Positions 1-64,000 of a stretch of 64,000 bases of DNA are shown here, piece after piece. The number at the start of each line of letters is the position of its first letter. The stretch's first letter is position 1. The DNA is from Bacteroidota bacterium. Its GTDB lineage: Bacteria > Bacteroidota > Bacteroidia > Bacteroidales > DTGW01. The stretch lies in the NCBI GenBank assembly GCA_029550865.1, contig JAKPGM010000006.1:9373-73372 (forward strand), in the 5' to 3' direction. Under the pieces are notes generated by a model. That model was not told the DNA's origin, did not search any database, and was given only the letters and a program-made list of their open reading frames with translations. The position numbers and the translations under genes are program-made.

Positions 1-319
1 GTTTGTGAATTAATCCATGCTCGAACAAAACATCGGGATTTATAGTAGTTACTCCCCGATCTGCAAGACGTTGTAAGGTTTCAAGATTAATAGCCTTATA
101 TTCGACACGGTTGAAATTGGTGAAGCCGTACTTTGGAAGCCTACGCTGCATAGGCATTTGACCACCTTCAAATCCTCTTTTGCGCGAATAACCCGATCTC
201 GATTTAGCCCCTTTATGTCCGCGACCACTGGTACCTCCATCGGTCGAGCCCTGTCCACGTCCAAGGCGCTTATTATCTTTCACTGAACCTCTTGCCGGTT
301 TTAAGCTATGTAAATTCAT
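1..319 (-). CDS. rplO: 50S ribosomal protein uL15 (3-prime end cut by window edge)
   Basis: My reverse-strand translation from the ATG (complement of 317-319) gives [63 protein letters not shown]..., a textbook uL15 N-terminus. It lies downstream of rpmD as in spc operons. Track ORF 49..264 is a wrong-frame artefact inside it. Confidence 0.93.
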
Positions 320-345
320 GTAGATTCAATTTTACCGTTCGACTT

Positions 346-528
346 CTATTGAATTGTTTCTACCCCAACCAGATGTTGCACTTTTGCAATCATTCCTCTA
401 AAAACTGGGGTATCTTCTACTACTACAACGCTATTTCTTCTGGTAAGTCCAAGTGCCTGTAATGTTCTCAGCTGACGTTCGCATACACCAGCTTTTCCAC
501 GCATTAAAGTTACTTTGAGTTTACCCAT
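346..528 (-). CDS. rpmD: 50S ribosomal protein uL30
   Basis: 60-aa track ORF MGKLKVTLMRGKAGVCERQLRTLQALGLTRRNS..EDTPVFRGMIAKVQHLV has the uL30 pattern. Position between rpsE and rplO fits. Confidence 0.95.
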   Translation of the reverse strand: MGKLKVTLMRGKAGVCERQLRTLQALGLTRRNSVVVVEDTPVFRGMIAKVQHLVGVETIQ

Positions 529-542
529 AGAAAGATGTTTAT

Positions 543-1058
543 TTAACCTTTAAACACTTTTTCTATTGAAATTCCACGAACAGCAGCAATATGAGCAGGG
601 TCTCGTAATTCCATCAATGCCTTGATAGTTGCTTTTACAAGGTTATGAGGGTTTGAAGAACCTTTAGATTTGGCTAACACATCGTGTATTCCCACACTTT
701 CGAGTACGGCACGCATCGCACCCCCCGCCTTTACACCAGTACCACTGGAAGCAGGCTTAATAAATACTCTTGCTCCACCGTATTTGGCATATTGCTCGTG
801 TGGAATTGTTCCTTTGTAAATGGGAACTTTAACAAGATTTTTTTTAGCTTCTTCGATTCCTTTTGCAATAGCTGTCGTTACCTCATTGGCTTTTCCAAGA
901 CCATAACCAACGATTCCATTTTCATTTCCAACCACTACAATAGCGGAAAAGCTAAAGGCACGTCCCCCCTTCGTAACTTTTGTTACACGTTGAATACTTA
1001 CGAGACGATCTTTAAGTTCGAGATCGGTTGTTCTAATTTTCCGGATGCTTTCTGCCAT
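543..1058 (-). CDS. rpsE: 30S ribosomal protein uS5
   Basis: 171-aa ORF with [37 protein letters not shown], the uS5 core. spc-operon order fits. Confidence 0.97.
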
Positions 1059-1064
1059 AGTTTA

Positions 1065-1424
1065 TTAAAATTTTAAGCCACCTTCGCGAGCAGCATCTGC
1101 TAACATTTTTACTCTTCCATGATACAGATAACCGTTGCGGTCGAAAACCACTTCGGTAATCCCTTTAGCCAAACAAATTTCAGCAATTTTTTTCCCAACC
1201 AAACGGGCTTGTTCCATTTTATTGCCTTTTGCTACCTCGGCTATTTCTTTTTCGCGGGACCCAGCTGCAGCAAGCGTATGTCCAGCCAGATCATCAATGC
1301 ACTGAACATAAATGTGTTTATTGCTTCGAAAAACCGACATGCGTGGTTTTTGAGCTGTCCCGGTTATTTTCTTTCGTATTCTGTGTTTTATGCGAACTCT
1401 ACGTTCAATTTTTGTCAACGACAT
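1065..1424 (-). CDS. rplR: 50S ribosomal protein uL18
   Basis: 119-aa ORF with [31 protein letters not shown], typical uL18. Operon order fits. Confidence 0.97.
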
Positions 1425-1448
1425 GGTTTTTTCGTATTTTTATATTAT

Positions 1449-2003
1449 TTACTTACCAGCAGTCTTACCAGCCTTCTTCCGTACCTCTTCACCCACATAG
1501 CGAATACCTTTACCTTTAAAGGGTTCAGGTTTACGCAGCGAACGTATCTTGGCTGCTACCAATCCAAGCAACTGTTTGTCATGGCTTTTAAGGGTAATGA
1601 TAGGATTGGCACGCTTTTCGGTACGAGTTTCTACTTTTATTTCTTTAGGTAAAGCAAACAGAACTTCGTGCGAATATCCCAGACTCATTTCCAGATTTTG
1701 CCCTTTAGCTTCGGCACGATACCCTACCCCTACAAGCTCCTGTTCGATAGTAAACCCTTCAGAAACCCCTTTTACCATGTTAGCAATAAGCGCACGATAC
1801 AAACCGTGAAGCGCCTTATGCCGTTTTTGGTCGGTAGGGCGTGTTACTAAAATCTGCTGATTTTCGATAGTAACCTTAATATCCGGATCGACTTTTTGCT
1901 TAAGTTCTCCCAGAGGCCCTTTTACGGTAACTTCATTGGTTGAACTAATGTTCACCTCAACGCCTTTGGGTATTGCTATCGGTAATTTTCCTATTCGTGA
2001 CAT
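1449..2003 (-). CDS. rplF: 50S ribosomal protein uL6
   Basis: Track ORF 1449..2036. The canonical N-terminus MSRIGKLPIAIPKGVEV begins at the internal ATG (complement of 2001-2003), and the longer form would overlap the rpsH stop. Confidence 0.95.
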   Translation of the reverse strand: MSRIGKLPIAIPKGVEVNISSTNEVTVKGPLGELKQKVDPDIKVTIENQQILVTRPTDQKRHKALHGLYRALIANMVKGVSEGFTIEQELVGVGYRAEAKGQNLEMSLGYSHEVLFALPKEIKVETRTEKRANPIITLKSHDKQLLGLVAAKIRSLRKPEPFKGKGIRYVGEEVRKKAGKTAGK

Positions 2004-2020
2004 GGTTTGTCTCCTCCCGA

Positions 2021-2416
2021 TTAATAAACATAGCATATAACTTCGCCCCCGATATTTTTAGCGCGGGCTTCCTTGTCGGTCATAATTCCCTGGGATGTGG
2101 AAAGGATAGCGATACCCAATCCATTGAGTACCCGGGGTAGATGATCATGGTCTGCATATTTTCGCAGCCCAGGCTTGCTGACACGTTCTAAATGCTTGAT
2201 TGCAGGTTCTCGATCAACAGGACTGTACTTTAAAGCAATTTTTATGGTACCCTGAGGACCGTCTTCTACAAATTTATAATTTAAGATGTAGCCCTTTTCG
2301 TGGAGAACTTTGGTAATTTCCTTTTTCATCTTCGATGCAGGAACTTCCACGATTCTGTGCCGAGCTTTAATTGCATTTCTCAAACGGGTCAGATAATCTG
2401 ATATAGGATCTGTCAT
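2021..2416 (-). CDS. rpsH: 30S ribosomal protein uS8
   Basis: 131-aa [23 protein letters not shown]..., the uS8 N-terminus. Operon order fits. Confidence 0.97.
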
Positions 2417-2437
2417 GGTTTGCTACTATTTATAAGA

Positions 2438-2707
2438 TTACCAACTTGCTTTTTTAACTCCAGGAATGAGTCCTTTCGATGCCATTTCGCGGAATTGAAT
2501 ACGGCTGATACCGAATATCCGCATATAGCCACGAGGACGCCCTGTAATTTGACAGCGATTGCGCTGACGTATGGGATTAGAGTTCTTAGGCAACAACTGA
2601 AGCCCTACATAATCCCCTTCGGCTTTTAACTTTGCTCTTTTTTCTGCATACTTCTCGGCGAGTTTTTTTCGTTTTACCTCGCGAGCTTTCATTGATTCTT
2701 TAGCCAT
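2438..2707 (-). CDS. rpsN: 30S ribosomal protein uS14 (long form)
   Basis: 89-aa [23 protein letters not shown]...[41 protein letters not shown], a uS14 C-terminal signature. Confidence 0.96.
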
Positions 2708-2716
2708 ATCTATAAT

Positions 2717-3271
2717 TTACTTTTTTGTCGTTTTGAACGGAATACCAAATTCACGCAACAAGGCAAAAGCTTCCTCATCGGTACGGGCATTAGTAACAAA
2801 ACTTATTTCCATACCCATAATTTTCGTCACCTTGTCGATATCAATTTCAGGGAAAATGATCTGCTCCCTGATGCCGAGCGTATAGTTCCCACGTCCATCG
2901 AATTTGGCATTTACCCCTTTAAAATCGCGTATACGCGGCAAAGCAACATGGATGAGTCGTTCAAGAAATTCGTACATACGATCATTGCGCAGGGTTACTT
3001 TTACGCCAATCGGCATATTCTTACGCAACTTGAAATTAGAAATATCCTTCTTTGCGTACGTTAGCACTGCTTTTTGCCCCGTAATGGCTGTTAATTCACT
3101 GGCAGCCACTTCTATGAGTTTTTTATCGGACACAGCTGCACCTACCCCCTGGTTGATGCAAATCTTTTCCAAACGCGGTACCTGCATTACCGTGGTGTAA
3201 TTGAATTCTTTCATCAGGGCAGGTACAATTTCGTTTTTATATTTCAACTTTAGGTTTGGTATATACTTCAT
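2717..3271 (-). CDS. rplE: 50S ribosomal protein uL5
   Basis: 184-aa ORF with [21 protein letters not shown], typical uL5. Operon order fits. Confidence 0.97.
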
Positions 3272-3324
3272 TGCTCTTATATTTTCAGTTTACTATGCAA
3301 TATATCGCATAGATTTTATTTGCT

Positions 3325-3648
3325 TTAAGGTAAAACGGTTCCCGATTTTTTAGCGTACCGTACCAGTTTATTTTTTTCATTCAACTTACGACCAATTCGT
3401 GTTGGTTCATTGGTAGTAGGATCGACGACCTGCAAATTAGAAATATGGATTGGTGCTTCCATTTTAATAATTCCACCTTGGGGATGCTTTGCAGAAGGCT
3501 TAGTGTGTTTTGAAACAATATTGACTCCTTCTACAATTGCAGTCATCTTATCGCGGTTCACTTCAAGCACTCTACCGCGTTTTCCTTTATCATCGCCGGC
3601 ATTTACATAGACGATGTCGCCCTTTTTAATATGTAGTTTCTTTTGCAT
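3325..3648 (-). CDS. rplX: 50S ribosomal protein uL24
   Basis: 107-aa [33 protein letters not shown], a KOW motif of uL24. Confidence 0.96.
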
Positions 3649-3666
3649 GGTTGTACAGGTTAATAG

Positions 3667-4032
3667 TTATAACACCTCAGGAGCCAGCGAAACAATCTTC
3701 ATGTATTTATCGCGCAATTCACGGGCAACTGGCCCGAAAATACGAGTACCTCTTATTTCATCAGCGTTGTTAAGAAGCACTACGGCATTATCATCGAAGC
3801 GGATGTACGAACCATCGGGACGACGAATCTCCTTTTTGGTGCGTACCACCACAGCTTTACTTACAGCTCCCTTTTTTATATCACCCGAAGGTAATGCACT
3901 CTTAACTGTTACCACTACTTTATCACCGACTCGGGCATATCGACGACGTGTTCCGCCCAGTACCCGGATGCACAACACTTCTTTAGCACCGCTATTGTCG
4001 GCAACAACCATTCTTGATTCTTGCTGTATCAT
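3667..4032 (-). CDS. rplN: 50S ribosomal protein uL14
   Basis: 121-aa [30 protein letters not shown], a highly conserved uL14 N-terminus. Confidence 0.98.
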
Positions 4033-4034
4033 AG

Positions 4035-4298
4035 TTATTTAGCTTTCTCAATAATTTCAACAACTCTCCAACGTTTTAAACGAGACAGGGGGCGTGTTTC
4101 CATAATCCTTACCGTATCCCCTATTCCACACATGTTATTTTCATCGTGAGCATAAAATTTCGAAGTCTTGTTCACAAACTTGTGATACATCGGATGCATC
4201 ATTTTTCTTTTTACAGAAACGACAACAGTTTTTTGCATTTTATTGCTCACGACTGTACCAATTCGTTCTTTTCTTAAATTTCTCTCCATTGTCAGCAT
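4035..4298 (-). CDS. rpsQ: 30S ribosomal protein uS17
   Basis: 87-aa ORF with [21 protein letters not shown]. The start may instead be the 4th-codon Met. TAATG stop/start overlap with rpmC. Confidence 0.95.
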
Positions 4299-4507
4299 TA
4301 TTTATTATTGCCTGCAAGTTGCCTTTTTCTAAGCTCTGTCAGCATACGAGCTATATCACGACGGGTATGACGTATTTTCATAGGATTATCGAGCGGTGAT
4401 ATAGCATGATTAATTTTCAGCTTCGTTAGCATGAGTTTTTCCGCTTCGATTCTTTCTTGCAATTCCTTAGTTGTAAGCTCTCTTATTTCAGACGTTTTCA
4501 TTGTCAT
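4298..4507 (-). CDS. rpmC: 50S ribosomal protein uL29
   Basis: 69-aa [25 protein letters not shown], uL29 pattern. Confidence 0.95.
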
Positions 4508-4523
4508 GTTTTTTAGCTAATAT

Positions 4524-4952
4524 TTACCCGATGTTTTCGGCATAATCGCGCCGTACCACAAATTTGGTGGTCACAGGCAGCTTTTGCGCACCCAGTCGCA
4601 ATGCCTCTTTGGCTACATGATAGGGTACTCCATCTACCTCAATAATAATTCGCCCTGGTGTAATGGGAAATACAAAACCTTCGGGCGAACCTTTACCTTT
4701 ACCCATACGCACTTCGGCAGGTTTACGAGTAATAGGCTTATCGGGGAAAATTCGTATCCATATCTGTCCTTCACGTTTCATGTATCGACTCACAGCCTGG
4801 CGAGCAGCTTCAATCTGTCTACCCGTTATCCAGCAGCTTTCCTCCGACTTAATAGCAAACGAACCGAACGCTATGGTATGCCCTCGCTGGGCATTACCTT
4901 TCATACGTCCTTTTTGCTGTCTTCTATATTTTGTCTTTTTAGGCTGTAACAT
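4524..4952 (-). CDS. rplP: 50S ribosomal protein uL16
   Basis: 142-aa [22 protein letters not shown]..., the uL16 N-terminus. Confidence 0.97.
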
Positions 4953-4982
4953 GTTTATATATTTTGTCGTGTTACAATAAGA

Positions 4983-5684
4983 TTATTTTCTCTTTCTTCT
5001 TGGTTCTGCCTTAAACGACTTAGCACTTTTTAGAGCCACATTTGGTGAGAGATCACGCTTGCCATAAACCTCCCCATTACAAATCCATACTTTTACTCCA
5101 ATACGTCCGACCTTAGTATGAGCCTCGGCTAACGCATAATCAATATCAGCCCTAAAAGTGTGCAGGGGGATACGTCCTTCCTTAAGCATTTCGCTACGTG
5201 CCATTTCTGCGCCTCCAAGTCGTCCGGAAACGATAACTTTGATTCCTTCAGCACCGAGTCGCATAGTCGAAGCTATTGCCATTTTAATGGCTCGACGATA
5301 CGATATTCTCCCCTCAATTTGACGTGCAATATTGTTTGCCACTATGTTAGCATCCAATTCGGGACGTTTTACCTCGAAAATATTGATTTGTACTTCCTTA
5401 TTGGTAATTTTTTTCAATTCTTCTTTAAGCTTATCGACCTCCTGTCCTCCTTTACCGATAATTACACCCGGCCGGGCAGTATTTACAGTGATGGTAACAA
5501 GCTTAAGGGTACGTTCAATAATTATTTTCGAAATACTTGCCTTCGCTAAGCGAGCATTAAGGTACTCTCTTATCTTGGCATCCTCGATAAGCTTTTGTAC
5601 ATAATTTTTGCCTCCATACCAATTGGAATCCCAGCCCCGGATGATTCCTAAACGATTCGCTATCGGATTTACTTTTTGTCCCAT
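4983..5684 (-). CDS. rpsC: 30S ribosomal protein uS3
   Basis: 233-aa [27 protein letters not shown], the uS3 N-terminus with KH domain. Confidence 0.97.
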
Positions 5685-5688
5685 GGAA

Positions 5689-6111
5689 TTAATTGGTTAA
5701 ACTTTCTTCTTGTTTCTTAACAACTGAATCTAAAACAAGCGTTACATGGTTAGAACGCTTACGAATTCTATATGCACGTCCTTGCGGTGCAGGCCTAAGA
5801 CGTTTAAGGATTCGTCCCCCATCAACTTTAGCTTCCTTAATAAAAATATATGCATCGTCGAGACGAACACCTTCGTTTTTAGCTTGCCAATTAGCAATTG
5901 CCGAAAGTAATAATTTTTCAACAGGACGAGCGGCAGCTTTTTCCGAGAATTTTAAAATATCGAGAGCACAATTAACTTCCATCCCACGAATAAGATCAAT
6001 TACATACCTCATCTTACGTGGTGAGGTAGGATAATCGCGTAAAATGGCTACAACCTTTTGCTGCCTGGCCTCCTTTAAAGCTTCGGCCATTTGTTTCTTT
6101 CTAGCACCCAT
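5689..6111 (-). CDS. rplV: 50S ribosomal protein uL22
   Basis: 140-aa ORF with [17 protein letters not shown]...[29 protein letters not shown], typical uL22. Confidence 0.96.
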
Positions 6112-6136
6112 TGTGTAATATCAATTCAAATTTGAC

Positions 6137-6409
6137 TTACTGTTCTTTTCTATTTCCGCTATGTCCTCTGAATGTCCGTGTTGGAGCAAATTCTCCCAGT
6201 CTGTGTCCCACCATATTTTCGGTGATGTAAACGGGTATGAATTTATTGCCGTTGTGAACAGCAATGGTGTGACCAACAAAATCGGGTGAAATAACACTGG
6301 CACGTGCCCATGTTTTTATCACCGACTTTTTACCACTGGCATTCATAGCCAGCACTTTTTTTTCTAATTTATAATTAATATAAGGACCTTTTTTCAGCGA
6401 ACGGCTCAT
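6137..6409 (-). CDS. rpsS: 30S ribosomal protein uS19
   Basis: 90-aa [22 protein letters not shown]...[23 protein letters not shown], uS19 signature. Confidence 0.97.
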
Positions 6410-6428
6410 ATTATTCTATATAAAAATT

Positions 6429-7250
6429 TTACTTTCTGCGTTCAAGAATATATTTATTGGAAGCTTTGTTCTTCTTTCTGGTTTTGTACCCTTTAGCTGG
6501 GATACCTTTTCTGGAACGTGGGTGTCCACCGGAAGCTCTACCTTCGCCACCCCCCATCGGATGGTCAACAGGGTTCATAGCTACCCCACGAGTACGTGGA
6601 CGACGGCCCAACCAACGTTTTCTACCAGCCTTACCCAGCTTTTGATTGTTGTGATCGGGATTGGATACGGCACCTACTGTAGCACGGCAGGTAACCAATA
6701 TCATACGCGTTTCGCCTGAAGGCAATTTTACTACAGCGTACTTTCCTTCCCTTGAAACAAGCTGGGCATAAGATCCAGCACTACGGGCTAATGCTCCTCC
6801 CTGTCCTGGATATAACTCCACATTATGGATAATGGTACCAAGTGGAATATTAGCTAGTGGAAGTGTATTTCCGATTTCAGGAGCAACATTTTCGCCACTC
6901 TCTATCTTTTGACCTACTTTCAAGCCTTGCGGGGCAAGAATGTAGCTCTTTGTTCCATCGGGATAAACCACCAAGGCTATGTATGCTGTACGATTAGGAT
7001 CGTATTCAATGCTCTTTACCACGGCAGGCATTCCATCTTTCGTACGGGCAAAATCAATGATTCGATACATGCGCTTATGACCGCCTCCGCGATAACGCAT
7101 GGTCATTTTTCCTGTATTGTTTCTACCCCCTGAATCGTGTAGAAACACTAGCAATGACTTTTCTGGTTCGGTCTTTGTAATTTCCGAATGATCAACCAGA
7201 ATTTTATCTCGCTGTCCTGCTGTAACCGGTTTATACTTCTTTAAGCCCAT
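6429..7250 (-). CDS. rplB: 50S ribosomal protein uL2
   Basis: 273-aa [17 protein letters not shown]...[13 protein letters not shown], uL2 signature. Confidence 0.98.
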
Positions 7251-7259
7251 TGCTCAAAA

Positions 7260-7550
7260 TTATATATTGCTGTAAAAATCAATTTTTTCTCCTTCTGCTA
7301 CCGTTACGTAAGCTTTTTTGTAGGTATTCGTTCTTCCTTCGACAAACCCACGCTTGGTATAACGTGTTTTGCGTTTACCTCCAATAATAGCAGTATTCAC
7401 TGACGTTACGGTAACACCATACAATTCCTTTATGGCTTCTTTAATCTGGATTTTATTGGCTTTTTTGTGTACAATGAAGCCATAAGTATTTAGCTTTTCA
7501 CCTTGATTGGTGTGCTTTTCCGTAACTATGGGTTTTATAATTATTTCCAT
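7260..7550 (-). CDS. rplW: 50S ribosomal protein uL23
   Basis: 96-aa ORF with KPIVTEKHTNQ...ANKIQIKEAIKELYGV. S10-operon order fits. Confidence 0.95.
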   Translation of the reverse strand: MEIIIKPIVTEKHTNQGEKLNTYGFIVHKKANKIQIKEAIKELYGVTVTSVNTAIIGGKRKTRYTKRGFVEGRTNTYKKAYVTVAEGEKIDFYSNI

Positions 7551-7565
7551 AATCGCTTACCTTAA

Positions 7566-8189
7566 TTAATTTTTCCCCTGAAAATTTTCCAGTGCATTCT
7601 TTGTAAATACTAAAACATCAGCATTTAGTATTTCGTAAGTGTTTAATTCTGAATAAATTAACACCTTGCTATCCGGCAAATTTCGGGACGACAAATATAC
7701 ATTTTTATTTGGTTCGTTGACTACCAAAAGCATTTTTTTGTCATCGAGCTTAAGATTGTTTTTCAGGGATACAAATTGTTTGGTTTTAGGAACGTCAAAT
7801 GAAAAATCTTCTACCACAACAATACTGTTATCCTTTGCTTTATAGGTAAGGGCTGATTTACGAGCAAGTTCTTTTACCTTTTTATTAACCTTAAAATCGT
7901 AATCTCTGGGTCTAGGACCAAATACGCGCCCTCCACCGATGAATACGGGTGATTTAATATCACCGGCCCGTGCACCGCCCGTACCTTTCTGCCTTTTTAT
8001 TTTTCGGGTACTGTATGATACTTCCGAACGCTCTTTAGCCTTGTGAGTTCCCTGACGCTGATTTGCCAGGTACTGTTTCACATCGAGGTAAATAGCATGA
8101 TCATTCGGGTTGATACTAAATATCTCCTCGTTAAGTTTAACCGTTGTACCCGTTTTTTGGCCGTTTATGTTTAATACTTCGAGTTCCAT
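7566..8189 (-). CDS. rplD: 50S ribosomal protein uL4
   Basis: 207-aa ORF with [32 protein letters not shown], uL4 pattern. Confidence 0.96.
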
Positions 8190-8235
8190 TTTTTTACTAT
8201 TTCAATTTATCATGCAGAATGTCCATCGCGGTAAA

Positions 8236-8850
8236 TTATTTTTCTATTTTCAGGTATGAACCTACTGCGCCAGGTACAGCACCTTTGAGGAACAATAAGT
8301 TGCTTTCTGGTACGACCTTAACAACAACCAGGTTTTCGATGGTAACCGCTTTATTTCCGGTATGGCCTGCCATACGTTTACCTCTCCAGACGCGTGAGGG
8401 GAAAGAAGAAGCACCCATTGAACCAGGAGCGCGCAAGCGGTTATGCTGACCGTGCGTCTGACTTCCTACACCGGCAAATCCATGACGCTTTACTACACCC
8501 TGAAACCCTTTACCTTTAGATGTTCCACGAACATCCACATAATCATTAACATTAAAAATATTGACCGTAATTACGTCACCAGGATTAACATTTTCGAATC
8601 CATGAAATTCGGCCAATTTACGTTTTGGTGTTGTATTTGCCTTCGCAAAATGACCCAGCAAGGGCTTGGGGGTATTTTTTTCTTTTCGCTCATCAAATCC
8701 AAGCTGCACAGCCACATAACCGTCTTTTTCAACGGTTTTCACCTGTGTAACAACACAGGGACCTGCTTGTACAATAGTAACAGGTATATTTTTACCATCT
8801 TCAGTAAACAGGGACGTCATCCCCAACTTTTTACCAATTAGACCAGGCAT
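8236..8850 (-). CDS. rplC: 50S ribosomal protein uL3
   Basis: 204-aa [18 protein letters not shown]...[17 protein letters not shown], uL3 signature. Confidence 0.97.
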
Positions 8851-8869
8851 CGTTCGCGATTTTTATTTA

Positions 8870-9175
8870 TTATACTTTAATTTCTACTTCCACACCACTG
8901 GGTAGTTCGAGCTTCATCAGCGCATCAACCGTTTTAGGAGTGGAGCTGTAAATGTCTATGAGTCGCTTATAAGAAGCGAGTTCAAATTGTTCACGTGATT
9001 TTTTGTTAACGAAAGGCGACCGCAAAACCGTAAAGATACGCTTATGCGTAGGCAGTGGTATTGGCCCACTTACGACTGCGCCGGTAGCTTTCACAGTTTT
9101 TACAATCTTATCGGCCGATTTATCGACCAGATTATGATCGTACGACTTAAGCTTGATGCGAATTTTCTGGCTCAT
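8870..9175 (-). CDS. rpsJ: 30S ribosomal protein uS10
   Basis: 101-aa [28 protein letters not shown], uS10 pattern. Confidence 0.97.
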
Positions 9176-9191
9176 TGTATGGTGTAATTTT

Positions 9192-11300
9192 TTAGTTTAC
9201 AGTGGCTTTGCCTTTAATTTTTTCAAGTATATCCTTTTCAATAGCAGGTGGAACCTGTTGATAATGCGAGAATTCCATACTGCTAGTAGCACGACCCGAT
9301 GTTAGGGTTCGAAGTACTGTAACATAACCAAACTGTTCGGAAAGAGGCACTTTTGCGCGAACCACGCGTCCTCCGGCCTTCATTTCCATTCCTTCGATAG
9401 TACCACGACGCTTGTTCAAATCGCCTATGACATCCCCCATGTATTCCTCAGGGGTAACCACCTCGAGTTTCATAATGGGCTCAAGCAGGATGGGTTTGGC
9501 TTTAGCACAAGCCTCCTTAAATGCATTCTTAGCACATATTTCAAACGACAAAGAGTCGGAGTCGACGGGATGGTACGAACCATCAAGCAAAGTTACTTTG
9601 AGGCTATCCATGCTGTACCCTGCCAACACACCATTTGCCATAGCTTCACGAAATCCTTTTTCAACGGCAGGGATATATTCTTTGGGTACATTTCCACCCT
9701 TCACTTCGTTGATGAACTGCAAACCTGTAACACCGGGATCAGCAGGTTCGACACGTACCACAATGTCGGCATATTTACCACGACCACCCGTTTGCTTTTT
9801 AAACACCTCACGATGTTCAACCGGAATGGTAATAGCTTCCTTGTAAGCCACCTGAGGAGCCCCCTGGTTACATTCTACTTTGAATACACGGCGCAAACGA
9901 TCGAGGATAATTTCGAGATGAAGCTCGCCCATTCCGCTGATAATCGTTTGACCGGAGTCTTCGTCTATTTTTACCTTAAAGGTAGGATCTTCCTCAGCGA
10001 GCTTTGAGAGCGCCATGCCGAGTTTGTCGACATCGGCCTGAGTTTTGGGTTCCACAGCGACACCAATAACTGGTTCGGGGAAAGTCATTGATTCAAGCAC
10101 GATCGGATGTTTTTCATCGCATAGCGTATCGCCTGTACGAATATCTTTAAATCCAACGGCTGCACATATATCGCCTGCTTCGATGATATCCTTAGGATTT
10201 TGCTTATTGGCATGCATCTGGAACAAACGGGCGATACGTTCTTTTTTACCTGTACGGGTATTGAGTACGTATGAACCCGAAGTAATAGTTCCGGCATATA
10301 CGCGCAAGTAAGCCAGACGACCAACAAATGGGTCGGTCATAATCTTAAATGCCAATGCAGTAAGGGGCTCGTTTTCGTCGGGCTTACGCGTAACGATTTC
10401 ATTATTTTCGGGATTGGTACCCTGAATATCAGGCAAGTCGAGCGGGCTTGGTAAGTATGCTGCTACGGCATCGAGTAACTGTTGTACTCCCTTATTTTTA
10501 AAGGAAGCCCCACAAAGCATCGGAGTAATTTTCATTTCAATAGTAGCCTTACGAGCAGCCGCTTTTAGTTCTTCGACCGTGAGTGAATTTTTATCTTCGA
10601 AAAACTTTTCCAGCAAATTATCGTCGAGTTCGCAAATTGCTTCAAGAAGTTGATCGCGATAAGTATTAGCCGTTTCGCGCAAGTCTTCTGGGACATCAAC
10701 AATATGGAATCGTTCCCCTTTGGGGTCACTAGGATCGTAAATGTGAGCTTTGTTTTCAAACAAATCGACCACTCCTACAAATTTTTCTTCAGCTCCAATA
10801 GGAATCTGAAAAGGAATGGCATTAGCACCCAGACGATCACGAACTTGCTGAACTACTTCAAAAAAGTCGGCACCGGTACGGTCCATTTTGTTAACGAACC
10901 CAATTCGGGGCACATTATATTTGTTGGCCTGACGCCATACGGTTTCTGACTGAGGTTCAACACCACCAACAGCACAGAATAATGCAACAGCTCCATCGAG
11001 TACGCGCAATGAACGTTCTACTTCTACGGTAAAATCGACGTGCCCCGGAGTGTCGATGATGTTGATTTTATATTCTTGATTGTTGTATTTCCAGTAACAG
11101 GTAGTAGCAGCCGATGTGATAGTAATACCACGTTCCTGTTCCTGCACCATCCAGTCCATTGTGGCTGCCCCATCGTGTACCTCACCAATTTTATAATTTA
11201 CACCCGTGTAATATAGGATACGCTCGGTAGTAGTTGTTTTACCGGCGTCGATGTGAGCCATTATACCAATATTTCTGGTTAATCTAAGATCACGTGCCAT
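9192..11300 (-). CDS. fusA: Translation elongation factor G
   Basis: 702-aa ORF with [24 protein letters not shown] and DTPGHVDF GTPase motifs. It lies between rpsG and rpsJ. Confidence 0.98.
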
Positions 11301-11366
11301 TTTTCTGTCCCTTCCTAATCTTAACTAAGCAAACTCTTTACAAAATACTACACTACCAAACAAAAG

Positions 11367-11843
11367 TTAAAATCTGAAAAATGCAAAAGCTTTGTTGGCT
11401 TCAGCCATTTTGTGCATATCTTCTTTTTTCTTGAAAGCGCCGCCTTCTTCGTTGTATGCGGCCATAATTTCGGCAGCCAGTTTTTCAGCCATTGATTTAC
11501 CCGAACGTTTGCGAGCAAACAAAATCATATGCTTGATAGCAAGTGAAACTTTACGGTCGGGTCTAACTTCCTGCGGAACCTGAAAAGTTGCCCCACCGAT
11601 TCGACGGCTCTTCACCTCAACCTGAGGGGTAATATTATCAAGCGCTTTTTTCCAGATATCAAGAGCTGTTTTGTCGCTGTCTTTATTTTTTTCGCCAATA
11701 ATATCAATAGCTTCGTAAAAAATTTTATAGGCAATGCCTTTTTTCCCTTTTCTCATCAGGTTATTCACAAAACGAGTCACCAGTACATCGTTGTACTTCG
11801 GGTCGGGAAGCAATATTCTTTTTTTTGGTTTAGACTTTCTCAT
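11367..11843 (-). CDS. rpsG: 30S ribosomal protein uS7
   Basis: 158-aa [22 protein letters not shown]..., uS7 pattern. str-operon order fits. Confidence 0.97.
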
Positions 11844-11877
11844 TTTTGACCGAGTTTAAAAGCCCTGTTATGTAAAA

Positions 11878-12285
11878 TTATTTTTTCTTGGTACCTGCAG
11901 CCTGAGCAGCGCCAGCCTTGGGTCTTTTAGCACCATATAACGAGCGGCCTTTTTTACGGCCTTCGACACCAGCTGCATCAAGTGTTCCACGAATAAGGTG
12001 ATAACGTACCCCGGGTAAGTCCTTCACACGTCCACCACGCACTAAAACAATGGAGTGTTCCTGTAAATTATGGCCTTCGCCCGGAATGTAAGCGGTTACT
12101 TCGATGCCGTTAGTCAAACGTACACGAGCAACTTTACGCATAGCCGAGTTTGGTTTCTTAGGCGTAGTGGTATAAACACGCGTACATACCCCACGTCGCT
12201 GAGGACAACCCGTAAGGGCAGGTGCCTTACTTTTCGATTCCAATTTAGCTCTTCCTTTTCGAACCAACTGTTGTATTGTAGGCAT
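11878..12285 (-). CDS. rpsL: 30S ribosomal protein uS12
   Basis: 135-aa [15 protein letters not shown]...[16 protein letters not shown], uS12 signature. Confidence 0.98.
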
Positions 12286-12326
12286 ACATTAAGATATTTA
12301 TCATAGTTAATATTCAAAATGGGTTG

Positions 12327-12334
12327 CAAAGGTA
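12327..12334 (-). promoter_or_regulatory. Candidate Bacteroidota -7 promoter box (TACCTTTG) for the rpsL-led ribosomal cluster
   Basis: Plus strand reads CAAAGGTA, so the minus strand reads TAccTTTG and matches the Bacteroides-type TAnnTTTG -7 consensus. It is 42 nt upstream of the rpsL ATG. Confidence 0.45.
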
Positions 12335-12575
12335 GATTTTTTTTTTAAATATCAATATGCCAGAAAAATATTTTTTTATCCCCAAACAAATTTATTTTTT
12401 GAGATGGCCAGATGAAAACCGCATGTATCAAGGCACTGACTGTTGGAAAGCAAGCCGGTAAAATGATTTTTTCTGTTTATTTGCATTCAGCACCTCTACA
12501 CTCGCTTCGATAAAAGTTGTTTTTCCATTATCCATCTTAATTTTCTGGCTATAATGACAGGGGATACCTGTTGCT

Positions 12576-13748
12576 TTATGTATTTTGATCTTTTCTCTCA
12601 ATGTATAAAAATGGTAGATCTATTTTTTTGCGTTTTTCCTGCTTATGCAAAATATTATCGGGACGATTGTTGTGGACATAATTGTATATCAGCGAGTCGA
12701 ATGTTTCCTGTTTATTTTCAAGGAATTCGATTTGAATGGGCAAATAATAGAACACCTTTTTCATATCCTCTTCCAATGAATTAAAAGCACTAATTTTAGT
12801 AGCGTCTTTCTCAGTTGTAATTAGGAAACACTTCTTTTTTTCAGAAATTTCGGCAAATAGTTCGATTATTTGGTGTAAATCGCGAGCGGAATAATTATAA
12901 TGGTCGGCGAATTGAAATACATGAACGGTAGCGAAAAAATTTTCCAGGTATTGTACCATCCCTTCATTCCGTGCGATACCACTTATCACAATAATTTCGT
13001 CGGTTTGTGCAGCAATATCTTCGGGCTTAAAAGCGGGTGAATTGGGGTCAAACACGGATATTAATGGAAGATAGGTAATCTTTGTAAAAAATACTTTTTG
13101 ATAGGCATACTGTATGAGCTGTTTTTCAAGCAGTCTTAACTCAATAGGTTTAACTGTATCGGGGCATTTTGTAACAATAATGATATCGGCTCGGTCGCGA
13201 GAAGAGGCCGGTTCGCGAAGTCGTCCTGCTGGCAGTAGATAATCGTCAAAGATATTTCGTGTGTAGTCGACCAGCAAAATGGAAATGCCTGGTTTAACAT
13301 ATCGGTGCTGGTAAGCATCATCGAGGATAATTACTTGAAGGTCGGGGATAAGTTTTTGCAGTTTTTCAATACCGCGTGTTCGCTTAGCATCGACTGCTAC
13401 TGCGACATTCTTGAATTTTCGCTTAATTTGCAAGGGTTCATCCCCTATCTGAGCAGCAGTGGAATTTTCGTGAGCCAGAAAAAAACCTTTAGTTTTTCTT
13501 TTGTATCCTCTGCTCAACGTTGCCACAACGAATTTTTTTGAAAGTAATTGCACTAAATACTCTACATGTGGGGTTTTGCCGGTACCACCGACAGTTAGGT
13601 TACCCACAGAGATTATAGGTATATCGTATTCTTTCGAAGGTAGAATATTTAAATCGAACAAGATATTTCGTACCCATACCACCATTCCATATAAAAACGA
13701 CAAGGGGAACAATGCAAACTTCTGAAATTGAGCAAGTTTGTTTTTCAT
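12576..13748 (-). CDS. lpxK: Tetraacyldisaccharide 4-prime-kinase (lipid A biosynthesis)
   Basis: 390-aa ORF with P-loop context ISVGNLTVGGTGKTPHVEYL and N-terminal membrane anchor, typical LpxK. Confidence 0.85.
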   Translation of the reverse strand: MKNKLAQFQKFALFPLSFLYGMVVWVRNILFDLNILPSKEYDIPIISVGNLTVGGTGKTPHVEYLVQLLSKKFVVATLSRGYKRKTKGFFLAHENSTAAQIGDEPLQIKRKFKNVAVAVDAKRTRGIEKLQKLIPDLQVIILDDAYQHRYVKPGISILLVDYTRNIFDDYLLPAGRLREPASSRDRADIIIVTKCPDTVKPIELRLLEKQLIQYAYQKVFFTKITYLPLISVFDPNSPAFKPEDIAAQTDEIIVISGIARNEGMVQYLENFFATVHVFQFADHYNYSARDLHQIIELFAEISEKKKCFLITTEKDATKISAFNSLEEDMKKVFYYLPIQIEFLENKQETFDSLIYNYVHNNRPDNILHKQEKRKKIDLPFLYIERKDQNT

Positions 13749-13822
13749 TCGGTTATTTTTTTAGAAGCCGCAATTTAATAAATGTATAGGACATAGCATA
13801 AATAATGTAGTATCATCAAATG

Positions 13823-14572
13823 CTATTTTATAGTATGCAAAAGCTGCTGTCGGACTTTTTCATAGAGTATTATTCCGGCCGCTACTGCTGCATTTAGGGA
13901 ATTTATTTTGCCCAAAACAGGAATACGAATATGGCTGTGACATAGACGAAGGATTTCGGGGGAAATACCTTTCCCTTCGGAACCAATGACGATAGCTGAT
14001 GGCTGAGTTAAATCTGCCTCGAAATAGAGCTGTGAACCTTTTTCGGTTGCAGCATATAATAATATTCCAGAATCTTTCAGAAATTTAACTGAATCAATCA
14101 GACTCGACACGCGGCATACATTTATGGTATGGAGAGCACCCGAAGATGTTTTTATAGCATCGGCATTTATAAGAGCAGAGCCTTTCTCCGGAACGATGAT
14201 TGCATGCACCCCGGCACATTCTGCTGTTCGCGCTATGCTACCAAAATTTCTTACATCTGTAACATGATCGAGCACAAGAAAAAAAGGTGTCTGTCCTTCT
14301 TCAAACAACTGTGGTACAATTTGTTCAATGGGTTGGTAGCTTATTTGCGAAAGAAATGCAATGACCCCCTGGTGATTTTTACTGGTAATTTTATCGAGTC
14401 GTACCGGAGGCACAAACTGATATGGCACCTGATGATCGCGACAATATTTTAAAATTTCGCCCAAAACCGGGCCTGTAAACTCTTTTTTGAGGATAACTCT
14501 TTCCAGTTCCTTGCCGGATCGAATGGCCTCGAGTACTGCATGAATACCATAAATAACCTGCGATTTTGCCAT
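13823..14572 (-). CDS. rlmB: SpoU/TrmH-family RNA 2-prime-O-methyltransferase (RlmB-like)
   Basis: 249-aa ORF with an N-terminal SpoU_sub_bind-like region (IYGIHAVLEAI) and C-terminal motifs LVLDHVTDVRNFGSIARTA, VIGSEGKGIS and IPVLGKINSLNAAVAAGIILYE. Confidence 0.8.
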   Translation of the reverse strand: MAKSQVIYGIHAVLEAIRSGKELERVILKKEFTGPVLGEILKYCRDHQVPYQFVPPVRLDKITSKNHQGVIAFLSQISYQPIEQIVPQLFEEGQTPFFLVLDHVTDVRNFGSIARTAECAGVHAIIVPEKGSALINADAIKTSSGALHTINVCRVSSLIDSVKFLKDSGILLYAATEKGSQLYFEADLTQPSAIVIGSEGKGISPEILRLCHSHIRIPVLGKINSLNAAVAAGIILYEKVRQQLLHTIK

Positions 14573-14574
14573 AT

Positions 14575-16527
14575 TTAACTATTTTGAAGAAAAATGTCCT
14601 TTTGTTTTTGAAGTTCCTCCAGCAAGGTATGATATTTCTCCCAGCTATTCATTTGCTCTGCGATACGATGCTGAATTTCCTGATATGAAATAAAAAACTC
14701 CTCATCGGTAGGCGGGGTTGTAGCAAGAATATGGTTCATTTCCTCTAACTTTCGTTCAAGTTCACCAATCAACTGCTCGGTATCTGCAATGTTGCGTTGA
14801 ATTTTCTTGATTTCCTTATCCAGCTCTTTTTTTTCAAAATAAAGCGCTTTTTTCTCAGAACTTTGTGGAATGTTAGAAGAAACTTTTTGAGAAGTTGAAT
14901 GCTGAAATTCCTGAAGGGAGTTAAATTTTTTCTTTTGAAGAAAATCGTAGATACTTCCGCGAAATTCAAATATTTTTCGATTGCTTACCTCGTATATCTT
15001 GTCGACCAGGCCATCGAGGAAATCGCGATCGTGGGAAACGACAATGAGGGTGCCCTGATAATTTAACAGAGCCTGCTTGAGAATATCTTTCGAACGCATA
15101 TCAAGGTGGTTGGTAGGTTCGTCGAGTACAAGCAAATTATAAGGTTCAAGCAGCAGCTTAGCGATTGCCAATCTTGAACGTTCTCCTCCACTAAGCACCT
15201 TTACCTTTTTATATATATCATCACCGCTAAAAAGGAAAGCGCCCAGGATATCGCGCAATTTGGTTCTCACCTCACCCACTGCCACACGATCGAGGGTATC
15301 GAATACTGTAAGCTCCTCGTCAAAAAGTTCATCCTGATTCTGCGCAAAATAGCCCACCCGTACATTATGACCCAGCTTTACTGTGCCTTCATATTCGAGT
15401 TCTCCAACGATGATCTTCGAGAGTGTGGTTTTTCCTTCGCCATTTTTGCCCACCAGGGCAATACGTTCGCCACGTTCGATAGTAAGATCAATATTGCTGA
15501 AAATCACATGCTCACCAAAAGCCTTCGTAAGGTTTTTTACTTCAAGAACGATTTTTCCAGAAGGGATAGGCTGAGGGAAACGAATATTAAGACTGCGGAC
15601 ATCATCGGGTTCAATCTCAATCCGTTCAAGCTTTTCGAGTTGTTTGATGCGCGACTGTACCTGAGAAGCTTTTGTTGCTTTGTACCTAAAGCGTTCGATA
15701 AACTCCTGGGTGTCGGCAATGAGTTTTTGCTGATTCTGAAAGGCAGCAAGTTGTTGTTCGCGTCGTTCGGCTTTTTGTTGAAGGTATTGCGAGTAATTAG
15801 CTTTGTAATCATATATTTTGCCCAGCGATAATTCAAGCGTTCGCGAGGTAACGGTATCCAGGAACTTGCGGTCGTGCGAAACAACAATAACAGCGCCAGG
15901 ATAAGTAGCAAGATACTCCTCGAGCCAGGCGATGGACTCAATATCCAAATGGTTGGTAGGTTCGTCGAGGAGCAACAAATGGGCAGGCTGAAGAAGTATT
16001 TTTGCCAATTCAATACGCATACGCCAACCGCCCGAAAAGGTAGCAGTAGGGCGGTTAAAATCAGATGGGTTAAATCCCAGTCCAACCAGTGTTCTTTCGG
16101 CACGCCCTCTTGCATGTTCACCATCGCTTAATAGGTACAATTCATTAAGGTCGCTCAACTGGTGAATTAACCGTTGATAATCATCACTCTCGTAGTCGGT
16201 TCGCTCGGCTAACTGCTGCTGCAGGTATTCGATACGACTACGCATGTTTATCAGGTCGGCAAAGGCCTGCATCGTTGCCTCTATTACCGTATACTGATTG
16301 TGCACGCTCAATTGTTGGGGTAAATAGCTAACCCTGAAGTCGACAGGAAAAGTAATTTGCCCTGCATCGGGCTGACATTGGCCAGCCAACATGCGTAGTA
16401 AGGTTGATTTTCCAGCCCCATTTCTTCCTACCAGACCAATTCTATCCTTTGGATGAACGGTAAAGCTAACTCCCCTGAACAGCTCAAAACCACCAAAACT
16501 CAGCACTATATCATTTAAGGCCACCAT
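14575..16527 (-). CDS. ABC-F family ATPase (two ABC domains plus C-terminal coiled coil, no TMD)
   Basis: 650-aa ORF with two Walker A sites (GRNGAGKST, GKNGEGKTT), two LSGG signatures (FSGGWRMR, LSGGERSR) and no membrane domain. Confidence 0.88.
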   Translation of the reverse strand: MVALNDIVLSFGGFELFRGVSFTVHPKDRIGLVGRNGAGKSTLLRMLAGQCQPDAGQITFPVDFRVSYLPQQLSVHNQYTVIEATMQAFADLINMRSRIEYLQQQLAERTDYESDDYQRLIHQLSDLNELYLLSDGEHARGRAERTLVGLGFNPSDFNRPTATFSGGWRMRIELAKILLQPAHLLLLDEPTNHLDIESIAWLEEYLATYPGAVIVVSHDRKFLDTVTSRTLELSLGKIYDYKANYSQYLQQKAERREQQLAAFQNQQKLIADTQEFIERFRYKATKASQVQSRIKQLEKLERIEIEPDDVRSLNIRFPQPIPSGKIVLEVKNLTKAFGEHVIFSNIDLTIERGERIALVGKNGEGKTTLSKIIVGELEYEGTVKLGHNVRVGYFAQNQDELFDEELTVFDTLDRVAVGEVRTKLRDILGAFLFSGDDIYKKVKVLSGGERSRLAIAKLLLEPYNLLVLDEPTNHLDMRSKDILKQALLNYQGTLIVVSHDRDFLDGLVDKIYEVSNRKIFEFRGSIYDFLQKKKFNSLQEFQHSTSQKVSSNIPQSSEKKALYFEKKELDKEIKKIQRNIADTEQLIGELERKLEEMNHILATTPPTDEEFFISYQEIQHRIAEQMNSWEKYHTLLEELQKQKDIFLQNS

Positions 16528-16550
16528 ACTTATAATGGTAAAAAAGTGTA

Positions 16551-16558
16551 CAAAGATA
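16551..16558 (-). promoter_or_regulatory. Candidate -7 box (TATCTTTG) for the ABC-F gene
   Basis: Plus strand reads CAAAGATA, 24 nt upstream of the minus-strand ATG at 16527. Confidence 0.4.
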
Positions 16559-16646
16559 GCGATTTACAACTATTCAGCAGACAATTAACTATTACTGGTA
16601 ATAATTATTTAAGACAACGACACGAAAATATCCATCAAAAAGTAAT

Positions 16647-16654
16647 TATCTTTG
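16647..16654 (+). promoter_or_regulatory. Candidate -7 box (TATCTTTG) for the LRR/ankyrin gene
   Basis: TAtcTTTG lies 23 nt upstream of the ATG at 16677. Confidence 0.4.
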
Positions 16655-16676
16655 ACAGGGAAATACACTTTTTGAC

Positions 16677-17648
16677 ATGGGCCTTTGGTTTCTAACGGGA
16701 AAAAAGCACAGGCAAAAAAAACTCATTGCATGGGGACAAAAATATAAAATTGAGTCACTGCGCGATGAATATGCTATTACCAAAGTAACTAATTTAAAAA
16801 TCAACCACAAACGTATCGATAAGCTAACTCCTTATATTGATTGCGCAGAGCAAATTGAAGTATTGGGCTTACGTTATAATCAATTAACCGACCTACCTGA
16901 AGAATTAAGCCGGTTAAAAAATTTGCGGGAACTACATCTGGGATTTAATCGGTTTAAAAATATACCAAAAGTTATTTACCACTTACCCCAACTTGAAGTG
17001 CTAACCCTTGAAGCAAACGAAATACAGCGAATTGATGAAGAAATCGTATCCCTCCAGCAGCTGAAAGATTTAGATTTAATGGCCAACCAAATTACCGAAT
17101 TACCTGAAAATATCGGGGAACTAAAAAATCTGTCACGTCTAATTCTGGCCATCAATCAATTATCGAAGTTGCCGGATTCTTTTTCCGAGCTTGAGAATCT
17201 AACCACATTGGAACTTTGGCTGAATAAATTCGAGGAGTTGCCTGAAGCGGTACAAAAACTGCCTAAACTAAAAAATTTTCAAGCTGTGCTTGATTCTGAA
17301 CAACTTAACAAAACATTGATGTGGGCAGTTATTGGGGATAATGTACATCTGGCCGATAAGCTGATAGCCAGAGGAGCTGATGTGAACTACAAGGACCGTA
17401 GCAGCGATAATAGTATATTTACTACCCCCCTTTTTGAAGCTAAAAGCATTAGCATGATCACTCTTTTGCTTACCATGGGAGCAGACCCCTTCATGGAAAG
17501 AGAAATTATCAAAAGAGTAAAAACTCGAGAAGGGGAAGTTTTGAAAATGACAGGAAAATTTGAGTCTTTTATCACCATGAAACACCCGAAAGAAATTGAA
17601 AAATATAAGCAAGCTTATCTTAATACCCTGAAATTATTAGAAAAATAA
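16677..17648 (+). CDS. Leucine-rich-repeat plus ankyrin-repeat protein
   Basis: 323-aa ORF with six consecutive 23-residue LxxLxLxxNxhxxLPxxhxxLxx repeats (LEVLGLRYNQLTDLPEELSRLKN ... LTTLELWLNKFEELPEAVQKLPK). Ankyrin-like segments follow (GDNVHLADKLIARGADVNYKD; TPLFEAKSISMITLLLTMGADP). Confidence 0.8.
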   Translation: MGLWFLTGKKHRQKKLIAWGQKYKIESLRDEYAITKVTNLKINHKRIDKLTPYIDCAEQIEVLGLRYNQLTDLPEELSRLKNLRELHLGFNRFKNIPKVIYHLPQLEVLTLEANEIQRIDEEIVSLQQLKDLDLMANQITELPENIGELKNLSRLILAINQLSKLPDSFSELENLTTLELWLNKFEELPEAVQKLPKLKNFQAVLDSEQLNKTLMWAVIGDNVHLADKLIARGADVNYKDRSSDNSIFTTPLFEAKSISMITLLLTMGADPFMEREIIKRVKTREGEVLKMTGKFESFITMKHPKEIEKYKQAYLNTLKLLEK

Positions 17649-17667
17649 AGGGATTGCAATATTTGGA

Positions 17668-18576
17668 ATGAAGTTATTACCTTTGCGGAAAAACAAGATG
17701 CAACCCGTTAGAATAGGATTGATTCAACTGACGGCAACAGCCAACAAGCAGGAAAACATACTTCGTACCCTTAACCACATGAAGCAGGCAGTGAGCCAGG
17801 GTGCACAAATCATTTGTCTGCAGGAATTGTTTGCCACCTTATACTTTTGCGATACCGAGGATCATCAACACTTTGCTCTGGCAGAACCGATAGATGGTCC
17901 AACTATTAAGCAAATGCAAGATTTTGCTCGTACCCATGAAGTGGTTGTTATTGTACCCTTTTTTGAACAACGGGCAAGGGGGCTTTTTCATAACTCGGCG
18001 GCGGTGATCGATGCCGACGGTTCAATATTAGGATATTATCGGAAGAATCATATACCCGATGACCCAGGTTTCTACGAAAAATTCTATTTTACGCCAGGCG
18101 ATACGGGCTATCGTATTTTTCGTACTCGCTATGCCAATATTGGTGTGCTGATATGCTGGGACCAGTGGTTCCCCGAAGCTGCACGAATTACCAGTCTGAT
18201 GGGAGCAGATATTATTTTTTATCCCACCGCCATAGGTTGGGAACTGGAGAGCACCCCAGAGACTGAAACCGAACAATACCAGGCATGGCAGCTGATACAA
18301 CGTTCTCATGCAGTGTCCAATGGGGTTTTTGTAGTGTCAGTCAATCGGGTAGGTAAAGAAGCAGTCACACGATTCTGGGGTGGTTCGTTCGTGAGCAATC
18401 CTTTTGGCGCTATCATATACCAGGCACCTCACGACAAAGAAGAGGTACAGGTAATAACCATCGACCTTGACCAGATTCAGCATTACCGTACGGTATGGCC
18501 TTTCTTACGTGATCGCCGGATTGACACCTATCATCCCATATTAAAACGATACCTCGATGACGAATCCAACGCCTAA
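17668..18576 (+). CDS. aguB: N-carbamoylputrescine amidase (carbon-nitrogen hydrolase family)
   Basis: 302-aa ORF. The nitrilase-superfamily catalytic triad context is visible (ICLQELF; YRKNHIPD; IGVLICWDQWFPE). It is adjacent to and overlaps aguA. The start could be the Met at 17698. Confidence 0.85.
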   Translation: MKLLPLRKNKMQPVRIGLIQLTATANKQENILRTLNHMKQAVSQGAQIICLQELFATLYFCDTEDHQHFALAEPIDGPTIKQMQDFARTHEVVVIVPFFEQRARGLFHNSAAVIDADGSILGYYRKNHIPDDPGFYEKFYFTPGDTGYRIFRTRYANIGVLICWDQWFPEAARITSLMGADIIFYPTAIGWELESTPETETEQYQAWQLIQRSHAVSNGVFVVSVNRVGKEAVTRFWGGSFVSNPFGAIIYQAPHDKEEVQVITIDLDQIQHYRTVWPFLRDRRIDTYHPILKRYLDDESNA

Positions 18577-19609
18577 GCAACAAGGTTACTTTTTCCCTGC
18601 AGAATGGACTGCTCATGAGGCTACCTGGCTTACATGGCCTTATCGAGATGATTCATTTTTAGCAACACTTGACAAAATATATCCCTCGTATTGCCAATTT
18701 ATAAGCTATATCGCACGTTCCGAAAAGGTACGCATATTGGTTCCATCAGCCCAGGAAGCTCGTCGTGCCAGTGAAATGATTCAAGCCGCCGGCGCCAATA
18801 TGTCGTCGATTGAGCTGTTTGTGTATGCAACTAACGACGTATGGTGCCGTGATCATGGCCCCGCCTTTTTGATACCCCAAAATAAGAAAGAGCCAAAAGT
18901 CATCGTCGATTGGGAATTTAACGCATGGGGAAATAAATATCCAAGCCATCTCGACAATGGAGTACCCGCATTTATAGCCCAACAGCTGGGATTAAAAACT
19001 TTTCGGCCGGGCATCATTATGGAAGGTGGTTCGGTCGACTTTAATGGTGCCGGCACTTTGCTTACAACAGAAGCTTGCCTGCTCAACCCTAACCGAAACC
19101 CCCACTTATCGCAGGCAAAAATTGAAGAATACCTGCGCGAATATTATGGTGTTGATCAAATTCTCTGGTTAGGTGATGGGATTGTAGGCGACGATACCGA
19201 TGGCCATGTAGACGACATTTGCCGATTTGTGAATGAAGATACGGTAATAGCGACAATAGAATCGAAAACCAGTGATGACAATTATGCCCCCTTACAGGAT
19301 AACCTAAAAAGACTAAAAAGTGCCAGGCTTATCAATGGTCGTCAGCTCAATATTATTGAACTTCCCATGCCTCATCCTGTTGTTTATCAAGGGCAACGCT
19401 TACCTGCATCCTATGCCAATTTTTACATTTGCAATAGTGGGGTAATGGTTCCTGTTTTTCGCTGTAAAGAAGACAACATTGCCCTGAAGATTATAGAACA
19501 AGCTTTTCCCACTCGAACGATATATGATATTGACTGTTCTTTTATTGTGACAGGTTTTGGCACATTGCATTGCCTGAGTCAACAGGAACCTTTATTAAAA
19601 GTCGATTAA
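18557..19609 (+). CDS. aguA: Agmatine deiminase
   Basis: 350-aa ORF with FPAEWTAHEATWLTWP, VWCRDHGP, GGSVDFNGAGTLLTTE and the C-terminal GTLHCLSQQEP catalytic Cys motif typical of agmatine deiminase (PAD_porph family). Confidence 0.9.
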   Translation: MTNPTPKQQGYFFPAEWTAHEATWLTWPYRDDSFLATLDKIYPSYCQFISYIARSEKVRILVPSAQEARRASEMIQAAGANMSSIELFVYATNDVWCRDHGPAFLIPQNKKEPKVIVDWEFNAWGNKYPSHLDNGVPAFIAQQLGLKTFRPGIIMEGGSVDFNGAGTLLTTEACLLNPNRNPHLSQAKIEEYLREYYGVDQILWLGDGIVGDDTDGHVDDICRFVNEDTVIATIESKTSDDNYAPLQDNLKRLKSARLINGRQLNIIELPMPHPVVYQGQRLPASYANFYICNSGVMVPVFRCKEDNIALKIIEQAFPTRTIYDIDCSFIVTGFGTLHCLSQQEPLLKVD

Positions 19610-19635
19610 AAAACGCCCCGCTTTGAGCAGGGCGT
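19608..19635 (-). terminator. Intrinsic terminator for the GH5 gene (also caps aguA)
   Basis: Hairpin ACGCCC(19613-19618)/GGGCGT(19630-19635). On the minus strand it is followed by a T-run (complement of AAAAA at 19608-19612). It lies between convergent genes. Confidence 0.6.
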
Positions 19636-19658
19636 ACACCTACACCTTATGAAAAAGT

Positions 19659-20615
19659 TTACAACTTATTATAAACCACCGAGAAGTAGGAACTCAGGGA
19701 GAAGGAAGTAGCAGTAGGGTTTTGAGCCCAGCTGGGGGTTACCATATTCATGCTACCACCATCGCCATTCCAGCACCATCCAAGGATAGTCCAACCCTTA
19801 CTTTTGGCATAATCGACCACTGCTGACCAATCGCAACTGCCGCTACCGCCATTACCAAACTCACCAATAATACATGGACGCCCAGCCGAAGCCAGATCGT
19901 CAATATCGGAAGTATTTACCCAACGGTTTTTAGCTTGATTCCATGCTCCAGGATATATGTGCATCGAGAGAACAATCTTGGTATCATTGATTTTTACTCC
20001 ACCAGTATTGTAACCCTTAACAGCGGCAGCCAGAGTAGCACTTTCCTGACCCCATCCCGGAGCGTCAATGATAATGTATCCACTATACACCTGTCGTACA
20101 ATGGCAATGGCCTCGTTGTAATATTGCGCCACCGTAGCAGCCGAAACGTTATGGCTGCCCCATTCATTCATCAGATTGATGGTAAACGAGCCATTGGCAG
20201 CCAGCGCAGCATAATTAGTCTTCCACCAGTTAGCAGCAGCTATCAGCTCACTTTTGCTGTCGGTGCCCAGCACAGATGCCTTATGGTAGGTACATATCAA
20301 ATTATAACCCGCCGACTTAAGCTCCTTAATCCACGATTTGGCCTGAGTAACCTTGTCGGGCTCAATCTCGATACGTACCGTCTTAATTTTGGTCTGCTGC
20401 TTCATCAGACTGGTTCCCAAATTAGGATACCCATTGTTGTAATACGAGGGTTGAATGTTCACCCCGTTACCCCATCCGTTGGTAAGTTTTAGTGAAGGGT
20501 TGTGCACCAACACTGTTTCATCTTCGTTCCGACTACAGGAACCAAGCAGGGCTATCAACATCAAGGCACCCGCACACTTCCACATGAATGTGGAAAAGAA
20601 AACTTTTGTCTTCAT
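19659..20615 (-). CDS. Glycoside hydrolase family 5 lipoprotein (endoglucanase/mannanase-like)
   Basis: 318-aa ORF with a lipoprotein signal (LIALLGSCSRNED). A GH5-type acid/base motif NLMNEWG and nucleophile motif CIIGEFG are spaced as in the (beta/alpha)8 clan GH-A. Confidence 0.75.
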   Translation of the reverse strand: MKTKVFFSTFMWKCAGALMLIALLGSCSRNEDETVLVHNPSLKLTNGWGNGVNIQPSYYNNGYPNLGTSLMKQQTKIKTVRIEIEPDKVTQAKSWIKELKSAGYNLICTYHKASVLGTDSKSELIAAANWWKTNYAALAANGSFTINLMNEWGSHNVSAATVAQYYNEAIAIVRQVYSGYIIIDAPGWGQESATLAAAVKGYNTGGVKINDTKIVLSMHIYPGAWNQAKNRWVNTSDIDDLASAGRPCIIGEFGNGGSGSCDWSAVVDYAKSKGWTILGWCWNGDGGSMNMVTPSWAQNPTATSFSLSSYFSVVYNKL

Positions 20616-20657
20616 AGTTTTTGGTTTAATTGGTTAGTAAAAATGTTAAACGCATTT

Positions 20658-20665
20658 CAAAATTA
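20658..20665 (-). promoter_or_regulatory. Candidate -7 box (TAATTTTG) for the GH5 gene
   Basis: Plus strand reads CAAAATTA, 43 nt upstream of the minus-strand ATG at 20615. Confidence 0.35.
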
Positions 20666-21143
20666 TAGCACTCCTTACCCAACCGTGGGTATTTTTGTAA
20701 ATCTTATGGAGGGTATGTGTTAAAACTACACTAAGAATGTATCAAAAAGGTTAAATTTTGTATTCGAAGCTTAACGTGCTGATTTTCTAATTAAAGCAAA
20801 AAGAACCAGGAATGTATACCTGATCGCTGAAGATTCTAATTCCCCCATGTTTTGCCAAACTATTCAAAGTGCATCAATTGTTGTATCTGATTAAATAGCC
20901 AAGAAGCTTACCTATCCGCAAAATTTATGGGTTTGGAACCATTCATAATACCCTACTTAAAGGTGACATATGGAAAAAATCGTATAGATGAGCAAAATCA
21001 TATTGATCCGCCATGCGGCATGCACAGGTACTTTTAGAGGTCTTTTACTCGATTTGTTATGCAGGTAATGAAACATTTTAATGAATGTTTCACATAAAGT
21101 GTAATCACTCGAGGTTAGGAAGAAATTGTCAATTAAACAATTT

Positions 21144-21247
21144 TGGATTATGAAACGAGCATGTATAGCAGTATTCACAAACGAGTATGAATATTTATCA
21201 TTTTTGTACTTGCCTATGTGTAGGAAACTCATCACATGTGGGTTCCA
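21144..21247. repeat. Direct repeat copy A (~104 nt), paired with copy B at 24278..24385
   Basis: By-eye alignment: TGGATTA..AAACGAGCAtGTATaGcAGTATTCAcAA...ATGAAtAT..ATCATT...CCTATgTGTAgGaAACTCA...TG.G.GTTCCA against copy B. About 70 percent identity over ~95 aligned nt, same orientation. Confidence 0.7.
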
Positions 21248-21330
21248 TCCGACCATTAAAAACATTAAAATATTTTCGAATGAATAAATTAATTGCTTTT
21301 TTCTATACATTTGTCAATCTTTTTTTTGCA

Positions 21331-21338
21331 TATTTTTG
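21331..21338 (+). promoter_or_regulatory. Candidate -7 box (TATTTTTG) for the Nudix-regulator/symporter module
   Basis: TAttTTTG lies 21 nt upstream of the ATG at 21360. Confidence 0.45.
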
Positions 21339-21359
21339 CACAAATCCAATACATAACGC

Positions 21360-22052
21360 ATGGATTATATAGCCACCTACTCAGCTACGAAACATCTGGT
21401 TGCTGTCGATTGTATAGTATTTGGTTTTGATAATGAAGATTTAAAGATATTGTTAGTACGTCGTCCCATAGAACCTCAGAAGGGTGATTGGTCGTTGATG
21501 GGCGGTTTTGTCCAGGAGGGAGAAAGTCTCGACGACGCTTCAAAACGAGTTTTATACATCCTAACCGGTCTCACCGATGTATATCTTGAGCAATTATACA
21601 CCTTTGGCGATGTTCATCGCGATCCTGTAGACCGGGTTATTTCGGTAGCCTACTATGCCTTGATAAAAATCAACGATTACGACCGTGAGATTGTTCGCCG
21701 CAATGGAGCACAATGGTTTAAGGTATCGGACTATCCGCGATTGATTTTCGATCACGATCAGATGGTACAAACCGCTATCAACAAATTGAGAAGGAAATGC
21801 CGCACACAACCCATAGGATTTGAACTGTTACCAGAGAAATTTACTATCCCCCAACTACAAAGCCTTTATGAAGCAATATTGATGCAGCCTCTTGACAAAA
21901 GAAACTTTAGAAAAAAAATTCTTTCGATGAACCTGCTCGACAAACTTGATGAAAAGGATAAAGAAAATTCAAAAAAAGGCGCCTATCTTTATCGTTTCAA
22001 TCGGGAGAAATATGAAATACTTACCAGCAAAGGCTTCAGTTTTGAAATATAA
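21360..22052 (+). CDS. Nudix-fold transcriptional regulator (NrtR/AraR-like) with degenerate Nudix box
   Basis: 230-aa ORF. The Nudix box region GFVQEGESLDDASKRVLYILTGL keeps Gx5Ex7R, but the REUxEE glutamates are RVLYIL. The C-terminal ~80 aa (FTIPQLQSLYEAILMQPLDKRNFRKKI) looks like the winged-helix DNA-binding domain of NrtR-type regulators. Confidence 0.7.
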   Translation: MDYIATYSATKHLVAVDCIVFGFDNEDLKILLVRRPIEPQKGDWSLMGGFVQEGESLDDASKRVLYILTGLTDVYLEQLYTFGDVHRDPVDRVISVAYYALIKINDYDREIVRRNGAQWFKVSDYPRLIFDHDQMVQTAINKLRRKCRTQPIGFELLPEKFTIPQLQSLYEAILMQPLDKRNFRKKILSMNLLDKLDEKDKENSKKGAYLYRFNREKYEILTSKGFSFEI

Positions 22053-22093
22053 ATAAAATGTTTAACTAACTTACTTACTTAAGATTTAAGATT

Positions 22094-23824
22094 ATGGAGA
22101 TGACGTTTCAATTGGCTTGGATAGATTATCTGGTAATGATAATCTATTTTGCATTTGTGTTAGGTATCGGATGGGCACTGAAGAAATTCATGAAAGGGGC
22201 CAATGCCTTTCTTGAAGCCGGTCGGTCGATGCCTGCGTGGGTTGCTGGATTAGCTTTCATTTCAACGAATCTGGGGGCATTAGAAGTGATGGGAATGGCA
22301 GGCAGTGGTGCCAAGTATGGCATGCTCACCACCCATTTTTATTGGGTTGGGGCAATACCGGCCATGGTTTTTCTTGCTCTATTTATGATGCCTTTTTATT
22401 ACGGATCGAAAGCCCGGTCGGTACCTGAATATTTAAAACTTAGGTACGACGAAAAAACACGCGGGCTGAATGCTATACTCTTTGCCGTAATGACTATACT
22501 CTCGTCGGGTATATCGATGTATGCCCTGGCTATTTTGATGGAAAAAGTGCTGGGATGGAATTTCCATATCAGCCTTATGCTTTCTGCTGTCATAGTATTG
22601 GCATACACCTACTTAGGCGGACTTTCATCGGCTATATACAACGAGGTATTGCAGTTTTTCATCATTGTCATAGGCTTACTGCCAGTAGTATTTTTGAGCT
22701 TGCATCATGTAGGCGGTTGGGCGGGCTTAAAAGAAAGCCTGGGAAATGTAGCTACCGCCAATGGCTTTGCGCCCGATGCTTACACCAGCATGTGGAAATA
22801 CACGGGAACAGCCACAGGCAATCCTCTTGGGGTTGAGTGGTATGGCATTCTGGCCGGTTTAGGATTTGTATTATCGTTCGGTTACTGGTGCACCAACTTC
22901 TTGATAGTACAGCGTGCCATGGCTGCCGAATCGACAGTTGCTGCCCGTAATACGCCACTCATTGGTGCTATCCCTAAAATGTTTGTTCCCTTCCTGATTA
23001 TTTTACCCGGTATGGTAGCTTTAGCGCTGATGAACGATCCATCGGCCAACTTTTCACTACCCAAAAATGAAGCAGGACAGCCCATTTACGACTATACCAT
23101 TATTGCTCTGCTGAAACAATATCTTCCATCGGGGGTACTTGGATTGGGTATCACAGCCCTATTGGCCTCGTTTATGTCGGGGATGGCAGGTAATATCTCT
23201 GCATTCAACACCGTATGGACCTATGATATCTATCAAAGCTACATTCGTCCTACAACAGAAGATAAAGAAGCGGATGAAAAACACTATCTGAAAGTCGGAC
23301 GCATGGCCACCATCTTTGGAGTATTGGTAAGTATTGCCGCTGCCTATCTGGCTAGCTTGTTTGGCAACATTATGGACTTCCTGCAAACAATTTTCTCCAT
23401 GATCAATGCTCCGCTATTTGCCGTAATTTTCCTGGGCATGTTCTGGAAACGGGCTACTGGTCATGCTGCATTTACGGGACTTTTAGCTGGTTTCTTTATT
23501 GCTTTGCTGCACCATGGATTAACTGCACCCGAAGGAGCTAACACGCTGGTTAAAGGTGGTTGGATTACCATCTTGCATGTTTACCCAGTAGAAATGGCAC
23601 AAAACTTCTGGACTGCCATTTTCGCATTCAGCACCAGTGCTATTGTTACCGTTGTTCTTTCTTTGCTCACACCTAAAGTAAAATCGGATGAAGAGCTGGT
23701 AGGACTGGTTTACTCGCTTACTCCCAAACTGAAAGAAATGGATGTACCCTGGTACAAACGTTCTTCTTCGCTGGCCATACTGGTACTTGTGCTGGTTACT
23801 ATTCTTACAATCATGTTCTGGTAA
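22094..23824 (+). CDS. Sodium:solute symporter family (SSF/SGLT-like) transporter
   Basis: 576-aa polytopic ORF with about 13-14 hydrophobic helices. The N-terminal pattern FLEAGRSMPAWVAGLAFISTNLGALEVMGMAG is typical of the SSF family. Confidence 0.85.
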   Translation: MEMTFQLAWIDYLVMIIYFAFVLGIGWALKKFMKGANAFLEAGRSMPAWVAGLAFISTNLGALEVMGMAGSGAKYGMLTTHFYWVGAIPAMVFLALFMMPFYYGSKARSVPEYLKLRYDEKTRGLNAILFAVMTILSSGISMYALAILMEKVLGWNFHISLMLSAVIVLAYTYLGGLSSAIYNEVLQFFIIVIGLLPVVFLSLHHVGGWAGLKESLGNVATANGFAPDAYTSMWKYTGTATGNPLGVEWYGILAGLGFVLSFGYWCTNFLIVQRAMAAESTVAARNTPLIGAIPKMFVPFLIILPGMVALALMNDPSANFSLPKNEAGQPIYDYTIIALLKQYLPSGVLGLGITALLASFMSGMAGNISAFNTVWTYDIYQSYIRPTTEDKEADEKHYLKVGRMATIFGVLVSIAAAYLASLFGNIMDFLQTIFSMINAPLFAVIFLGMFWKRATGHAAFTGLLAGFFIALLHHGLTAPEGANTLVKGGWITILHVYPVEMAQNFWTAIFAFSTSAIVTVVLSLLTPKVKSDEELVGLVYSLTPKLKEMDVPWYKRSSSLAILVLVLVTILTIMFW

Positions 23825-23842
23825 ATTAAAATATAAATTGCT

Positions 23843-24046
23843 ATGGGACTCGATATTAAATATCCAATTGGTTTAATGTTTACCCTAATGGGTATTGTAC
23901 TGACTATTTATGGGCTGGCTACCCTGTCGGATCCGACCATGTACCAAAAATCTTTTCAAATCAACATTAATCTCTGGTCGGGTATTGGGATGCTAATTTT
24001 TGGTGTGGTAATGCTGGCTCTTGTTAAAAAGAAAAAAACTGAATAA
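23843..24046 (+). CDS. Small two-helix membrane protein (possible symporter accessory subunit)
   Basis: 67-aa ORF starting 18 nt after the symporter stop, with two hydrophobic helices (IGLMFTLMGIVLTIYGL; SGIGMLIFGVVMLALV). A strong terminator follows. Confidence 0.55.
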   Translation: MGLDIKYPIGLMFTLMGIVLTIYGLATLSDPTMYQKSFQININLWSGIGMLIFGVVMLALVKKKKTE

Positions 24047-24069
24047 CGGCTTACCGTAAATACGATAGG

Positions 24070-24109
24070 ACAAAGGCCACGAAGTTAACTTCTGGCCTTT
24101 GTTTTTTTT
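24070..24109 (+). terminator. Rho-independent terminator of the regulator-symporter module
   Basis: Perfect 10-bp stem ACAAAGGCCA / TGGCCTTTGT (24070-24079 / 24093-24102) followed by a T8 run. Confidence 0.85.
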
Positions 24110-24277
24110 ACTATCCCAGTAGCACGTCTGAATCAACACTTCTGCAATCGCCAGATTCTCTTCTATTCCACGCAGGTACTATTTTTTCAAATGAACACCT
24201 TATATCAAAGATTTTTGTATTTTTAAAAATTGAAATGGGTTAGCTATAGCTTATGCATAAGCATGCATAAAAATCTA

Positions 24278-24385
24278 TGGATTATTTTCGGATAAAACGA
24301 GCAGGTATGGTAGTATTCATAATAAGGATGAAATATCATTCTCGCAATTACCTATATGTAAGTAACTCAAAACCTGCGTGTTCCA
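24278..24385. repeat. Direct repeat copy B (~108 nt), paired with copy A at 21144..21247
   Basis: See copy A. It has the same orientation and lies in the next intergenic region, downstream of the terminator and upstream of the 24477 promoter box. Confidence 0.7.
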
Positions 24386-24476
24386 CTAGTTTTTTAGAAA
24401 AATTTCTAAAATTTAAGAAATAAGCGATACAGAAACGTTCCCGGCACTTGAAAAGCATGAAAAAAATATTGCAAAG

Positions 24477-24484
24477 TATATTTG
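24477..24484 (+). promoter_or_regulatory. Candidate -7 box (TATATTTG) for the five-gene envelope operon
   Basis: TAtaTTTG lies 36 nt upstream of the first ATG (24521) of the downstream ORF. Confidence 0.45.
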
Positions 24485-24520
24485 AGTCTTAACCATGACG
24501 CAAAAAAACAAACTTTTAAT

Positions 24521-25408
24521 ATGCCTACACCAGTAATAACCCCAATAGCAATACTTTATAAATCCTTCCTCCTTATTTTTATAGCACTTTTTTTTCAATT
24601 TCAGGGAAAAAGCCAGAATCCTGACAATACTGTTCACACTCTTGAACAGAGTTACTTTAGTCATCTTTACAATTTTCAGTTTACTCGAGCATACAATGCG
24701 CTGAATTCTAACCTTCCCTCAGGCAACTATTATCTCTGGCGAATGTATTACCAATGGTGGATGCTACTCTCCACTAACGACAAGACATATTTATCCCAGT
24801 GTTTTGCCAACATAGTTCTCTACGAAACCAATCGCACGATGCCTGATTCTTTGAAAATCTATTTTGAAGCATTCAGACTCAGGTTAATGCTATTCAATCA
24901 TCAATACATCAAAGCCTATCAACAAGCTGTTAATCTGGCCGATAACTACAAGTCATATTTCCATCAGTTTTCGAACAGAGATGAACAACATCTAATGCAG
25001 GGCCTGATGAACTACTTAGGCGCCAAGGCACATCGAAAATATCCTTTACTATTTCGCAGTAAATCGTTTCAGTGCTTTTCCGATACGCTGGGGCTAACGT
25101 TGTTAAAACAATGTACTACCAGCCCCTCAATTTTTGTTCGAACAGAAGGGCTTTACTTTCTTGTTAAGATTTATCTCGAAATAGAAGAAGATTATAAACA
25201 AGCGTATGTATATTCAACACAATTAATATCTTTGTTCCCAGGTAACATAATATTCGGGTTACTTCATCAAAAAATTCTCACTTGCTTGCATAAGGAGAAT
25301 GAAGCAAAAATTTATCAAACCAGGCTTTTAGATGAGATTTCGAATAACAAAGAACTAACAGAAAGTCAGAAGAAATATTTAAAGCAAATGATTAACCCAA
25401 AAATTTGA
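24521..25408 (+). CDS. Hypothetical signal-anchored all-helical (TPR-like) protein, operon gene 1
   Basis: The track ORF starts at a TTG (24482). The first ATG at 24521 gives MPTPVITPIAILYKSFLLIFIALFFQFQGKSQ, a hydrophobic signal or anchor. The rest is Y/L/Q-rich and looks helical. I recognise no family. Confidence 0.7.
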   Translation: MPTPVITPIAILYKSFLLIFIALFFQFQGKSQNPDNTVHTLEQSYFSHLYNFQFTRAYNALNSNLPSGNYYLWRMYYQWWMLLSTNDKTYLSQCFANIVLYETNRTMPDSLKIYFEAFRLRLMLFNHQYIKAYQQAVNLADNYKSYFHQFSNRDEQHLMQGLMNYLGAKAHRKYPLLFRSKSFQCFSDTLGLTLLKQCTTSPSIFVRTEGLYFLVKIYLEIEEDYKQAYVYSTQLISLFPGNIIFGLLHQKILTCLHKENEAKIYQTRLLDEISNNKELTESQKKYLKQMINPKI

Positions 25409-25410
25409 TT

Positions 25411-26094
25411 ATGTGGTTATTAATGATGTGGATTTATTGGCTGGCACAACCTGCCAATAATATTTCATTTCAGTTGGAGTCGAAAACTCTATCGAATCAA
25501 AAGGTAGTAGTGATAAAAGCAGATATATTCTTCAAATACGATGAAGGGCGAATGATTACTCATTACACTTATCCTACTGAACTAATTTCTATTACAAACA
25601 ATAAAGGGGAAGCCTCGTTTTATGATCCCAAGTCGAATACAGTGGTATTTAAGAGAGGAATCTTTTTTGCAACCAGTAATGATAATATTTATCTTTTCTT
25701 AAGAGAGAGGTATAGTGATTTAGGACTTAAGGAAATGGGATATAAACTGGTCAGCCAGAAAAAGGACAAAGATTACATTGTTACCGAATGGCTGCCAGAG
25801 CGTGCCAATATAAAAGACAATGCTGAAAAAATTGTATTAGCACACCAGAACGATCTACCCGTATACATGGCCTTATATTCAAAAGGACGATGTGAGAAAA
25901 AAATCTATTATTCTGGCTATTCAATGTATGGCAGTTATTTCCTACCTGCTCGAATTGTCGAAATCACCTATGTAAAATCTGATTCGATTGTCCTAAAAAA
26001 AGAATATTCAAATTACAGGATTGGTATGAGTGCTCAAAGTCCCTATTTTGAGTTTACCATCCCGTCGAACGCCAAAATCATTACCCAACAATGA
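25411..26094 (+). CDS. Hypothetical exported protein, LolA-like by sequence pattern, operon gene 2
   Basis: The track ORF starts at TTG 25405, overlapping the gene-1 stop; an ATG follows at 25411. It has an N-terminal hydrophobic signal. The pattern FQLESKT...VVVIKADIFFKYDEGRMI...ASFYDPKSNTVV...FEFTIPSNAKII resembles LolA/LolB-fold lipoprotein-carrier proteins. This is inference only. Confidence 0.7.
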   Translation: MWLLMMWIYWLAQPANNISFQLESKTLSNQKVVVIKADIFFKYDEGRMITHYTYPTELISITNNKGEASFYDPKSNTVVFKRGIFFATSNDNIYLFLRERYSDLGLKEMGYKLVSQKKDKDYIVTEWLPERANIKDNAEKIVLAHQNDLPVYMALYSKGRCEKKIYYSGYSMYGSYFLPARIVEITYVKSDSIVLKKEYSNYRIGMSAQSPYFEFTIPSNAKIITQQ

Positions 26095-26516
26095 GAGTAT
26101 TATTGTTATTACTCGTAATATGCATGCAGGTGCAAGGACAACCTGTTTCCGATGCTCAACTCATTCTGAACAAACCAACCGAAGGTATTCGTGATGTTAC
26201 AAGAAAACCAGTATTTGGTTTTTCCAGGAGTACACACTGGTACCATCAATATAATCCTTTAAATCTCGGGGCAGCAAGTTTAATGTATCTGTACCAAAAA
26301 TTTGTTTCCCCACAAATATCGGCAACCTGTGGATTTTCGCCATCTTGCTCTGCCATGAGCAAAAATCTTATTGCCGAATTTGGCCTTGTAAAAGGTGTAT
26401 TTTGCTCAGCCGACCGTTTAACCCGTTGCAATAGAATTAGTTTTGCCGATCTTGAGCCTGATGAAATAAATCCGTCGGATGGGAAAGTTCACGAAGAAAC
26501 TTCGCGATACAAATGA
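26091..26516 (+). CDS. YidD-family (membrane protein insertion efficiency factor / hemolytic domain) paralog with signal peptide and N-terminal extension, operon gene 3
   Basis: 141-aa ORF with signal MRVLLLLLVICMQVQGQ. The core YQKFVSPQISATCGFSPSCSAMSKNLIAEFGLVKGVFCSADRLTRCN matches the YidD pattern YQ.hhSP....C+F.PoCS.Y...Ah..aG..+G......RIhRC. ATGA overlaps on both sides. Confidence 0.8.
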   Translation: MRVLLLLLVICMQVQGQPVSDAQLILNKPTEGIRDVTRKPVFGFSRSTHWYHQYNPLNLGAASLMYLYQKFVSPQISATCGFSPSCSAMSKNLIAEFGLVKGVFCSADRLTRCNRISFADLEPDEINPSDGKVHEETSRYK

Positions 26517-27376
26517 AGAGCAGTCGTTTACTAATATTGTTTTGCATCCTTGCCATACACATATCGGCCATTGCCCAGTTCGATTGTTCAATGGATTTAC
26601 GTTTGCTAAAGCATCTAATCGATTCAAAAAAAGTAAATGAAAGTCTGATCCTCTCCTCATTCATGCTGAAAGAGCAAAATTGTACTAGGCAAATCGATTC
26701 AGTAGTGTTTTTTCGTGGATATGCATATTATCAGCTTCAACAACTCGACAGCGCAACCAGCTACCTTTTAAAAGTACAAATGCCTGACAGCCTGTACAAC
26801 AAAGCACGTTTTTTTGCTTTAATTTCCTCTTTATACAACAACAGGGTTTCTTTATCCGATAGCATAGCCCAAACCATAAAAAACACTTCGCAGGCCATCA
26901 AAGATTTAAACAATCTCTGCCGGGCTGGAATTTCTCTCTATCAAGGTGATATTAAAAATTATCAAAAATTCGTAAAAGATTTAAACCCAAACAATTACCT
27001 TATTGGCAATGAAATTAATGGATTGGAAACCACAAGCAAAATGTTATTCCAGAAGCGCAAATCGCCAACAAAAGCTGCAATACTATCAACTTTTCTTCCC
27101 GGAAGTGGAAAATGGTATCTGGGCAAAAAAGGTCAGGCCATTACTTCGTTTCTTACTGTAGGAATATTAGCAAGCATAGCAACGGAAATCATTGTGAAAA
27201 AAGGATGGAACAACTTTTACTCTGTTTCAGCGCTTACCACCACTGCCATATTTTATGGTGGAAACATTTATGGAAGTTATTACCTGGGAAAATATCTCAA
27301 CAATCGAATAGATGACAAGAGTAAGCAGGACATTCAGTACTATCTGCATGTGGCTGTGCGTAATGTTTATCAATAA
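26513..27376 (+). CDS. Hypothetical helical-repeat protein with C-terminal PGSG-motif membrane domain, operon gene 4
   Basis: 287-aa ORF with a signal-like N-terminus (LLILFCILAIHISAIAQ) and a helical repeat region. C-terminus: LSTFLPGSGKWYLGKKGQAITSFLTVGILASIATEII plus a second hydrophobic helix. It is paralogous in architecture to gene 5. Confidence 0.75.
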   Translation: MKSSRLLILFCILAIHISAIAQFDCSMDLRLLKHLIDSKKVNESLILSSFMLKEQNCTRQIDSVVFFRGYAYYQLQQLDSATSYLLKVQMPDSLYNKARFFALISSLYNNRVSLSDSIAQTIKNTSQAIKDLNNLCRAGISLYQGDIKNYQKFVKDLNPNNYLIGNEINGLETTSKMLFQKRKSPTKAAILSTFLPGSGKWYLGKKGQAITSFLTVGILASIATEIIVKKGWNNFYSVSALTTTAIFYGGNIYGSYYLGKYLNNRIDDKSKQDIQYYLHVAVRNVYQ

Positions 27377-28166
27377 TCCAATAACCGCACAGGACTACGA
27401 ATGGCTGGTTGAGAAAGCTAAAGAATTATACAATCAGGGGCTTTTTGATGAGGCCACTATTACATGTGAGCGCTATTTGTATTTTTCGGACAACCCCCAA
27501 CTTAAACATTCTGCTTTATTTATAGAAGCCAAGGCATTTCAGCAAAAAGGAAACTACAGCTATTCTTCCAATATACTCCTATCCATCCCGCGAATCAATC
27601 TTGAAAAGCACACTAAATCGCTTATCGACTTCAATCTGGCATTGAATAGCTACATGGATGGATTTTACGATGAAGCACAGGTATATCTCGATAATTGCGA
27701 CACAACTGTAATGGATGATACTGAAAGGAGAAATTACGAGCTGTTAAAATTATTAAACCTTTGCTACACAGAGAGATGGCAAGAAGCTTCAGCCTTGGTA
27801 AAAAACTCGTCTTTTTTTTCGGATACATTAAAAAATGAGCTCATTACACTATTGAACAAACCGCCCAAATTGTTGAATGCCAAAAAGTTAGAATGGCTTA
27901 GCCGCTTCATCCCCGGTAGTGGACAAATAATGGCTGGGTATTGGGTAGAAGGCGTGTCAAGTTTTCTTCTCTGTTCAGGCTCATTAACCCTTGGTATATT
28001 TCTTTTTATTAACAGATACTACATTTCGGGGTATTCGCTTGGTGGAGGGCTATTGTATGCTTTTTATTACGGAGGATTAAGACGACTCAATGAAATTACG
28101 CAAGCTGAAAATCAAAACCGAAAAAATTTGTTTATCGTAGCTATCAAAGAGAAATTAAAAAACTAA
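27312..28166 (+). CDS. Hypothetical helical-repeat protein with C-terminal PGSG-motif membrane domain, operon gene 5
   Basis: 284-aa ORF overlapping gene 4 by 65 nt if it starts at 27312 (alternative Met codons at 27348 and 27363). TPR-like text (LFDEATITCERYLYF..., KAFQQKGNYSYS). C-terminus: LSRFIPGSGQIMAGYWVEGVSSFLLCSGSLTLGIFLFI. Confidence 0.75.
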   Translation: MTRVSRTFSTICMWLCVMFINNPITAQDYEWLVEKAKELYNQGLFDEATITCERYLYFSDNPQLKHSALFIEAKAFQQKGNYSYSSNILLSIPRINLEKHTKSLIDFNLALNSYMDGFYDEAQVYLDNCDTTVMDDTERRNYELLKLLNLCYTERWQEASALVKNSSFFSDTLKNELITLLNKPPKLLNAKKLEWLSRFIPGSGQIMAGYWVEGVSSFLLCSGSLTLGIFLFINRYYISGYSLGGGLLYAFYYGGLRRLNEITQAENQNRKNLFIVAIKEKLKN

Positions 28167-28220
28167 TCAACCGATTCTAAAAAAATAGAGTTTCCTCATA
28201 GGATTTCTTCGAAAGAAATG

Positions 28221-28246
28221 AAAAAGGGGGGAAATCCCCCCTTTTT
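28221..28246. terminator. Bidirectional intrinsic terminator
   Basis: AAAAAGGGGGG-AAAT-CCCCCCTTTTT is a perfect GC-rich hairpin flanked by an A-run and a T-run. It sits between the convergent operon end (28166) and the TM2 gene end (28249). Confidence 0.85.
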
Positions 28247-28248
28247 GT

Positions 28249-28659
28249 TTACATCCACATCAAGAATTTTTCATTGTTACAATACTTACTGATATCATTA
28301 CTTTCAACGAGCAACACAACAAAATCTACGAAGGGTACTATACCAAATATCCCCCCAAAGGTACAGAAGTAATAAAAGAACATGACACCTTTTGTGCCGA
28401 GATAATAACGATGTATAGCAATACCCCCAAGGAAGAAAGCAAGTACCGCAGCAACAATGGCATTTTTATCCGAAGCAACAAAGAAGGTATTAGCACCTGC
28501 CAGATTTAAAGCAGCTGGATTCTCGAGGAGATTTACCAGCTGAATCTCTGTTGCATTAGCAAAAGCCTGATTTAGCTGCGATTCGTTTAATGTGTAATTT
28601 GCATGTGCTCCAATGGCCATAGCAAATAACACTACACAAGTTAATAAGAGCTTTTTCAT
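28249..28659 (-). CDS. TM2 domain-containing membrane protein
   Basis: The track ORF extends to 28722. The likely start is MKKLLLTCVVLFAMAIGAHA (signal) at 28659. The C-terminal AAVLAFFLGGIAIHRYYLGTKGVMFFYYFCTFGGIFGIVPFVDFVVLL is the TM2 two-helix pattern. Confidence 0.75.
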   Translation of the reverse strand: MKKLLLTCVVLFAMAIGAHANYTLNESQLNQAFANATEIQLVNLLENPAALNLAGANTFFVASDKNAIVAAVLAFFLGGIAIHRYYLGTKGVMFFYYFCTFGGIFGIVPFVDFVVLLVESNDISKYCNNEKFLMWM

Positions 28660-28776
28660 ACGGTTAATGTTTTTAATTAAACATGATTCAAATATAACTT
28701 TTTCAAGAGAAAATACCAACAATCATGAAAAATTTATTACACTCTTCCAACTATACATCATAATGTAAAAAAACAC

Positions 28777-28790
28777 TGCAAACGTTTGCA
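28777..28790. promoter_or_regulatory. Perfect 14-bp palindrome TGCAAACGTTTGCA (LacI-family-type operator candidate)
   Basis: Read directly from the sequence. It matches the generic LacI/GalR operator shape TGnAAnCGnTTnCA. It is 133 nt upstream of the susC-like ATG and 118 nt upstream of the divergent TM2 gene start. Confidence 0.5.
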
Positions 28791-28922
28791 ATCAAAGGTT
28801 TGCTCTGATTTTTTTAATAAAAATCAAATTTATCTCTTCAAAAAAAATATTTTTTTTATTGTTGAGCATGAATGGCGGGAATAACTTTATCCTACAATCA
28901 CAAACAATTAAAACATGTTTAT

Positions 28923-31865
28923 ATGAAAGCTAAGAAACTACTCACGCTATTCGTATTTGCGCTAGGCATGGTTGCACTCCATGCACAACGTGCGCCCATT
29001 TCGGGTAAAGTAACGGAGGAGAAAAGTGGTGCACCAGTTGTTGGTGCAAGTGTGGTGTTGAAGGGAACCCAACAAGGAACTCTTACCGACGCCGATGGAA
29101 ATTTCCGAATCAATGCCCAAAAGGGGGATGTACTGGTAATCTCATTTGTGGGATACGAAACGCAAGAGGTTACGGTAGGTGATGCGTCGCAAATTAACAT
29201 ATCGATGCGAGAAAGCCTGACAGCGCTGGAAGAAATTGTGGTAATCGGTTATGGTACAGTAAAAAAATCGGATGCCACAGGTTCGGTTGCTGTTGTTACC
29301 GCAAAAGATTTTAACCGGGGAGCTATCAATACATCCGAACTCATTACCGGGAAATCGGCAGGGGTGGTAATTACTCCCAGCAGTGGACAACCCGGTACCT
29401 CGGCCACGATTCGTATTCGTGGTGGTTCATCGCTCAATGCCAGCAACGATCCGCTGTTGGTTATCGATGGTGTACCCGTTACCAGCTCAAATCTCAACCT
29501 GATTAACCCCAACGACATTGAGTCATTTACCGTACTGAAGGACGCTTCAGCTACAGCCATTTACGGTGCACGCGCATCGAATGGGGTGATTCTGATTACT
29601 ACCAAAAAAGGGTCGAAGGAGTTTCAGGTAACTTACAATGGAACAGTAGGTATCAACACACTACCCAAAAAGATTGACGTGCTTTCGGCCAGTGAATACC
29701 GCAATCTGCTAAATGAGTTGGTACGTCGTTCGGCTACCGATTCCATTAAATATAGTAAAGCACGTGCGCTAATGGGAACTGCCAATACCGACTGGCAGGA
29801 TGAAATCACCCGTAATGCTATCACGCACGATCACAACGTTAGCCTTTCAGGGTCGATTGTCAATGTACCCGTTCGCGCTTCGCTTGGGTATACCGATCAA
29901 CAAGGAACAATCATTAATTCCGACATGCAACGTTCCTCGCTATCGCTGGGCATCAGTCCCACCCTATTCGACGATCATTTGAAGGTGAATGCCAATGCCA
30001 AAGGCATATACTTCAACAACAACTGGGGCAATGCTGGATCGCTGGGTGCTGCTGTTGCCTTCGACCCTACCCATCCGGTACGCGACACTTCAGCACGCTA
30101 CATTCCCTGGGGTGGATACTATACCTGGTTACAGCCAAGCGGAAATCCCATTACCATTGCTACAGCCAATCCTGTTGCACTGGCTGAGTTGGCAGACAAT
30201 AAATCCAACACAATGCAGATGATTGGAAATATCGAGCTCGACTACAAGGTACATTTCCTCCCCGACCTTCATGTAAACGTTAATTTAGGTCTCGACTATC
30301 AGAAAAAAGATGGGCACGACAACCTACCAAAAACTGCTTCGTGGACGTTCCAATCGAACCTGGGTAGAAAAGCAGAATATAAAGACAACTTTAAAAACAA
30401 ACTACTCGACATCTACCTTAACTACAACAAGGAAATCCCGGCTATTTCGAGCCAGATAAGCGCCATGGGAGGTTATTCGTGGCAAAACTTCTATGAAGAT
30501 CATTACTATTATTCCACCAATTTCGATCGCACTGTCAAAAACGATAGTACCTCGACGGCTACGGAACTTCAGCTAATTTCATTCTTCGGACGACTCCAGT
30601 ACATTTTGCTCGAACGTTACATGGTAACTGTTACCGTACGCCAGGATGGAACTTCAAGATTCTCGCCCGATACACGTTGGGGGTTGTTTCCTTCAGTAGC
30701 CCTGGCATGGAGCCTCAATAAAGAACCTTTTTTGCGTGATATCAAAGCACTGAGTGAACTTAAGCTACGATTGAGCTACGGGGTTACTGGTCAACAAAAC
30801 ATAGCCAGTGGTAACCTGCGTGACTACATCTACCTTTCCACCTACAAACGTAGCTACGACGACGCCATGTACCAGTTTGGCAACCAGTTCTATTACACCC
30901 TGCGTCCCAACGCCTATGATGCCAATATTAAATGGGAAGAAACCAGTACATACAATGCTGGGCTCGACTTTGGATTCCTCAATAACCGCATCACTGGTAC
31001 TTTCGATATTTACAAACGTAATTCAAAAGACTTGCTTAATTATACCACCGTACCAGCAGGTACCAACTTTGCCAACTACATCTATACCAACGTAGGTACT
31101 CTGGAAATAAAAGGTTTTGAAGCCTCGATCAATGCACGTGTGATTTCTACAAAAGATTTCGTTTGGGAAGTTGGGGCTAATTTCGCATACAATACCAATA
31201 AAATTACACAACTACGTTCACGCATGGACAGTACCTATGCCGGCGATGAGTTCGGTTTTATCAGTGGGGGCGTTGGAAACCGTATATTAATCAACTCGCT
31301 GGGGAAACCTCGGGGTTCGTTCTATATGTTTGAACAGCAATACGATTCATTGGGACGTCCCATTGAAGGAGCGTATCGAAAAGATACTACGGGCAAAGAT
31401 ATTAAAGTTCATTATCACACCCCCGATCTCAAATATACCATTGGCTTTACAACCCGTGTACAATACAAAAACTTCGATTTCTCGTTATCGGCACGGGCTA
31501 ACATCGGTAATTACGTGTACAACAACATTGCCTCCAACCAGGGAACATACCAGAATATTTACAATCCGACCGGTTACATCAACAATGTCCATGCGTCGGT
31601 GCTGAAAACAAACTTTGAAGTACCCCAGTATTGGTCTAACTACTATGTTGAAAACGCTTCTTTCTTCCGCATCGACAATATTAGCTTTGGTTACACTTTT
31701 CCAAATATTATCGGCAAGGGTAGCCTAAAAATTTCAGCCATAATTCAGAATGCCCTTGTTATCAGCGATTATTCGGGTATTGATCCGGAGGTAGATGGCG
31801 GTATCGATAACAATATTTATCCACGTCCAAGAATTTACCAGTTGGGGATAAATCTTACCTTCTAA
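28923..31865 (+). CDS. susC: SusC/RagA-family TonB-dependent outer-membrane transporter
   Basis: The track ORF starts at 28872; the likely start is MKAKKLLTLFVFALGMVALHAQ at 28923. It has a CarboxypepD_reg-like N-domain (ISGKVTEEKSGAPVVGASVVLKGTQQGTLTDADGNFRI), a plug (IVVIGYGTVKKSD) and a terminal aromatic residue (...GINLTF). Confidence 0.92.
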   Translation: MKAKKLLTLFVFALGMVALHAQRAPISGKVTEEKSGAPVVGASVVLKGTQQGTLTDADGNFRINAQKGDVLVISFVGYETQEVTVGDASQINISMRESLTALEEIVVIGYGTVKKSDATGSVAVVTAKDFNRGAINTSELITGKSAGVVITPSSGQPGTSATIRIRGGSSLNASNDPLLVIDGVPVTSSNLNLINPNDIESFTVLKDASATAIYGARASNGVILITTKKGSKEFQVTYNGTVGINTLPKKIDVLSASEYRNLLNELVRRSATDSIKYSKARALMGTANTDWQDEITRNAITHDHNVSLSGSIVNVPVRASLGYTDQQGTIINSDMQRSSLSLGISPTLFDDHLKVNANAKGIYFNNNWGNAGSLGAAVAFDPTHPVRDTSARYIPWGGYYTWLQPSGNPITIATANPVALAELADNKSNTMQMIGNIELDYKVHFLPDLHVNVNLGLDYQKKDGHDNLPKTASWTFQSNLGRKAEYKDNFKNKLLDIYLNYNKEIPAISSQISAMGGYSWQNFYEDHYYYSTNFDRTVKNDSTSTATELQLISFFGRLQYILLERYMVTVTVRQDGTSRFSPDTRWGLFPSVALAWSLNKEPFLRDIKALSELKLRLSYGVTGQQNIASGNLRDYIYLSTYKRSYDDAMYQFGNQFYYTLRPNAYDANIKWEETSTYNAGLDFGFLNNRITGTFDIYKRNSKDLLNYTTVPAGTNFANYIYTNVGTLEIKGFEASINARVISTKDFVWEVGANFAYNTNKITQLRSRMDSTYAGDEFGFISGGVGNRILINSLGKPRGSFYMFEQQYDSLGRPIEGAYRKDTTGKDIKVHYHTPDLKYTIGFTTRVQYKNFDFSLSARANIGNYVYNNIASNQGTYQNIYNPTGYINNVHASVLKTNFEVPQYWSNYYVENASFFRIDNISFGYTFPNIIGKGSLKISAIIQNALVISDYSGIDPEVDGGIDNNIYPRPRIYQLGINLTF

Positions 31866-31904
31866 GTTAAGTTTGATTCGTTGAATATTAAAACTGACAA
31901 GATT

Positions 31905-33506
31905 ATGAAAAAGCAATATAAAATTTTAAGTCTATTGTTGATGGGGATGGTACTTATAACCACCTCATGTTTAAAAGACCTTGATACGGAGCCATTGGAC
32001 AAAAATGTGACGACAACCAATAAAGTTTTCAAGGACACGCTGGCATTTAAGGAAGCCCTTGCAAAAATCTATGGGGGTTATGCGCTGACGGGGCAACAGG
32101 GTCCTGCCGGTGATCCTGATATCTCGGGTATTGACGAAGGCTTTTCGAACTATCTGCGGCAATACTGGAACTGTCAGGAGTTAACTACCGACGAAGCCAT
32201 TATTGCATGGAACGATGCCACTATTAAAGATTTTCACTGGCACACGTGGACACCCTCCGATGTATTCATTACGGCCATGTATTACAGGATTATGTATCAG
32301 ATTACACTGGCCAACGACTTTATCAGCCACTGCGACGAATATGCCCCCAAGCTATCGGCAGCAGAACAAGCAGAACTGCGTCATTATAAAGCCGAAGCTC
32401 GTTTTCTGCGTGCACTTACCTATTGGCACGGTATCGATCTTTTCGGCAACATGCCTTTTGTAACCGAAAAAGATAAGGTGGGTAGCTTCTTCCCAAAACA
32501 GATTAGCCTGACAGACCTTTTTAAATACATCGAAAAAGAGCTACTCGAATGTGAAAGCGATCTTATTGATGCCCGTAAAAACGAATATGGACGTGCCGAC
32601 AAAGCTGCTGCATGGACCCTGCTTGCCAAGTTGTACCTCAATGCCAAAGTTTACACTGGCGAAGAACACTACGATAAAGTGATTACCTACACCCAGAAAG
32701 TGATTGATGCCGGATATAGCCTGCAGCCCGTATATGGTCATCTGTTCTGTGCCGATAACGATAAAAGTCCTGAAATTATCTTTGCCATCAATTTCGATGG
32801 CTTGCACACCCGTACCTGGGGCGGAATGGTGTATTTGGTTCATGCCGCTATAGGAGGCAGCATGAATCCTGCAGAATTTGGTGTTGGCGGAGGATGGGGG
32901 GGTACCCGTACCACAAAAGCCTTTGTTGAAAAATTTTATAACGATGGCGACACCATCGACACACGCGACTCGCGTGCCATGTTCCATACCGCCGGCCAGA
33001 ATCTTGAAATCAATGACGTTGGTACCTTTACCGATGGTTATGCTATTAAGAAGTTTAAAAATGTTACCTCAACAGGCGATCCTGCACCTCATGCACATCC
33101 CGATTATGTAGACACCGACTTCCCGATGTTCCGTCTGGCTGATGTATACCTGATGTATGCTGAAGCAACATTGCGTGGTGGTGCTGGAGGCAGCAGAAGC
33201 AAAGCCCTTGAATATGTAAATGCCTTACGTACGCGCGCTTACAATGGACAAACCATTGGAAATATTACCGATGCTCAACTCACCCTCGACTTTATCCTCG
33301 ATGAACGAGCCCGCGAACTTTACTGGGAAGGACACCGCCGTACCGACCTGATACGGTTCGGGAAGTTTTCAGGCGGCAGCTATATCTGGCCCTGGAAAGG
33401 TAAGGTCAAAGAAGGTACAGCCACCCCAAGCCATCTCGACCTTTTCCCCATCCCCTCCTCCGATTTAAATGCCAATCCCAATTTGAAACAAAATCCGGGA
33501 TACTAA
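31905..33506 (+). CDS. susD: SusD/RagB-family nutrient-binding outer-membrane lipoprotein
   Basis: ATG at 31905 gives MKKQYKILSLLLMGMVLITTSCLKD (lipobox). SusD-type TPR core and C-terminal motifs (ERARELYWEGHRRTDLIRF). It lies immediately downstream of susC. Confidence 0.92.
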   Translation: MKKQYKILSLLLMGMVLITTSCLKDLDTEPLDKNVTTTNKVFKDTLAFKEALAKIYGGYALTGQQGPAGDPDISGIDEGFSNYLRQYWNCQELTTDEAIIAWNDATIKDFHWHTWTPSDVFITAMYYRIMYQITLANDFISHCDEYAPKLSAAEQAELRHYKAEARFLRALTYWHGIDLFGNMPFVTEKDKVGSFFPKQISLTDLFKYIEKELLECESDLIDARKNEYGRADKAAAWTLLAKLYLNAKVYTGEEHYDKVITYTQKVIDAGYSLQPVYGHLFCADNDKSPEIIFAINFDGLHTRTWGGMVYLVHAAIGGSMNPAEFGVGGGWGGTRTTKAFVEKFYNDGDTIDTRDSRAMFHTAGQNLEINDVGTFTDGYAIKKFKNVTSTGDPAPHAHPDYVDTDFPMFRLADVYLMYAEATLRGGAGGSRSKALEYVNALRTRAYNGQTIGNITDAQLTLDFILDERARELYWEGHRRTDLIRFGKFSGGSYIWPWKGKVKEGTATPSHLDLFPIPSSDLNANPNLKQNPGY

Positions 33507-33529
33507 TATTACCATACTTTTCCCCAAAA

Positions 33530-33561
33530 AGGATGCTCTACCACAGGGCATCCTTTTTTTT
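33530..33561 (+). terminator. Rho-independent terminator after susD
   Basis: Hairpin AGGATGC...GCATCCT (33530-33536 / 33548-33554) followed by a T-run. Confidence 0.7.
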
Positions 33562-33591
33562 ATATTTTTTTGTTAAGTAGTTCTGAAAAAT

Positions 33592-33599
33592 ATATTTTT
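33592..33599 (+). promoter_or_regulatory. Candidate -7 box (TATTTTTG) for aspartate kinase
   Basis: TAttTTTG lies 28 nt upstream of the ATG at 33628. Confidence 0.4.
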
Positions 33600-33627
33600 G
33601 CAGCCAAATTTAACAATCGCGTATACA

Positions 33628-35013
33628 ATGTTGACGGTTGAAAAAATTGGTGGAACTTCGATGTCGCAGTTCGACCAGGTATTAAAAAATATCATTATTG
33701 GGAACCGCAAACCCGGCGATTACTACAATCGAGTTTTTGTCGTGTCGGCTTATAACAATGTCACCAACTGGCTGCTGGAACACAAAAAAACTAAGGAGCC
33801 TGGTATTTATGCATTATTTGCCGAAGGGAAAGATTACAACGCTGCACTGGCCGAGCTGCTCGAAAAGCTTATAGCTATCAACGAAGGTTTTGTAAACATA
33901 GGCCTCGACCTCAATGTAGCCAACCATTTCATTAAAACCCGCATATTACAGACCAAAAACTATCTGAATAGCCTTGCCGATGTATTGGCTACGGGTTATA
34001 TAGCCAAGAAAGACATACTATTGGCAGCACGAGAGATATTAGCCTCTATTGGCGAAGCTCACTCGGCCTTCAATTCGGTAAATATTCTTAAAAACAACAA
34101 TATCAACGCTCAATTTATCGACCTTTGCGGATTTAATGACCCTGAACACCTAACCATCGACCAACGTATTCACAATGCCTTTAAAGGGATCGATTTTTCA
34201 AAGGTACTCTGCATAGCCACAGGCTACACCAAGGGTACCGAAGGTATCATGCGCGAATTTGACCGTGGCTATTCGGAAGTTACTTTTAGCAAGATTGCCG
34301 TTGAACTCAAAGCCGACGAAGCTATCATTCATAAAGAGTTTCACCTTTCCTCTGCCGACCCCAAGCTGGTAGGAGTCGACAAATCGATCGTGGTTGGTTA
34401 TACCAACTATAATGTAGCCGACCAGCTGGCCGACATCGGAATGGAGGCTATCCATCCAAAAGCCTCAAAACCACTCGAAATTGCCGGGATAAACATTCGT
34501 ATCAAAAACACTTTTGAACCCGAACATCCCGGAACACTCATCTCCAAAGACTATGTAAGCAAAGAATCGAAAATAGAAATCGTCACAGGATCCGACAAAG
34601 TTACGGCCATTGAAGTGCATGACCCTTTTATGGTAGGCGAAGTTGGTTTCGATTACGCTATCATGGAATATTTCAAGAAATACAACATCAGCTATATCCT
34701 CAAATCATCCAATGCTAATAGCATTACGACCGTAATCTGGGAAGATGAAGTGTATCCTGAACTCATCAGCGATTTAGAAAAACGTTTTCACAAAATCACG
34801 GTAAAAAATGTTGCTATTGTCTGTGCCCTGGGTACCAATATTGCCAAACCAGGCATTCTAGCAAAAGCTGCACAAACATTGGCCAACAACAACATCAATG
34901 TCGAAAGCATTTCACAGTCGTTGAGTCAGGTTAGCATACAGTTCGTAATTAACCGTGAGGATTATACAAAAGCAATCATTGCCCTGAATGATGCTTTATG
35001 CGTAAATGGATAA
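33628..35013 (+). CDS. Aspartate kinase
   Basis: The track ORF starts at 33598; the canonical N-terminus MLTVEKIGGTSM begins at 33628. It has the amino-acid kinase fold pattern (VFVVSAY...; GYTKGTEGIMREFDRGYSEVT) and two C-terminal ACT-like segments. Confidence 0.85.
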   Translation: MLTVEKIGGTSMSQFDQVLKNIIIGNRKPGDYYNRVFVVSAYNNVTNWLLEHKKTKEPGIYALFAEGKDYNAALAELLEKLIAINEGFVNIGLDLNVANHFIKTRILQTKNYLNSLADVLATGYIAKKDILLAAREILASIGEAHSAFNSVNILKNNNINAQFIDLCGFNDPEHLTIDQRIHNAFKGIDFSKVLCIATGYTKGTEGIMREFDRGYSEVTFSKIAVELKADEAIIHKEFHLSSADPKLVGVDKSIVVGYTNYNVADQLADIGMEAIHPKASKPLEIAGINIRIKNTFEPEHPGTLISKDYVSKESKIEIVTGSDKVTAIEVHDPFMVGEVGFDYAIMEYFKKYNISYILKSSNANSITTVIWEDEVYPELISDLEKRFHKITVKNVAIVCALGTNIAKPGILAKAAQTLANNNINVESISQSLSQVSIQFVINREDYTKAIIALNDALCVNG

Positions 35014-35073
35014 ATTGCCACGCTACATTTGGAGAGTTCAAAACATTATTTTACTTTTGTCGAGCGTTCTTTT

Positions 35074-35157
35074 GCCCGGATGGCGGAATAGGTAGACGCG
35101 CTGGTCTCAAAAACCAGTAAGAGCAATCTTGTGCCGGTTCGATTCCGGCTCCGGGTA
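35074..35157 (+). tRNA. tRNA-Leu (anticodon CAA)
   Basis: Folded by hand. Acceptor GCCCGGA/TCCGGGT, D-arm GCG-GAATAGGTAGA-CGC, anticodon arm CTGGT-CTCAAAA-ACCAG (anticodon CAA), long variable arm, T-arm GCCGG-TTCGATT-CCGGC, discriminator A. Confidence 0.92.
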
Positions 35158-35269
35158 CAAAGTTTTTGATTGAATTAACCACCGCCTTTACTACTTTGCC
35201 TACGCCTTATTACAGCACACTTTTTAACTCTCCTACCATATGGCACTTGTAACTCATCCGCAAGGAACT

Positions 35270-35277
35270 TATCTTTG
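35270..35277 (+). promoter_or_regulatory. Candidate -7 box (TATCTTTG) for rlmD
   Basis: TAtcTTTG lies 19 nt upstream of the ATG at 35297. Confidence 0.4.
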
Positions 35278-35296
35278 CGGCCAAATAAGTTAGGGA

Positions 35297-36703
35297 ATGG
35301 GGCGTAAAAAAAAGCAGCCTATTATTTTAAGCGATGTAGCAATTACCGAGATTGCCGCCGAAGGCAAAGCACTGACCAGGGTGGATGACCAGGTTGTTTT
35401 TGTTCCCATGGCTATTCCAGGCGATATAGTTGATATTCTGGTTACTAAAAAAAGAAGTCACTATTTATTAGGGCGAGTGGTATCCCTGAAAAAACCTTCC
35501 CCACTACGTGTAGAGCCTCTTTGCGAACATTTTGGCGTATGTGGAGGATGCAAATGGCAACATCTACCCTATTCCGAACAACTCAAATGGAAACAGAAGC
35601 AGGTAGTCGATACGCTTGAACGCATTGGAGGGATTACCCTGGAGAAAATAAACCCCATCCTTGGCTCGGAACAAACCTTCTACTATCGTAATAAGCTGGA
35701 GTACACCTTCTCAAACAATCGCTGGTTACCCGATGAAATCATAAAGCAAGGCATTTTCATCGTTGAACCAGGCGCAGGCTTCCACATCGAAGGCATGTTC
35801 GATCGGGTACTCGATATACGTACCTGCCATTTACAGCCCGAGCCGACCAATCAGCTCAGGTTGGCGCTGAAAAAATTTCTCCTGGATGAAGGAATACCCT
35901 TTTACAACCTACATCGCAAGCAAGGTTTGTTGCGCAACCTGGTAGTACGCAATTCACTTGACGGTAAGGTAATGGCCGTCCTTGTATTTGGGGAAGCCGA
36001 TGAAATCCTGATGAAAAAAACGCTAAATTATGTTGCCGATAATTTCCCCGATTTGCATTCAATCATGTACGGGATAAACACCAAACTAAACGATTCGATT
36101 CATGACCTCGATTTTAAATGCTGGAAAGGAGAGCCCTATTTGTACGAATCGATCGGCGATTTACGATATCGTATTGGTCCGAAATCATTTTTTCAGACCA
36201 ACAGTCGCCAGGCATTTCATCTGTATGAAACAGTGAAACGAATGGCACAAATAGCCCCACACGAAGTTGTGTATGATCTGTACACCGGTACTGGAACCAT
36301 TGCTCTATATGTTGCCCGACAAGCAAAACGGGTTATAGGCATCGAGTATGTTGAAGACGCTATTGCCGATGCGGTTGAGAATGCCAGGTTGAACCTCATT
36401 AGCAATGTAGAATTTTATGCAGGTGATGTAAAAGACATCATGACCCATGAATTTATTGCATCAAAAGGGTATCCCGACGTACTCATTGCTGACCCACCCC
36501 GGGTAGGCATGCACGACTCAGTAATAGAAACAATTCTGCAAGCAGCCCCACAACGAATTGTTTATGTAAGCTGTAATCCAGCCACTCAAGCCCGTGACAT
36601 TAAGGCTTTAGCAAGTCATTATCGAGTAGCCGAGATTCAACCCGTCGATATGTTCCCTCACACCCACCACGTAGAAAATGTAGCTTGCCTGGTTCGAAAA
36701 TAA
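35297..36703 (+). CDS. rlmD: 23S rRNA (uracil-C5)-methyltransferase, RumA/RlmD family
   Basis: 468-aa ORF with an N-terminal TRAM domain, the Fe-S Cys cluster CEHFGVCGGCKWQH, a SAM-binding DLYTGTGTIALY motif and the catalytic-Cys context YVSCNPAT. Confidence 0.88.
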   Translation: MGRKKKQPIILSDVAITEIAAEGKALTRVDDQVVFVPMAIPGDIVDILVTKKRSHYLLGRVVSLKKPSPLRVEPLCEHFGVCGGCKWQHLPYSEQLKWKQKQVVDTLERIGGITLEKINPILGSEQTFYYRNKLEYTFSNNRWLPDEIIKQGIFIVEPGAGFHIEGMFDRVLDIRTCHLQPEPTNQLRLALKKFLLDEGIPFYNLHRKQGLLRNLVVRNSLDGKVMAVLVFGEADEILMKKTLNYVADNFPDLHSIMYGINTKLNDSIHDLDFKCWKGEPYLYESIGDLRYRIGPKSFFQTNSRQAFHLYETVKRMAQIAPHEVVYDLYTGTGTIALYVARQAKRVIGIEYVEDAIADAVENARLNLISNVEFYAGDVKDIMTHEFIASKGYPDVLIADPPRVGMHDSVIETILQAAPQRIVYVSCNPATQARDIKALASHYRVAEIQPVDMFPHTHHVENVACLVRK

Positions 36704-36731
36704 ATTTTAGCCGATTACACAAATTATTCAA

Positions 36732-36739
36732 TAGGTTTG
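36732..36739 (+). promoter_or_regulatory. Candidate -7 box (TAGGTTTG) for the radical SAM gene
   Basis: TAggTTTG lies 16 nt upstream of the ATG at 36756. Confidence 0.35.
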
Positions 36740-36755
36740 CATAGAAAAAAATAAC

Positions 36756-37532
36756 ATGTCAACTTTCTTGTTCGAGGGCATTGTATTTGGACCGATAAAA
36801 AGTCGTCGGTTAGGTAATTCTCTGGGGATTAATCTTTTGCCAGAGGGGAAAAAAATATGCAATTTTAATTGTATTTATTGTGAATGTGGCTGGAACTCTG
36901 AAGAAAACAACAATCTGCAATGGCCTTCTATTGAAGCTATCAGCAACCAGCTAACCGATAAAATACAGGAACTTATTCGACAAGAAACAAAAGTCGATAC
37001 CATCACTTTTGCCGGAAACGGTGAACCTACGATGCATCCTTTATTTCCCGAAATTATTGATACGGTCATTCATATTCGAAATGTTTTATTACCAGAGGCT
37101 AAAATTGCTGTTTTATCGAACGCCACATTAATTTTTAAACCTAATATTCAGCAGGCTTTAAAAAAAATAGAATTAAATATCTTAAAACTCGATTCAGCCA
37201 TTGAATCAACCATTAGGTTGCTTAATCAACCAACTGGCTATTTCAACTTACGGGACACGATTGAACAGCTGAAAACATTTGGCAACCATTGTATAATTCA
37301 AACCATGTTTGTACGGGGATACTATAATCATCAGGCTTTTGACAATACTACTCCCGAAGAGTTGCAGGCATGGCTTCGGGTCATTAAGGAAATTAATCCC
37401 GCCTTTGTAATGATTTACACCATTGCCCGTGATACTCCAGCCGAACAAATATACCAGGTAAGCGCCGAAGAATTACAAAAAATTGCCGCCATGGTCGAAA
37501 AGGAAGGGATAAAAGTAAGTATTTCGGCATAA
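36756..37532 (+). CDS. Radical SAM protein (small, function unassigned)
   Basis: 258-aa ORF with the CNFNCIYCECG CxxxCxxC motif after FGPIKSRRLGNSLGINLLP, and a GNGEPTMHP SAM-binding motif. It is too short and too different for HydE/HydG, and unlike QueE. Confidence 0.8.
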   Translation: MSTFLFEGIVFGPIKSRRLGNSLGINLLPEGKKICNFNCIYCECGWNSEENNNLQWPSIEAISNQLTDKIQELIRQETKVDTITFAGNGEPTMHPLFPEIIDTVIHIRNVLLPEAKIAVLSNATLIFKPNIQQALKKIELNILKLDSAIESTIRLLNQPTGYFNLRDTIEQLKTFGNHCIIQTMFVRGYYNHQAFDNTTPEELQAWLRVIKEINPAFVMIYTIARDTPAEQIYQVSAEELQKIAAMVEKEGIKVSISA

Positions 37533-37597
37533 AAATAGTAGGATAACTTATCGTTCGTTATCCTTCAAAAAACTTGTATTCACATTTACCAATTACG

Positions 37598-37605
37598 TAC
37601 CTTTG
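37598..37605 (+). promoter_or_regulatory. Candidate -7 box (TACCTTTG) for hydF
   Basis: TAccTTTG lies 19 nt upstream of the ATG at 37625. It is preceded by an 8-bp hairpin AGGATAAC/GTTATCCT (37540-37564) that may terminate the radical SAM transcript. Confidence 0.4.
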
Positions 37606-37624
37606 CAGTTTTATTGAAAAAACC

Positions 37625-38827
37625 ATGGCAAGAGAAGTAACACCACACATAGGGATATTTGGACGCAGGAATAATGGAAAAAGTTCATTGATTAATGCCA
37701 TTGCGGGACACGACGTAGCCATCGTATCGGATATTGCAGGTACCACCACCGATCCAGTAAAAAAGTCGGTCGAAATCTTTGGAATAGGTCCAGCCATATT
37801 TGTCGACACAGCCGGTATCGACGATGAAGGCGATCTGGGTGAGAAACGTATCAAAAAGACACTTCAGGCTATTCAGCATATCGATTTTGCTATATTGGTA
37901 ATTACTGCAAATACCTTCGATAGTTTTGAAAAACGTCTGGTAGACGAATTTCGCAAATACGATGTTCCCTATCTTATTGCCCATAACAAGAATGATTTAA
38001 CCCCTCTGTCCGAAAACACCAAACAAGAGTTGCAACAACAATATGGAAGTCTTGCAGTAGTGCCCACCAGTACTTTTGACAATCAATCTATCAAGCAACT
38101 CATTGAAGCAATACAGCGTCATATGCCCGAAACGGCATGGAAAAAAAAGTCCATCATTGGGGATCTCATACAAGCAGGCGATTTGGTATTGTTGATTGTG
38201 CCTATTGATAATGAAGCCCCGGAAGGCCGACTGATATTGCCTCAGGTACAACTCATCCGTGATGTACTGGATAATCATGCCATTGCCATAGTGCTTAAGG
38301 AAACAGAAGTAGAAAGCTTTTTTAATAACCACCATATCAAGCCCCGACTGGCTATTACCGATAGTTCCATCTTCAAAAAAGCCGACAAACTTGTGCCAAA
38401 AGAAATCCCCCTCACGGGGTTTAGCGTGGTACTTGCTCGGCATAAGGGACCATTCGAGGCATTTATGGATGGAACTTATCAACTTTCGAAGTTGAAAGAC
38501 GGGGATCGGGTTCTGATTCTGGAATCGTGTACACATCAGGTAACCTGTGAAGATATTGGAAGATTTAAGTTGCCTCGATGGATTTCTGAGTTTACCGGTA
38601 AAAAATTGACATTTGACGTAGTTTCAGGGCTTGGTTCTATTCCAGAAAAAGTTTCAGACTATGCCTTAGTAATACAATGTGGTGCCTGTATGATTACCTC
38701 GCGTCAGGTGCACAGCCGAATGAAAAAATTCATTGAAGCGGGAATTCCTATCACCAATTATGGCCTGGCTATTGCCTACATGCATGGCGTATTTGAACGA
38801 GCCATTGCCCCTTTTCGGCGTCAATAA
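37625..38827 (+). CDS. hydF: [FeFe]-hydrogenase H-cluster maturation GTPase HydF
   Basis: The track ORF begins at TTG 37574; ATG 37625 gives MAREVTPHIGIFGRRNNGKSSLINAIAGHDVAIVSDIAGTTTDPV. This is colinear with my memory of Thermotoga HydF (GRRNVGKSS...VSDYAGTTTDPV, PKGRLIMPQV, ITDSQ, EGCTH, HCGGC, TNYGV..YLHGVLERAI.PF). Here the motifs are G1 GRRNNGKSS, G3 DTAG, G4 NKND, and cluster Cys motifs ESCTHQ and QCGAC. Confidence 0.88.
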   Translation: MAREVTPHIGIFGRRNNGKSSLINAIAGHDVAIVSDIAGTTTDPVKKSVEIFGIGPAIFVDTAGIDDEGDLGEKRIKKTLQAIQHIDFAILVITANTFDSFEKRLVDEFRKYDVPYLIAHNKNDLTPLSENTKQELQQQYGSLAVVPTSTFDNQSIKQLIEAIQRHMPETAWKKKSIIGDLIQAGDLVLLIVPIDNEAPEGRLILPQVQLIRDVLDNHAIAIVLKETEVESFFNNHHIKPRLAITDSSIFKKADKLVPKEIPLTGFSVVLARHKGPFEAFMDGTYQLSKLKDGDRVLILESCTHQVTCEDIGRFKLPRWISEFTGKKLTFDVVSGLGSIPEKVSDYALVIQCGACMITSRQVHSRMKKFIEAGIPITNYGLAIAYMHGVFERAIAPFRRQ

Positions 38828-38856
38828 AAAAAACTGCAGCCTCAGGGACTGCAGTT
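38826..38856 (-). terminator. Intrinsic terminator between convergent hydF and the CarboxypepD_reg gene
   Basis: Hairpin AACTGCAG(38832-38839)/CTGCAGTT(38849-38856). On the minus strand it is followed by a T8 run (complement of the A-run at 38826-38833). Confidence 0.6.
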
Positions 38857-38895
38857 ACTAACCAACTTAAAAACCCTTAACCTATGAAAAATTGC

Positions 38896-40167
38896 TTATT
38901 GTTGTCGCATCAGCTTACGATTAAGCTTTTTTATAGCGTTAAGTACCGATTCTTCGGGCACGATGATGTTATAATCGCCCCAAAATTCATCGTTTCGAAA
39001 ATCTTCAACTCTTTCCGAAAAAATTTCAGAAGGTTTAAAAGCTTCGGCGGCTTTAATTTTTTCGACGTTGTTGTAGTCGACATCGGTAACTGCCATCTCG
39101 GTGGTAATGATGTAATTTGAGCTAAAGAGTCGTTTCGGCCATTTGCACTTGAATGCCAGTTCGGAACGGGTATAGGCCAACTGCCACAAATCACCCGATT
39201 TGTTATATTTCACAAAGTAATTTGCTCGCAGGATATCTATCTTCATGGTAGCAGGTTTCTTCTTCACGTAGGTGGAAGTTGCATAAGGCAAGCCATATTC
39301 ACTTACGCTAAATTCAGCAGCTACAAAAGCCAGATTGTTGACATCGATGTAGAACTTCCCCTCGTATAATGGCAGATTTACATCTTTTCGCTGCTTAAAC
39401 TCCACCACGTAACACCGAATATCATCAAGCGAAATTTGTCCCGTAAGCCTCAAAGTGTACTGGTTGAAAAAGCTTTCGTTGATAAGATTGTCGGGATTTT
39501 TAGCAATATCGATGTAAAAAGGCAGTATGGGTCCCCCTTGAAACTTAACCACTATGGTATCCATTCTCTTAACATCCTGACTTTTTCGCCCAATCAACAC
39601 TTTAACCTTATCGTTCAAAAAATAGTTGTTGTAAGGCGACTTGTATGTCTCAAGAACAGCTTCAGCTACCGACACATAGCGTTTATTTTGTTGAATGGTT
39701 TCGCGGTAAAATCCATTTACCATAGCCGGTTTTCGGCTGTAATTTTTACCAATATTGCTCAAGGCACCCTTGATAATCAGCTCAGGATCCTCGACCCGGA
39801 CAATAATTTCCTGCAAAGAAACCACCTCGGGTTTGAGCACAATTACATTTCCCGTAGTTTTTAAATCACTACGATCAAAAAATACCGACTTATATCCCAG
39901 ATGAGAAAAACCTATCCTATTTCCATTAGCGTTAGGGACTTTCAGCATAAATTCACCCTCAGCATTGGCTACCGTTCCAATGTTTGTTCCTTCAACAAAC
40001 ACCGATGCATACATAATTGGTGATCGGGTTTCAGCATCGATAATTTTGCCCTGGTATATAGCTACCTGAGCACTGTCGCGCGCTGCTTGAACCCCTACTG
40101 TGCTTCCCACGAGAATGAGTAATACTACGATTGCCCATTTCCCTATGTTACCAAAATGTGTTTTCAT
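38896..40167 (-). CDS. Carboxypeptidase-regulatory-like domain protein (exported, function unknown)
   Basis: 423-aa ORF with a signal peptide (WAIVVLLILVGSTVGVQA) and the CarboxypepD_reg pattern YQGKIIDAETRSPIMYASVFVEGTNIGTVANAEGEFMLKV. Confidence 0.75.
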   Translation of the reverse strand: MKTHFGNIGKWAIVVLLILVGSTVGVQAARDSAQVAIYQGKIIDAETRSPIMYASVFVEGTNIGTVANAEGEFMLKVPNANGNRIGFSHLGYKSVFFDRSDLKTTGNVIVLKPEVVSLQEIIVRVEDPELIIKGALSNIGKNYSRKPAMVNGFYRETIQQNKRYVSVAEAVLETYKSPYNNYFLNDKVKVLIGRKSQDVKRMDTIVVKFQGGPILPFYIDIAKNPDNLINESFFNQYTLRLTGQISLDDIRCYVVEFKQRKDVNLPLYEGKFYIDVNNLAFVAAEFSVSEYGLPYATSTYVKKKPATMKIDILRANYFVKYNKSGDLWQLAYTRSELAFKCKWPKRLFSSNYIITTEMAVTDVDYNNVEKIKAAEAFKPSEIFSERVEDFRNDEFWGDYNIIVPEESVLNAIKKLNRKLMRQQ

Positions 40168-40253
40168 AATTTTAAATTTTTATTGTTTTTCCGAAGCGCT
40201 TCCTTTTGTTTTTATAACAATTAAAAAAATACTTACCCCTAAGCATTTTTATG

Positions 40254-40261
40254 TATTTTTG
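40254..40261 (+). promoter_or_regulatory. Candidate -7 box (TATTTTTG) heading the queD / queF-like / hydS / PP2C gene string
   Basis: TAttTTTG lies 22 nt upstream of the queD ATG (40284). I found no comparable box in the 3-15 nt gaps downstream. Confidence 0.45.
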
Positions 40262-40283
40262 TTACAAAAAATTATAGTCATAG

Positions 40284-40700
40284 ATGAAGTATACCGTACG
40301 CAAGACATTAACCTTTGAGGCAGCTCATCGACTTTTAAAGGACTATTCTGGAAAATGCACGAATAATCATGGTCATTCGTGGGTGGTAGATATTGAGCTG
40401 GAAGCTGAACAGCTTGATGAAAGAGGAATGGTAGTCGATTTTAATGAATTGAAAAGACTGAAACAATGGATCGACGACACACTCGACCATACTACCATTT
40501 TGTGGGAGAAAGATCCCATGTGCGAATACATTCGTCAAAGTCAGCAACGACTGTATGTTACGCAAGAAAATCCAACATCCGAGGTTATTGCGCGGATAAT
40601 TTTTGAAAAAGCGCAGGAAATGTTTGCCAACGACCGTGTGAAAATATCGTCGGTAGCCGTTCACGAAACCTGCACTTCAAGAGCAGTATACAAAATATAG
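40284..40700 (+). CDS. queD: 6-carboxy-5,6,7,8-tetrahydropterin synthase (QueD / PTPS family)
   Basis: 138-aa ORF with TFEAAHRL, the Cx3HGH motif (KCTNNHGHSW), VVDFNELK and NPTSE, colinear with E. coli QueD as I recall it. Confidence 0.82.
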   Translation: MKYTVRKTLTFEAAHRLLKDYSGKCTNNHGHSWVVDIELEAEQLDERGMVVDFNELKRLKQWIDDTLDHTTILWEKDPMCEYIRQSQQRLYVTQENPTSEVIARIIFEKAQEMFANDRVKISSVAVHETCTSRAVYKI

Positions 40701-40703
40701 CCT

Positions 40704-41078
40704 ATGGAATTCAAATATTTAGGAAAACGCACCACTCAACCCAGCAAAACGCTCGATACTTTTCCGACCCCAGCTGCAGTTACCTATGTAAAGTTTGAAT
40801 CGGACGAGCTTACCAGCTTTTGTCCTGTAACCGGTCAGCCCGATTTTAGCAAAGTAATTATCGAATATGCGCCGGAGCAACTTTGTATCGAGAGCAAAAG
40901 TTTAAAGCTTTACCTTTGGTCGTTTCGCGAGGAAGCTATTTTTGCCGAAGGACTGGCGGGTCGTATTGCCGAAGACATATTTTCCGCCACTGCTGCCCGA
41001 TGGGTAAAGGTTACCATTATTCAAAATGTACGGGGTGGCATTCAGTTAACGGCTGTGGCTGAAAAACATAAACCTTAA
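40704..41078 (+). CDS. queF: QueF-like protein (short, divergent NADPH-dependent 7-cyano-7-deazaguanine reductase homolog)
   Basis: 124-aa ORF. It keeps the catalytic Cys context (TSFCPVTGQPDF) and the QueF motif ESKSLKLYLWSF. The canonical FRNHG.FHE stretch reads FREEAIFAEG. Confidence 0.65.
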   Translation: MEFKYLGKRTTQPSKTLDTFPTPAAVTYVKFESDELTSFCPVTGQPDFSKVIIEYAPEQLCIESKSLKLYLWSFREEAIFAEGLAGRIAEDIFSATAARWVKVTIIQNVRGGIQLTAVAEKHKP

Positions 41079-41092
41079 AGATTTAAAACTGA

Positions 41093-42958
41093 TTGCCTTT
41101 GGAACCGCTAATCCGCATATCAAAAGAGAAATGTAAGGTTTGTTATGCTTGTGTTCGGGCTTGTCCGGTAAAAGCCATTCGGGTAACCGGTTCCGACCAT
41201 ACACCTCAAATCGACCCCGACCGGTGCATTAGCTGTGGCAGTTGTGTGCGGATTTGTAAATTTCAAGCTATCGACTACCTACAGCACTGGCAACAGGTCA
41301 AACAGATCCTCGATGAAGGCACACCAGTAATTGGCATCCTCGACCCAAGCTATGTTGCAGAATTCAGCGAGTTGCCCGATTACCGTAAGCTCATCGGCAT
41401 GTTGTATTATATCGGCTTCAAAAAAATTTACGATACCAGTTTTGCCGTTGACCTGCTTGCCTATCACTATAAAAACTTGCTTGATACCTTTAAAGGAAAA
41501 CACTATTTATTGGCCAACTGCCCTGTAGTTGTTGCATACGTTGAAAAATTTGTCCCTGCTGCACTAAATAATTTAGCACCGTTGGTCACCCCTATGACGG
41601 CTATGTCGCGATTGATAAAACAGACAGTTGACCAAAACAATACCCTGGTATACATCACCCCATGCATTGCTGCCAAAGAAGAAGTGAGGTTACAGGGCGA
41701 CACAGCGGCCATAAATTTTGTGTTGACCTTTGAGGAACTGCGCAGACTATTTGCCTCCTACCAGGTTACTGATAAAATGATAGAATTTGGCGAAATTGAA
41801 TCTCCTGCCGGTGCTATGGGATATTTATATCCTATCAGTAACGGCATAGTTCAAGCCGCTCAACTTTCGGAAGCATTGCTCGACAATCAAATCATTACAG
41901 GTCAGGGTGAACAGATGATGATGGGCTATCTTAAAGAATTCGAGCAACACAGCGATATCATCGGATGCCATTTCAACCTTTTTTACTGCAGGGGATGTAT
42001 CGACGGTCCGGGTATGACATGCAAGCACCATCATCTGGTACGACGTTCGCTTGTTATCCAGCATGCCCGTCAAATGTGCGAACCAAAAGCTATATCTAAC
42101 GTTCAGCGTACTATTCAAGACTACCTTTCGCTCGATGTATCGCGTACCTTTCACGACCATTACAAGCCTCCCTATCAACCCAGCGAACAACAAATCAGGG
42201 AAATACTGCTGGCTACAGGTAAGCAGGAAAACGAAAATGAAATCGACTGTCGGGCATGCGGTTACGATTCGTGTAAGGACTTTGCCATTGCTGTTGCACA
42301 GGGCATTACCACCCCCGATATGTGTATAACCTTCTCGTTGCAAAATCAACGCAATTACACCCATGCGCTTAAGGTTACCAACGAAAAACTGGCTCGTATG
42401 CAGGAGGCACTGATTGAATCGGAGAAGAAGATGCGCATGGAACAGGAATTGGCTCGCGAAGCCTCGGAGATGCTAACCGCCATGTTCCAGAAGTTGCGTG
42501 CAGGCATCGTAATTTTTGACAATCATTTAAAAATCATCCATTCCAATCAAAGTTTTGTATCAATACTGGGTGAGGAAGCCGCACAGATTAACGAAGTGGT
42601 TCCTGGTTTGATAGGTGCCGACTTAAGGACTCTTCTTCCTAAAGAATTTATTCCGCTCGCCAGCTATGTACTGGAGCACAACGAAGAAATTTTAAATAAA
42701 GATATCACCACCGACGATGGATTCTTAAATATCAGCATCTTTCCTATTAAAAATAAAAAAATTGCAGGTGCCATCCTACGCGATCCCTATCAGCCCGACG
42801 TTCGAAAGGAAGAAATTATTAGTCGACTCAACGAAGTTATCAATCGTCATCTCGATCGAGTGCAAAAAATTGGATATCTGTTGGGCGAAGGTGCCGCCGA
42901 AACCGAACGAATGCTCAATGCCATCATTCAAACTTTTAAAAGCAAGGACGAAAAGTGA
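41093..42958 (+). CDS. hydS: HydS-type putative sensory [FeFe]-hydrogenase (2x[4Fe-4S] - H-cluster domain - Cx2Cx4Cx16C - PAS)
   Basis: 621-aa ORF with a TTG start directly after an in-frame TGA. It has two ferredoxin motifs (CKVCYACVRACP; CISCGSCVRICK). H-cluster motifs are P1 LANCP (Cys143), P2 TPCIAAKEE (Cys191) and P3 FYCRGCIDGPG (Cys299/302). An extra motif is C386-x2-C389-x4-C394-x16-C411. The C-terminal part is PAS-like (LRAGIVIFDNHLKIIHSNQSFVSILG...). Confidence 0.85.
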   Translation: MPLEPLIRISKEKCKVCYACVRACPVKAIRVTGSDHTPQIDPDRCISCGSCVRICKFQAIDYLQHWQQVKQILDEGTPVIGILDPSYVAEFSELPDYRKLIGMLYYIGFKKIYDTSFAVDLLAYHYKNLLDTFKGKHYLLANCPVVVAYVEKFVPAALNNLAPLVTPMTAMSRLIKQTVDQNNTLVYITPCIAAKEEVRLQGDTAAINFVLTFEELRRLFASYQVTDKMIEFGEIESPAGAMGYLYPISNGIVQAAQLSEALLDNQIITGQGEQMMMGYLKEFEQHSDIIGCHFNLFYCRGCIDGPGMTCKHHHLVRRSLVIQHARQMCEPKAISNVQRTIQDYLSLDVSRTFHDHYKPPYQPSEQQIREILLATGKQENENEIDCRACGYDSCKDFAIAVAQGITTPDMCITFSLQNQRNYTHALKVTNEKLARMQEALIESEKKMRMEQELAREASEMLTAMFQKLRAGIVIFDNHLKIIHSNQSFVSILGEEAAQINEVVPGLIGADLRTLLPKEFIPLASYVLEHNEEILNKDITTDDGFLNISIFPIKNKKIAGAILRDPYQPDVRKEEIISRLNEVINRHLDRVQKIGYLLGEGAAETERMLNAIIQTFKSKDEK

Positions 42959-44139
42959 ACAGACGCTTTTACCTCGATGTCAGTTGCCGTCAAAATCCCT
43001 GCCATGGCGAACGGGTGTGTGGTGATGTGTATCTGGCGCATAATTTTGTGGCCGAGGATCGAAATATCATTGTTCTTTCCGATGGTTTGGGGCACGGTGT
43101 AAAAGCCAACATGTTGGGAATCCTTACCACTACTATGGCGCTCAACTTTACGCACGAACACAAGGAAACAAATCGTATTGCCGAAACCATCCTGCGTACC
43201 CTCCCCGTCGACAGCGAGAAACAAATTAGTTTTGCCACCTTCTCCATTGTCGACATCGAAACAGATGGGCAGGTAAACATCATAGAATACGAAAATCCCC
43301 AGTGTCTTGTGCTCAGAGGAACGGAGGTTTTTTCCCCCGAATGGACATGCCTGCTCCTCGACATAGACCGAAAAATAGGCAAAGAGCTTAAAACCTGTTC
43401 TTTTCAGGCGCAGCTCAATGATCGCATCGTTCTTTTTACCGATGGCGTGATACAGGCAGGCATGGGAAGTCGTTCGGCCCCTATGGGATGGGGGTTAGAA
43501 CAGGTACATCAGTTTGTAGCCGATCAGGTTCGCAAAAATCCCTCCATCGACTCGTCCGAACTGGCCTATAAGGTGGTTTCCGAAGCCATCAAGAAAGATG
43601 GTTTCGAAGCTAAAGATGACACCAGTTGTGTAGTAATATATTTTCGCCACCCCCGGCAACTGCTTATCTGTACAGGGCCTCCGTCATCGGTCGAAAAAGA
43701 TGCTGACATGGCGCAAAAAGTTAAGAATTTTCCAGGCCGAAAAATCATCTGCGGCGGCATTACGGGTACCATCATTGCCCGTGAATTAAATCTAACCATC
43801 GACGAAAACGCTATCGTAAGCGATCCAGAACTACCCCCGATGAATAAGATGGAAGGGGTAGACCTGCTTACCGAAGGAATAATCACGCTGAATAAGGTGC
43901 ATAAAATTCTGGAAAATTATAACAGCAATTACCCCCTGACGCAGGGTCCTGCCGACCAAATTGTACAGCTCCTGCTCGAAAGCGATGATATCCACTTTCT
44001 GGTTGGAACAGCCATTAATACTGCCCATCAAGATGTATCCCTGCCTGTAGAACTTGAAATTCGTAGAACAGTAGTGCGACGTATCATGCGAACCCTCGAA
44101 GAAAAATTTCTAAAACATGTGAGCGTAGAATTTATGTAG
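42955..44139 (+). CDS. SpoIIE/PP2C-family serine phosphatase with uncharacterised ~165-aa C-terminal domain
   Basis: 394-aa ORF whose GTG start overlaps the hydS stop (GTGA). It shows the PP2C/SpoIIE pattern GERVCGDVYLAH...IIVLSDGLGHGVKANM...DRIVLFTDGV...DDTSCVVIYF. I do not recognise residues ~230-394. Confidence 0.8.
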   Translation: MNRRFYLDVSCRQNPCHGERVCGDVYLAHNFVAEDRNIIVLSDGLGHGVKANMLGILTTTMALNFTHEHKETNRIAETILRTLPVDSEKQISFATFSIVDIETDGQVNIIEYENPQCLVLRGTEVFSPEWTCLLLDIDRKIGKELKTCSFQAQLNDRIVLFTDGVIQAGMGSRSAPMGWGLEQVHQFVADQVRKNPSIDSSELAYKVVSEAIKKDGFEAKDDTSCVVIYFRHPRQLLICTGPPSSVEKDADMAQKVKNFPGRKIICGGITGTIIARELNLTIDENAIVSDPELPPMNKMEGVDLLTEGIITLNKVHKILENYNSNYPLTQGPADQIVQLLLESDDIHFLVGTAINTAHQDVSLPVELEIRRTVVRRIMRTLEEKFLKHVSVEFM

Positions 44140-44325
44140 CATAACGTACACAACAGAAAAACAACACTCAGCCAAATTGTTCAATCCAGACACCCTTTCA
44201 CACTTTTGCGTAGTAATGAAGTAGTAATTGAAGGCTCATGTGGTATTTTTGTGTGCCCGCTCATTTATTCAATGCATGCTATTTCGTGGCAACTTTGCGC
44301 ATACATCGTTAAAATCTATTGTGCT

Positions 44326-45189
44326 ATGAAAAATTTGATGCTTACACTTTGCGCAGTAATCCTGTTAGTATTTTCAGCAAATTCGCAGGAAGTTACCAGT
44401 AACTATTATGGGATTTTTACCGATAATCCCAATATTTTGGTGCGTTTACCCATTGACGACGTTCGGGGACACATTTATGTGTGGGAAAATACATTATCGG
44501 GACTAATCACCGACCCATACGAAGGCGAGGGATGCTTAGCCTTTCGTTCAACTGGAGTAGGTTGGTGGGGATTTGGCATACACGATGATAGCGCTGTGTC
44601 GCTTAGCCATTTTCAATCGGGATTTCTTATTTTCTCAGTAAAAACATCGGCAAAGGACGAATTTTCCATTCATGTATACGGTGCCAATAAAACCGAGGCC
44701 AAAATAGTCTTTCCACAGAATGGTGGTCCCCAGAACTTCAAGCGCAATGGTGAATGGCAAAAGATTACTTTCCCCATCGCCGATCTGGTTGCCCAGGGAC
44801 TCGATTTATCCTCGGTACCAATTCCATTTGCAGCTATAGGCGGTAATATATCCAATATTGCATTCGACGATATTTTTTATTCCGTCGACAGTGCAGGTCC
44901 CAATAATCCTGTAGCTCATCCGCAACCCAAACCAGTTGATAATACAAATGTAAAAACACAGGAAATTCCCGCTCAGGTTAGCTTAAGCAGAGGAACATTA
45001 AATATTTCTGCTTCCATGCCAATTAGCAAAATTACTGTAACAGACATAACCGGTAAAATCATGGTAAACAACCACCCCCGTCAATACAGCTTGACCCTGG
45101 ATGTAGCAAAATGGGTAAAAGGAATCTACCTGATAACAATCTATAGTAACACAGGGAAAGTTTTTACAGAAAAAATACTAATCCAATAA
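44326..45189 (+). CDS. T9SS-sorted secreted protein (type A C-terminal sorting domain), N-domain unknown
   Basis: The track ORF starts at 44206; the likely start is MKNLMLTLCAVILLVFSANSQ at 44326. The C-terminal ~70 aa (LNISASMPISKITVTDITGKIMVNNH...VAKWVKGIYLITIYSNTGKVFTEKILIQ) has the Por_Secre_tail pattern. Confidence 0.75.
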   Translation: MKNLMLTLCAVILLVFSANSQEVTSNYYGIFTDNPNILVRLPIDDVRGHIYVWENTLSGLITDPYEGEGCLAFRSTGVGWWGFGIHDDSAVSLSHFQSGFLIFSVKTSAKDEFSIHVYGANKTEAKIVFPQNGGPQNFKRNGEWQKITFPIADLVAQGLDLSSVPIPFAAIGGNISNIAFDDIFYSVDSAGPNNPVAHPQPKPVDNTNVKTQEIPAQVSLSRGTLNISASMPISKITVTDITGKIMVNNHPRQYSLTLDVAKWVKGIYLITIYSNTGKVFTEKILIQ

Positions 45190-45211
45190 AAACACTTAAT
45201 ATTTTAAATTC

Positions 45212-45249
45212 TGCCCGATTTCCGACACAAACTGGAATCGGGCATTTTT
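45212..45249 (+). terminator. Rho-independent terminator after the T9SS cargo gene
   Basis: Hairpin TGCCCGATT(T)CC...GGAATCGGGCA followed by TTTTT (45245-45249). Confidence 0.75.
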
Positions 45250-45250
45250 G

Positions 45251-45322
45251 TAGCCCCGCCAGGAATCGAACCTGGATTTAAAGTTTAGGAAACTTCCGTT
45301 CTATCCGTTGAACTACAGGGCC
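45251..45322 (-). tRNA. tRNA-Arg (anticodon CCT)
   Basis: The reverse complement is GGCCCTG-TA-GTTC-AACGGATA-GAAC-G-GAAGT-TTCCTAA-ACTTT-AAAT-CCAGG-TTCGATT-CCTGG-CGGGGCT-A. It folds as a 72-nt cloverleaf with anticodon CCT. Confidence 0.9.
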
Positions 45323-45507
45323 ATTTTTTCGAATGTTCCGCAAAAAAACGGCACAAATATACAATAATCTTTTATCCGTAAATAATTTTTAGCTTACAAC
45401 GGGTCATTCTGCTTACTGTCGAAGCAAGGAACTTTTGTGGAATACCTTTAAAAATCTGTCAAGTTACGCATACGCGTGTTTACATTTGCTGATTTCGTAA
45501 CCATAGC

Positions 45508-46653
45508 CTAATTAGGCTGTGTAAGCTTATCTGCCAATAACAGCCATATGTATACGTCGCAGGGAATACTATTAAACTTATAATAACAACGTTTTTCGCC
45601 CAGACGTACAACCACCATCTGCCAATCGGGAATAGCCATCACATACTGTCCACCAAGTCCCTGCAAAAGAATTACAGGATGATTTTTATAATGCAGTATC
45701 CAGAAATGGTAACCATAGTAATTCAAAGGCGCAGTCCCTTTTTCGTTGAGCAACCATATTGCAGGACGGGTAGCATGGGCAAGATATCCTGAGTCAACAA
45801 TAGTGACACCATTCCACCGGCCATGGTTTAAAATAAGCTGACCAATACGAGCAAAATCGGTAGCAGTTGCAAAAAAACAGCAATAGGCTTTCTCATCCCC
45901 ACCCGCACGGTCGGTGCTCCACAATGCAGTATGAGTAGCACCCAGGGGTTGCCACAGCTTTTCCTGAGCGTATCTTGCAATATCTTTCCCCGTGGCATCT
46001 TCAAGAACGTACGAAAGAATTTGCGTATTACAGCTTAAATAACGAAAGCGTTTGCCAGGAGTATCTACTACGTGTAGCGATGCCATTAAATCCCTTAAAT
46101 TATTGCCATAATATGCCTGTGTAGTGAGCGAGAAGGGACTACTATACCGCTCATCCCAGCTAAGGCCACTGCTCATCGTGAGCAAATGAATAATTTTAAG
46201 TGATTGATTTTGAGGGGTATTATATGGGATAAAATACCGAGCCACGGGAGCTTCCACACTATCGATACAGCCATCCTTTATAGCACAACCCACCAGTAAT
46301 GACACAATGCTTTTGGCCATAGAAAAAGAGTTGGAAATCGTGCTGGCCGAGTAGCCGCGGTAGTAGCTTTCGTGCACGAGCCTTCCCTCACGTACTACCA
46401 CAAATGCAGTAGTGTGGTAATATTGAATCCAGCGCAAAAATGCAGATGGTATCGGCTGTTGATTATAGTTTTCGGCAACGGGCCATGGCTGTGAATTATT
46501 GGCCAAAACCTCGTTATTAGGAAAAATCTTGTAATCGTCGAGGTTGGCATAACCATGCAGCAATGCATTGCGCAGGTATACCGGCATTGCCCACCAGATT
46601 AGCCCTGCCAGCCCAACAATAAGCCCAACAATTATTACAACCTTACGTCTCAA
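45508..46653 (-). CDS. Serine hydrolase, beta-lactamase/transpeptidase-like family, membrane anchored
   Basis: 381-aa ORF with an N-terminal TM helix and an SxxK motif (FSMAKS) in the expected position. The overall class-C beta-lactamase-like pattern is present (LTMSSGL, YLSCNTQIL). Confidence 0.7.
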   Translation of the reverse strand: MRRKVVIIVGLIVGLAGLIWWAMPVYLRNALLHGYANLDDYKIFPNNEVLANNSQPWPVAENYNQQPIPSAFLRWIQYYHTTAFVVVREGRLVHESYYRGYSASTISNSFSMAKSIVSLLVGCAIKDGCIDSVEAPVARYFIPYNTPQNQSLKIIHLLTMSSGLSWDERYSSPFSLTTQAYYGNNLRDLMASLHVVDTPGKRFRYLSCNTQILSYVLEDATGKDIARYAQEKLWQPLGATHTALWSTDRAGGDEKAYCCFFATATDFARIGQLILNHGRWNGVTIVDSGYLAHATRPAIWLLNEKGTAPLNYYGYHFWILHYKNHPVILLQGLGGQYVMAIPDWQMVVVRLGEKRCYYKFNSIPCDVYIWLLLADKLTQPN

Positions 46654-46905
46654 TTACTTACAGAGTTCGAAAAACATTTCAAGCTCCTCTTTTTTGGCCT
46701 TACTTAGACGTTCAACCGGAATACCCTCGATTGCAGCCTCAAGCACAAAAAGATGCTTTAACTCAACCTTTGGATTAACCTCCCTGAGCAGCAAAAAAGC
46801 TTTTTCGGCACCGAGAATTTTCAGCTTTTGTGCATCGGATATTCCAGCCTGCTGCAACTGATGTGCTATTTTTTCATCAATATTAGGCAACTCTATTAGA
46901 CTCAT
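46654..46905 (-). CDS. TfoX C-terminal (HhH) domain protein
   Basis: The likely start is MSLIELPNIDEKIAHQLQQAGISDAQKLKILGAEKAFLLL (ATG at 46905). It has the helix-hairpin-helix pattern of the TfoX_C domain. The stop abuts the start of the hydrolase gene. Confidence 0.5.
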   Translation of the reverse strand: MSLIELPNIDEKIAHQLQQAGISDAQKLKILGAEKAFLLLREVNPKVELKHLFVLEAAIEGIPVERLSKAKKEELEMFFELCK

Positions 46906-46984
46906 ACCTCTCCCTATTTTCCCTTTACAAAATTGCAAATACTTTGTTATATTGCCAGCATATTTACAACATTATTTTAAAATT

Positions 46985-48148
46985 ATGGAAAAAACCTTTT
47001 TCGACGAAATTATACCACGACGGGGTACCCACTGCTTGAAATACGATGACTGTATGCATCGTTTTGGCACCGACGATGTTCTTCCGTTATGGGTAGCCGA
47101 CATGGATTTTCGGGTAGCCCCTGCCATTACACGTGTGGCCGAAAATATTGTAAAACATGGCATCTATGGCTATCATCTTCGCACCGATCGATATTACCAT
47201 GCCGTTACCCACTGGCTACAGTCGCATCATCAGTGGAAGGTACAACCTGACGAAATATTTTTTACCCCTGGCGTGGTCCCGGCCATAAGTTATCTCATTC
47301 AGGCATTCACGCAACCAGGTGATGGCATACTGATACAAACCCCTGTGTATTATCCTTTTTTCAGCGTAATTAAGCAAAATAGACGTAAATTACTCACCAA
47401 TCAACTCGTTGAAAAAGACAATTACTATTCCATCGACTTCGAGGATTTTGAGCAAAAAGTCGCACAGGCAAAAGTATTTATATTATGTAGCCCGCATAAT
47501 CCAGTAAGCCGCGTATGGACAGAAGAAGAGCTTAAACGAATGGCCGAAATATGCCTGAAACACAAGGTACTGATAATTTCTGATGAAATTCACAGCGATA
47601 TCGTCTTTGGGGAACGTAGGCATCGCCCCCTTGCTACTTTATCGGATGTAGTTAAAGAAAACATAATTACCTGTCATTCTCCCAGTAAAACTTTTAACCT
47701 GGCTGGTCTCGGATTGGGATATGTCATTATTCAGAATGTTGCATTACGGCAACGCTTTCACGACTACTATGCCGTATTTTATGCCGAAGGGATCAACGTT
47801 TTTGCCTATGAAACCATGGCAGCAGCTTACATGGAAAGCGAAGAATGGTATCAGGCAATGCTTCAATATGTGTATGACAATTATCTATTTTTGAAAGCAT
47901 ACCTAGCGAAAGAGCTGCCATTTATACGCCATACACCTCTTGAAGCAACATATCTGGTATGGCTCGACTTCAGGGCACTTAAGCTGAGCGATGCCGAGCT
48001 TCGCAAAGCAGTTATAGAGCGTGCAAAGCTGGGAATAAATGATGGTCCGACCTTCGGACCCGGCGGCAGTGGCTTTCAACGTATCAACATTGCTTGCCCC
48101 AGAGCTATTCTGGCCGAAGCTTTACATCGATTAAAACAACTGACTTAG
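46985..48148 (+). CDS. patB: PLP-dependent aminotransferase class I/II, PatB/MalY-type cystathionine beta-lyase
   Basis: Start MEKTFFDEIIPRRGTHCLKYD at 46985. LPLWVADMDF and the PLP-lysine context SPSKTFNLAGL are typical of the MalY/PatB family. It is convergent with cysK. Confidence 0.8.
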   Translation: MEKTFFDEIIPRRGTHCLKYDDCMHRFGTDDVLPLWVADMDFRVAPAITRVAENIVKHGIYGYHLRTDRYYHAVTHWLQSHHQWKVQPDEIFFTPGVVPAISYLIQAFTQPGDGILIQTPVYYPFFSVIKQNRRKLLTNQLVEKDNYYSIDFEDFEQKVAQAKVFILCSPHNPVSRVWTEEELKRMAEICLKHKVLIISDEIHSDIVFGERRHRPLATLSDVVKENIITCHSPSKTFNLAGLGLGYVIIQNVALRQRFHDYYAVFYAEGINVFAYETMAAAYMESEEWYQAMLQYVYDNYLFLKAYLAKELPFIRHTPLEATYLVWLDFRALKLSDAELRKAVIERAKLGINDGPTFGPGGSGFQRINIACPRAILAEALHRLKQLT

Positions 48149-48167
48149 CGAATACGAACTTTACAGC

Positions 48168-48198
48168 AAAAAAAATCCTTCTCACACGGAGAAGGATT
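48168..48198 (-). terminator. Intrinsic terminator for cysK
   Basis: Hairpin AATCCTTCTC/GAGAAGGATT (48174-48183 / 48189-48198). On the minus strand it is followed by a T-run (complement of the A-run at 48168-48175). Confidence 0.75.
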
Positions 48199-48231
48199 AT
48201 CGCTACCTGCGGATAGTAGAATATCTTTGAG

Positions 48232-49143
48232 CTAAAAAAGACCTTCGATAGAAAGATATCTTTCGCCCGTATCGTAGTTCACAGTCAATACTCGGCTACC
48301 TTTTGGAATTTCAGGCAGTTTTTTTGCCACGGCAGCCAACGCAGCACCTGAAGAAATACCCACAAATAAACCTTCTTCTCGAGCAGCCCGCTGAGCATAC
48401 TCAAAGGCTTCTTCTTTGGTTATTTGTATTACCCCATCAAGTATTTCGGTATGAAGATTCTTGGGAATAAATCCTGCTCCTATGCCCTGAATTGGATGAG
48501 GACCAGGTTGCCCACCACTAATTACAGGCGATAACGCAGGTTCCACTGCAAATACCTTAAGATTAGGAAACTTTGGTTTGAGCACTTCGCCAATTGCCGT
48601 AATATGCCCCCCTGTTCCAACCCCTGTAATCACATAGTCAAGTCCGTCGGAGAAATCATTCAATATTTCCTGTGCCGTAGTACGTTTATGTACCTCAATA
48701 TTGGACTCGTTGCTAAACTGGTCTGGCATCCATGCATTGGGAATGGTAGCTACCAGTTCTTTAGCTTTTTCTATGGCTCCACGCATACCCTTCTCGCGAG
48801 GCGTAAGTTCAAAGGTAGCACCATAGACTGCCATTAAACGACGACGCTCCACGCTAAACGATTCGGGCATCACCAGTATCAGCTTGTATTTTTTAACGGC
48901 TGCCACCATCGCCAACCCTATACCCGTATTCCCCGAGGTAGGCTCAATTATCACACTCCCAGGCTTTAATATGCCTTTTTTCTCTGCATCTTCAATCATT
49001 GCAAGAGCTATCCTGTCCTTAATACTATTGGCAGGATTGAATTTTTCCAGCTTGACCCACACCTCATGGTCACTGCCAAAAAGATTATTTACACGCACAT
49101 GTGGCGTATTCCCTATGGTCTCCAAAATGTTTTGTGCTTTCAT
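48232..49143 (-). CDS. cysK: Cysteine synthase A (O-acetylserine sulfhydrylase)
   Basis: 303-aa ORF with the PLP-Lys motif [24 protein letters not shown] and GTGGHITA, a canonical CysK. Confidence 0.92.
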
Positions 49144-49183
49144 GGTTGCTTATTTTTAATGATTAATACCTAAATTCATATAG

Positions 49184-49191
49184 CAAAACTA
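49184..49191 (-). promoter_or_regulatory. Candidate -7 box (TAGTTTTG) for cysK
   Basis: Plus strand reads CAAAACTA, 41 nt upstream of the minus-strand ATG at 49143. Confidence 0.35.
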
Positions 49192-49411
49192 TGATTTATT
49201 TTTGAATAAAAAAAATAATTTAACATTTTTTTGTCAAAAAATTCTGCAAGGGAACCAACAACACTGTACAAAACAATGAAGAATAAACCCTTAAAAATAT
49301 GAAATTTAGCAGAATCCTATTCAATATCGTGCGGGTAGGATTTTCGGGTACAGTTTGAAACGAACAAAAAAAACAAATATGTTTGCAGTTATAATAATCA
49401 TTGCTTAGCTG

Positions 49412-51742
49412 TTGATGTTTACAGGGAACCATAAATATTTTTGGGGCAAATTTATGTCGATTCTTGGCCTTGTAGCCATTACAGCATGTAGTACTACCAA
49501 GTTTGTGCCCCGCGACCGATATCTACTAAGCGATACAAAAATCACCATAGAAGGGGATAAAAAAAACATCAAAAAATCGGATATCGAACCTTTTCTTCGC
49601 CAGCGAGCTAATACACGTTTTCTAAACCTATTTAAATTTCAGTTGTGGTTGTACAATCTATCGTCATCCGACACGAACCAATGGATTAGCAGCTGGTTAC
49701 GAAAAATAGGCGAAAATCCTTCGATATACGACCCCTTTGTAACCGAACAAACCCGGCAGCAAATAGGATACTTTCTGGAAGAGCAAGGATATTTCAACGC
49801 TCGGGTCACCGACTCGGTAAAAATTAAAGGGCAAAAAATAAAGCTATACTTGAAGGTATATACAGGAAAACCACGTTATATAGGCAAAGTACAATATATA
49901 TTCGAAGATTCCGATATAGAAAATATTGTACAAGCCGATTCATCAAAAAGTCTTTTAAAAACAGGAGATCGGCTTCAGCTCAATGTGTTACAAAACGAAC
50001 GAGTTAGAATTGAAACTACACTACGCAATGCCGGTTATTTTTCATTTACTCGGGATTATGTTTCTTTTCAGATAGATACCTTTTCGGATCCAGTGTTAAC
50101 AAATATCACTGTCCTTATAAAAAATATCAGGCAGGTAAACTCACTGGGGCAGGAAGAACTCAAGCGACATTATCGATATAAAATAGGCAACATACAAGTT
50201 TGGGTCGACAACCAGCGAACATCCGACACTCTGGCCTACCGCGTCGACAGTATCATGTACGATATTGTAACCATTGGTAACACAACCTATTTCTTTCGTA
50301 ACGCAATTGCTGTTCGTCCCCATACGCTTCACAGTAATATTTTTCTTCGACCCAATGCCTATTATCGACAAGCTGATGTAGAAGAAACCTACAAACGATT
50401 ATCGGCGCTAAGATTATTTAAGTTCATTAACATCGGTTTTGTGGAAAATCGTTCCGACTCATTGCTTACCGACTCTGTACATTTAATAGACTGCAAAATA
50501 CAGCTTTCCCTACAAAAATATCAATCCTACCAAACAGAATTCGAAATTACTAGCCGTGTAGGGCTTGGAGTAACCGGCAACATCAATTATCAGCATCGTA
50601 ACTTATTAAAAGGGGGAGAAACTTTTTCGGTTAAAATAAACGGAAGTACCGAAACTGTGAAAAGCACGCAGAGTTTTCAGTTCAAAAACACCCTGGAATT
50701 AGGCACCGAAATAACCCTTAGCGTTCCCCAGTTATTGGTGCCCTTTTTGTCATCGCGTTTTGAGCAACGTTACTATCCCCGTACAAATTTTACTACCTCG
50801 TACAATTTTCTGCGACGAATTCAATATACTAACCAGATTTTTAATGCTTCTTATGGTTTCTCCTGGTCGGCCAATCCTCTGACCTCAATTAGACTAAATC
50901 TTGCCGAGATGAACTACATTCGTATTCTACGACTCGATAGTTCTTTTTACCAAAACATAACAAACACCTACCTCAAAAAAAGTTTTGAGGATCACCTGAT
51001 CAACTTAAGCTCAATAAGTTTACTATACACCAATCAACAGGGAGATAAAAATATTCCTTTCCGCTATCTACGTTTGAGTACTGAATTTGCAGGAAATTCG
51101 ACAGCATTACTTCTACGAGCACTGGGTACACAGCCCGACCCCGATGGTTCGTACCGATTATTTCAAATCAGGTTTGCTCAGTATGCTAAATTCGATGTAG
51201 ATTTTAGACAATATTTTCCGATAGGTCAAAACCATAAAATTGTTTTTCGTATGTTGACTGGTATAGCGTACCCCTACGGTAATTCAACCAGTATTCCGTT
51301 CGAAAAACAATACTTTGCCGGAGGGGCTAATAGCATGCGGGGCTGGCAGCTGCGAAGCTTAGGTCCTGGTGCCTATACAGATACCATTAAAGTATCATTT
51401 CCTGATAAAACCGGAGATCTTAAAATTGAAGCTAATGCCGAAGTACGTCTTAAAATGTTCTGGAAACTGGAAGGTGCCATTTTCTGGGACGTAGGCAATA
51501 TTTGGTCGATTAACCAATACGACAATCGCAAAAACGCCATTTTTCACCTCAATAGTTTTGTCCAGCAGCTTGCTATTAATTCGGGGATAGGACTGCGTTT
51601 TAATTTTTCCTTCTTTATAATCAGAATCGACCTTGGGTTAAAAATGCGAGATCCCTCAAAAACCACAAATCCTTGGATAATTCGCTCTTTCAATTGGGGT
51701 GAACTACTCAACCCCACCATCGGTATTGGATATCCATTTTAA
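49412..51742 (+). CDS. BamA/TamA-family outer-membrane protein (Omp85, surface antigen D15 domain)
   Basis: 776-aa ORF; the start is uncertain (TTG 49412, ATG 49415 or ATG 49454). It has POTRA-like N-terminal repeats, a C-terminal beta-barrel pattern with YFAGGANSMRGWQLRSLGPG, and a terminal aromatic residue (..GIGYPF). Confidence 0.82.
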   Translation: MMFTGNHKYFWGKFMSILGLVAITACSTTKFVPRDRYLLSDTKITIEGDKKNIKKSDIEPFLRQRANTRFLNLFKFQLWLYNLSSSDTNQWISSWLRKIGENPSIYDPFVTEQTRQQIGYFLEEQGYFNARVTDSVKIKGQKIKLYLKVYTGKPRYIGKVQYIFEDSDIENIVQADSSKSLLKTGDRLQLNVLQNERVRIETTLRNAGYFSFTRDYVSFQIDTFSDPVLTNITVLIKNIRQVNSLGQEELKRHYRYKIGNIQVWVDNQRTSDTLAYRVDSIMYDIVTIGNTTYFFRNAIAVRPHTLHSNIFLRPNAYYRQADVEETYKRLSALRLFKFINIGFVENRSDSLLTDSVHLIDCKIQLSLQKYQSYQTEFEITSRVGLGVTGNINYQHRNLLKGGETFSVKINGSTETVKSTQSFQFKNTLELGTEITLSVPQLLVPFLSSRFEQRYYPRTNFTTSYNFLRRIQYTNQIFNASYGFSWSANPLTSIRLNLAEMNYIRILRLDSSFYQNITNTYLKKSFEDHLINLSSISLLYTNQQGDKNIPFRYLRLSTEFAGNSTALLLRALGTQPDPDGSYRLFQIRFAQYAKFDVDFRQYFPIGQNHKIVFRMLTGIAYPYGNSTSIPFEKQYFAGGANSMRGWQLRSLGPGAYTDTIKVSFPDKTGDLKIEANAEVRLKMFWKLEGAIFWDVGNIWSINQYDNRKNAIFHLNSFVQQLAINSGIGLRFNFSFFIIRIDLGLKMRDPSKTTNPWIIRSFNWGELLNPTIGIGYPF

Positions 51743-51767
51743 TACATTGGCAAAAAATAACTCAAGA

Positions 51768-51775
51768 TATTTTTG
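51768..51775 (+). promoter_or_regulatory. Candidate -7 box (TATTTTTG) for the orphan 304-aa gene
   Basis: TAttTTTG lies 44 nt upstream of the ATG at 51820. Confidence 0.35.
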
Positions 51776-51819
51776 TTTCATCTAACTTTATTATGTATTT
51801 TTAACAAAATATTTTTTTC

Positions 51820-52734
51820 ATGGAATTGGTCCATGTTCGTCAGGTTCCATTTGAAGACCTTTCACAAGAAAGGATCGATGTGTTGATGTTTGCCTGTAGC
51901 GGAACCATGGACGTTAATGCTATACTCCCAACTTTTTTAGTACCCGCTCGTAGAAAAATCATCCTGGCATTCTGCAACGATCCAATATCCAATAGCGCTT
52001 TCCCTAATGACGCAGAAATAATATATTTTCGCAACGATGATGACATTTCAGAAATTCATCAGGCATTAGAAAACCTTTGCCAAACTTATAAGGGTGACAA
52101 TATCAAGCTGGTTATCGACTACACTTTTATGCAAAAAAGGGTATTGGGAGCAATTGTCAGCTTCCTTTCGATCAACGAGTTTACCTGCAATCGATTAACC
52201 GTTTATTTTTATTGTGCCGAAACGCCAGTAAATTTTCAACAATCGTCCGAAACCGTATTACGACCCATTCTCCTATACGAAAATTATAAGTTTAATAAGC
52301 GTCCCATTGCGCTCATTGTAGAGTTAAATAGCATGTCCCAAATCGAGCATGTGAAAGAACTTTACTACACTTTTTGCCCGGTTCAGGCGCATTTTTTTAT
52401 TCCCTCACCCATTCTTAATCAAAAAGATATAGAATCATTAGAAAAATTTCCGGCATCCAAAGTTGTTGGCTATATTCCCCACGATCTTGAGATGTTGGAC
52501 GAAACATTGCGGCAACTATGTCGTCAACTACGTTTGGATCATCGGGTAGTTGTGGTAACGATGGGTTCTAAGATTTTTTCAATGGTAGCTTTTCTCATTA
52601 ATGCACGATATCCTGATGTTGAAGTATGGCAATACGATGTTGCAACTTTTACGGGGAATTGGGCTGAAGGTAAGGGAGAAAAATTTGTTTATCGTGCCAT
52701 ACTTTCGGATGATTTTCTTGAGGACATAAACTAA
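51820..52734 (+). CDS. Hypothetical cytoplasmic protein, no family recognised
   Basis: 304-aa ORF with no signal or TM segment. It has alternating beta-alpha-looking segments (DVLMFACSG; KLVIDYTFMQKRVLGAIVSFL; IALIVELNS; VVVVTMGSKIFSMVAFLINA). It is monocistronic between the Omp85 gene and the 3-prime end of rnpB. Confidence 0.65.
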   Translation: MELVHVRQVPFEDLSQERIDVLMFACSGTMDVNAILPTFLVPARRKIILAFCNDPISNSAFPNDAEIIYFRNDDDISEIHQALENLCQTYKGDNIKLVIDYTFMQKRVLGAIVSFLSINEFTCNRLTVYFYCAETPVNFQQSSETVLRPILLYENYKFNKRPIALIVELNSMSQIEHVKELYYTFCPVQAHFFIPSPILNQKDIESLEKFPASKVVGYIPHDLEMLDETLRQLCRQLRLDHRVVVVTMGSKIFSMVAFLINARYPDVEVWQYDVATFTGNWAEGKGEKFVYRAILSDDFLEDIN

Positions 52735-52746
52735 GACAAAATAAAT

Positions 52747-53144
52747 AAAGAAGTGGGTTTGTAAGCCGGGTTCTGTATCACGGTGGTCCGTGACTTCTAT
52801 CATTTATCTAGCCCTGCTGTTGCCAGCAGGGTCGTGCGGCCTACCCTTCTCAACTTTTTTGCGCTAAGGCAAAAAAACAGGACGAGCAGCCCTGCAATTC
52901 ATACGAATTATTGAGATATACATGGCCTTGCAACCCATGAGGTGTACGGCTTCTGATGTCACCATCAGAACCGGTGGGCTCTTACCCCACCTTTTCACCC
53001 TTGTCGCGCCGAAGCGAGACGGTTATTTTCTGTTACACTACTATACCCTCGCGGGTATCTTCCCGTTAGGAAGCATGGTGCTCTGCGTTGCCCGGACTTT
53101 CCTCCATGTGCCAAACACATGGCGATAGAACAACCCACTTCTTT
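52747..53144 (-). ncRNA. rnpB: RNase P RNA (bacterial type A)
   Basis: The reverse strand reads AAAGAAGTGGGTTG...GGAGGAAAGTCCGGGCAACGCAGAGC...ACAGAAAA...GGGTGAAAAGGTGGGGTAAGAGCCCACC...CCGGCTTACAAACCCACTTCTTT. These are the universal GGAAAGTCCGGGC (P4/CR-I), GTAAGAGC and ACAGAA elements. A 13-bp P1 is formed by the two ends. Ends are accurate to about 5 nt. Confidence 0.9.
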
Positions 53145-53382
53145 ACTTATCTGGACTCTTTACCTTCACACTTTTCTGCCAAACGATCATGTTCCGTGCA
53201 TGATTCAATAATTCCTCAGCCATGCTAACATTTCCCTCTTCCATCAAAAGTTTGGCATAAAAACGCAAGGTTTCGGGAGCATGTTTATCTTGTGCACGAA
53301 GTAAAAACACTGGCTCATCGTCGGGAATTTTTCCCTCAAGGTCTACAATACGTCGATTATAATCGTCACGCGTAAATCTCAT
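53143..53382 (-). CDS. Small hypothetical protein (79 aa)
   Basis: Track ORF MRFTRDDYNRRIVDLEGKIPDDEPVFLLRAQDKHAPETLRFYAKLL... has non-biased composition. The EPVFLLRAQDK.AP motif looks like a small conserved family I have seen in phage and bacterial hypotheticals, but I cannot name it. Its stop codon overlaps the first nucleotides of rnpB P1. Confidence 0.5.
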   Translation of the reverse strand: MRFTRDDYNRRIVDLEGKIPDDEPVFLLRAQDKHAPETLRFYAKLLMEEGNVSMAEELLNHARNMIVWQKSVKVKSPDK

Positions 53383-53454
53383 AGTAGTGTTTTAGCTTAT
53401 ATCGTTCTGCAAGTAAATATACAAATTTAATGCTAAAAATGTAGAAAGCAGCAA

Positions 53455-53480
53455 TAAAAAAGTCCGCCTTTCGACGGACT
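53455..53480 (-). terminator. Intrinsic terminator for pckG
   Basis: Hairpin AGTCCG/CGGACT (53461-53466 / 53475-53480). On the minus strand it is followed by a T-rich run (complement of the A-run at 53456-53461). It is 9 nt past the pckG stop. Confidence 0.65.
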
Positions 53481-53488
53481 CTTAGTAT

Positions 53489-55282
53489 TTAGGATAGTCG
53501 TTTTCTCAAGGCATCAAACTGCTCTCGAAGGGCAGAAGGATAACGATTTCCAAATACAGCCTGATGTTCAGCTATTAACTCGCATTCCCTGAGCCACTCG
53601 TCTCGATCAACTTTTAGCAACTCGGGCATTTTTTCTGCCTGATTGGGCAATCCACTAATGTCGATTGCATTCGGCGAAGGTACATAGCCAATAGGCGTTT
53701 CAACAGCATCGGCCTTACCATCGAGGCGTTCAAATATCCATTTCAACACACGGATATTTTCGCCATAGCCAGGCCATAAAAATTTTCCATTAGCATCTTT
53801 ACGGAACCAGTTTACATTGAAAATCCGGGGTAACTTGGTTTTATCGGGAGCCGTAGCACCAATTTTAATCCAATGAGCAAAATAATCGCCCATATTATAG
53901 CCACAGAAGGGTAACATAGCAAAGGGATCACGACGTACTCCTGCTTTAAGCCCGATAGCTGCCGCCGTCACTTCTGAACCTACAATAGAACCTACAAAAA
54001 CGCCATGATTCCAGTCGAAGGCTTCATAAACCAGCGGAACGGTATTGGGACGACGTCCGCCAAAGAGTATTGCCGAAATTGGTACACCCTGCGGATTTTC
54101 CCAGTCGGGGTCGATGCTTGGACATTGGCTGGCAGGAGCCGTAAAACGTGAGTTAGGATGTGCGCAAGGTTCATTGCTATTACGATCGTGTACCTGATTC
54201 TTCCAATTAATAGTTCCTTCTGGCATATCGTAACCGATACCTTCCCACCAGACATCGCCATCGGGGGTAAGTCCTACATTAGTAAAAATGGTATTGGCAC
54301 GACAGCTGAGCATAGCATTAGGATTGGTCTCCATGGAGGTATATGGTGCTACACCAAAAAAGCCGGCTTCAGGATTTACGGCATACAAACGACCATCGGG
54401 TCCAAACTTCATCCAGGCAATATCATCCCCCACCATTTCGACCTTCCACCCCGGGATTGTAGGAATGAGCATGGCAAGGTTAGTTTTTCCACAAGCACTG
54501 GGGAAAGCGGCTGCAATATATTTTTTAACCCCCTGAGGGTTGGTTATCCCCATGATAAGCATATGTTCGGCCAACCACCCCTCGCGACGTGCCATGTTAG
54601 AAGCAATACGCAAGGCAAAACATTTTTTACCCAATAGTGCATTTCCCCCATATCCCGATCCATACGACCATATCTCATTGGTTTCGGGAAAATGCGAAAT
54701 ATATTTCTGTTCAATAGGGGCACAGGGCCATTTGACATCCTTCTGTCCCGGTTCAAGTGGATATCCTACAGAGTGAACACAGGGTACAAAATCGCCCTTA
54801 TCGCCCAGGATATCCAGTACTTTCTTACCCATGCGAGTCATGATGCGCATGTTTACCACCACATAAGGTGAATCGGTAAGCTGGACGCCAATATATGAAA
54901 TATGTGAACCCAGTGGACCCATGCTAAACGGAATCACATACATGGTACGTCCCTTCATACTGCCCTTATAAAGCTTACGCAGGGTAGCTTTCATCTCATC
55001 CGGAGACACCCAGTTGTTTGTAGGACCAGCATCTTCTTTATTTTGGGTGCAAATAAAAGTACGGTTTTCGACTCGAGCTACATCACTTGGATCGCTCTGA
55101 AAATAGTAACTATTAGGGCGTTTCGATTCATTTAGTTTCACAGCCATCCCACTCTTAACCATTTCATCCAGCAGACGCTGATTTTCCTCCTCCGAACCAT
55201 CGCACCAATGCACCTCTTTAGCCTCACACCATGCAGCCCACTCATTCACCCATTCAATAAGTTTTCTATTGTTCGTTATCAT
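53489..55282 (-). CDS. pckG: Phosphoenolpyruvate carboxykinase (GTP)
   Basis: 597-aa ORF with [13 protein letters not shown] (kinase-1a P-loop of GTP-PEPCK), [16 protein letters not shown] and [19 protein letters not shown], typical of the GTP-dependent enzyme. Confidence 0.93.
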
Positions 55283-55329
55283 TGCAAATTGAATTTTAAT
55301 TACTAAAACCTATTGTTATTTTCTGAACA

Positions 55330-55337
55330 CAAAAGTA
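55330..55337 (-). promoter_or_regulatory. Candidate -7 box (TACTTTTG) for pckG
   Basis: Plus strand reads CAAAAGTA, 48 nt upstream of the minus-strand ATG at 55282. A second identical CAAAAGTAAA lies at 55401-55410. Confidence 0.35.
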
Positions 55338-55561
55338 AAATTTAGATTTTAAAGAAAAAATTTTGTTGTTATTTTTTTAACAAAAAAATACGCAATTAAG
55401 CAAAAGTAAAGGTTTTTTTATTTTTTTTTCAGAAAAAGAATGCATAAATATTTAAAATAATATTAAAAAGCGCATAAATACATTAATGAATTAAGTACAA
55501 AATGCACTGGCTTAAGAAAATATAAAATTTTGTAACACATTTCATGTTTGATACGTATTAA

Positions 55562-58450
55562 TTGTCGAACAATACCATGTTAATGGGTATTGTTAAAAAT
55601 CACACAAGAACCAATGTGCATAATACCTACTATATGTATTTACCTGACCACGAGCAAATGACCAATGATTCATCCCTTATCAAAGAACTAGATGATTCCT
55701 CTTACGAAAGTCTTTTGACTCAAGCGGGGCTACTATTATATTCCATTAATTTTTCATCACAGGCCTGGCTAGGAAAAGGCAATATTCTTAAATTAACAGG
55801 TGAAGAAACAGATGTTTTTAAGCATTATAATTTCGAGCAATATATCAACCGTATTCATCCCGATGATAAGGAGAAATTTCTCAGTATTCATAACGAAGCT
55901 CGCGCCAAAAAAGGAAACTATTCGATTACTTATCGCTTCAGAAGAAAAGACGGCTCTTATGCATTTTTCCTTGATAATGGTTGCTACCAATGCAATGATT
56001 CTGAGACACCTTTGGCTATTGGATTGATTTCAGACGCAAGTTCATTGGTCAATTTGCAGAAAATAATCGACATCAAAGTCCGTATACAAAATCTTTTTAA
56101 TCAGATTGCCAACATAGCCCACGAGGTTGATTCTGCAGAAGAACTTGTACTTCGTTCGTTGAAATATATTTGTGAGCACACTGGTTGGCCTTTGGCACAT
56201 GCTATTATTTTTCAAGAATTGAATCACAGCATAAAAATGTCGCCATCTATTATTTTCTCTGGCGACCCACAGCAATATCTTCAACTCATCAACCATTTTC
56301 ACGCACACCATAGCCAGGTTACACTTACAGTCGATCACCAACAGGTAATAAATGCAAAGAAAGCCCGATGGATTAAGGATATTCATTTACGAGAAGATTA
56401 CCCTCATCATCAACTCCTCCTGGATACGGGATTGCAACACCTGATACTAATTCCATTACTTTTTTCGGGTAAAGTTGTTGGAATTATTGAGTTTTATGCA
56501 TATCATATCGAAGGCCAGGATGAATGGATATCGGAGCTAATGGAACAAATGGGGAATCAATTGGGTTTGATTATTGAATTAAAGGCCTCCATCGAACAGC
56601 TTCGTAAACTATCAATGGCTATTGAACAAAATTTCACCTCGATTGAAATTACGGATGCCAACGGCATTATTGAATATGTAAATCCTATTTTTACGCAAGT
56701 AACCGGATACAGCGCTGAAGAAATCATCGGGAAAAAGCCTTCAATACTCAAATCGGGAATACACACGCCTGAATTTTATAAACAACTCTGGCAAACCATA
56801 AGCTCGGGCAATCTCTGGCAGGGAGAGATATGTAACCGACGAAAGGACGGGAGTTTGTATTGGGAACAGGTCACCATATCGCCAGTAAAAAATGCACGTC
56901 AGGAAATTATCAATTATGTTGCGGTAAAAATTGATATTACTGCCAAACGACAATACGAAGAGCAGCTAAAAAAAGCCAAGGAAGAAGCCGAAGCTGCTAA
57001 TCGGGCAAAGAGTGAGTTTCTGGCTAACATGAGCCACGAAATTCGAACCCCTATGAACGCTATCCTGGGTTTTACCGAAGTACTGTCCCAAAAAATTGTA
57101 GACGAACAGCTTAAGTCATATCTTGATTCCATAAAAAGTAGCGGCAAAAACCTTCTTACCCTCATCAATGATGTGCTCGACCTGTCGAAAATAGAGGCAG
57201 GTAAAATGAAACTTTCGCGCGAATTTATTGACCCATTTGTACTATTTAAAGATGTGGAATACCTGTTTTCGCTGCGAGCACAGGAAAAAGGACTCGATTT
57301 CAAAGTAATTATTGATCTTAATTTGCCCAGCGGTATTGAAGTTGATGAGGTGCGTCTACGGCAGATACTAATCAACTTAATAGGGAATGCCATCAAATTT
57401 ACAGAGAAAGGGAGCGTAATGGTTTATGTTTCCACATTTCCTCACTCAAGTGAGCTGGTTGACCTGAAAATTGAGGTAAAAGATACGGGGATTGGTATTG
57501 ATCCACAACACTTGCAGAAAATCTTCGAACCTTTCACCCAACTCGAGAATGCTTCGACCAAACGTTTTGGCGGCACAGGTCTGGGTTTGAGCATTACCAA
57601 ACGGTTGGTTGATTTAATGGGTGGTGAGATAGCCGTTGAAAGTGAACTAAACAAAGGCACAACCTTTACTGTAATCTTCAAGCGTTTGCGCTGTACCAGT
57701 CGGCATCAGCAAAATCTGGAGATGATTAACATCGATCCAAGAAAAATCAAGTTTCAACCAGCAATCGTCATTATTGCCGATGACGTGGACACCAATCGGC
57801 AATATCTTAAAACCGTCTTGCAGGATACCGAGTTAGTAGTACTGGAAAGTACCAATGGTATCGAAACTTTTGAACTTGCAAAAAATCGTAGACCCCAACT
57901 GATTATTACCGATCTTAAAATGCCTGGAATGAATGGGTTTGAGCTTCTTTCAAAAATCAGAAACGAACCCTTAACCCGACATATCCCAATAATTGCTACA
58001 ACCGCTACAGCCAGCATCGAAGAGCAGGACAAACTTAAGGTACATCATTTCGATGGAATTCTCATCAAGCCAATACAAGTTAACGACGTTTATATCGAAT
58101 TGATGCGTTTTCTTGCACACGAAATTATTGAAGATGACAACAAAGAAAGCCTGAGTGATATTGCAATCGTTGCCAAAACCGATTCCGATATACGGGTGGT
58201 GAAAGCTATACTCGAAAACGAATTAATGACCATTTGGAAAAATTTTGAAGAACAACAACCGCTCACAGAGGTAGAACATTTTGCTACCCAGATTAAAGAA
58301 CTGGGCAAAAAATATGAACTCGAAATCTTAATCAGCTACGGCAATCGTCTGCTCATGGCGGTAAATAATTTCGATATTGAGCAGATGTTAAAAATTTTAA
58401 GCGATTATCCAAAATTATTGAATACCTTTAAAGTAGTAACCGAAGATTAA
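55562..58450 (+). CDS. Hybrid sensor histidine kinase (PAS-GAF-PAS-HisKA-HATPase-REC plus helical tail)
   Basis: 962-aa ORF; TTG start at 55562, or an ATG a few codons in. It has PAS text (INRIHPDDKEKF...YRFRRKDGSYAF; IIEYVNPIFTQVTGYSAEEIIGK), H-box SHEIRTPMNAILGF, N-box and G-boxes (NLIGNAIKFT, DTGIGI, GGTGLGLSI), REC (IIADDVDTNRQYL...DLKMPGMNG) and a C-terminal HPt-like helix (EHFATQIKELG). Confidence 0.88.
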   Translation: MSNNTMLMGIVKNHTRTNVHNTYYMYLPDHEQMTNDSSLIKELDDSSYESLLTQAGLLLYSINFSSQAWLGKGNILKLTGEETDVFKHYNFEQYINRIHPDDKEKFLSIHNEARAKKGNYSITYRFRRKDGSYAFFLDNGCYQCNDSETPLAIGLISDASSLVNLQKIIDIKVRIQNLFNQIANIAHEVDSAEELVLRSLKYICEHTGWPLAHAIIFQELNHSIKMSPSIIFSGDPQQYLQLINHFHAHHSQVTLTVDHQQVINAKKARWIKDIHLREDYPHHQLLLDTGLQHLILIPLLFSGKVVGIIEFYAYHIEGQDEWISELMEQMGNQLGLIIELKASIEQLRKLSMAIEQNFTSIEITDANGIIEYVNPIFTQVTGYSAEEIIGKKPSILKSGIHTPEFYKQLWQTISSGNLWQGEICNRRKDGSLYWEQVTISPVKNARQEIINYVAVKIDITAKRQYEEQLKKAKEEAEAANRAKSEFLANMSHEIRTPMNAILGFTEVLSQKIVDEQLKSYLDSIKSSGKNLLTLINDVLDLSKIEAGKMKLSREFIDPFVLFKDVEYLFSLRAQEKGLDFKVIIDLNLPSGIEVDEVRLRQILINLIGNAIKFTEKGSVMVYVSTFPHSSELVDLKIEVKDTGIGIDPQHLQKIFEPFTQLENASTKRFGGTGLGLSITKRLVDLMGGEIAVESELNKGTTFTVIFKRLRCTSRHQQNLEMINIDPRKIKFQPAIVIIADDVDTNRQYLKTVLQDTELVVLESTNGIETFELAKNRRPQLIITDLKMPGMNGFELLSKIRNEPLTRHIPIIATTATASIEEQDKLKVHHFDGILIKPIQVNDVYIELMRFLAHEIIEDDNKESLSDIAIVAKTDSDIRVVKAILENELMTIWKNFEEQQPLTEVEHFATQIKELGKKYELEILISYGNRLLMAVNNFDIEQMLKILSDYPKLLNTFKVVTED

Positions 58451-58460
58451 AAAAACCAAC

Positions 58461-59681
58461 ATGAACGGGTTCGATCCAAAAAGATTTACCATATTAATGG
58501 TAGACGACAACCCCAAGAATCTTCAACTTTTGGGTACCACCCTCAGAAATGAGGGGTTTCAGGTAGAATTTGCCACCAATGGCAGGATAGCACTCAACTG
58601 GGTAAGCAAAAAAAATTTTGATCTGATTTTACTCGACATTATGATGCCAGAATTGTCGGGGTATGAAGTTTGCGAACAAATCAGGAAAATTAAGGAATAT
58701 GACGATGTCCCGATTATATTTCTGACAGCCAAAACCGAAAAAGAAAGTGTAGTTTATGGATTTAAAGTAGGGGCACAGGATTACATTACCAAGCCTTTTG
58801 ACACAGCAGAATTACTTGCACGTGTACGCACCCATCTCGAATTGCGTTACAACAAATTAGAACTTAAAAACATCAACCATAACCTCGAAAAACTTGTAGA
58901 AGAGCGAACCCACGAATTAAATATCCTGAATCAGAAGCTACAGAAAGCAAACGAGGAACTCCGAACGCTGGATAAAGCAAAGTCGGAATTTCTTCATATC
59001 ATAGCGCACGAAATACGTACCCCGCTGAATGGTATCAAAGGATCGATTGACATCATGAAAGAGCTTAACGAACATAACTCATTTGGCGCTTTATTCAATA
59101 TCCTCGAAGAATCGGTAACCCGTCTGGAACGATTTTCACTTTTTGCATTGAAAATAACTCAATTGCAAACCGGAAAATATGAGCTGGATTTACAACCCAT
59201 TGCTATACATTCGCTGGTACAGCAAATTTTGCAGAAATTTAAGGAACAAATCCAGAAAAAATTACTCAAAATTACCTTAAAAATACCAAAAGAGTTGTTT
59301 GTTACAGCCGATTGGGAACTTATCAACACCTGTTTTTCGGCCGTTATCGACAATGCCATAAAATTTACCCATCCCTCGGGCAGTGTATTCATTGAAGCCG
59401 AAGAAGACGAAAATCATATTTTGGTAAAAATTACCGATGAAGGGCCGGGTTTTTCGGATAAAGCCATGCAGAATTTATTCAAACTTTTTAGTCCGGGCGA
59501 ACGCCATATTAATGAAAACGAGGGCATAGATCTGGCCATGGCAAAGCTGATAATGGATGCTCATCGAGGTGAAATTCAAATCAATAATTATGCAAAAGGT
59601 GCAGTAGTAAGCCTCATTTTTCCGAAAAATGAAGTCAATCTCAACGAATACGCTAATTTACAGCAAAATACCCAAAAATGA
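58461..59681 (+). CDS. Response-regulator receiver fused to histidine kinase (REC-coiled coil-HisKA-HATPase)
   Basis: 406-aa ORF with REC (ILMVDDNPKNLQLL...LLDIMMPELSGYEV...KPF), H-box AHEIRTPLNGIKGS and an ATPase domain (DNAIKFT..., TDEGPGF). It starts 10 nt after the previous kinase. Confidence 0.88.
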   Translation: MNGFDPKRFTILMVDDNPKNLQLLGTTLRNEGFQVEFATNGRIALNWVSKKNFDLILLDIMMPELSGYEVCEQIRKIKEYDDVPIIFLTAKTEKESVVYGFKVGAQDYITKPFDTAELLARVRTHLELRYNKLELKNINHNLEKLVEERTHELNILNQKLQKANEELRTLDKAKSEFLHIIAHEIRTPLNGIKGSIDIMKELNEHNSFGALFNILEESVTRLERFSLFALKITQLQTGKYELDLQPIAIHSLVQQILQKFKEQIQKKLLKITLKIPKELFVTADWELINTCFSAVIDNAIKFTHPSGSVFIEAEEDENHILVKITDEGPGFSDKAMQNLFKLFSPGERHINENEGIDLAMAKLIMDAHRGEIQINNYAKGAVVSLIFPKNEVNLNEYANLQQNTQK

Positions 59682-59734
59682 TAGCCCCAGCATTTGAATA
59701 CCAGGGCTATAATGATGAAAGCGTTCACAATAAG

Positions 59735-61189
59735 TTACACATTGTAAGTGGTTGATGCAGTATCTCCCCCTCTACCGGTCCAGTTGGTATGGAAAAATTC
59801 TCCTCTGGGTTTGTCGATACGTTCATAGGTATGGGCTCCGAAGTAGTCGCGTTGAGCCTGAAGCAAATTAGCCGGTAACGATTCACTACGATATCCGTCA
59901 AAATATGCGAGAGCAGCAGCAAAGGCAGGAACAGCAATGCCATTTTGGGCGGCAGTGGCTACTACCTCGCGCCATCCTTTCTGAGCATTTAATAACTTTT
60001 CACGGAAAAATTCATCGAGCATTAGATTGTTAAGTCCGGGATTTTTGTCAAAAGCTTCTTTGATTTTTCCCAAAAATGCAGAACGTATAATACACCCTCC
60101 GCGCCACATAAGGGCAATGTCTCCATAATTAAGGTTCCATTGGTATTCATGGGCAGCAGCACGCATCAACGCAAAGCCCTGCGCATACGATACTATTTTG
60201 GAAGCAAAAAGCGCATGCTCGAGATATTGAACAAACTCCTGTTTATTGCCTGAAAATGAAACATTAGGTCCCAGCAAAATTTTTGAAGCATTCACACGTT
60301 CCTCTTTCATGGCCGATAACGATCGTGCAAAAACCGCTTCCACAATAAGCGTTACAGGCACTCCAAGGTGCAATGCCTCAATACCCGTCCACTTTCCAGT
60401 GCCTTTCTGCCCGGCTGCATCCAGAATTTTATCTACCAGGTAACTACCATCGGATTCACGGTAAGCTAAAATGTCGCCTGTGATCTCGATCAGGTAGCTA
60501 TTCAAATCGCCTTTATTCCATTGACGAAAGATATCTGACATTTCGCTGTTTGAAAGTCCAAGCAATTCGCGCATAAGGTAGTAAGCCTCGCTAATAAGCT
60601 GCATGTCGCCATACTCGATACCATTATGCACCATTTTCACAAAATGTCCAGCGCCATTGTCGCCCACCCATTCGCAGCAGGGGATATTGCCATCGACTTT
60701 GGCAGCAATTGCTTGAAAAATAGGCTTTACAAAAGGCCACGCTTTAGATGAACCGCCTGGCATGATGCTTGGACCCAGCAAGGCTCCCTCTTCTCCACCC
60801 GAAACACCAGTACCAATAAATAGCAAACCCTTACTCTCGAGATATTGTGTACGGCGTATACTGTCGGCAAAATATGAGTTTCCTCCATCAATAATAATAT
60901 CTCCAGGTTCGAGATAAGGAATAAGCTGTTCGATAAGGTCATCAACAGGTTTACCCGCCTTAACCATAAGCATCACTTTTCGGGGGCGTTCAAGTGAATC
61001 GACAAGTTCTTTGATGGAATGTGCCCCCCGGATATTCTTCCCCTTCGCCCTGCCATTCAAAAAAGCGTCTACCTTTTCGGTAGTTCGATTATAAACGGTT
61101 ACCGTAAAACCTTTGCTTTCCATGTTCAGTACCAGGTTTTCGCCCATAACGGCCAAACCTGCCAATCCAATATCTGATTTCTGTTTCAT
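59735..61189 (-). CDS. gnd: 6-phosphogluconate dehydrogenase, decarboxylating
   Basis: The track ORF extends to 61240. The canonical start MKQKSDIGLAGLAVMGENLVLNMESKGF (Rossmann GxAxMG) is at 61189. Downstream motifs include IIDGGNS.. and GAGHFVKMVHNGIEYGDMQLI. Confidence 0.93.
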   Translation of the reverse strand: MKQKSDIGLAGLAVMGENLVLNMESKGFTVTVYNRTTEKVDAFLNGRAKGKNIRGAHSIKELVDSLERPRKVMLMVKAGKPVDDLIEQLIPYLEPGDIIIDGGNSYFADSIRRTQYLESKGLLFIGTGVSGGEEGALLGPSIMPGGSSKAWPFVKPIFQAIAAKVDGNIPCCEWVGDNGAGHFVKMVHNGIEYGDMQLISEAYYLMRELLGLSNSEMSDIFRQWNKGDLNSYLIEITGDILAYRESDGSYLVDKILDAAGQKGTGKWTGIEALHLGVPVTLIVEAVFARSLSAMKEERVNASKILLGPNVSFSGNKQEFVQYLEHALFASKIVSYAQGFALMRAAAHEYQWNLNYGDIALMWRGGCIIRSAFLGKIKEAFDKNPGLNNLMLDEFFREKLLNAQKGWREVVATAAQNGIAVPAFAAALAYFDGYRSESLPANLLQAQRDYFGAHTYERIDKPRGEFFHTNWTGRGGDTASTTYNV

Positions 61190-61269
61190 ATGTTTATTAA
61201 TTTTTTTCCTTAACAAAACAATCTGAATTATGTTAAACATGAATTATTTGAGCATCATCATCAACCTTA

Positions 61270-62565
61270 TCAGTTCGTTCTGCTGGCTGATGCGTTTTCA
61301 ACAAATTTGTCCTTCCACGCCCAAAGTCCCAGCGCTGGATTTGAAATAAAATAAACTTCTTCCCCATTAACCATATTCATTCCCTCTTTCAATAGGTTGG
61401 GGGGATATTTTTTTATCATCTCATCATAGGGGGCATAATCAAAGCCCACGTTTTCGATTTCTTCCTCTGACAGGAATTTTGGACAATAGGTAATACGAAA
61501 CCTTCCATCGGAACTTCCATGGATAAGGTGAGCAGCCGCCCCAAGGTTTTGCTGCAGTTCAACATTTTGTTCAACAGCCTTCAGGATAGCAGTGGTACCT
61601 TTGTAGCCAAACTTCCGTATCAACTGGTCGATTTTGGGGTCTTCCCCAAAACGATTGACTGCAGGTGCCAGTACAATAAGCTCTCCTTCGTCGGCCAAAA
61701 CCATTCGTGTCCTATAGATACTTTTATTTCCCAGCCATGTACTTTTATATTCATCTTCGGGAAGGTAAACTACAATTTTTTTCAGAGGGGATTCGAGCAT
61801 CTGGAAGTTAACTTTTAAGGACAAAGCTGCAGCCTTTTCAAAAACCTCGGTACCATATCCAATAAACAATCCTCGTAGCACAAGCCGCTGGTCATTGGTT
61901 TGTCCCATGACCGTTAGCACGTATAGCATCGGAAGATGAGCAAGGTATTTTTCCTCGGCATAGTTTAGCAGCTTGCGGACAGGATTCTGGCTTCGGCCCA
62001 TAATGCGCTCCATACCATAGGCAGCACCCAGAAAGTGGCTTTTATTGATAGCCTCGGATCCTCCTGTGCCTACCAGAATATTTTTGTTGTAATTGGCCAT
62101 CCCCGTTACTTCGTGGGGAACTACCTGACCCACCGATACAATAAGATCGTGATTTCCGCTGTGTATCAACCGATTTACCTGTACTGGCCAGTCATAACTG
62201 ACTCGCCCTTCGGAAATAGTTCTTATAAAATCCGCAGAAACACGACCCAATTCAACAACATCATTACGCCAATCGTGTATGCGAAAAAGATTTGCAGGGA
62301 TATTTTTGAACATATTGGCTATTTCGGATGCAGTCATGGGCGCATGTGTTCCCAGGGCTGGTAAAATATCAGATATACGATCACGATAGTATTCATATAC
62401 GAGAGAAGTAAGTTCACCCGCCATGGAATGTCGCCGGGTAGAATCGGGTGGAATAATCATCACCTTACGGCGTGTTCCCAATTTTTCGAAAACACTAAAA
62501 AGTGCCTGCCGTGCCTCCTGCAAAGAGATTTCATCGGTCTCCGATCCTCGTTCGAAATAAATCAT
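61270..62565 (-). CDS. LarA-like (DUF2088) protein, putative nickel-pincer-cofactor-dependent racemase/epimerase
   Basis: 431-aa ORF with KVMIIPPDSTRRHS...ILPALGTHAPMT...LIVSVGQVVPHEVTGMANYNKNILVG. This is colinear with my memory of L. plantarum LarA (IVIISSDHTRP...ATGFHRP...ISEGFIESHFFAGFSGGRK). Confidence 0.6.
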   Translation of the reverse strand: MIYFERGSETDEISLQEARQALFSVFEKLGTRRKVMIIPPDSTRRHSMAGELTSLVYEYYRDRISDILPALGTHAPMTASEIANMFKNIPANLFRIHDWRNDVVELGRVSADFIRTISEGRVSYDWPVQVNRLIHSGNHDLIVSVGQVVPHEVTGMANYNKNILVGTGGSEAINKSHFLGAAYGMERIMGRSQNPVRKLLNYAEEKYLAHLPMLYVLTVMGQTNDQRLVLRGLFIGYGTEVFEKAAALSLKVNFQMLESPLKKIVVYLPEDEYKSTWLGNKSIYRTRMVLADEGELIVLAPAVNRFGEDPKIDQLIRKFGYKGTTAILKAVEQNVELQQNLGAAAHLIHGSSDGRFRITYCPKFLSEEEIENVGFDYAPYDEMIKKYPPNLLKEGMNMVNGEEVYFISNPALGLWAWKDKFVENASASRTN

Positions 62566-62576
62566 ATTGCAAATAT

Positions 62577-63668
62577 TTAACGAATTACCCTGGCATTACC
62601 TTCCCAGATACTCCATATTTGCGCCTCATTGAGAGGTTGCAAATAATCGGTAAGCAAGGTCACAGCCATAGCCCCACATGCCCAGCCAAACTGCAAAGCT
62701 CTTTCCACTGTCCAACCCTTTAACAATCCATACAGAATTCCCCCCACAAAGGCATCACCCCCGCCAATTCTATCCAGCACATCGATGGGACGTGAAGGTA
62801 TTTCGAACCATTGGTTTCGATCGAATAAAATTGCTCCCCATAGATGTTGGTTGGCATTTATCGTTTCGCGTAAGGAAGTGGCAAATATTTTCACCTGTGG
62901 GTAATGTTCACTTATTGCAGCGACTGTATCTTTATATTGATCGTATCGATGCTGCATAAGATTATCTGTCGAGGGCACTTTTTCACCCAGGCACTTTTCA
63001 AAGTCTTCCGCACCGGCAAAAAGAAAATCGGCATGTTCGGCAATATAGCGAAAAACTCGTTGAAGTTCCTCCTCTCGATTTTGCCAGAACGACGGACGAT
63101 AGTTCATATCGAACGAAACAAGCATGCCATTTTTTTGTGCTATCTCAATCAGGTCGAGGCAAAATTTTGCGGTTTGTGGAGATATAGCTGCAATTAAGCC
63201 TGAAATATGCAATACCTGTACCCCTTCTTTTTCGAAAATTCGTACCAGATCAAAATCCGAAGCGTTAAGCGTAGCCCCTACCTCACCAGTACGATCGTTG
63301 TGCACTCTTGGGCCACGAACCCCAAAACCCATGTCGGCTATGTTGAACTGATGACGAAATCCCCAGGGTCCTCCCTGAGGCACCTCTTTGGCCTCCACAT
63401 CAAATCCTCGAGCACGCAAATTGTATTTGATAAACTCAGCTATGGGACTATCCTGTACAAAACGCGTTAATACTTTGACCGGCAAACCAAGATAAGTCAA
63501 AACACTTGCTGTATTGGTCTCGGCACTGGTAGCCTGCATCACATAACGATCGCTACAATGTACTGGTTGACGGTCAACAGGAGTAAGCCTTACGCCCATG
63601 CTGGTAGGCACCAATAGTGCATAACGACAGTTAGAACGAAAAATCATTGCAAAGTTTTTCTTTATCAA
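62577..63668 (-). CDS. PfkB-family sugar(-acid) kinase, 2-dehydro-3-deoxygluconokinase-like
   Basis: 363-aa ORF with the PfkB C-terminal signature DRIGGGDAFVGGILYGLLKG and the N-terminal ribokinase-like fold pattern. The start may be an internal Met. Confidence 0.75.
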   Translation of the reverse strand: MIKKNFAMIFRSNCRYALLVPTSMGVRLTPVDRQPVHCSDRYVMQATSAETNTASVLTYLGLPVKVLTRFVQDSPIAEFIKYNLRARGFDVEAKEVPQGGPWGFRHQFNIADMGFGVRGPRVHNDRTGEVGATLNASDFDLVRIFEKEGVQVLHISGLIAAISPQTAKFCLDLIEIAQKNGMLVSFDMNYRPSFWQNREEELQRVFRYIAEHADFLFAGAEDFEKCLGEKVPSTDNLMQHRYDQYKDTVAAISEHYPQVKIFATSLRETINANQHLWGAILFDRNQWFEIPSRPIDVLDRIGGGDAFVGGILYGLLKGWTVERALQFGWACGAMAVTLLTDYLQPLNEAQIWSIWEGNARVIR

Positions 63669-63793
63669 TTCAGCAAAAGTACAAAAAGCTCAGCTAAACA
63701 GCAGAAAAAGGGTAAAAAAACATTTGAGACGGAAAGTATACCCATTTCCTTGGGAAAAGTCGAAAAACAAATTAACTTTATGGAGCAAATTAT

Positions 63794-64000
63794 ATGACTA
63801 TGGCTGAAAAAATGGATGTAAAAGGGACTTCTGTTAGGTCGGTAGTGGAATTTATTGATAAATTTTATCCGACACAAAAACAAAACTGGCTTAATGCTTT
63901 ACCGGAAGAATCGAGAAAAATTATGTCGGGATTTCTATTTACTAACAATTGGTATCCGATTAAAGAATCTTTAATTACGCCCATGCAGGCAATCAGTAAA
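63794..64000 (+). CDS. Hypothetical protein, N-terminal fragment (runs off window)
   Basis: My translation from the ATG at 63794 gives MTMAEKMDVKGTSVRSVVEFIDKFYPTQKQNWLNALPEESRKIMSGFLFTNNWYPIKESLITPMQAISK, open to the window end. It is not in the track because it is unterminated. Confidence 0.5.
   Translation, partial: MTMAEKMDVKGTSVRSVVEFIDKFYPTQKQNWLNALPEESRKIMSGFLFTNNWYPIKESLITPMQAISK

What the first reader, a model, noticed from the sequence alone, without database searches (positions are those of the whole stretch)
24477..28166. Translationally coupled five-gene envelope operon of unknown function built around an exported YidD paralog
Five same-strand genes have ATGA or longer overlaps at 25405-08, 26091-94, 26513-16 and 27312-76. 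They sit behind one TAtaTTTG box and end at a strong bidirectional terminator. Every product has an N-terminal signal or anchor:
- gene 1: helical-repeat protein
- gene 2: LolA-like beta-rich protein
- gene 3: YidD-family protein with a signal peptide
- genes 4 and 5: paralogous helical-repeat proteins ending in a (L/I)PGSG(K/Q)...G membrane hairpin

A TM2-domain protein converges on the same terminator. The mix of a lipoprotein-carrier-like fold, an insertion-efficiency-factor domain, TPR-like scaffolds and small membrane hairpins looks like a dedicated envelope protein or lipoprotein handling machine. I do not recognise it as a described system.
Basis: partly seen in the sequence, partly recalled or inferred. 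Interest (0 to 1): 0.65.

Follow-up and report, generated by a model that had tools for sequence, protein, structure and literature searches.

The report
Conserved exported YidD–TM2–LolA-like envelope module
This is a real, widely conserved and apparently undescribed Bacteroidota gene cluster whose products are all exported to the cell envelope: a second, exported copy of the membrane-insertion factor YidD, a lipid-carrier-like protein, a TM2-domain protein and two paired membrane-anchored scaffold proteins; what it does has not been tested.

Summary
The five + strand genes exist as described, with tight junctions: TTGA (not ATGA), ATGA, ATGA and a 65-nt overlap. Terminators bound the unit on both sides.

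In 89 related loci, mostly from different species, the core is TM2 protein, LolA-like protein, exported YidD paralog, g4 and g5. Gene 1 is an occasional accessory. The "bystander" TM2 gene, or a variant of it, is present in 79 of 89 loci.

Evidence that the products work together:
- YidD is fused to g4 in several lineages, and g1 is fused to g5 in one.
- g4 and g5 are paralogs (hhalign 99.5%).
- Their 47-107-nt out-of-frame overlap is kept in 83 of 84 loci.

All six families carry Sec-type signal peptides and none has a lipobox. No ATPase, enzyme or cytoplasmic domain is encoded.

The g4/g5 family spans 6,509 clusters at 50% identity and at least 506 species genomes. It matches no Pfam model above that model's cut-off, and I found no paper on the cluster.

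Best reading (inferred, not shown): an inner-membrane-anchored, periplasm-facing scaffold or chaperone complex that handles a hydrophobic or lipidated cargo. The module's reality is near certain; its function is open.

The parts
24070..24112 (+). Terminator of the upstream SSF-transporter operon (ACAAAGGCCA...TGGCCTTTGT followed by a T run). It marks the left boundary of the unit.
   Evidence: inverted repeat I8, 10/10 complementary.
24477..24484 (+). Bacteroidota-type -7 promoter box TATATTTG, 37 nt upstream of the likely gene 1 start.
   Evidence: Weak on its own: the window holds 95 matches against 71 expected. No clear -33 element is present.
24521..25408 (+). g1: exported protein of 295 aa with no Pfam match. 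It is probably all-helical, judged from sequence only; no structure was predicted. It is an accessory member of the module. The ORF opens at TTG 24482.
   Evidence: Homologs were found only in L001, L002, L006, L012 and L068, and fused to g5 in L052.
25411..26094 (+). g2: exported LolA-superfamily beta-rich protein of 227 aa, with no lipobox. The alternative start TTG 25405 would give a TTGA overlap with g1.
   Evidence: AF2, pLDDT 56; Foldseek: 3bk5 1.4e-8, LolA3 9tp6, LolA, LolB, RseB; PF17131 in 22 of 50 members.
26091..26516 (+). g3: exported YidD paralog of 141 aa. It has a signal peptide, a roughly 40-aa extension, a YidD core with three conserved Cys and an invariant DRLxRCN motif, and a C-terminal tail.
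   Evidence: The canonical 73-aa YidD next to rnpA coexists in L006.
26513..27376 (+). g4: signal peptide, TPR-like periplasmic domain, then a membrane module (KRKSP..PGSGKxYxG, a TM helix with a conserved Glu, FYxGNIYGS).
   Evidence: (pLDDT 90-98 for this part of the fusion P0039).
27312..28166 (+). g5: paralog of g4 with the same architecture (FIPGSGQIMAG).
   Evidence: (hhalign 99.5%, E 7e-23, full length).
27312..27376 (+). 65-nt out-of-frame overlap in which the g4 C-terminal tail and the g5 signal peptide are both encoded.
   Evidence: An overlap of 47-107 nt is kept in 83 of 84 loci.
28221..28246 (.). Bidirectional intrinsic terminator shared by the operon and the TM2 gene.
   Evidence: 11-bp stem, 6 G-C pairs, T runs on both strands.
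28249..28659 (-). TM2-domain protein of 136 aa: signal peptide, a roughly 45-aa periplasmic segment, then a two-helix TM2 hairpin (GGIAIHRYYLGT...VPFVD). It is a core member of the module.
   Evidence: 47 bits against a cut-off of 27.9; adjacent in 79 of 89 loci, counting the 'sm' variant.
28689..28696 (-). The TM2 gene's own TATATTTG -7 box, identical to the operon's box and about 29 nt upstream of its ATG.

Best explanation
What it is (well supported). This is a self-contained, conserved envelope module of Bacteroidota with five core genes and one accessory gene:
- a TM2-domain hairpin protein;
- a soluble LolA-superfamily protein (g2);
- an exported YidD paralog (g3);
- two paralogous proteins (g4 and g5), each with a periplasmic TPR-like domain and a C-terminal membrane module;
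- the accessory exported protein g1.

How it probably works (inferred, not shown).
- All products are exported by Sec and their signal peptides are cut by signal peptidase I.
- TM2, g4 and g5 form a hetero-oligomeric platform in the inner membrane. Only short loops face the cytoplasm.
- The TPR arm of g4 holds the YidD-like module through its DRLxRCNRI helix. The periplasmic C-terminus of g5 recruits g1.
- The LolA-like g2 binds a hydrophobic moiety: acyl chains of a lipid or lipoprotein, or a hydrophobic protein segment.
- With no ATPase, enzyme or cytoplasmic domain, the complex would act as a periplasm-side scaffold or holdase for hydrophobic or lipidated cargo leaving or entering the inner membrane.
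- The tight gene junctions would keep the subunits in fixed proportion.
For: Shown:
- The gene order TM2-g2-YidD-g4-g5 recurs in nearly all of 89 loci with unrelated flanks. No other neighbour is conserved.
- YidD is fused to g4 in L010/P0039, L019, L022, L042, L066, L071 and L076, and in P0158, P0164, P0233, P0262 and P0254. In the fusions the g4 part has no signal peptide of its own, so both parts lie on the same side of the membrane.
- g5 is fused to g1 in L052. This places the g5 C-terminus in the periplasm, so g5 has an even number of membrane crossings.
- g4 and g5 are paralogs.
- Signal-peptide-like N-termini occur in about all members of all six families, mostly ending in a small residue followed by Gln, and essentially none has a lipobox.
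- g2 has a LolA-like fold and LolA-clan family hits.
- The YidD Cys triad and DRxxR motif are conserved.
- Junctions are conserved: median -4 nt for g2/YidD and YidD/g4, and -65 nt for g4/g5.

Inferred:
- Complex formation.
- Docking of YidD on the TPR arm. The only support is that a G(I/L)LGLPDRIMSSSRIGR remnant survives at the g4 N-terminus in rumen lineages.
- The nature of the cargo.
Against: - There is no experimental or expression evidence; no RNA run holds the locus.
- The g2 model is of low confidence (pLDDT 56, from an alignment of 8 sequences).
- The YidD part of the fusion model is also of low confidence, so YidD-TPR docking is not supported structurally.
- Foldseek hits to g4 are generic TPR matches, none better than E 0.04.
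- The topology of the g4/g5 membrane module rests on hydropathy and on a single fusion.
- The Cys-bearing half of YidD is lost in many lineages, so whatever chemistry it provides is not essential to the module.
- Distribution is patchy, so this cannot be a universal essential pathway.
- The related loci were picked through the FYxGNIYGS motif. Co-occurrence figures are therefore conditional on g4, and that motif's invariance in the census follows from the selection.
Confidence: 0.4

Rival explanations
1. One reading: a dedicated lipoprotein-trafficking machine. It would be an alternative, Lol-independent route that takes lipoproteins from the inner membrane towards the outer membrane, with g2 as the carrier.
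For: - g2 has a LolA-superfamily fold.
- Flavobacterium johnsoniae survives deletion of all of its LolA and LolB homologs and still places surface lipoproteins correctly, so another route must exist (PMC11885536). PMC13103446 reaches a similar conclusion for Porphyromonas gingivalis.
Against: - There is no extraction motor (no LolCDE-like ABC transporter or ATPase) and no outer-membrane receptor in or near the cluster.
- No component is a lipoprotein.
- The patchy distribution does not fit a general route.
- g2 shows no detectable sequence relation to LolA, LolB or LolA3 structures (best relevant hit is 2w7q at E 1.1).
Confidence: 0.15
2. An accessory of the Sec/YidC translocon on its periplasmic side, analogous to YfgM-PpiD. 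The membrane-anchored TPR proteins and a trans-side YidD would help particular membrane or secreted proteins to fold or insert.
For: - The YidD family is linked to YidC-dependent insertion (my own knowledge of Yu et al. 2011, J Bacteriol; not read here).
- g4 has the same plan as YfgM, an inner-membrane anchor plus a periplasmic TPR domain. YfgM (8zht_B) appears among the Foldseek hits with target-normalised TM-score 0.67, but at E 0.12.
- All parts face the periplasm.
Against: - The structural match is not significant.
- There is no linkage to secY, yidC or ppiD genes.
- This reading does not explain the LolA-like protein.
- The YidD core is dispensable in many lineages.
Confidence: 0.15
3. 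An envelope-stress or lipid-sensing module of the RseB/RseA kind. The LolA-like g2 would sense mislocalised lipid or LPS and change the state of the membrane hairpin proteins.
For: RseB structures are among the Foldseek hits for g2 (E about 3e-5). The other parts are small membrane proteins with periplasmic interaction domains.
Against: - No sigma or anti-sigma factor, kinase or protease is linked. An ECF-like gene appears in only 5 related loci.
- Cytoplasmic exposure is limited to loops of about 4-8 residues, so there is no evident output domain.
Confidence: 0.08
4. An ion-conducting, proton-motive-force-using hairpin complex (TM2, g4, g5) that powers a periplasmic process, in the manner of ExbBD, TolQR or MotAB.
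For: Polar or charged residues are conserved in or next to membrane helices: Glu225 of g4 (74 of 85, plus 4 Asp), Lys200 in PGSGK (82 of 85), and the HR and VD motifs of the TM2 protein. Because no ATPase is encoded, the proton-motive force is the only energy source within reach.
Against: This rests purely on residue conservation. There is no homology to any stator family and no TonB-, TolA- or peptidoglycan-binding-like partner.
Confidence: 0.07
5. The genes are functionally unrelated and merely adjacent.
For: None beyond the lack of experimental data.
Against: The order, the junctions and the fusions are conserved across at least 80 species with different flanks.
Confidence: 0.02

Closest known systems
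YidD (PF01809 / TIGR00278), the 'membrane protein insertion efficiency factor' encoded in rnpA-yidD-yidC operons
   Same: g3 scores above both curated cut-offs. It keeps the YQxxxS...CxFxPSCS...RC core with three cysteines.
   Different: - g3 has a cleavable-type signal peptide, a roughly 40-aa N-terminal extension and a C-terminal tail.
- It has DRLxRCN in place of the canonical RxxxC(H/G)P ending.
- It is not next to rnpA or yidC, and it coexists with a canonical 73-aa copy (L006).
- It is recurrently fused to g4 and then degenerates.
- It is predicted to lie on the periplasmic side, the opposite side from where E. coli YidD is thought to act (my own knowledge).
LolA/LolB superfamily (LolA_like PF17131, DUF4292, DUF1329, RseB; the Bacteroidota orphan LolA3)
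   Same: g2 has a predicted open beta half-barrel. The Foldseek top hits are 3bk5, 4z48, 3buu, 9tp6 (LolA3), LolA, LolB and RseB. LolA-clan Pfam hits occur in 22 and 9 of 50 family members. It has a signal peptidase I type signal, like LolA.
   Different: - The window protein itself is below every Pfam cut-off.
- There is no LolCDE or LolB partner.
- It shows no detectable sequence relation to solved LolA, LolB or LolA3 structures.
- It is always encoded with YidD, g4, g5 and TM2.
TM2 domain family (PF05154; bacterial YozV/COG2314; metazoan TM2D1-3 / Almondex)
   Same: The convergent gene is a bona fide TM2 protein with a signal peptide, an extracytoplasmic N-segment and a two-helix hairpin. 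This is the same plan as the metazoan TM2D proteins (PMC8714088 for the metazoan family).
   Different: The function of the domain is unknown everywhere (PMC3861447). Here it has a fixed set of operon partners. The g4/g5 membrane modules resemble it only weakly: 21.6 bits against a cut-off of 27.9, and hhalign probability 48%.
YfgM-PpiD, BamD, YbgF/CpoB: envelope TPR scaffolds
   Same: Membrane-tethered periplasmic TPR-like domains used for protein-protein docking. They appear among the weak hits.
   Different: No significant similarity: the best Foldseek E is 0.04 and the best PDB profile E is 4.8e-4, to an unnamed lipoprotein. g4 and g5 are anchored by a C-terminal multi-helix module with its own invariant motifs.
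DUF5683 (PF18935), a Bacteroidota membrane family of unknown function
   Same: It shares the PGxG(Q/K)xY motif at the start of the membrane module. Five of 24 g4-family members hit it (best E 1.4e-4).
   Different: The hits are below the cut-off and cover only about 24 profile positions. The N-terminal TPR domain and the FYxGNIYGS helix are absent from that family's match.

Membership tests
YidD (PF01809 / TIGR00278) | Profile score above the curated cut-off | tested here: met
   PF01809 54.8 bits against 27; TIGR00278 50.5 against 40.
YidD (PF01809 / TIGR00278) | Three conserved cysteines in the CxFxPxCS...RC pattern | tested here: met
   C80 in 57 of 58, C86 in 56 of 58, C113 in 52 of 58 unfused paralogs. 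The canonical copy L006:6698-6916 aligns to the same columns.
YidD (PF01809 / TIGR00278) | Small protein (about 70-100 aa) without a signal peptide, encoded beside rnpA/yidC | tested here: not met
   g3 is 141 aa with a signal-like N-terminus (57 of 58 paralogs) and is not next to rnpA or yidC. The canonical copy sits beside rnpA in L006.
YidD (PF01809 / TIGR00278) | Aids YidC/Sec-dependent insertion of membrane proteins | not testable with these tools
   Needs genetics or biochemistry.
LolA/LolB superfamily | Open antiparallel beta half-barrel fold | tested here: met
   The AF2 model is all-beta but of low confidence (pLDDT 56). All 20 top Foldseek hits are LolA-superfamily structures; the best is 3bk5 at E 1.4e-8 with TM-score 0.54.
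LolA/LolB superfamily | Profile match to a LolA-clan family | tested here: inconclusive
   The window protein hits only DUF4292, at E 0.027 and below the cut-off. Across the family, PF17131 hits 22 of 50 members (best 1.8e-5) and DUF4292 hits 9 of 50.
Lol lipoprotein pathway | Works with the LolCDE ABC transporter and an outer-membrane LolB lipoprotein | tested here: not met
   No ABC transporter or lipoprotein is conserved in or beside the cluster. Genes elsewhere in the genome were not examined.
TM2 domain (PF05154) | Profile score above the cut-off for the convergent gene | tested here: met
   47 bits against 27.9, covering profile positions 2-51 of 51.
TM2 domain (PF05154) | The g4/g5 C-terminal modules are TM2 domains | tested here: inconclusive
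   g4 scores 21.6 bits, below 27.9. hhalign of g4 against TM2 gives probability 48% and E 1.8e-4 over one helix; g5 against TM2 gives probability 6%.
TPR / helical-repeat scaffolds | Stacked helix-turn-helix repeats | tested here: met
   The g4 part of P0039 is modelled as nine short helices at pLDDT 90-98. The Foldseek hits are all TPR proteins, though at E of 0.04 or worse. Pfam TPR models hit 5 of 24 members. g1 was not modelled, and its helical-repeat nature is untested.
DUF5683 (PF18935) | Profile score above the cut-off | tested here: not met
   The window g4 scores E 0.11 and 12.9 bits against a cut-off of 26.7.
Translationally coupled operon | Same-strand genes with overlapping stop and start codons, conserved in relatives | tested here: met
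   Median gaps are -4, -4 and -65 nt across 52, 52 and 84 junctions.
Translationally coupled operon | A single transcript covers all the genes | not testable with these tools
   Only one metatranscriptome run was found, and it holds none of the locus.

The most novel reading that the evidence does not exclude
The cluster encodes a previously unrecognised envelope-biogenesis machine of Bacteroidota. In it a TM2-domain protein, two TM2-like TPR proteins and a trans-side YidD cooperate with a LolA-like carrier. One candidate role is the missing Lol-independent route for lipid or lipoprotein traffic. This would give the first functional context for both the TM2 domain (of unknown function from bacteria to the Alzheimer-linked TM2D3) and YidD.
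Probability: 0.2. Interest if true: 0.85.

Novelty: categorically new. Interest (0 to 1): 0.6.

Why it matters
- **Two long-standing unknown domains.** YidD is near-universal in bacteria and its mechanism is unknown. TM2 occurs from bacteria to humans; TM2D3 is linked to Notch signalling and Alzheimer risk, and no molecular function is known. Here both appear in one fixed, fusion-linked genetic module, so each gains defined partners to test.
- **A large unnamed family.** The g4/g5 family spans thousands of sequence clusters and no Pfam model describes it.
- **An open question in Bacteroidota.** These bacteria place lipoproteins and build their outer membrane partly by unknown routes. A conserved periplasm-facing module with a LolA-like subunit is a reasonable place to look.
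- **Caveat.** Every individual domain is known. What is new is the combination, and its function is untested.

Tried and rejected
- **RNA evidence for co-transcription.** One metatranscriptome run was found, and it holds none of the locus.
- **Deeper alignment for the g2 structure.** The resulting model has low confidence.
- **Genome scan with broad alignments.** A narrower alignment worked, but it selects on FYxGNIYGS.
- **Link of g2 to the published orphan LolA3.** The fold is similar, but no sequence relation is detectable, and the LolA3 papers describe no such operon.
- **Further conserved neighbours.** All-against-all clustering of flanking ORFs found only clade-level synteny.
- **RNA elements in the 365-nt upstream spacer and around the terminator.** Only sub-threshold terminator look-alikes turned up, and no meaningful repeats.
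- **Defence-system or phage origin.** PADLOC gave one weak hit (E 0.004, unknown function). PHROGs hit only the TM2 domain, in families of unknown function.
- **Organism names for the complete-genome carriers.** None is on record, so I could not tell whether any genetically tractable model species carries the cluster.
- **Two hhalign results disregarded.** The apparent g1/g5 match (100%) arises because the g5 alignment contains the L052 g5-g1 fusion. The YidD/g4 match (80%) covers only the signal peptides.

Full report
**1. Observation**

The five + strand ORFs are present.
- Junctions 2 and 3 are ATGA overlaps, at 26091-94 and 26513-16.
- Junction 4 is a 65-nt out-of-frame overlap, 27312-27376.
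- Junction 1 is TTGA, not ATGA. Gene 2 starts at TTG 25405 or at ATG 25411.
- Gene 1 most likely starts at ATG 24521, since TTG 24482 lies inside the TATATTTG box at 24477-84.

The unit has terminators on both sides. The upstream SSF-transporter operon ends in a hairpin and T run at 24070-24112. The unit itself ends at a perfect bidirectional hairpin at 28221-46.

One TANNTTTG match is weak evidence for a promoter, because the window holds 95 matches against 71 expected. The convergent TM2 gene has the same TATATTTG box about 29 nt before its ATG, at 28689-96 on the minus strand.

**2. The parts**

- **g3** is a YidD-family protein: PF01809 54.8 bits against a cut-off of 27, and TIGR00278 50.5 against 40. 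It has a signal-like N-terminus and extensions at both ends.
  - An alignment with 21 other cluster copies and one canonical YidD shows the canonical core and its three cysteines.
  - Among 58 unfused paralogs, C80 is kept in 57, C86 in 56 and C113 in 52. D108, R109 and R112 are invariant.
  - In L006 a normal 73-aa YidD sits beside rnpA, 5 kb from the cluster copy, so g3 is a paralog and not the housekeeping gene.
- **g2** has no significant Pfam hit of its own (DUF4292, E 0.027).
  - Of 50 family members, 22 hit LolA_like PF17131 and 9 hit DUF4292.
  - An AF2 model from a shallow alignment (pLDDT 56, all-beta) retrieves only LolA-superfamily structures: 3bk5 at 1.4e-8 with TM-score 0.54, 4z48, 3buu, P. 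gingivalis LolA3 9tp6, LolA, LolB and RseB.
- **g4 and g5** are full-length paralogs (hhalign 99.5%, E 7e-23).
  - The g4 part of the natural fusion P0039 is modelled at pLDDT 90-98. It shows a run of TPR-like helices followed by a membrane module.
  - Foldseek and PDB profile hits are generic TPR proteins and are not significant.
  - In the membrane module, the PGxGK motif is invariant (P196, G197 and G199 in 85 of 85; K200 in 82). There is one clear TM helix with a conserved Glu (74 of 85), then FYxGNIYGS.
  - Its resemblance to TM2 or DUF5683 domains is weak and below the cut-offs.
- **The convergent gene** is a true TM2-domain protein (47 bits against 27.9).
- **g1** has no Pfam match.

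**3. Conservation**

The YidD paralog has only 14 hits in the word-indexed search. Every context examined repeats the block g2-YidD-g4-g5 with a TM2 gene beside it, in different genomic surroundings.

Hits were mostly Bacteroidales, and also:
- Marinifilaceae (including cultured Ancylomarina) and Prolixibacteraceae;
- Flavobacteriales and Chitinophagales;
- single Melioribacteraceae and Poribacteria genomes.

HMMs built from the first loci classified the ORFs of 89 loci.
- The order TM2-g2-(YidD)-g4-g5 dominates.
- TM2 or a variant small protein ('sm') is present in 79 of 89 loci, either upstream on the same strand or downstream and convergent. Most loci that lack it are cut by a contig end.
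- g1 is present in only a few loci, at varying positions.
- Clustering of the flanking ORFs found no further conserved neighbour.

An exhaustive profile search with g4 found 6,509 clusters at 50% identity at E ≤ 1e-3, and 1,107 at E ≤ 1e-30. No precomputed Pfam domain describes this family.

One caveat applies. The loci were chosen through the FYxGNIYGS motif, so co-occurrence is conditional on g4 and that motif's invariance in the census follows from the selection. It is also invariant in the independently found hits.

**4. Physical-linkage evidence**

- **YidD-g4 fusions.** YidD and g4 form one protein in several lineages and several representative clusters. In the fusions only the N-terminal YidD part has a signal peptide. 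Both parts must therefore lie on the same side of the membrane, the periplasmic side.
- **Decay of the fused YidD part.** Within rumen Bacteroidales the fused YidD part decays stepwise. First the cysteines are lost (L055, L066, P0045). Then everything is lost except G(I/L)LGLPDRIMSSSRIGR, directly after the signal peptide (L061-L084). The piece that survives is the invariant DRLxRCNRI helix. I read this as the element that contacts g4; that is an inference.
- **g5-g1 fusion.** In L052 g5 is fused to g1. Since g1 on its own is exported, the g5 C-terminus should be periplasmic, which implies an even number of membrane crossings.
- **Junctions.** The medians are -4 nt for g2/YidD and for YidD/g4. 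The g4/g5 overlap is 47-107 nt in 83 of 84 loci. The g5 signal peptide is thus encoded inside the g4 tail in another frame.

**5. Location**

About all members of all six families start with K/R, a hydrophobic stretch, and mostly a small residue followed by Gln. Essentially none has a lipobox.
- Gln at +1 is typical of signal peptidase I substrates in Bacteroidota. This is my own knowledge of the "Q-rule" (Bochtler et al. 2018), not tested here.
- Cytoplasmic exposure is limited to loops of a few residues.
- No ATPase, enzyme or regulator is encoded.

**6. Mechanism**

The best-supported picture is a periplasm-facing complex anchored in the inner membrane by TM2, g4 and g5. The YidD-like module sits on g4, g1 sits on g5, and g2 acts as a binder of hydrophobic groups. 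That makes it a scaffold or holdase for a hydrophobic or lipidated cargo.

This is inference from anatomy, and I give it 0.4. The rivals are:
- a Lol-independent lipoprotein route (0.15);
- a periplasm-side Sec/YidC accessory like YfgM-PpiD (0.15);
- an RseB-like sensor (0.08);
- a complex driven by the proton-motive force, suggested only by conserved polar residues in the membrane helices (0.07).

**7. Known or new**

Pfam, NCBIfam, PADLOC and PHROGs assign no pathway. Full-text searches found nothing on this cluster. The papers on LolA homologs in Bacteroidota describe an orphan LolA3 with no phenotype and no such operon. Papers that mention TM2 proteins state that the domain's function is unknown.

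Each domain is known, but the combination is not described. I rate it categorically new as a system, with the function untested, and set interest at 0.6.

Noticed in passing
window 27312-27376; the same junction in 83 of 84 related loci: The g4/g5 overlap is long (47-107 nt, median 65), always out of frame, and conserved across the phylum. The g4 tail (..H(I/V)P(L/I)R..) and the g5 signal peptide (..IFLC..) are both conserved within it, so it is a true dual-coding stretch. Overlaps of this length that are kept this widely are unusual.
   Followed up: partly
L043, L047, L054, L055, L059, L061-L084 (the N-termini of the g4 ORFs): The YidD domain fused to g4 decays stepwise in rumen Bacteroidales. 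First the cysteines are lost, then the whole N-terminal half, leaving only G(I/L)LGLPDRIMSSSRIGR after the signal peptide.
   Followed up: partly
window 28689-28696 (minus strand): The TM2 gene has its own -7 box, TATATTTG, identical to the box in front of gene 1. This may point to co-regulation of the two convergent units.
   Followed up: no
L052 (985-4804 and 5325-8048) and L068 (3729-6573 and 7181-10763): Two full copies of the module lie side by side, inverted in L052 and tandem in L068. In L068 the second copy follows a divergent small protein ('sm') rather than a typical TM2 protein. The same 'sm' type replaces TM2 in L011, L012, L089 and L091.
   Followed up: partly
P0179 (512 aa, from the representatives search): This looks like a g4-g5 fusion, with two matched stretches. 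Because the two genes overlap out of frame, a single-base indel or sequencing error could produce it, so I did not count it as evidence.
   Followed up: no
window 24001-28000: G+C is lower here (0.347 and 0.386 in the two 2-kb bins) than in most of the window (about 0.40-0.45).
   Followed up: no
window 24113-24476: A 365-nt AT-rich spacer precedes the promoter box. It holds no credible ORF, no Rfam match and no meaningful repeat. It contains an ATGCAT-rich stretch (TATGCATAAGCATGCATA, about 24253-24270) that could be a regulator site.
   Followed up: partly
window 22094-24046; L001 2415-4366: A sodium:solute symporter (SSF) gene is followed by a 67-aa two-helix membrane protein. The pair is conserved in L001 and is probably a transporter with a small subunit. 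It is separated from the module by a terminator.
   Followed up: no
window 24477-28300 (run search): Near-identical sequence occurs in activated-sludge, hot-spring, microbial-mat and anaerobic-digester metagenomes. The host is therefore an uncultured Bacteroidales lineage of engineered and thermal habitats.
   Followed up: no
L057 (Rikenella microfusus MAG), 4914-5765: A lone g4 homolog with none of the other module genes within 5 kb on either side. It is the only such case among the loci that have full flanks.
   Followed up: no

Follow-up and report, generated by a model that had tools for sequence, protein, structure and literature searches.

On the forward strand of the window (i.e. the whole 64-kb stretch of Bacteroidales DNA analysed here), the queuosine genes queD and queF are followed directly by hydS, encoding a putative H2-sensing [FeFe] hydrogenase, and by a gene for a predicted PP2C/SpoIIE-type serine phosphatase (hereafter PP2C). 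The four genes probably form one transcript. With a probability of about 0.68, this arrangement goes back to one operon fusion specific to the lineage, through which hydS-PP2C captured the promoter of queD. Before it, the common ancestor of a Bacteroidales clade would have carried a canonical queC-queE-queD-queF operon for preQ1 and, separately, an H2-sensor module hydS-PP2C facing a hydC-hydB-hydA operon. A single rearrangement would then have brought this module to a position some 20 nt downstream of queF, at the cost of its own upstream region; we infer that the rearrangement ran in this direction. Since then, hydS and PP2C would have been read through from the promoter ahead of queD, and their translation would begin at weak start codons, TTG for hydS and GTG for PP2C, the latter coupled to the hydS stop codon. 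QueD (H2NTP to CPH4) and QueF (preQ0 to preQ1) would have kept their housekeeping roles in providing queuosine in tRNA. Accidental juxtaposition, one of the readings offered by the initial annotation, fits best when refined in this way to one ancestral fusion that was inherited afterwards, as the arrangement occurs in a single clade and in none of about 80 other loci.

The four open reading frames were recovered where the initial annotation had placed them, in the order queD (40284..40700), queF (40704..41078), hydS and PP2C (42955..44139) on the + strand, behind a single TAnnTTTG box at 40254. Its gap of 3 nt between queD and queF and its overlap of the PP2C GTG start with the hydS stop (GTGA, 42955-42958) were likewise found. 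The 14-nt gap given for queF and hydS applies to the first TTG (41093). Among relatives, however, the conserved start is the second TTG (41099; TTG-GAA-CC), which matches the gene callers (P0001, 619 aa), so that hydS spans 41099..42958 and the gap is 20 nt. The initial annotation saw no hairpin in the junctions, and there was indeed no + strand terminator-like hairpin from 40254 to 44139. Furthermore, we found no conserved internal -7 box across the clade loci and no riboswitch at the locus. A shared strand, short gaps, one promoter and the lack of an internal terminator, all expected of an operon, are present here. From the spacing we infer co-transcription, and the earlier term 'apparent operon' agrees with the tight conserved spacing, the translational coupling of hydS and PP2C and the single conserved promoter.

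The -7 box TATTTTTG (40254-40261), located by pattern search, belongs to a conserved 39-nt promoter block on the + strand (40223..40261), AAAAAAATACTTACCCCTAAG-N10-TATTTTTG. It consists of an A-rich run with ATACTTACCCCTAAG, about 10 nt and then TATTTTTG; the canonical TTTG -33 element is absent from the queD promoter. Alignment of the seven related loci showed the block retained in six and, in part, in the remaining one. In locus L087 it is present although the upstream gene differs. The block travels with queD. None of 78 outgroup loci has it ahead of hydS, and a pattern search of all loci gave no close match in three outgroup que operons. Conservation of a non-canonical upstream element in the queD promoter could mean specific regulation.

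No room is left for a hydS promoter except within queF. The junctions do lack a -7 box, as the initial annotation stated, but queF itself contains two TAnnTTTG matches, at 40911 and 40937 (156-182 nt before the first hydS TTG), and at least one match occurs within queF of each relative. If hydS and PP2C were transcribed mainly from such an internal promoter, the genes would not be one operon and their adjacency would be without regulatory effect. We regard this as unlikely. The positions of the matches vary between relatives (87, 208, 234 or 273 nt into queF), and the matches coincide with codons for conserved residues. Moreover, an outgroup queF without downstream hydS has a match at the homologous site, and each strand of the window has a TAnnTTTG roughly every 1.3 kb. 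In contrast, the block ahead of queD is conserved, and the box within it exceeds chance expectation because it is part of 39 nt kept among relatives.

The queD product (138 aa) is a predicted CPH4 synthase, i.e. a 6-carboxytetrahydropterin synthase of the PTPS-I type, and a plain orthologue of QueD from canonical operons. It matched PF01242 (E 9e-35, 119.7 bits) and marginally passed the equivalog cutoff of TIGR03367 (92.4 bits, cutoff 89.25). Its motif K-C25-T-N-N-H-G-H corresponds to the CxxxHGH of PTPS-I, as distinct from CxxxxxHGH in PTPS-II and ExxHGH in PTPS-III (PMC5041015). Because Thr and not Glu follows Cys25, the protein is not a PTPS-I/III hybrid. QueD clusters with queuosine genes both here, where queF adjoins, and elsewhere, where its orthologues lie within queC-queE-queD-queF; it is 64-69% identical to QueD of these canonical operons.

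The second gene, called 'queF-like' in the initial annotation, is an ordinary queF for a unimodular preQ1 synthase (NADPH-dependent 7-cyano-7-deazaguanine reductase) of 124 aa, scoring 109.2 bits against TIGR03139 (equivalog cutoff 86.9) and retaining the family motifs. Cys40, Asp47 and E63-SKSLKLYLW align to Bacillus subtilis QueF (4f8b), and ESKSLKLYL fits the QueF motif E(S/L)K(S/A)hK(L/Y)(Y/F/W). Cys40 and Asp47 correspond to the catalytic Cys and Asp of QueF. At the position of B. subtilis His96 the protein has Ala (F-A-E) instead of His. This Ala was found in all 15 aligned Bacteroidota QueF proteins, including members of canonical queCEDF operons, and is therefore a trait of the lineage rather than of the locus. 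QueF is 70-77% identical to QueF of canonical operons, and the alignment revealed no active-site change in the clade relative to these.

QueD and QueF catalyse steps 1 and 4 of the four-step queCEDF pathway, with QueE and QueC in between. Since these steps are non-consecutive, the pair alone cannot form a pathway. We found no queC, queE or second queD-queF copy within the 64-kb window or in the flanks of the clade loci. These results bear on a further reading of the initial annotation, in which the QueD/QueF pair supplies the sensor with a pterin or deazapurine as ligand; the recipient could be the putative PAS domain of HydS or the phosphatase. The adjacency itself points that way, and neither this PAS domain nor the C-terminal domain of the phosphatase has a known ligand. 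The reading is nevertheless very improbable, because both enzymes are ordinary orthologues of canonical-operon members (64-77% identical) with their motifs kept and no clade-specific change in QueF, and because QueE and QueC would be needed between CPH4 formation by QueD and preQ0 reduction by QueF. Moreover, about 80 species without this gene order have HydS and phosphatase proteins of unchanged architecture and length.

HydS (619 aa) is a putative group C (M2f) sensory hydrogenase, with the domains and cysteine motifs of that group and a weak PAS match. Profile searches identified two Fer4 domains (Fer4, Fer4_7 and Fer4_10 matches at residues 7-62), Fe_hyd_lg_C (PF02906, residues 79-306, across the full profile) and PF04060 (residues 384-412). 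The PAS matches (PAS_9 at residues 471-564 with E 5.6e-4, PAS_8 with E 4e-3) fell under the Pfam gathering cutoffs; precomputed PAS matches are present in HydS homologues. The H-cluster cysteines are Cys143 (NCP), Cys191 (TPC) and Cys299 and Cys302 (FYCRGC), of which Cys143, Cys191 and Cys302 were invariant across 19 HydS homologues. The L1 motif reads LANCP, with Asn where TSCCP has its first Cys, the proton-relay Cys; non-conservation of this residue (C299 in CpI) is a criterion for group C (PMC8163306). All four cysteines of the C-terminal motif C386-x2-C389-x4-C394-x16-C411 were invariant in the homologues.

The PP2C product (394 aa) is a predicted member of the SpoIIE/RsbU type of PPM/PP2C phosphatases. 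It matched PF07228 (SpoIIE) with 64.8 bits, and its AF2 model (pLDDT 87) had SpoIIE, RsbU-type and RsbX proteins as best fold matches (Foldseek E 4e-15 to 2e-10, TM 0.72-0.76 on the target), with E 3.6e-15 for SpoIIE 5mqh. The metal-binding Asp motifs GD, DGxGHG, DG and DD (D24, D43-G44, D163-G164 and D221-D222) were invariant. The C-terminal domain of the protein, some 160 aa long, is conserved and matched no Pfam family. HydF and partner maturases would build the H-cluster of HydS, which may signal H2 via the H-cluster, the C-terminal [4Fe-4S] cluster and PAS to the phosphatase; the latter would then dephosphorylate some target.

The adjacency queD-queF-hydS was present in seven sampled loci, with PP2C in all six that could be evaluated. 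Hence, the synteny check suggested earlier showed that the four-gene adjacency is not unique to one genome, but common to seven clade members. These loci were monophyletic in a neighbour-joining tree of HydS (55-82% identity). The queF-hydS gap ranged from -1 to about 22 nt in six loci inspected; in the seventh (L090) the called genes are 12 nt apart. The GTGA overlap recurred in every evaluable clade locus. Upstream of the block in the window lie hydF (37574..38827, + strand; TIGR03918, 494 bits, cutoff 326), encoding the H-cluster maturation GTPase, and a divergent gene for a CarbopepD_reg_2 protein with a signal-like N-terminus (38896..40167, - strand; PF13715), which shares its intergenic region with the queD promoter. 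The latter gene was divergent in six of the seven clade loci and missing from L087. hydF, two genes upstream of queD and outside the proposed transcript, was present in four of six evaluable clade loci. Upstream flanks in the clade varied between hydF plus CarbopepD_reg, an ABC transporter plus CarbopepD_reg, and yidC. Downstream flanks varied between a T9SS-tail gene, a tRNA plus a beta-lactamase-like gene, sigma-70 plus rhomboid, and an acyltransferase.

The outgroup survey covered 79 genome loci (about 80 species) plus loci L089 and L091, all from Bacteroidota-like relatives. Within 8 kb of hydS, no que gene was present in any of the 79 loci or in L089 or L091. The association of hydS-PP2C with que genes noted initially therefore holds for one clade and for none of about 80 loci outside it; all seven instances belong to that clade, and no independent lineage in this survey had the adjacency. 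PP2C was paired with hydS in 76 of the 79 outgroup loci; four more loci of the 80 were without a full-length match, two of them beside a contig end. In 62 of the 79, the pair faced a divergent hydC-hydB-hydA operon for a bifurcating hydrogenase; the 64-kb window contained no hydABC. Outside the clade, the nearest relatives of QueF reside in queC-queE-queD-queF or queE-queD-queF, and one such que operon apparently lies on the same 4,466,598-bp chromosome as an outgroup hydS-PP2C locus (L004).

Conservation of the block within the clade could also reflect functional co-regulation, with the operon coupling H2 or redox sensing to the synthesis of queuosine precursors. The initial annotation had also named H2-regulated tRNA modification, a reading that the present results neither back nor reject. 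For example, HydS-PP2C might feed back on the non-canonical promoter through partner-switching sigma and anti-sigma factors, so that preQ1 and Q-tRNA track H2. This would be consistent with the retention of the block and its unusual promoter element down to 55% HydS identity while both flanks change, with a phosphatase of the SpoIIE/RsbU partner-switching type, and with hydF nearby in most evaluable loci. We consider co-regulation unlikely. The block has a single evolutionary origin, and none of about 80 further species repeats it; the operon covers just two que steps that do not follow each other, with no queC or queE in the vicinity; gene junctions of such shortness should last even in the absence of selection; and the literature searched contained no report linking que genes to H2 sensing. 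More doubtful still is the specific proposal that HydS and the phosphatase control the promoter of their own operon (ATACTTACCCC-N15-TATTTTTG) via a partner-switching sigma system. If true, queuosine precursor synthesis, and with it tRNA wobble modification and translation, would respond to hydrogen partial pressure.

Any functional tie of H2 sensing to queuosine would rest on one evolutionary event. Under a single operon fusion, the block would persist because its internal junctions measure a mere 3, 20 and -4 nt and because hydS-PP2C depends on the captured promoter, rather than through an interaction of deazapurine chemistry with H2 sensing. As a counterpoint, several rearrangements next to the block have left it intact, an outcome that selection for co-expression would also produce.

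Several known systems resemble parts of this locus. HydS of Thermotoga maritima (TmHydS, group C) likewise has an N-terminal 2x[4Fe-4S] domain and four H-cluster cysteines. TmHydS and group C lack the proton-relay Cys299 (CpI numbering) and carry Cx2Cx4Cx16C followed by PAS (PMC8163306, PMC13104023); judged from its sequence, HydS of the window shares the loss of this Cys and the cysteine motif. In contrast to TmHydS, hydS of the window comes from a Bacteroidales host, stands behind queD-queF and adjoins no group A hydrogenase. In hfsABCD of Thermoanaerobacterium, the PAS-containing hydrogenase HfsB occurs with the serine phosphatase HfsC, and in Ruminococcus albus hydS-hydA2 a gene for a PAS-containing HydS-type hydrogenase lies beside the hydrogenase that it is thought to regulate (PMC11837493). 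The former resembles the window in that a gene for a HydS-type hydrogenase adjoins a serine phosphatase gene. Both include a catalytic hydrogenase (HfsD or HydA2), whereas the operon of the window has two queuosine genes instead. The phosphatase of the window shares the fold of the PPM phosphatases SpoIIE, RsbU and RsbX and adds its conserved 160-aa C-terminal domain; the annotations, which cover part of the window, name no partner-switching STAS or anti-sigma gene.

The usual Bacteroidales hydS-PP2C locus has the same gene order and protein lengths (about 619 and 394 aa) as the window, with 43-52% identity for HydS and 48-66% for the phosphatase. Unlike the window, it often includes another HydS, in fusion with a histidine kinase, plus a receiver protein; its hydS-PP2C pair keeps a separate upstream region (roughly 250-300 nt in L089, the one locus measured), and the phosphatase mostly starts with ATG instead of GTG. 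Canonical queC-queE-queD-queF (L084, L085) and queE-queD-queF (L086) operons encode a 138-aa PTPS-I QueD followed by a 124-aa QueF, as in the window. The clade of the window differs from them in lacking queC and queE upstream, in its promoter block, and in carrying hydS-PP2C after queF.

The four genes of the block are all located on the + strand, and each is an ordinary member of a known family. Profile searches upheld the family identities proposed in the initial annotation, and the four open reading frames were found where it had placed them. queD (40284-40700) encodes a 138-aa protein of the PTPS family that narrowly passes the cutoff of TIGR03367 (92.4 versus 89.25 bits), and queF (40704-41078) encodes a 124-aa protein matching the preQ1 synthase equivalog TIGR03139 (109.2 versus a cutoff of 86.9 bits). 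They are followed by hydS, encoding a hydrogenase H-domain protein, which runs from 41093 (first TTG) or 41099 (conserved TTG) to 42958, and by a SpoIIE/PP2C phosphatase gene (42955-44139; profile match). The 3-nt gap between queD and queF was recovered as described, as was the GTGA at which hydS and the phosphatase gene overlap. However, relatives conserve the second TTG as the hydS start, and P0001 (619 aa), a database protein identical to HydS, begins there too. The gap between queF and hydS is thus 20 nt instead of the 14 nt reported before. The block does not contain a terminator-like hairpin on the + strand.

A species-level scan with one genome per species yielded 80 loci encoding HydS relatives, followed by translated searches. 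Leaving out L001, 76 of the remaining 79 loci had the full-length hydS-PP2C pair; four of all 80 lacked it, two of them beside a contig end. Among these 80 loci, L001 (JBMFQE01) alone has queD-queF adjoining hydS; it belongs to a close relative, and its gene order matches that of the window across 13 genes. Intermediate relatives were then looked up, which contributed L081 (GCA_026416115.1/JAOAFU01), L082, L083 and L090, and L087 (Ga0078972) came from a metagenome scan. Since this metagenome scan, which used a single HydS query, returned only L087 and a 1.2-kb fragment, the census stays at seven loci with queD-queF-hydS, including the window. The phosphatase gene was found in all six loci that could be evaluated.

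The seven loci, whose HydS proteins are as little as 55% identical to that of the window, group as one clade in a neighbour-joining tree of HydS. Hence, the adjacency is not private to one genome, yet it has a single origin. Conserved synteny, as raised in the initial annotation, thus extends beyond this genome but, among the Bacteroidota-like relatives surveyed, does not recur outside one clade: no que genes were detected within 8 kb of hydS in the 79 outgroup loci or in the additional outgroup loci L089 and L091. These comparisons indicate that the operon-like arrangement is real and common to this clade. Its phosphatase start is a GTG overlapping the hydS stop, whereas an ATG is used in 57 of 68 outgroup loci, and the overlap is a derived tightening in the clade. 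The hydS start codons of clade and outgroups were also compared; the N-termini vary between sequences.

The flanks of the block vary within the clade. Upstream we found hydF and a divergent CarbopepD_reg gene, an ABC transporter and a CarbopepD_reg gene, or yidC; downstream a T9SS-tail gene, a tRNA-Arg and a beta-lactamase-like gene, sigma-70 and rhomboids, or acyltransferases. In the window, a tRNA-Arg(CCT) gene is located downstream of the block on the - strand (45250-45322). In L087, a tRNA scoring identically with Rfam directly follows the phosphatase gene (L087:11121-11192), which suggests that the T9SS-tail gene (44206-45189) was inserted in the lineage of the window and L001.

Outside the clade, the two halves of the block occur in separate contexts. 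The nearest QueF relatives (70-77% identity) are encoded by the last gene of queC-queE-queD-queF or queE-queD-queF, and the QueD (138 aa) and QueF (124 aa) proteins of these canonical operons have the same sizes as in the window. A contig of 4,466,598 bp carries one of these operons, L084, and as the contig with the separate hydS-PP2C locus L004 is of identical length, we infer that both are located on one chromosome. A second operon of this kind, L085, shares its sequencing run with the outgroup hydS locus L089. In 62 of the 79 outgroup loci, hydS-PP2C lies opposite a divergent hydC (NuoE-like)-hydB (NuoF-like)-hydA operon. Neither queC and queE nor hydA, hydB and hydC were found in the 64-kb window or in the clade flanks; hydF is present in the window, two genes upstream of queD.

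Both halves are orthologous to modules located separately in sister lineages, and one rearrangement in the clade ancestor explains this most simply. We favour, with a probability of roughly two in three, an operon fusion that arose once, captured a promoter and was then inherited, which is the form in which the accidental juxtaposition considered initially stands. One ancestral rearrangement would have placed hydS-PP2C about 20 nt behind queF, splitting the housekeeping que operon and allowing the sensor module to take over a foreign promoter ahead of queD. The tight junctions would then preserve the arrangement. Neutral breaks can fall on only about 23 nt of junction within the block, compared to hundreds of nt in its flanks, and a break would switch off the sensor genes. 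That the block has persisted is therefore weak evidence for a function.

A pattern search located the -7 box TATTTTTG at 40254-40261 on the + strand. It is part of a 39-nt promoter block, AAAAAAATACTTACCCCTAAG-N10-TATTTTTG, which accompanies queD even in L087, despite a different upstream gene. The element AAAAAAATACTTACCCCTAAG (40223-40243) occupies the expected place of the Bacteroidetes -33 TTTG, and is kept in six of the seven clade loci. The promoter block does not precede hydS in any of 78 outgroups and has no close match in three outgroup que operons, and hence it is clade-specific. Two more TAnnTTTG matches occur within queF (40911 and 40937). In queF of relatives, the positions of such matches vary and their codons specify conserved residues, and an outgroup queF without hydS behind it has a match at the homologous site. 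Given that the 20-nt gap is too short to hold a promoter outside queF and that the internal -7 boxes are not conserved, the queD promoter most likely drives transcription of hydS-PP2C.

Another of the initial readings proposed that H2 sensing is truly coupled to queuosine synthesis by regulation. We consider such coupling unlikely, and the more specific idea of autoregulation, which it includes, is more improbable still. Its support consists of one evolutionary event and of the conserved promoter element, which has no explanation so far. A perfect 10-bp palindrome, GAAGCGCTTC, is located at 40193-40202 in the divergent intergenic region, and L001, L081 and L090 have retained it as well. A riboswitch or leader RNA before queD was rejected, as Rfam searches at permissive E-values gave no match in the window region, three clade loci and two canonical que operons.

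QueD has the PTPS-I signature CxxxHGH and not the PTPS-II or PTPS-III form (motifs as defined in PMC5041015). Its closest solved structure by sequence is 7v0f, a 6-carboxytetrahydropterin synthase, which aligns as a single contiguous stretch, while E. coli QueD aligns as two pieces. We take 7v0f to be QueD2, the 'low-zinc' paralogue of A. baumannii (PMC9894224). Aligned to its B. subtilis counterpart, QueF retains the QueF motif as well as the catalytic residues Cys and Asp. His96 of B. subtilis QueF (F-H-E), a residue commonly regarded as catalytic, is replaced by Ala (F-A-E) in 15 of 15 aligned Bacteroidota 124-aa QueF sequences, canonical queCEDF ones included. This replacement is a lineage-wide difference and, being common to all 15 sequences, it is uninformative on this locus. 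The same alignment revealed no clade-specific changes in the QueF active site.

The product of QueD is CPH4, and QueF converts preQ0 to preQ1, with QueE and QueC acting in between. QueD and QueF alone can thus not make anything, which argues against a dedicated ligand pathway; the earlier suggestion that this pair supplies a ligand for the sensor is disfavoured, since the pair is incomplete without QueE and QueC. A 258-aa radical SAM protein encoded directly upstream of hydF (36756-37532) is kept in L001 (77% identity). It was rejected as a hidden QueE, because it has no similarity to QueE of the canonical operons L084-L086 at E < 1e-3. Its NCBIfam matches are all sub-threshold (the best is viperin-like, 43 bits versus a cutoff of 180), and profile and similarity searches do not support HydE, HydG or QueE. 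In hydF itself (37574-38827), the HydF profile match starts at residue 23 of the listed reading frame, and an in-frame ATG near 37625 (MAREVTPH...) is probably the true start, rather than the TTG at 37574.

HydS contains two N-terminal cluster motifs of the ferredoxin type, a complete [FeFe] hydrogenase H-domain and a PF04060 Fe-S motif with the exact spacing Cx2Cx4Cx16C. All four H-cluster cysteines are present, and Asn replaces the proton-relay Cys. A PAS-like region after the C-terminal motif gave weak matches, below the Pfam cutoffs. As judged from its sequence, HydS agrees with group C (M2f) enzymes as described in PMC8163306 and PMC13104023. In the AF2 model of the phosphatase (pLDDT 87), the best superpositions of residues 1-230 are with SpoIIE, RsbU-type and RsbX phosphatases. 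The C-terminal part of about 160 aa (residues ~235-394; 43657-44139) is strongly conserved, with many invariant residues across 29 homologues. This domain matched no Pfam family and no PDB sequence, and its confident AF2 model gave a single, weak fold match that is methylglyoxal-synthase-like (1vmd, E 0.016), which leaves it unassigned. The phosphatase frame of L004 (L004:9860-11041), from a complete-chromosome MAG, has one in-frame stop in the translated match, which may be a sequencing error or indicate a pseudogene.

In the outgroups, the hydC-hydB-hydA operon often continues into a gene for a second HydS-like protein, fused to a histidine kinase (~665 aa), and then one for a stand-alone receiver (L006:1098-7999; L089:3171-7730). 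Hence, two different putative H2 sensors, hydS(PAS)-PP2C and the HydS-kinase fusion, flank one bifurcating hydrogenase. In L091, a Rex-like redox repressor gene (L091:6275-6937; Put_DNA-bind_N and CoA_binding) is divergent from hydS-PP2C, with hydABC 3.7 kb downstream. Presumably, hydS of Ruminococcus albus is also accompanied by a Rex gene.

If the fusion is only positional, as we favour, it offers a worked example of how a housekeeping operon is split, how a regulatory module captures a foreign promoter and how tight junctions preserve gene arrangement, and it cautions that a single conserved adjacency is a poor guide to function. If the coupling is true, it would be the first link from H2 sensing to tRNA modification; the literature searched contained no papers linking queuosine genes to [FeFe] hydrogenases. 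To our knowledge, what HydS-PP2C controls is not established for any group C sensor, and this clade, with a putative H2 sensor uncoupled from hydABC and near hydF, provides a natural experiment on HydS-PP2C targets. The HydS-type sensors described so far are encoded beside catalytic hydrogenases, or within hfsABCD together with a serine phosphatase (PMC11837493, PMC8163306).
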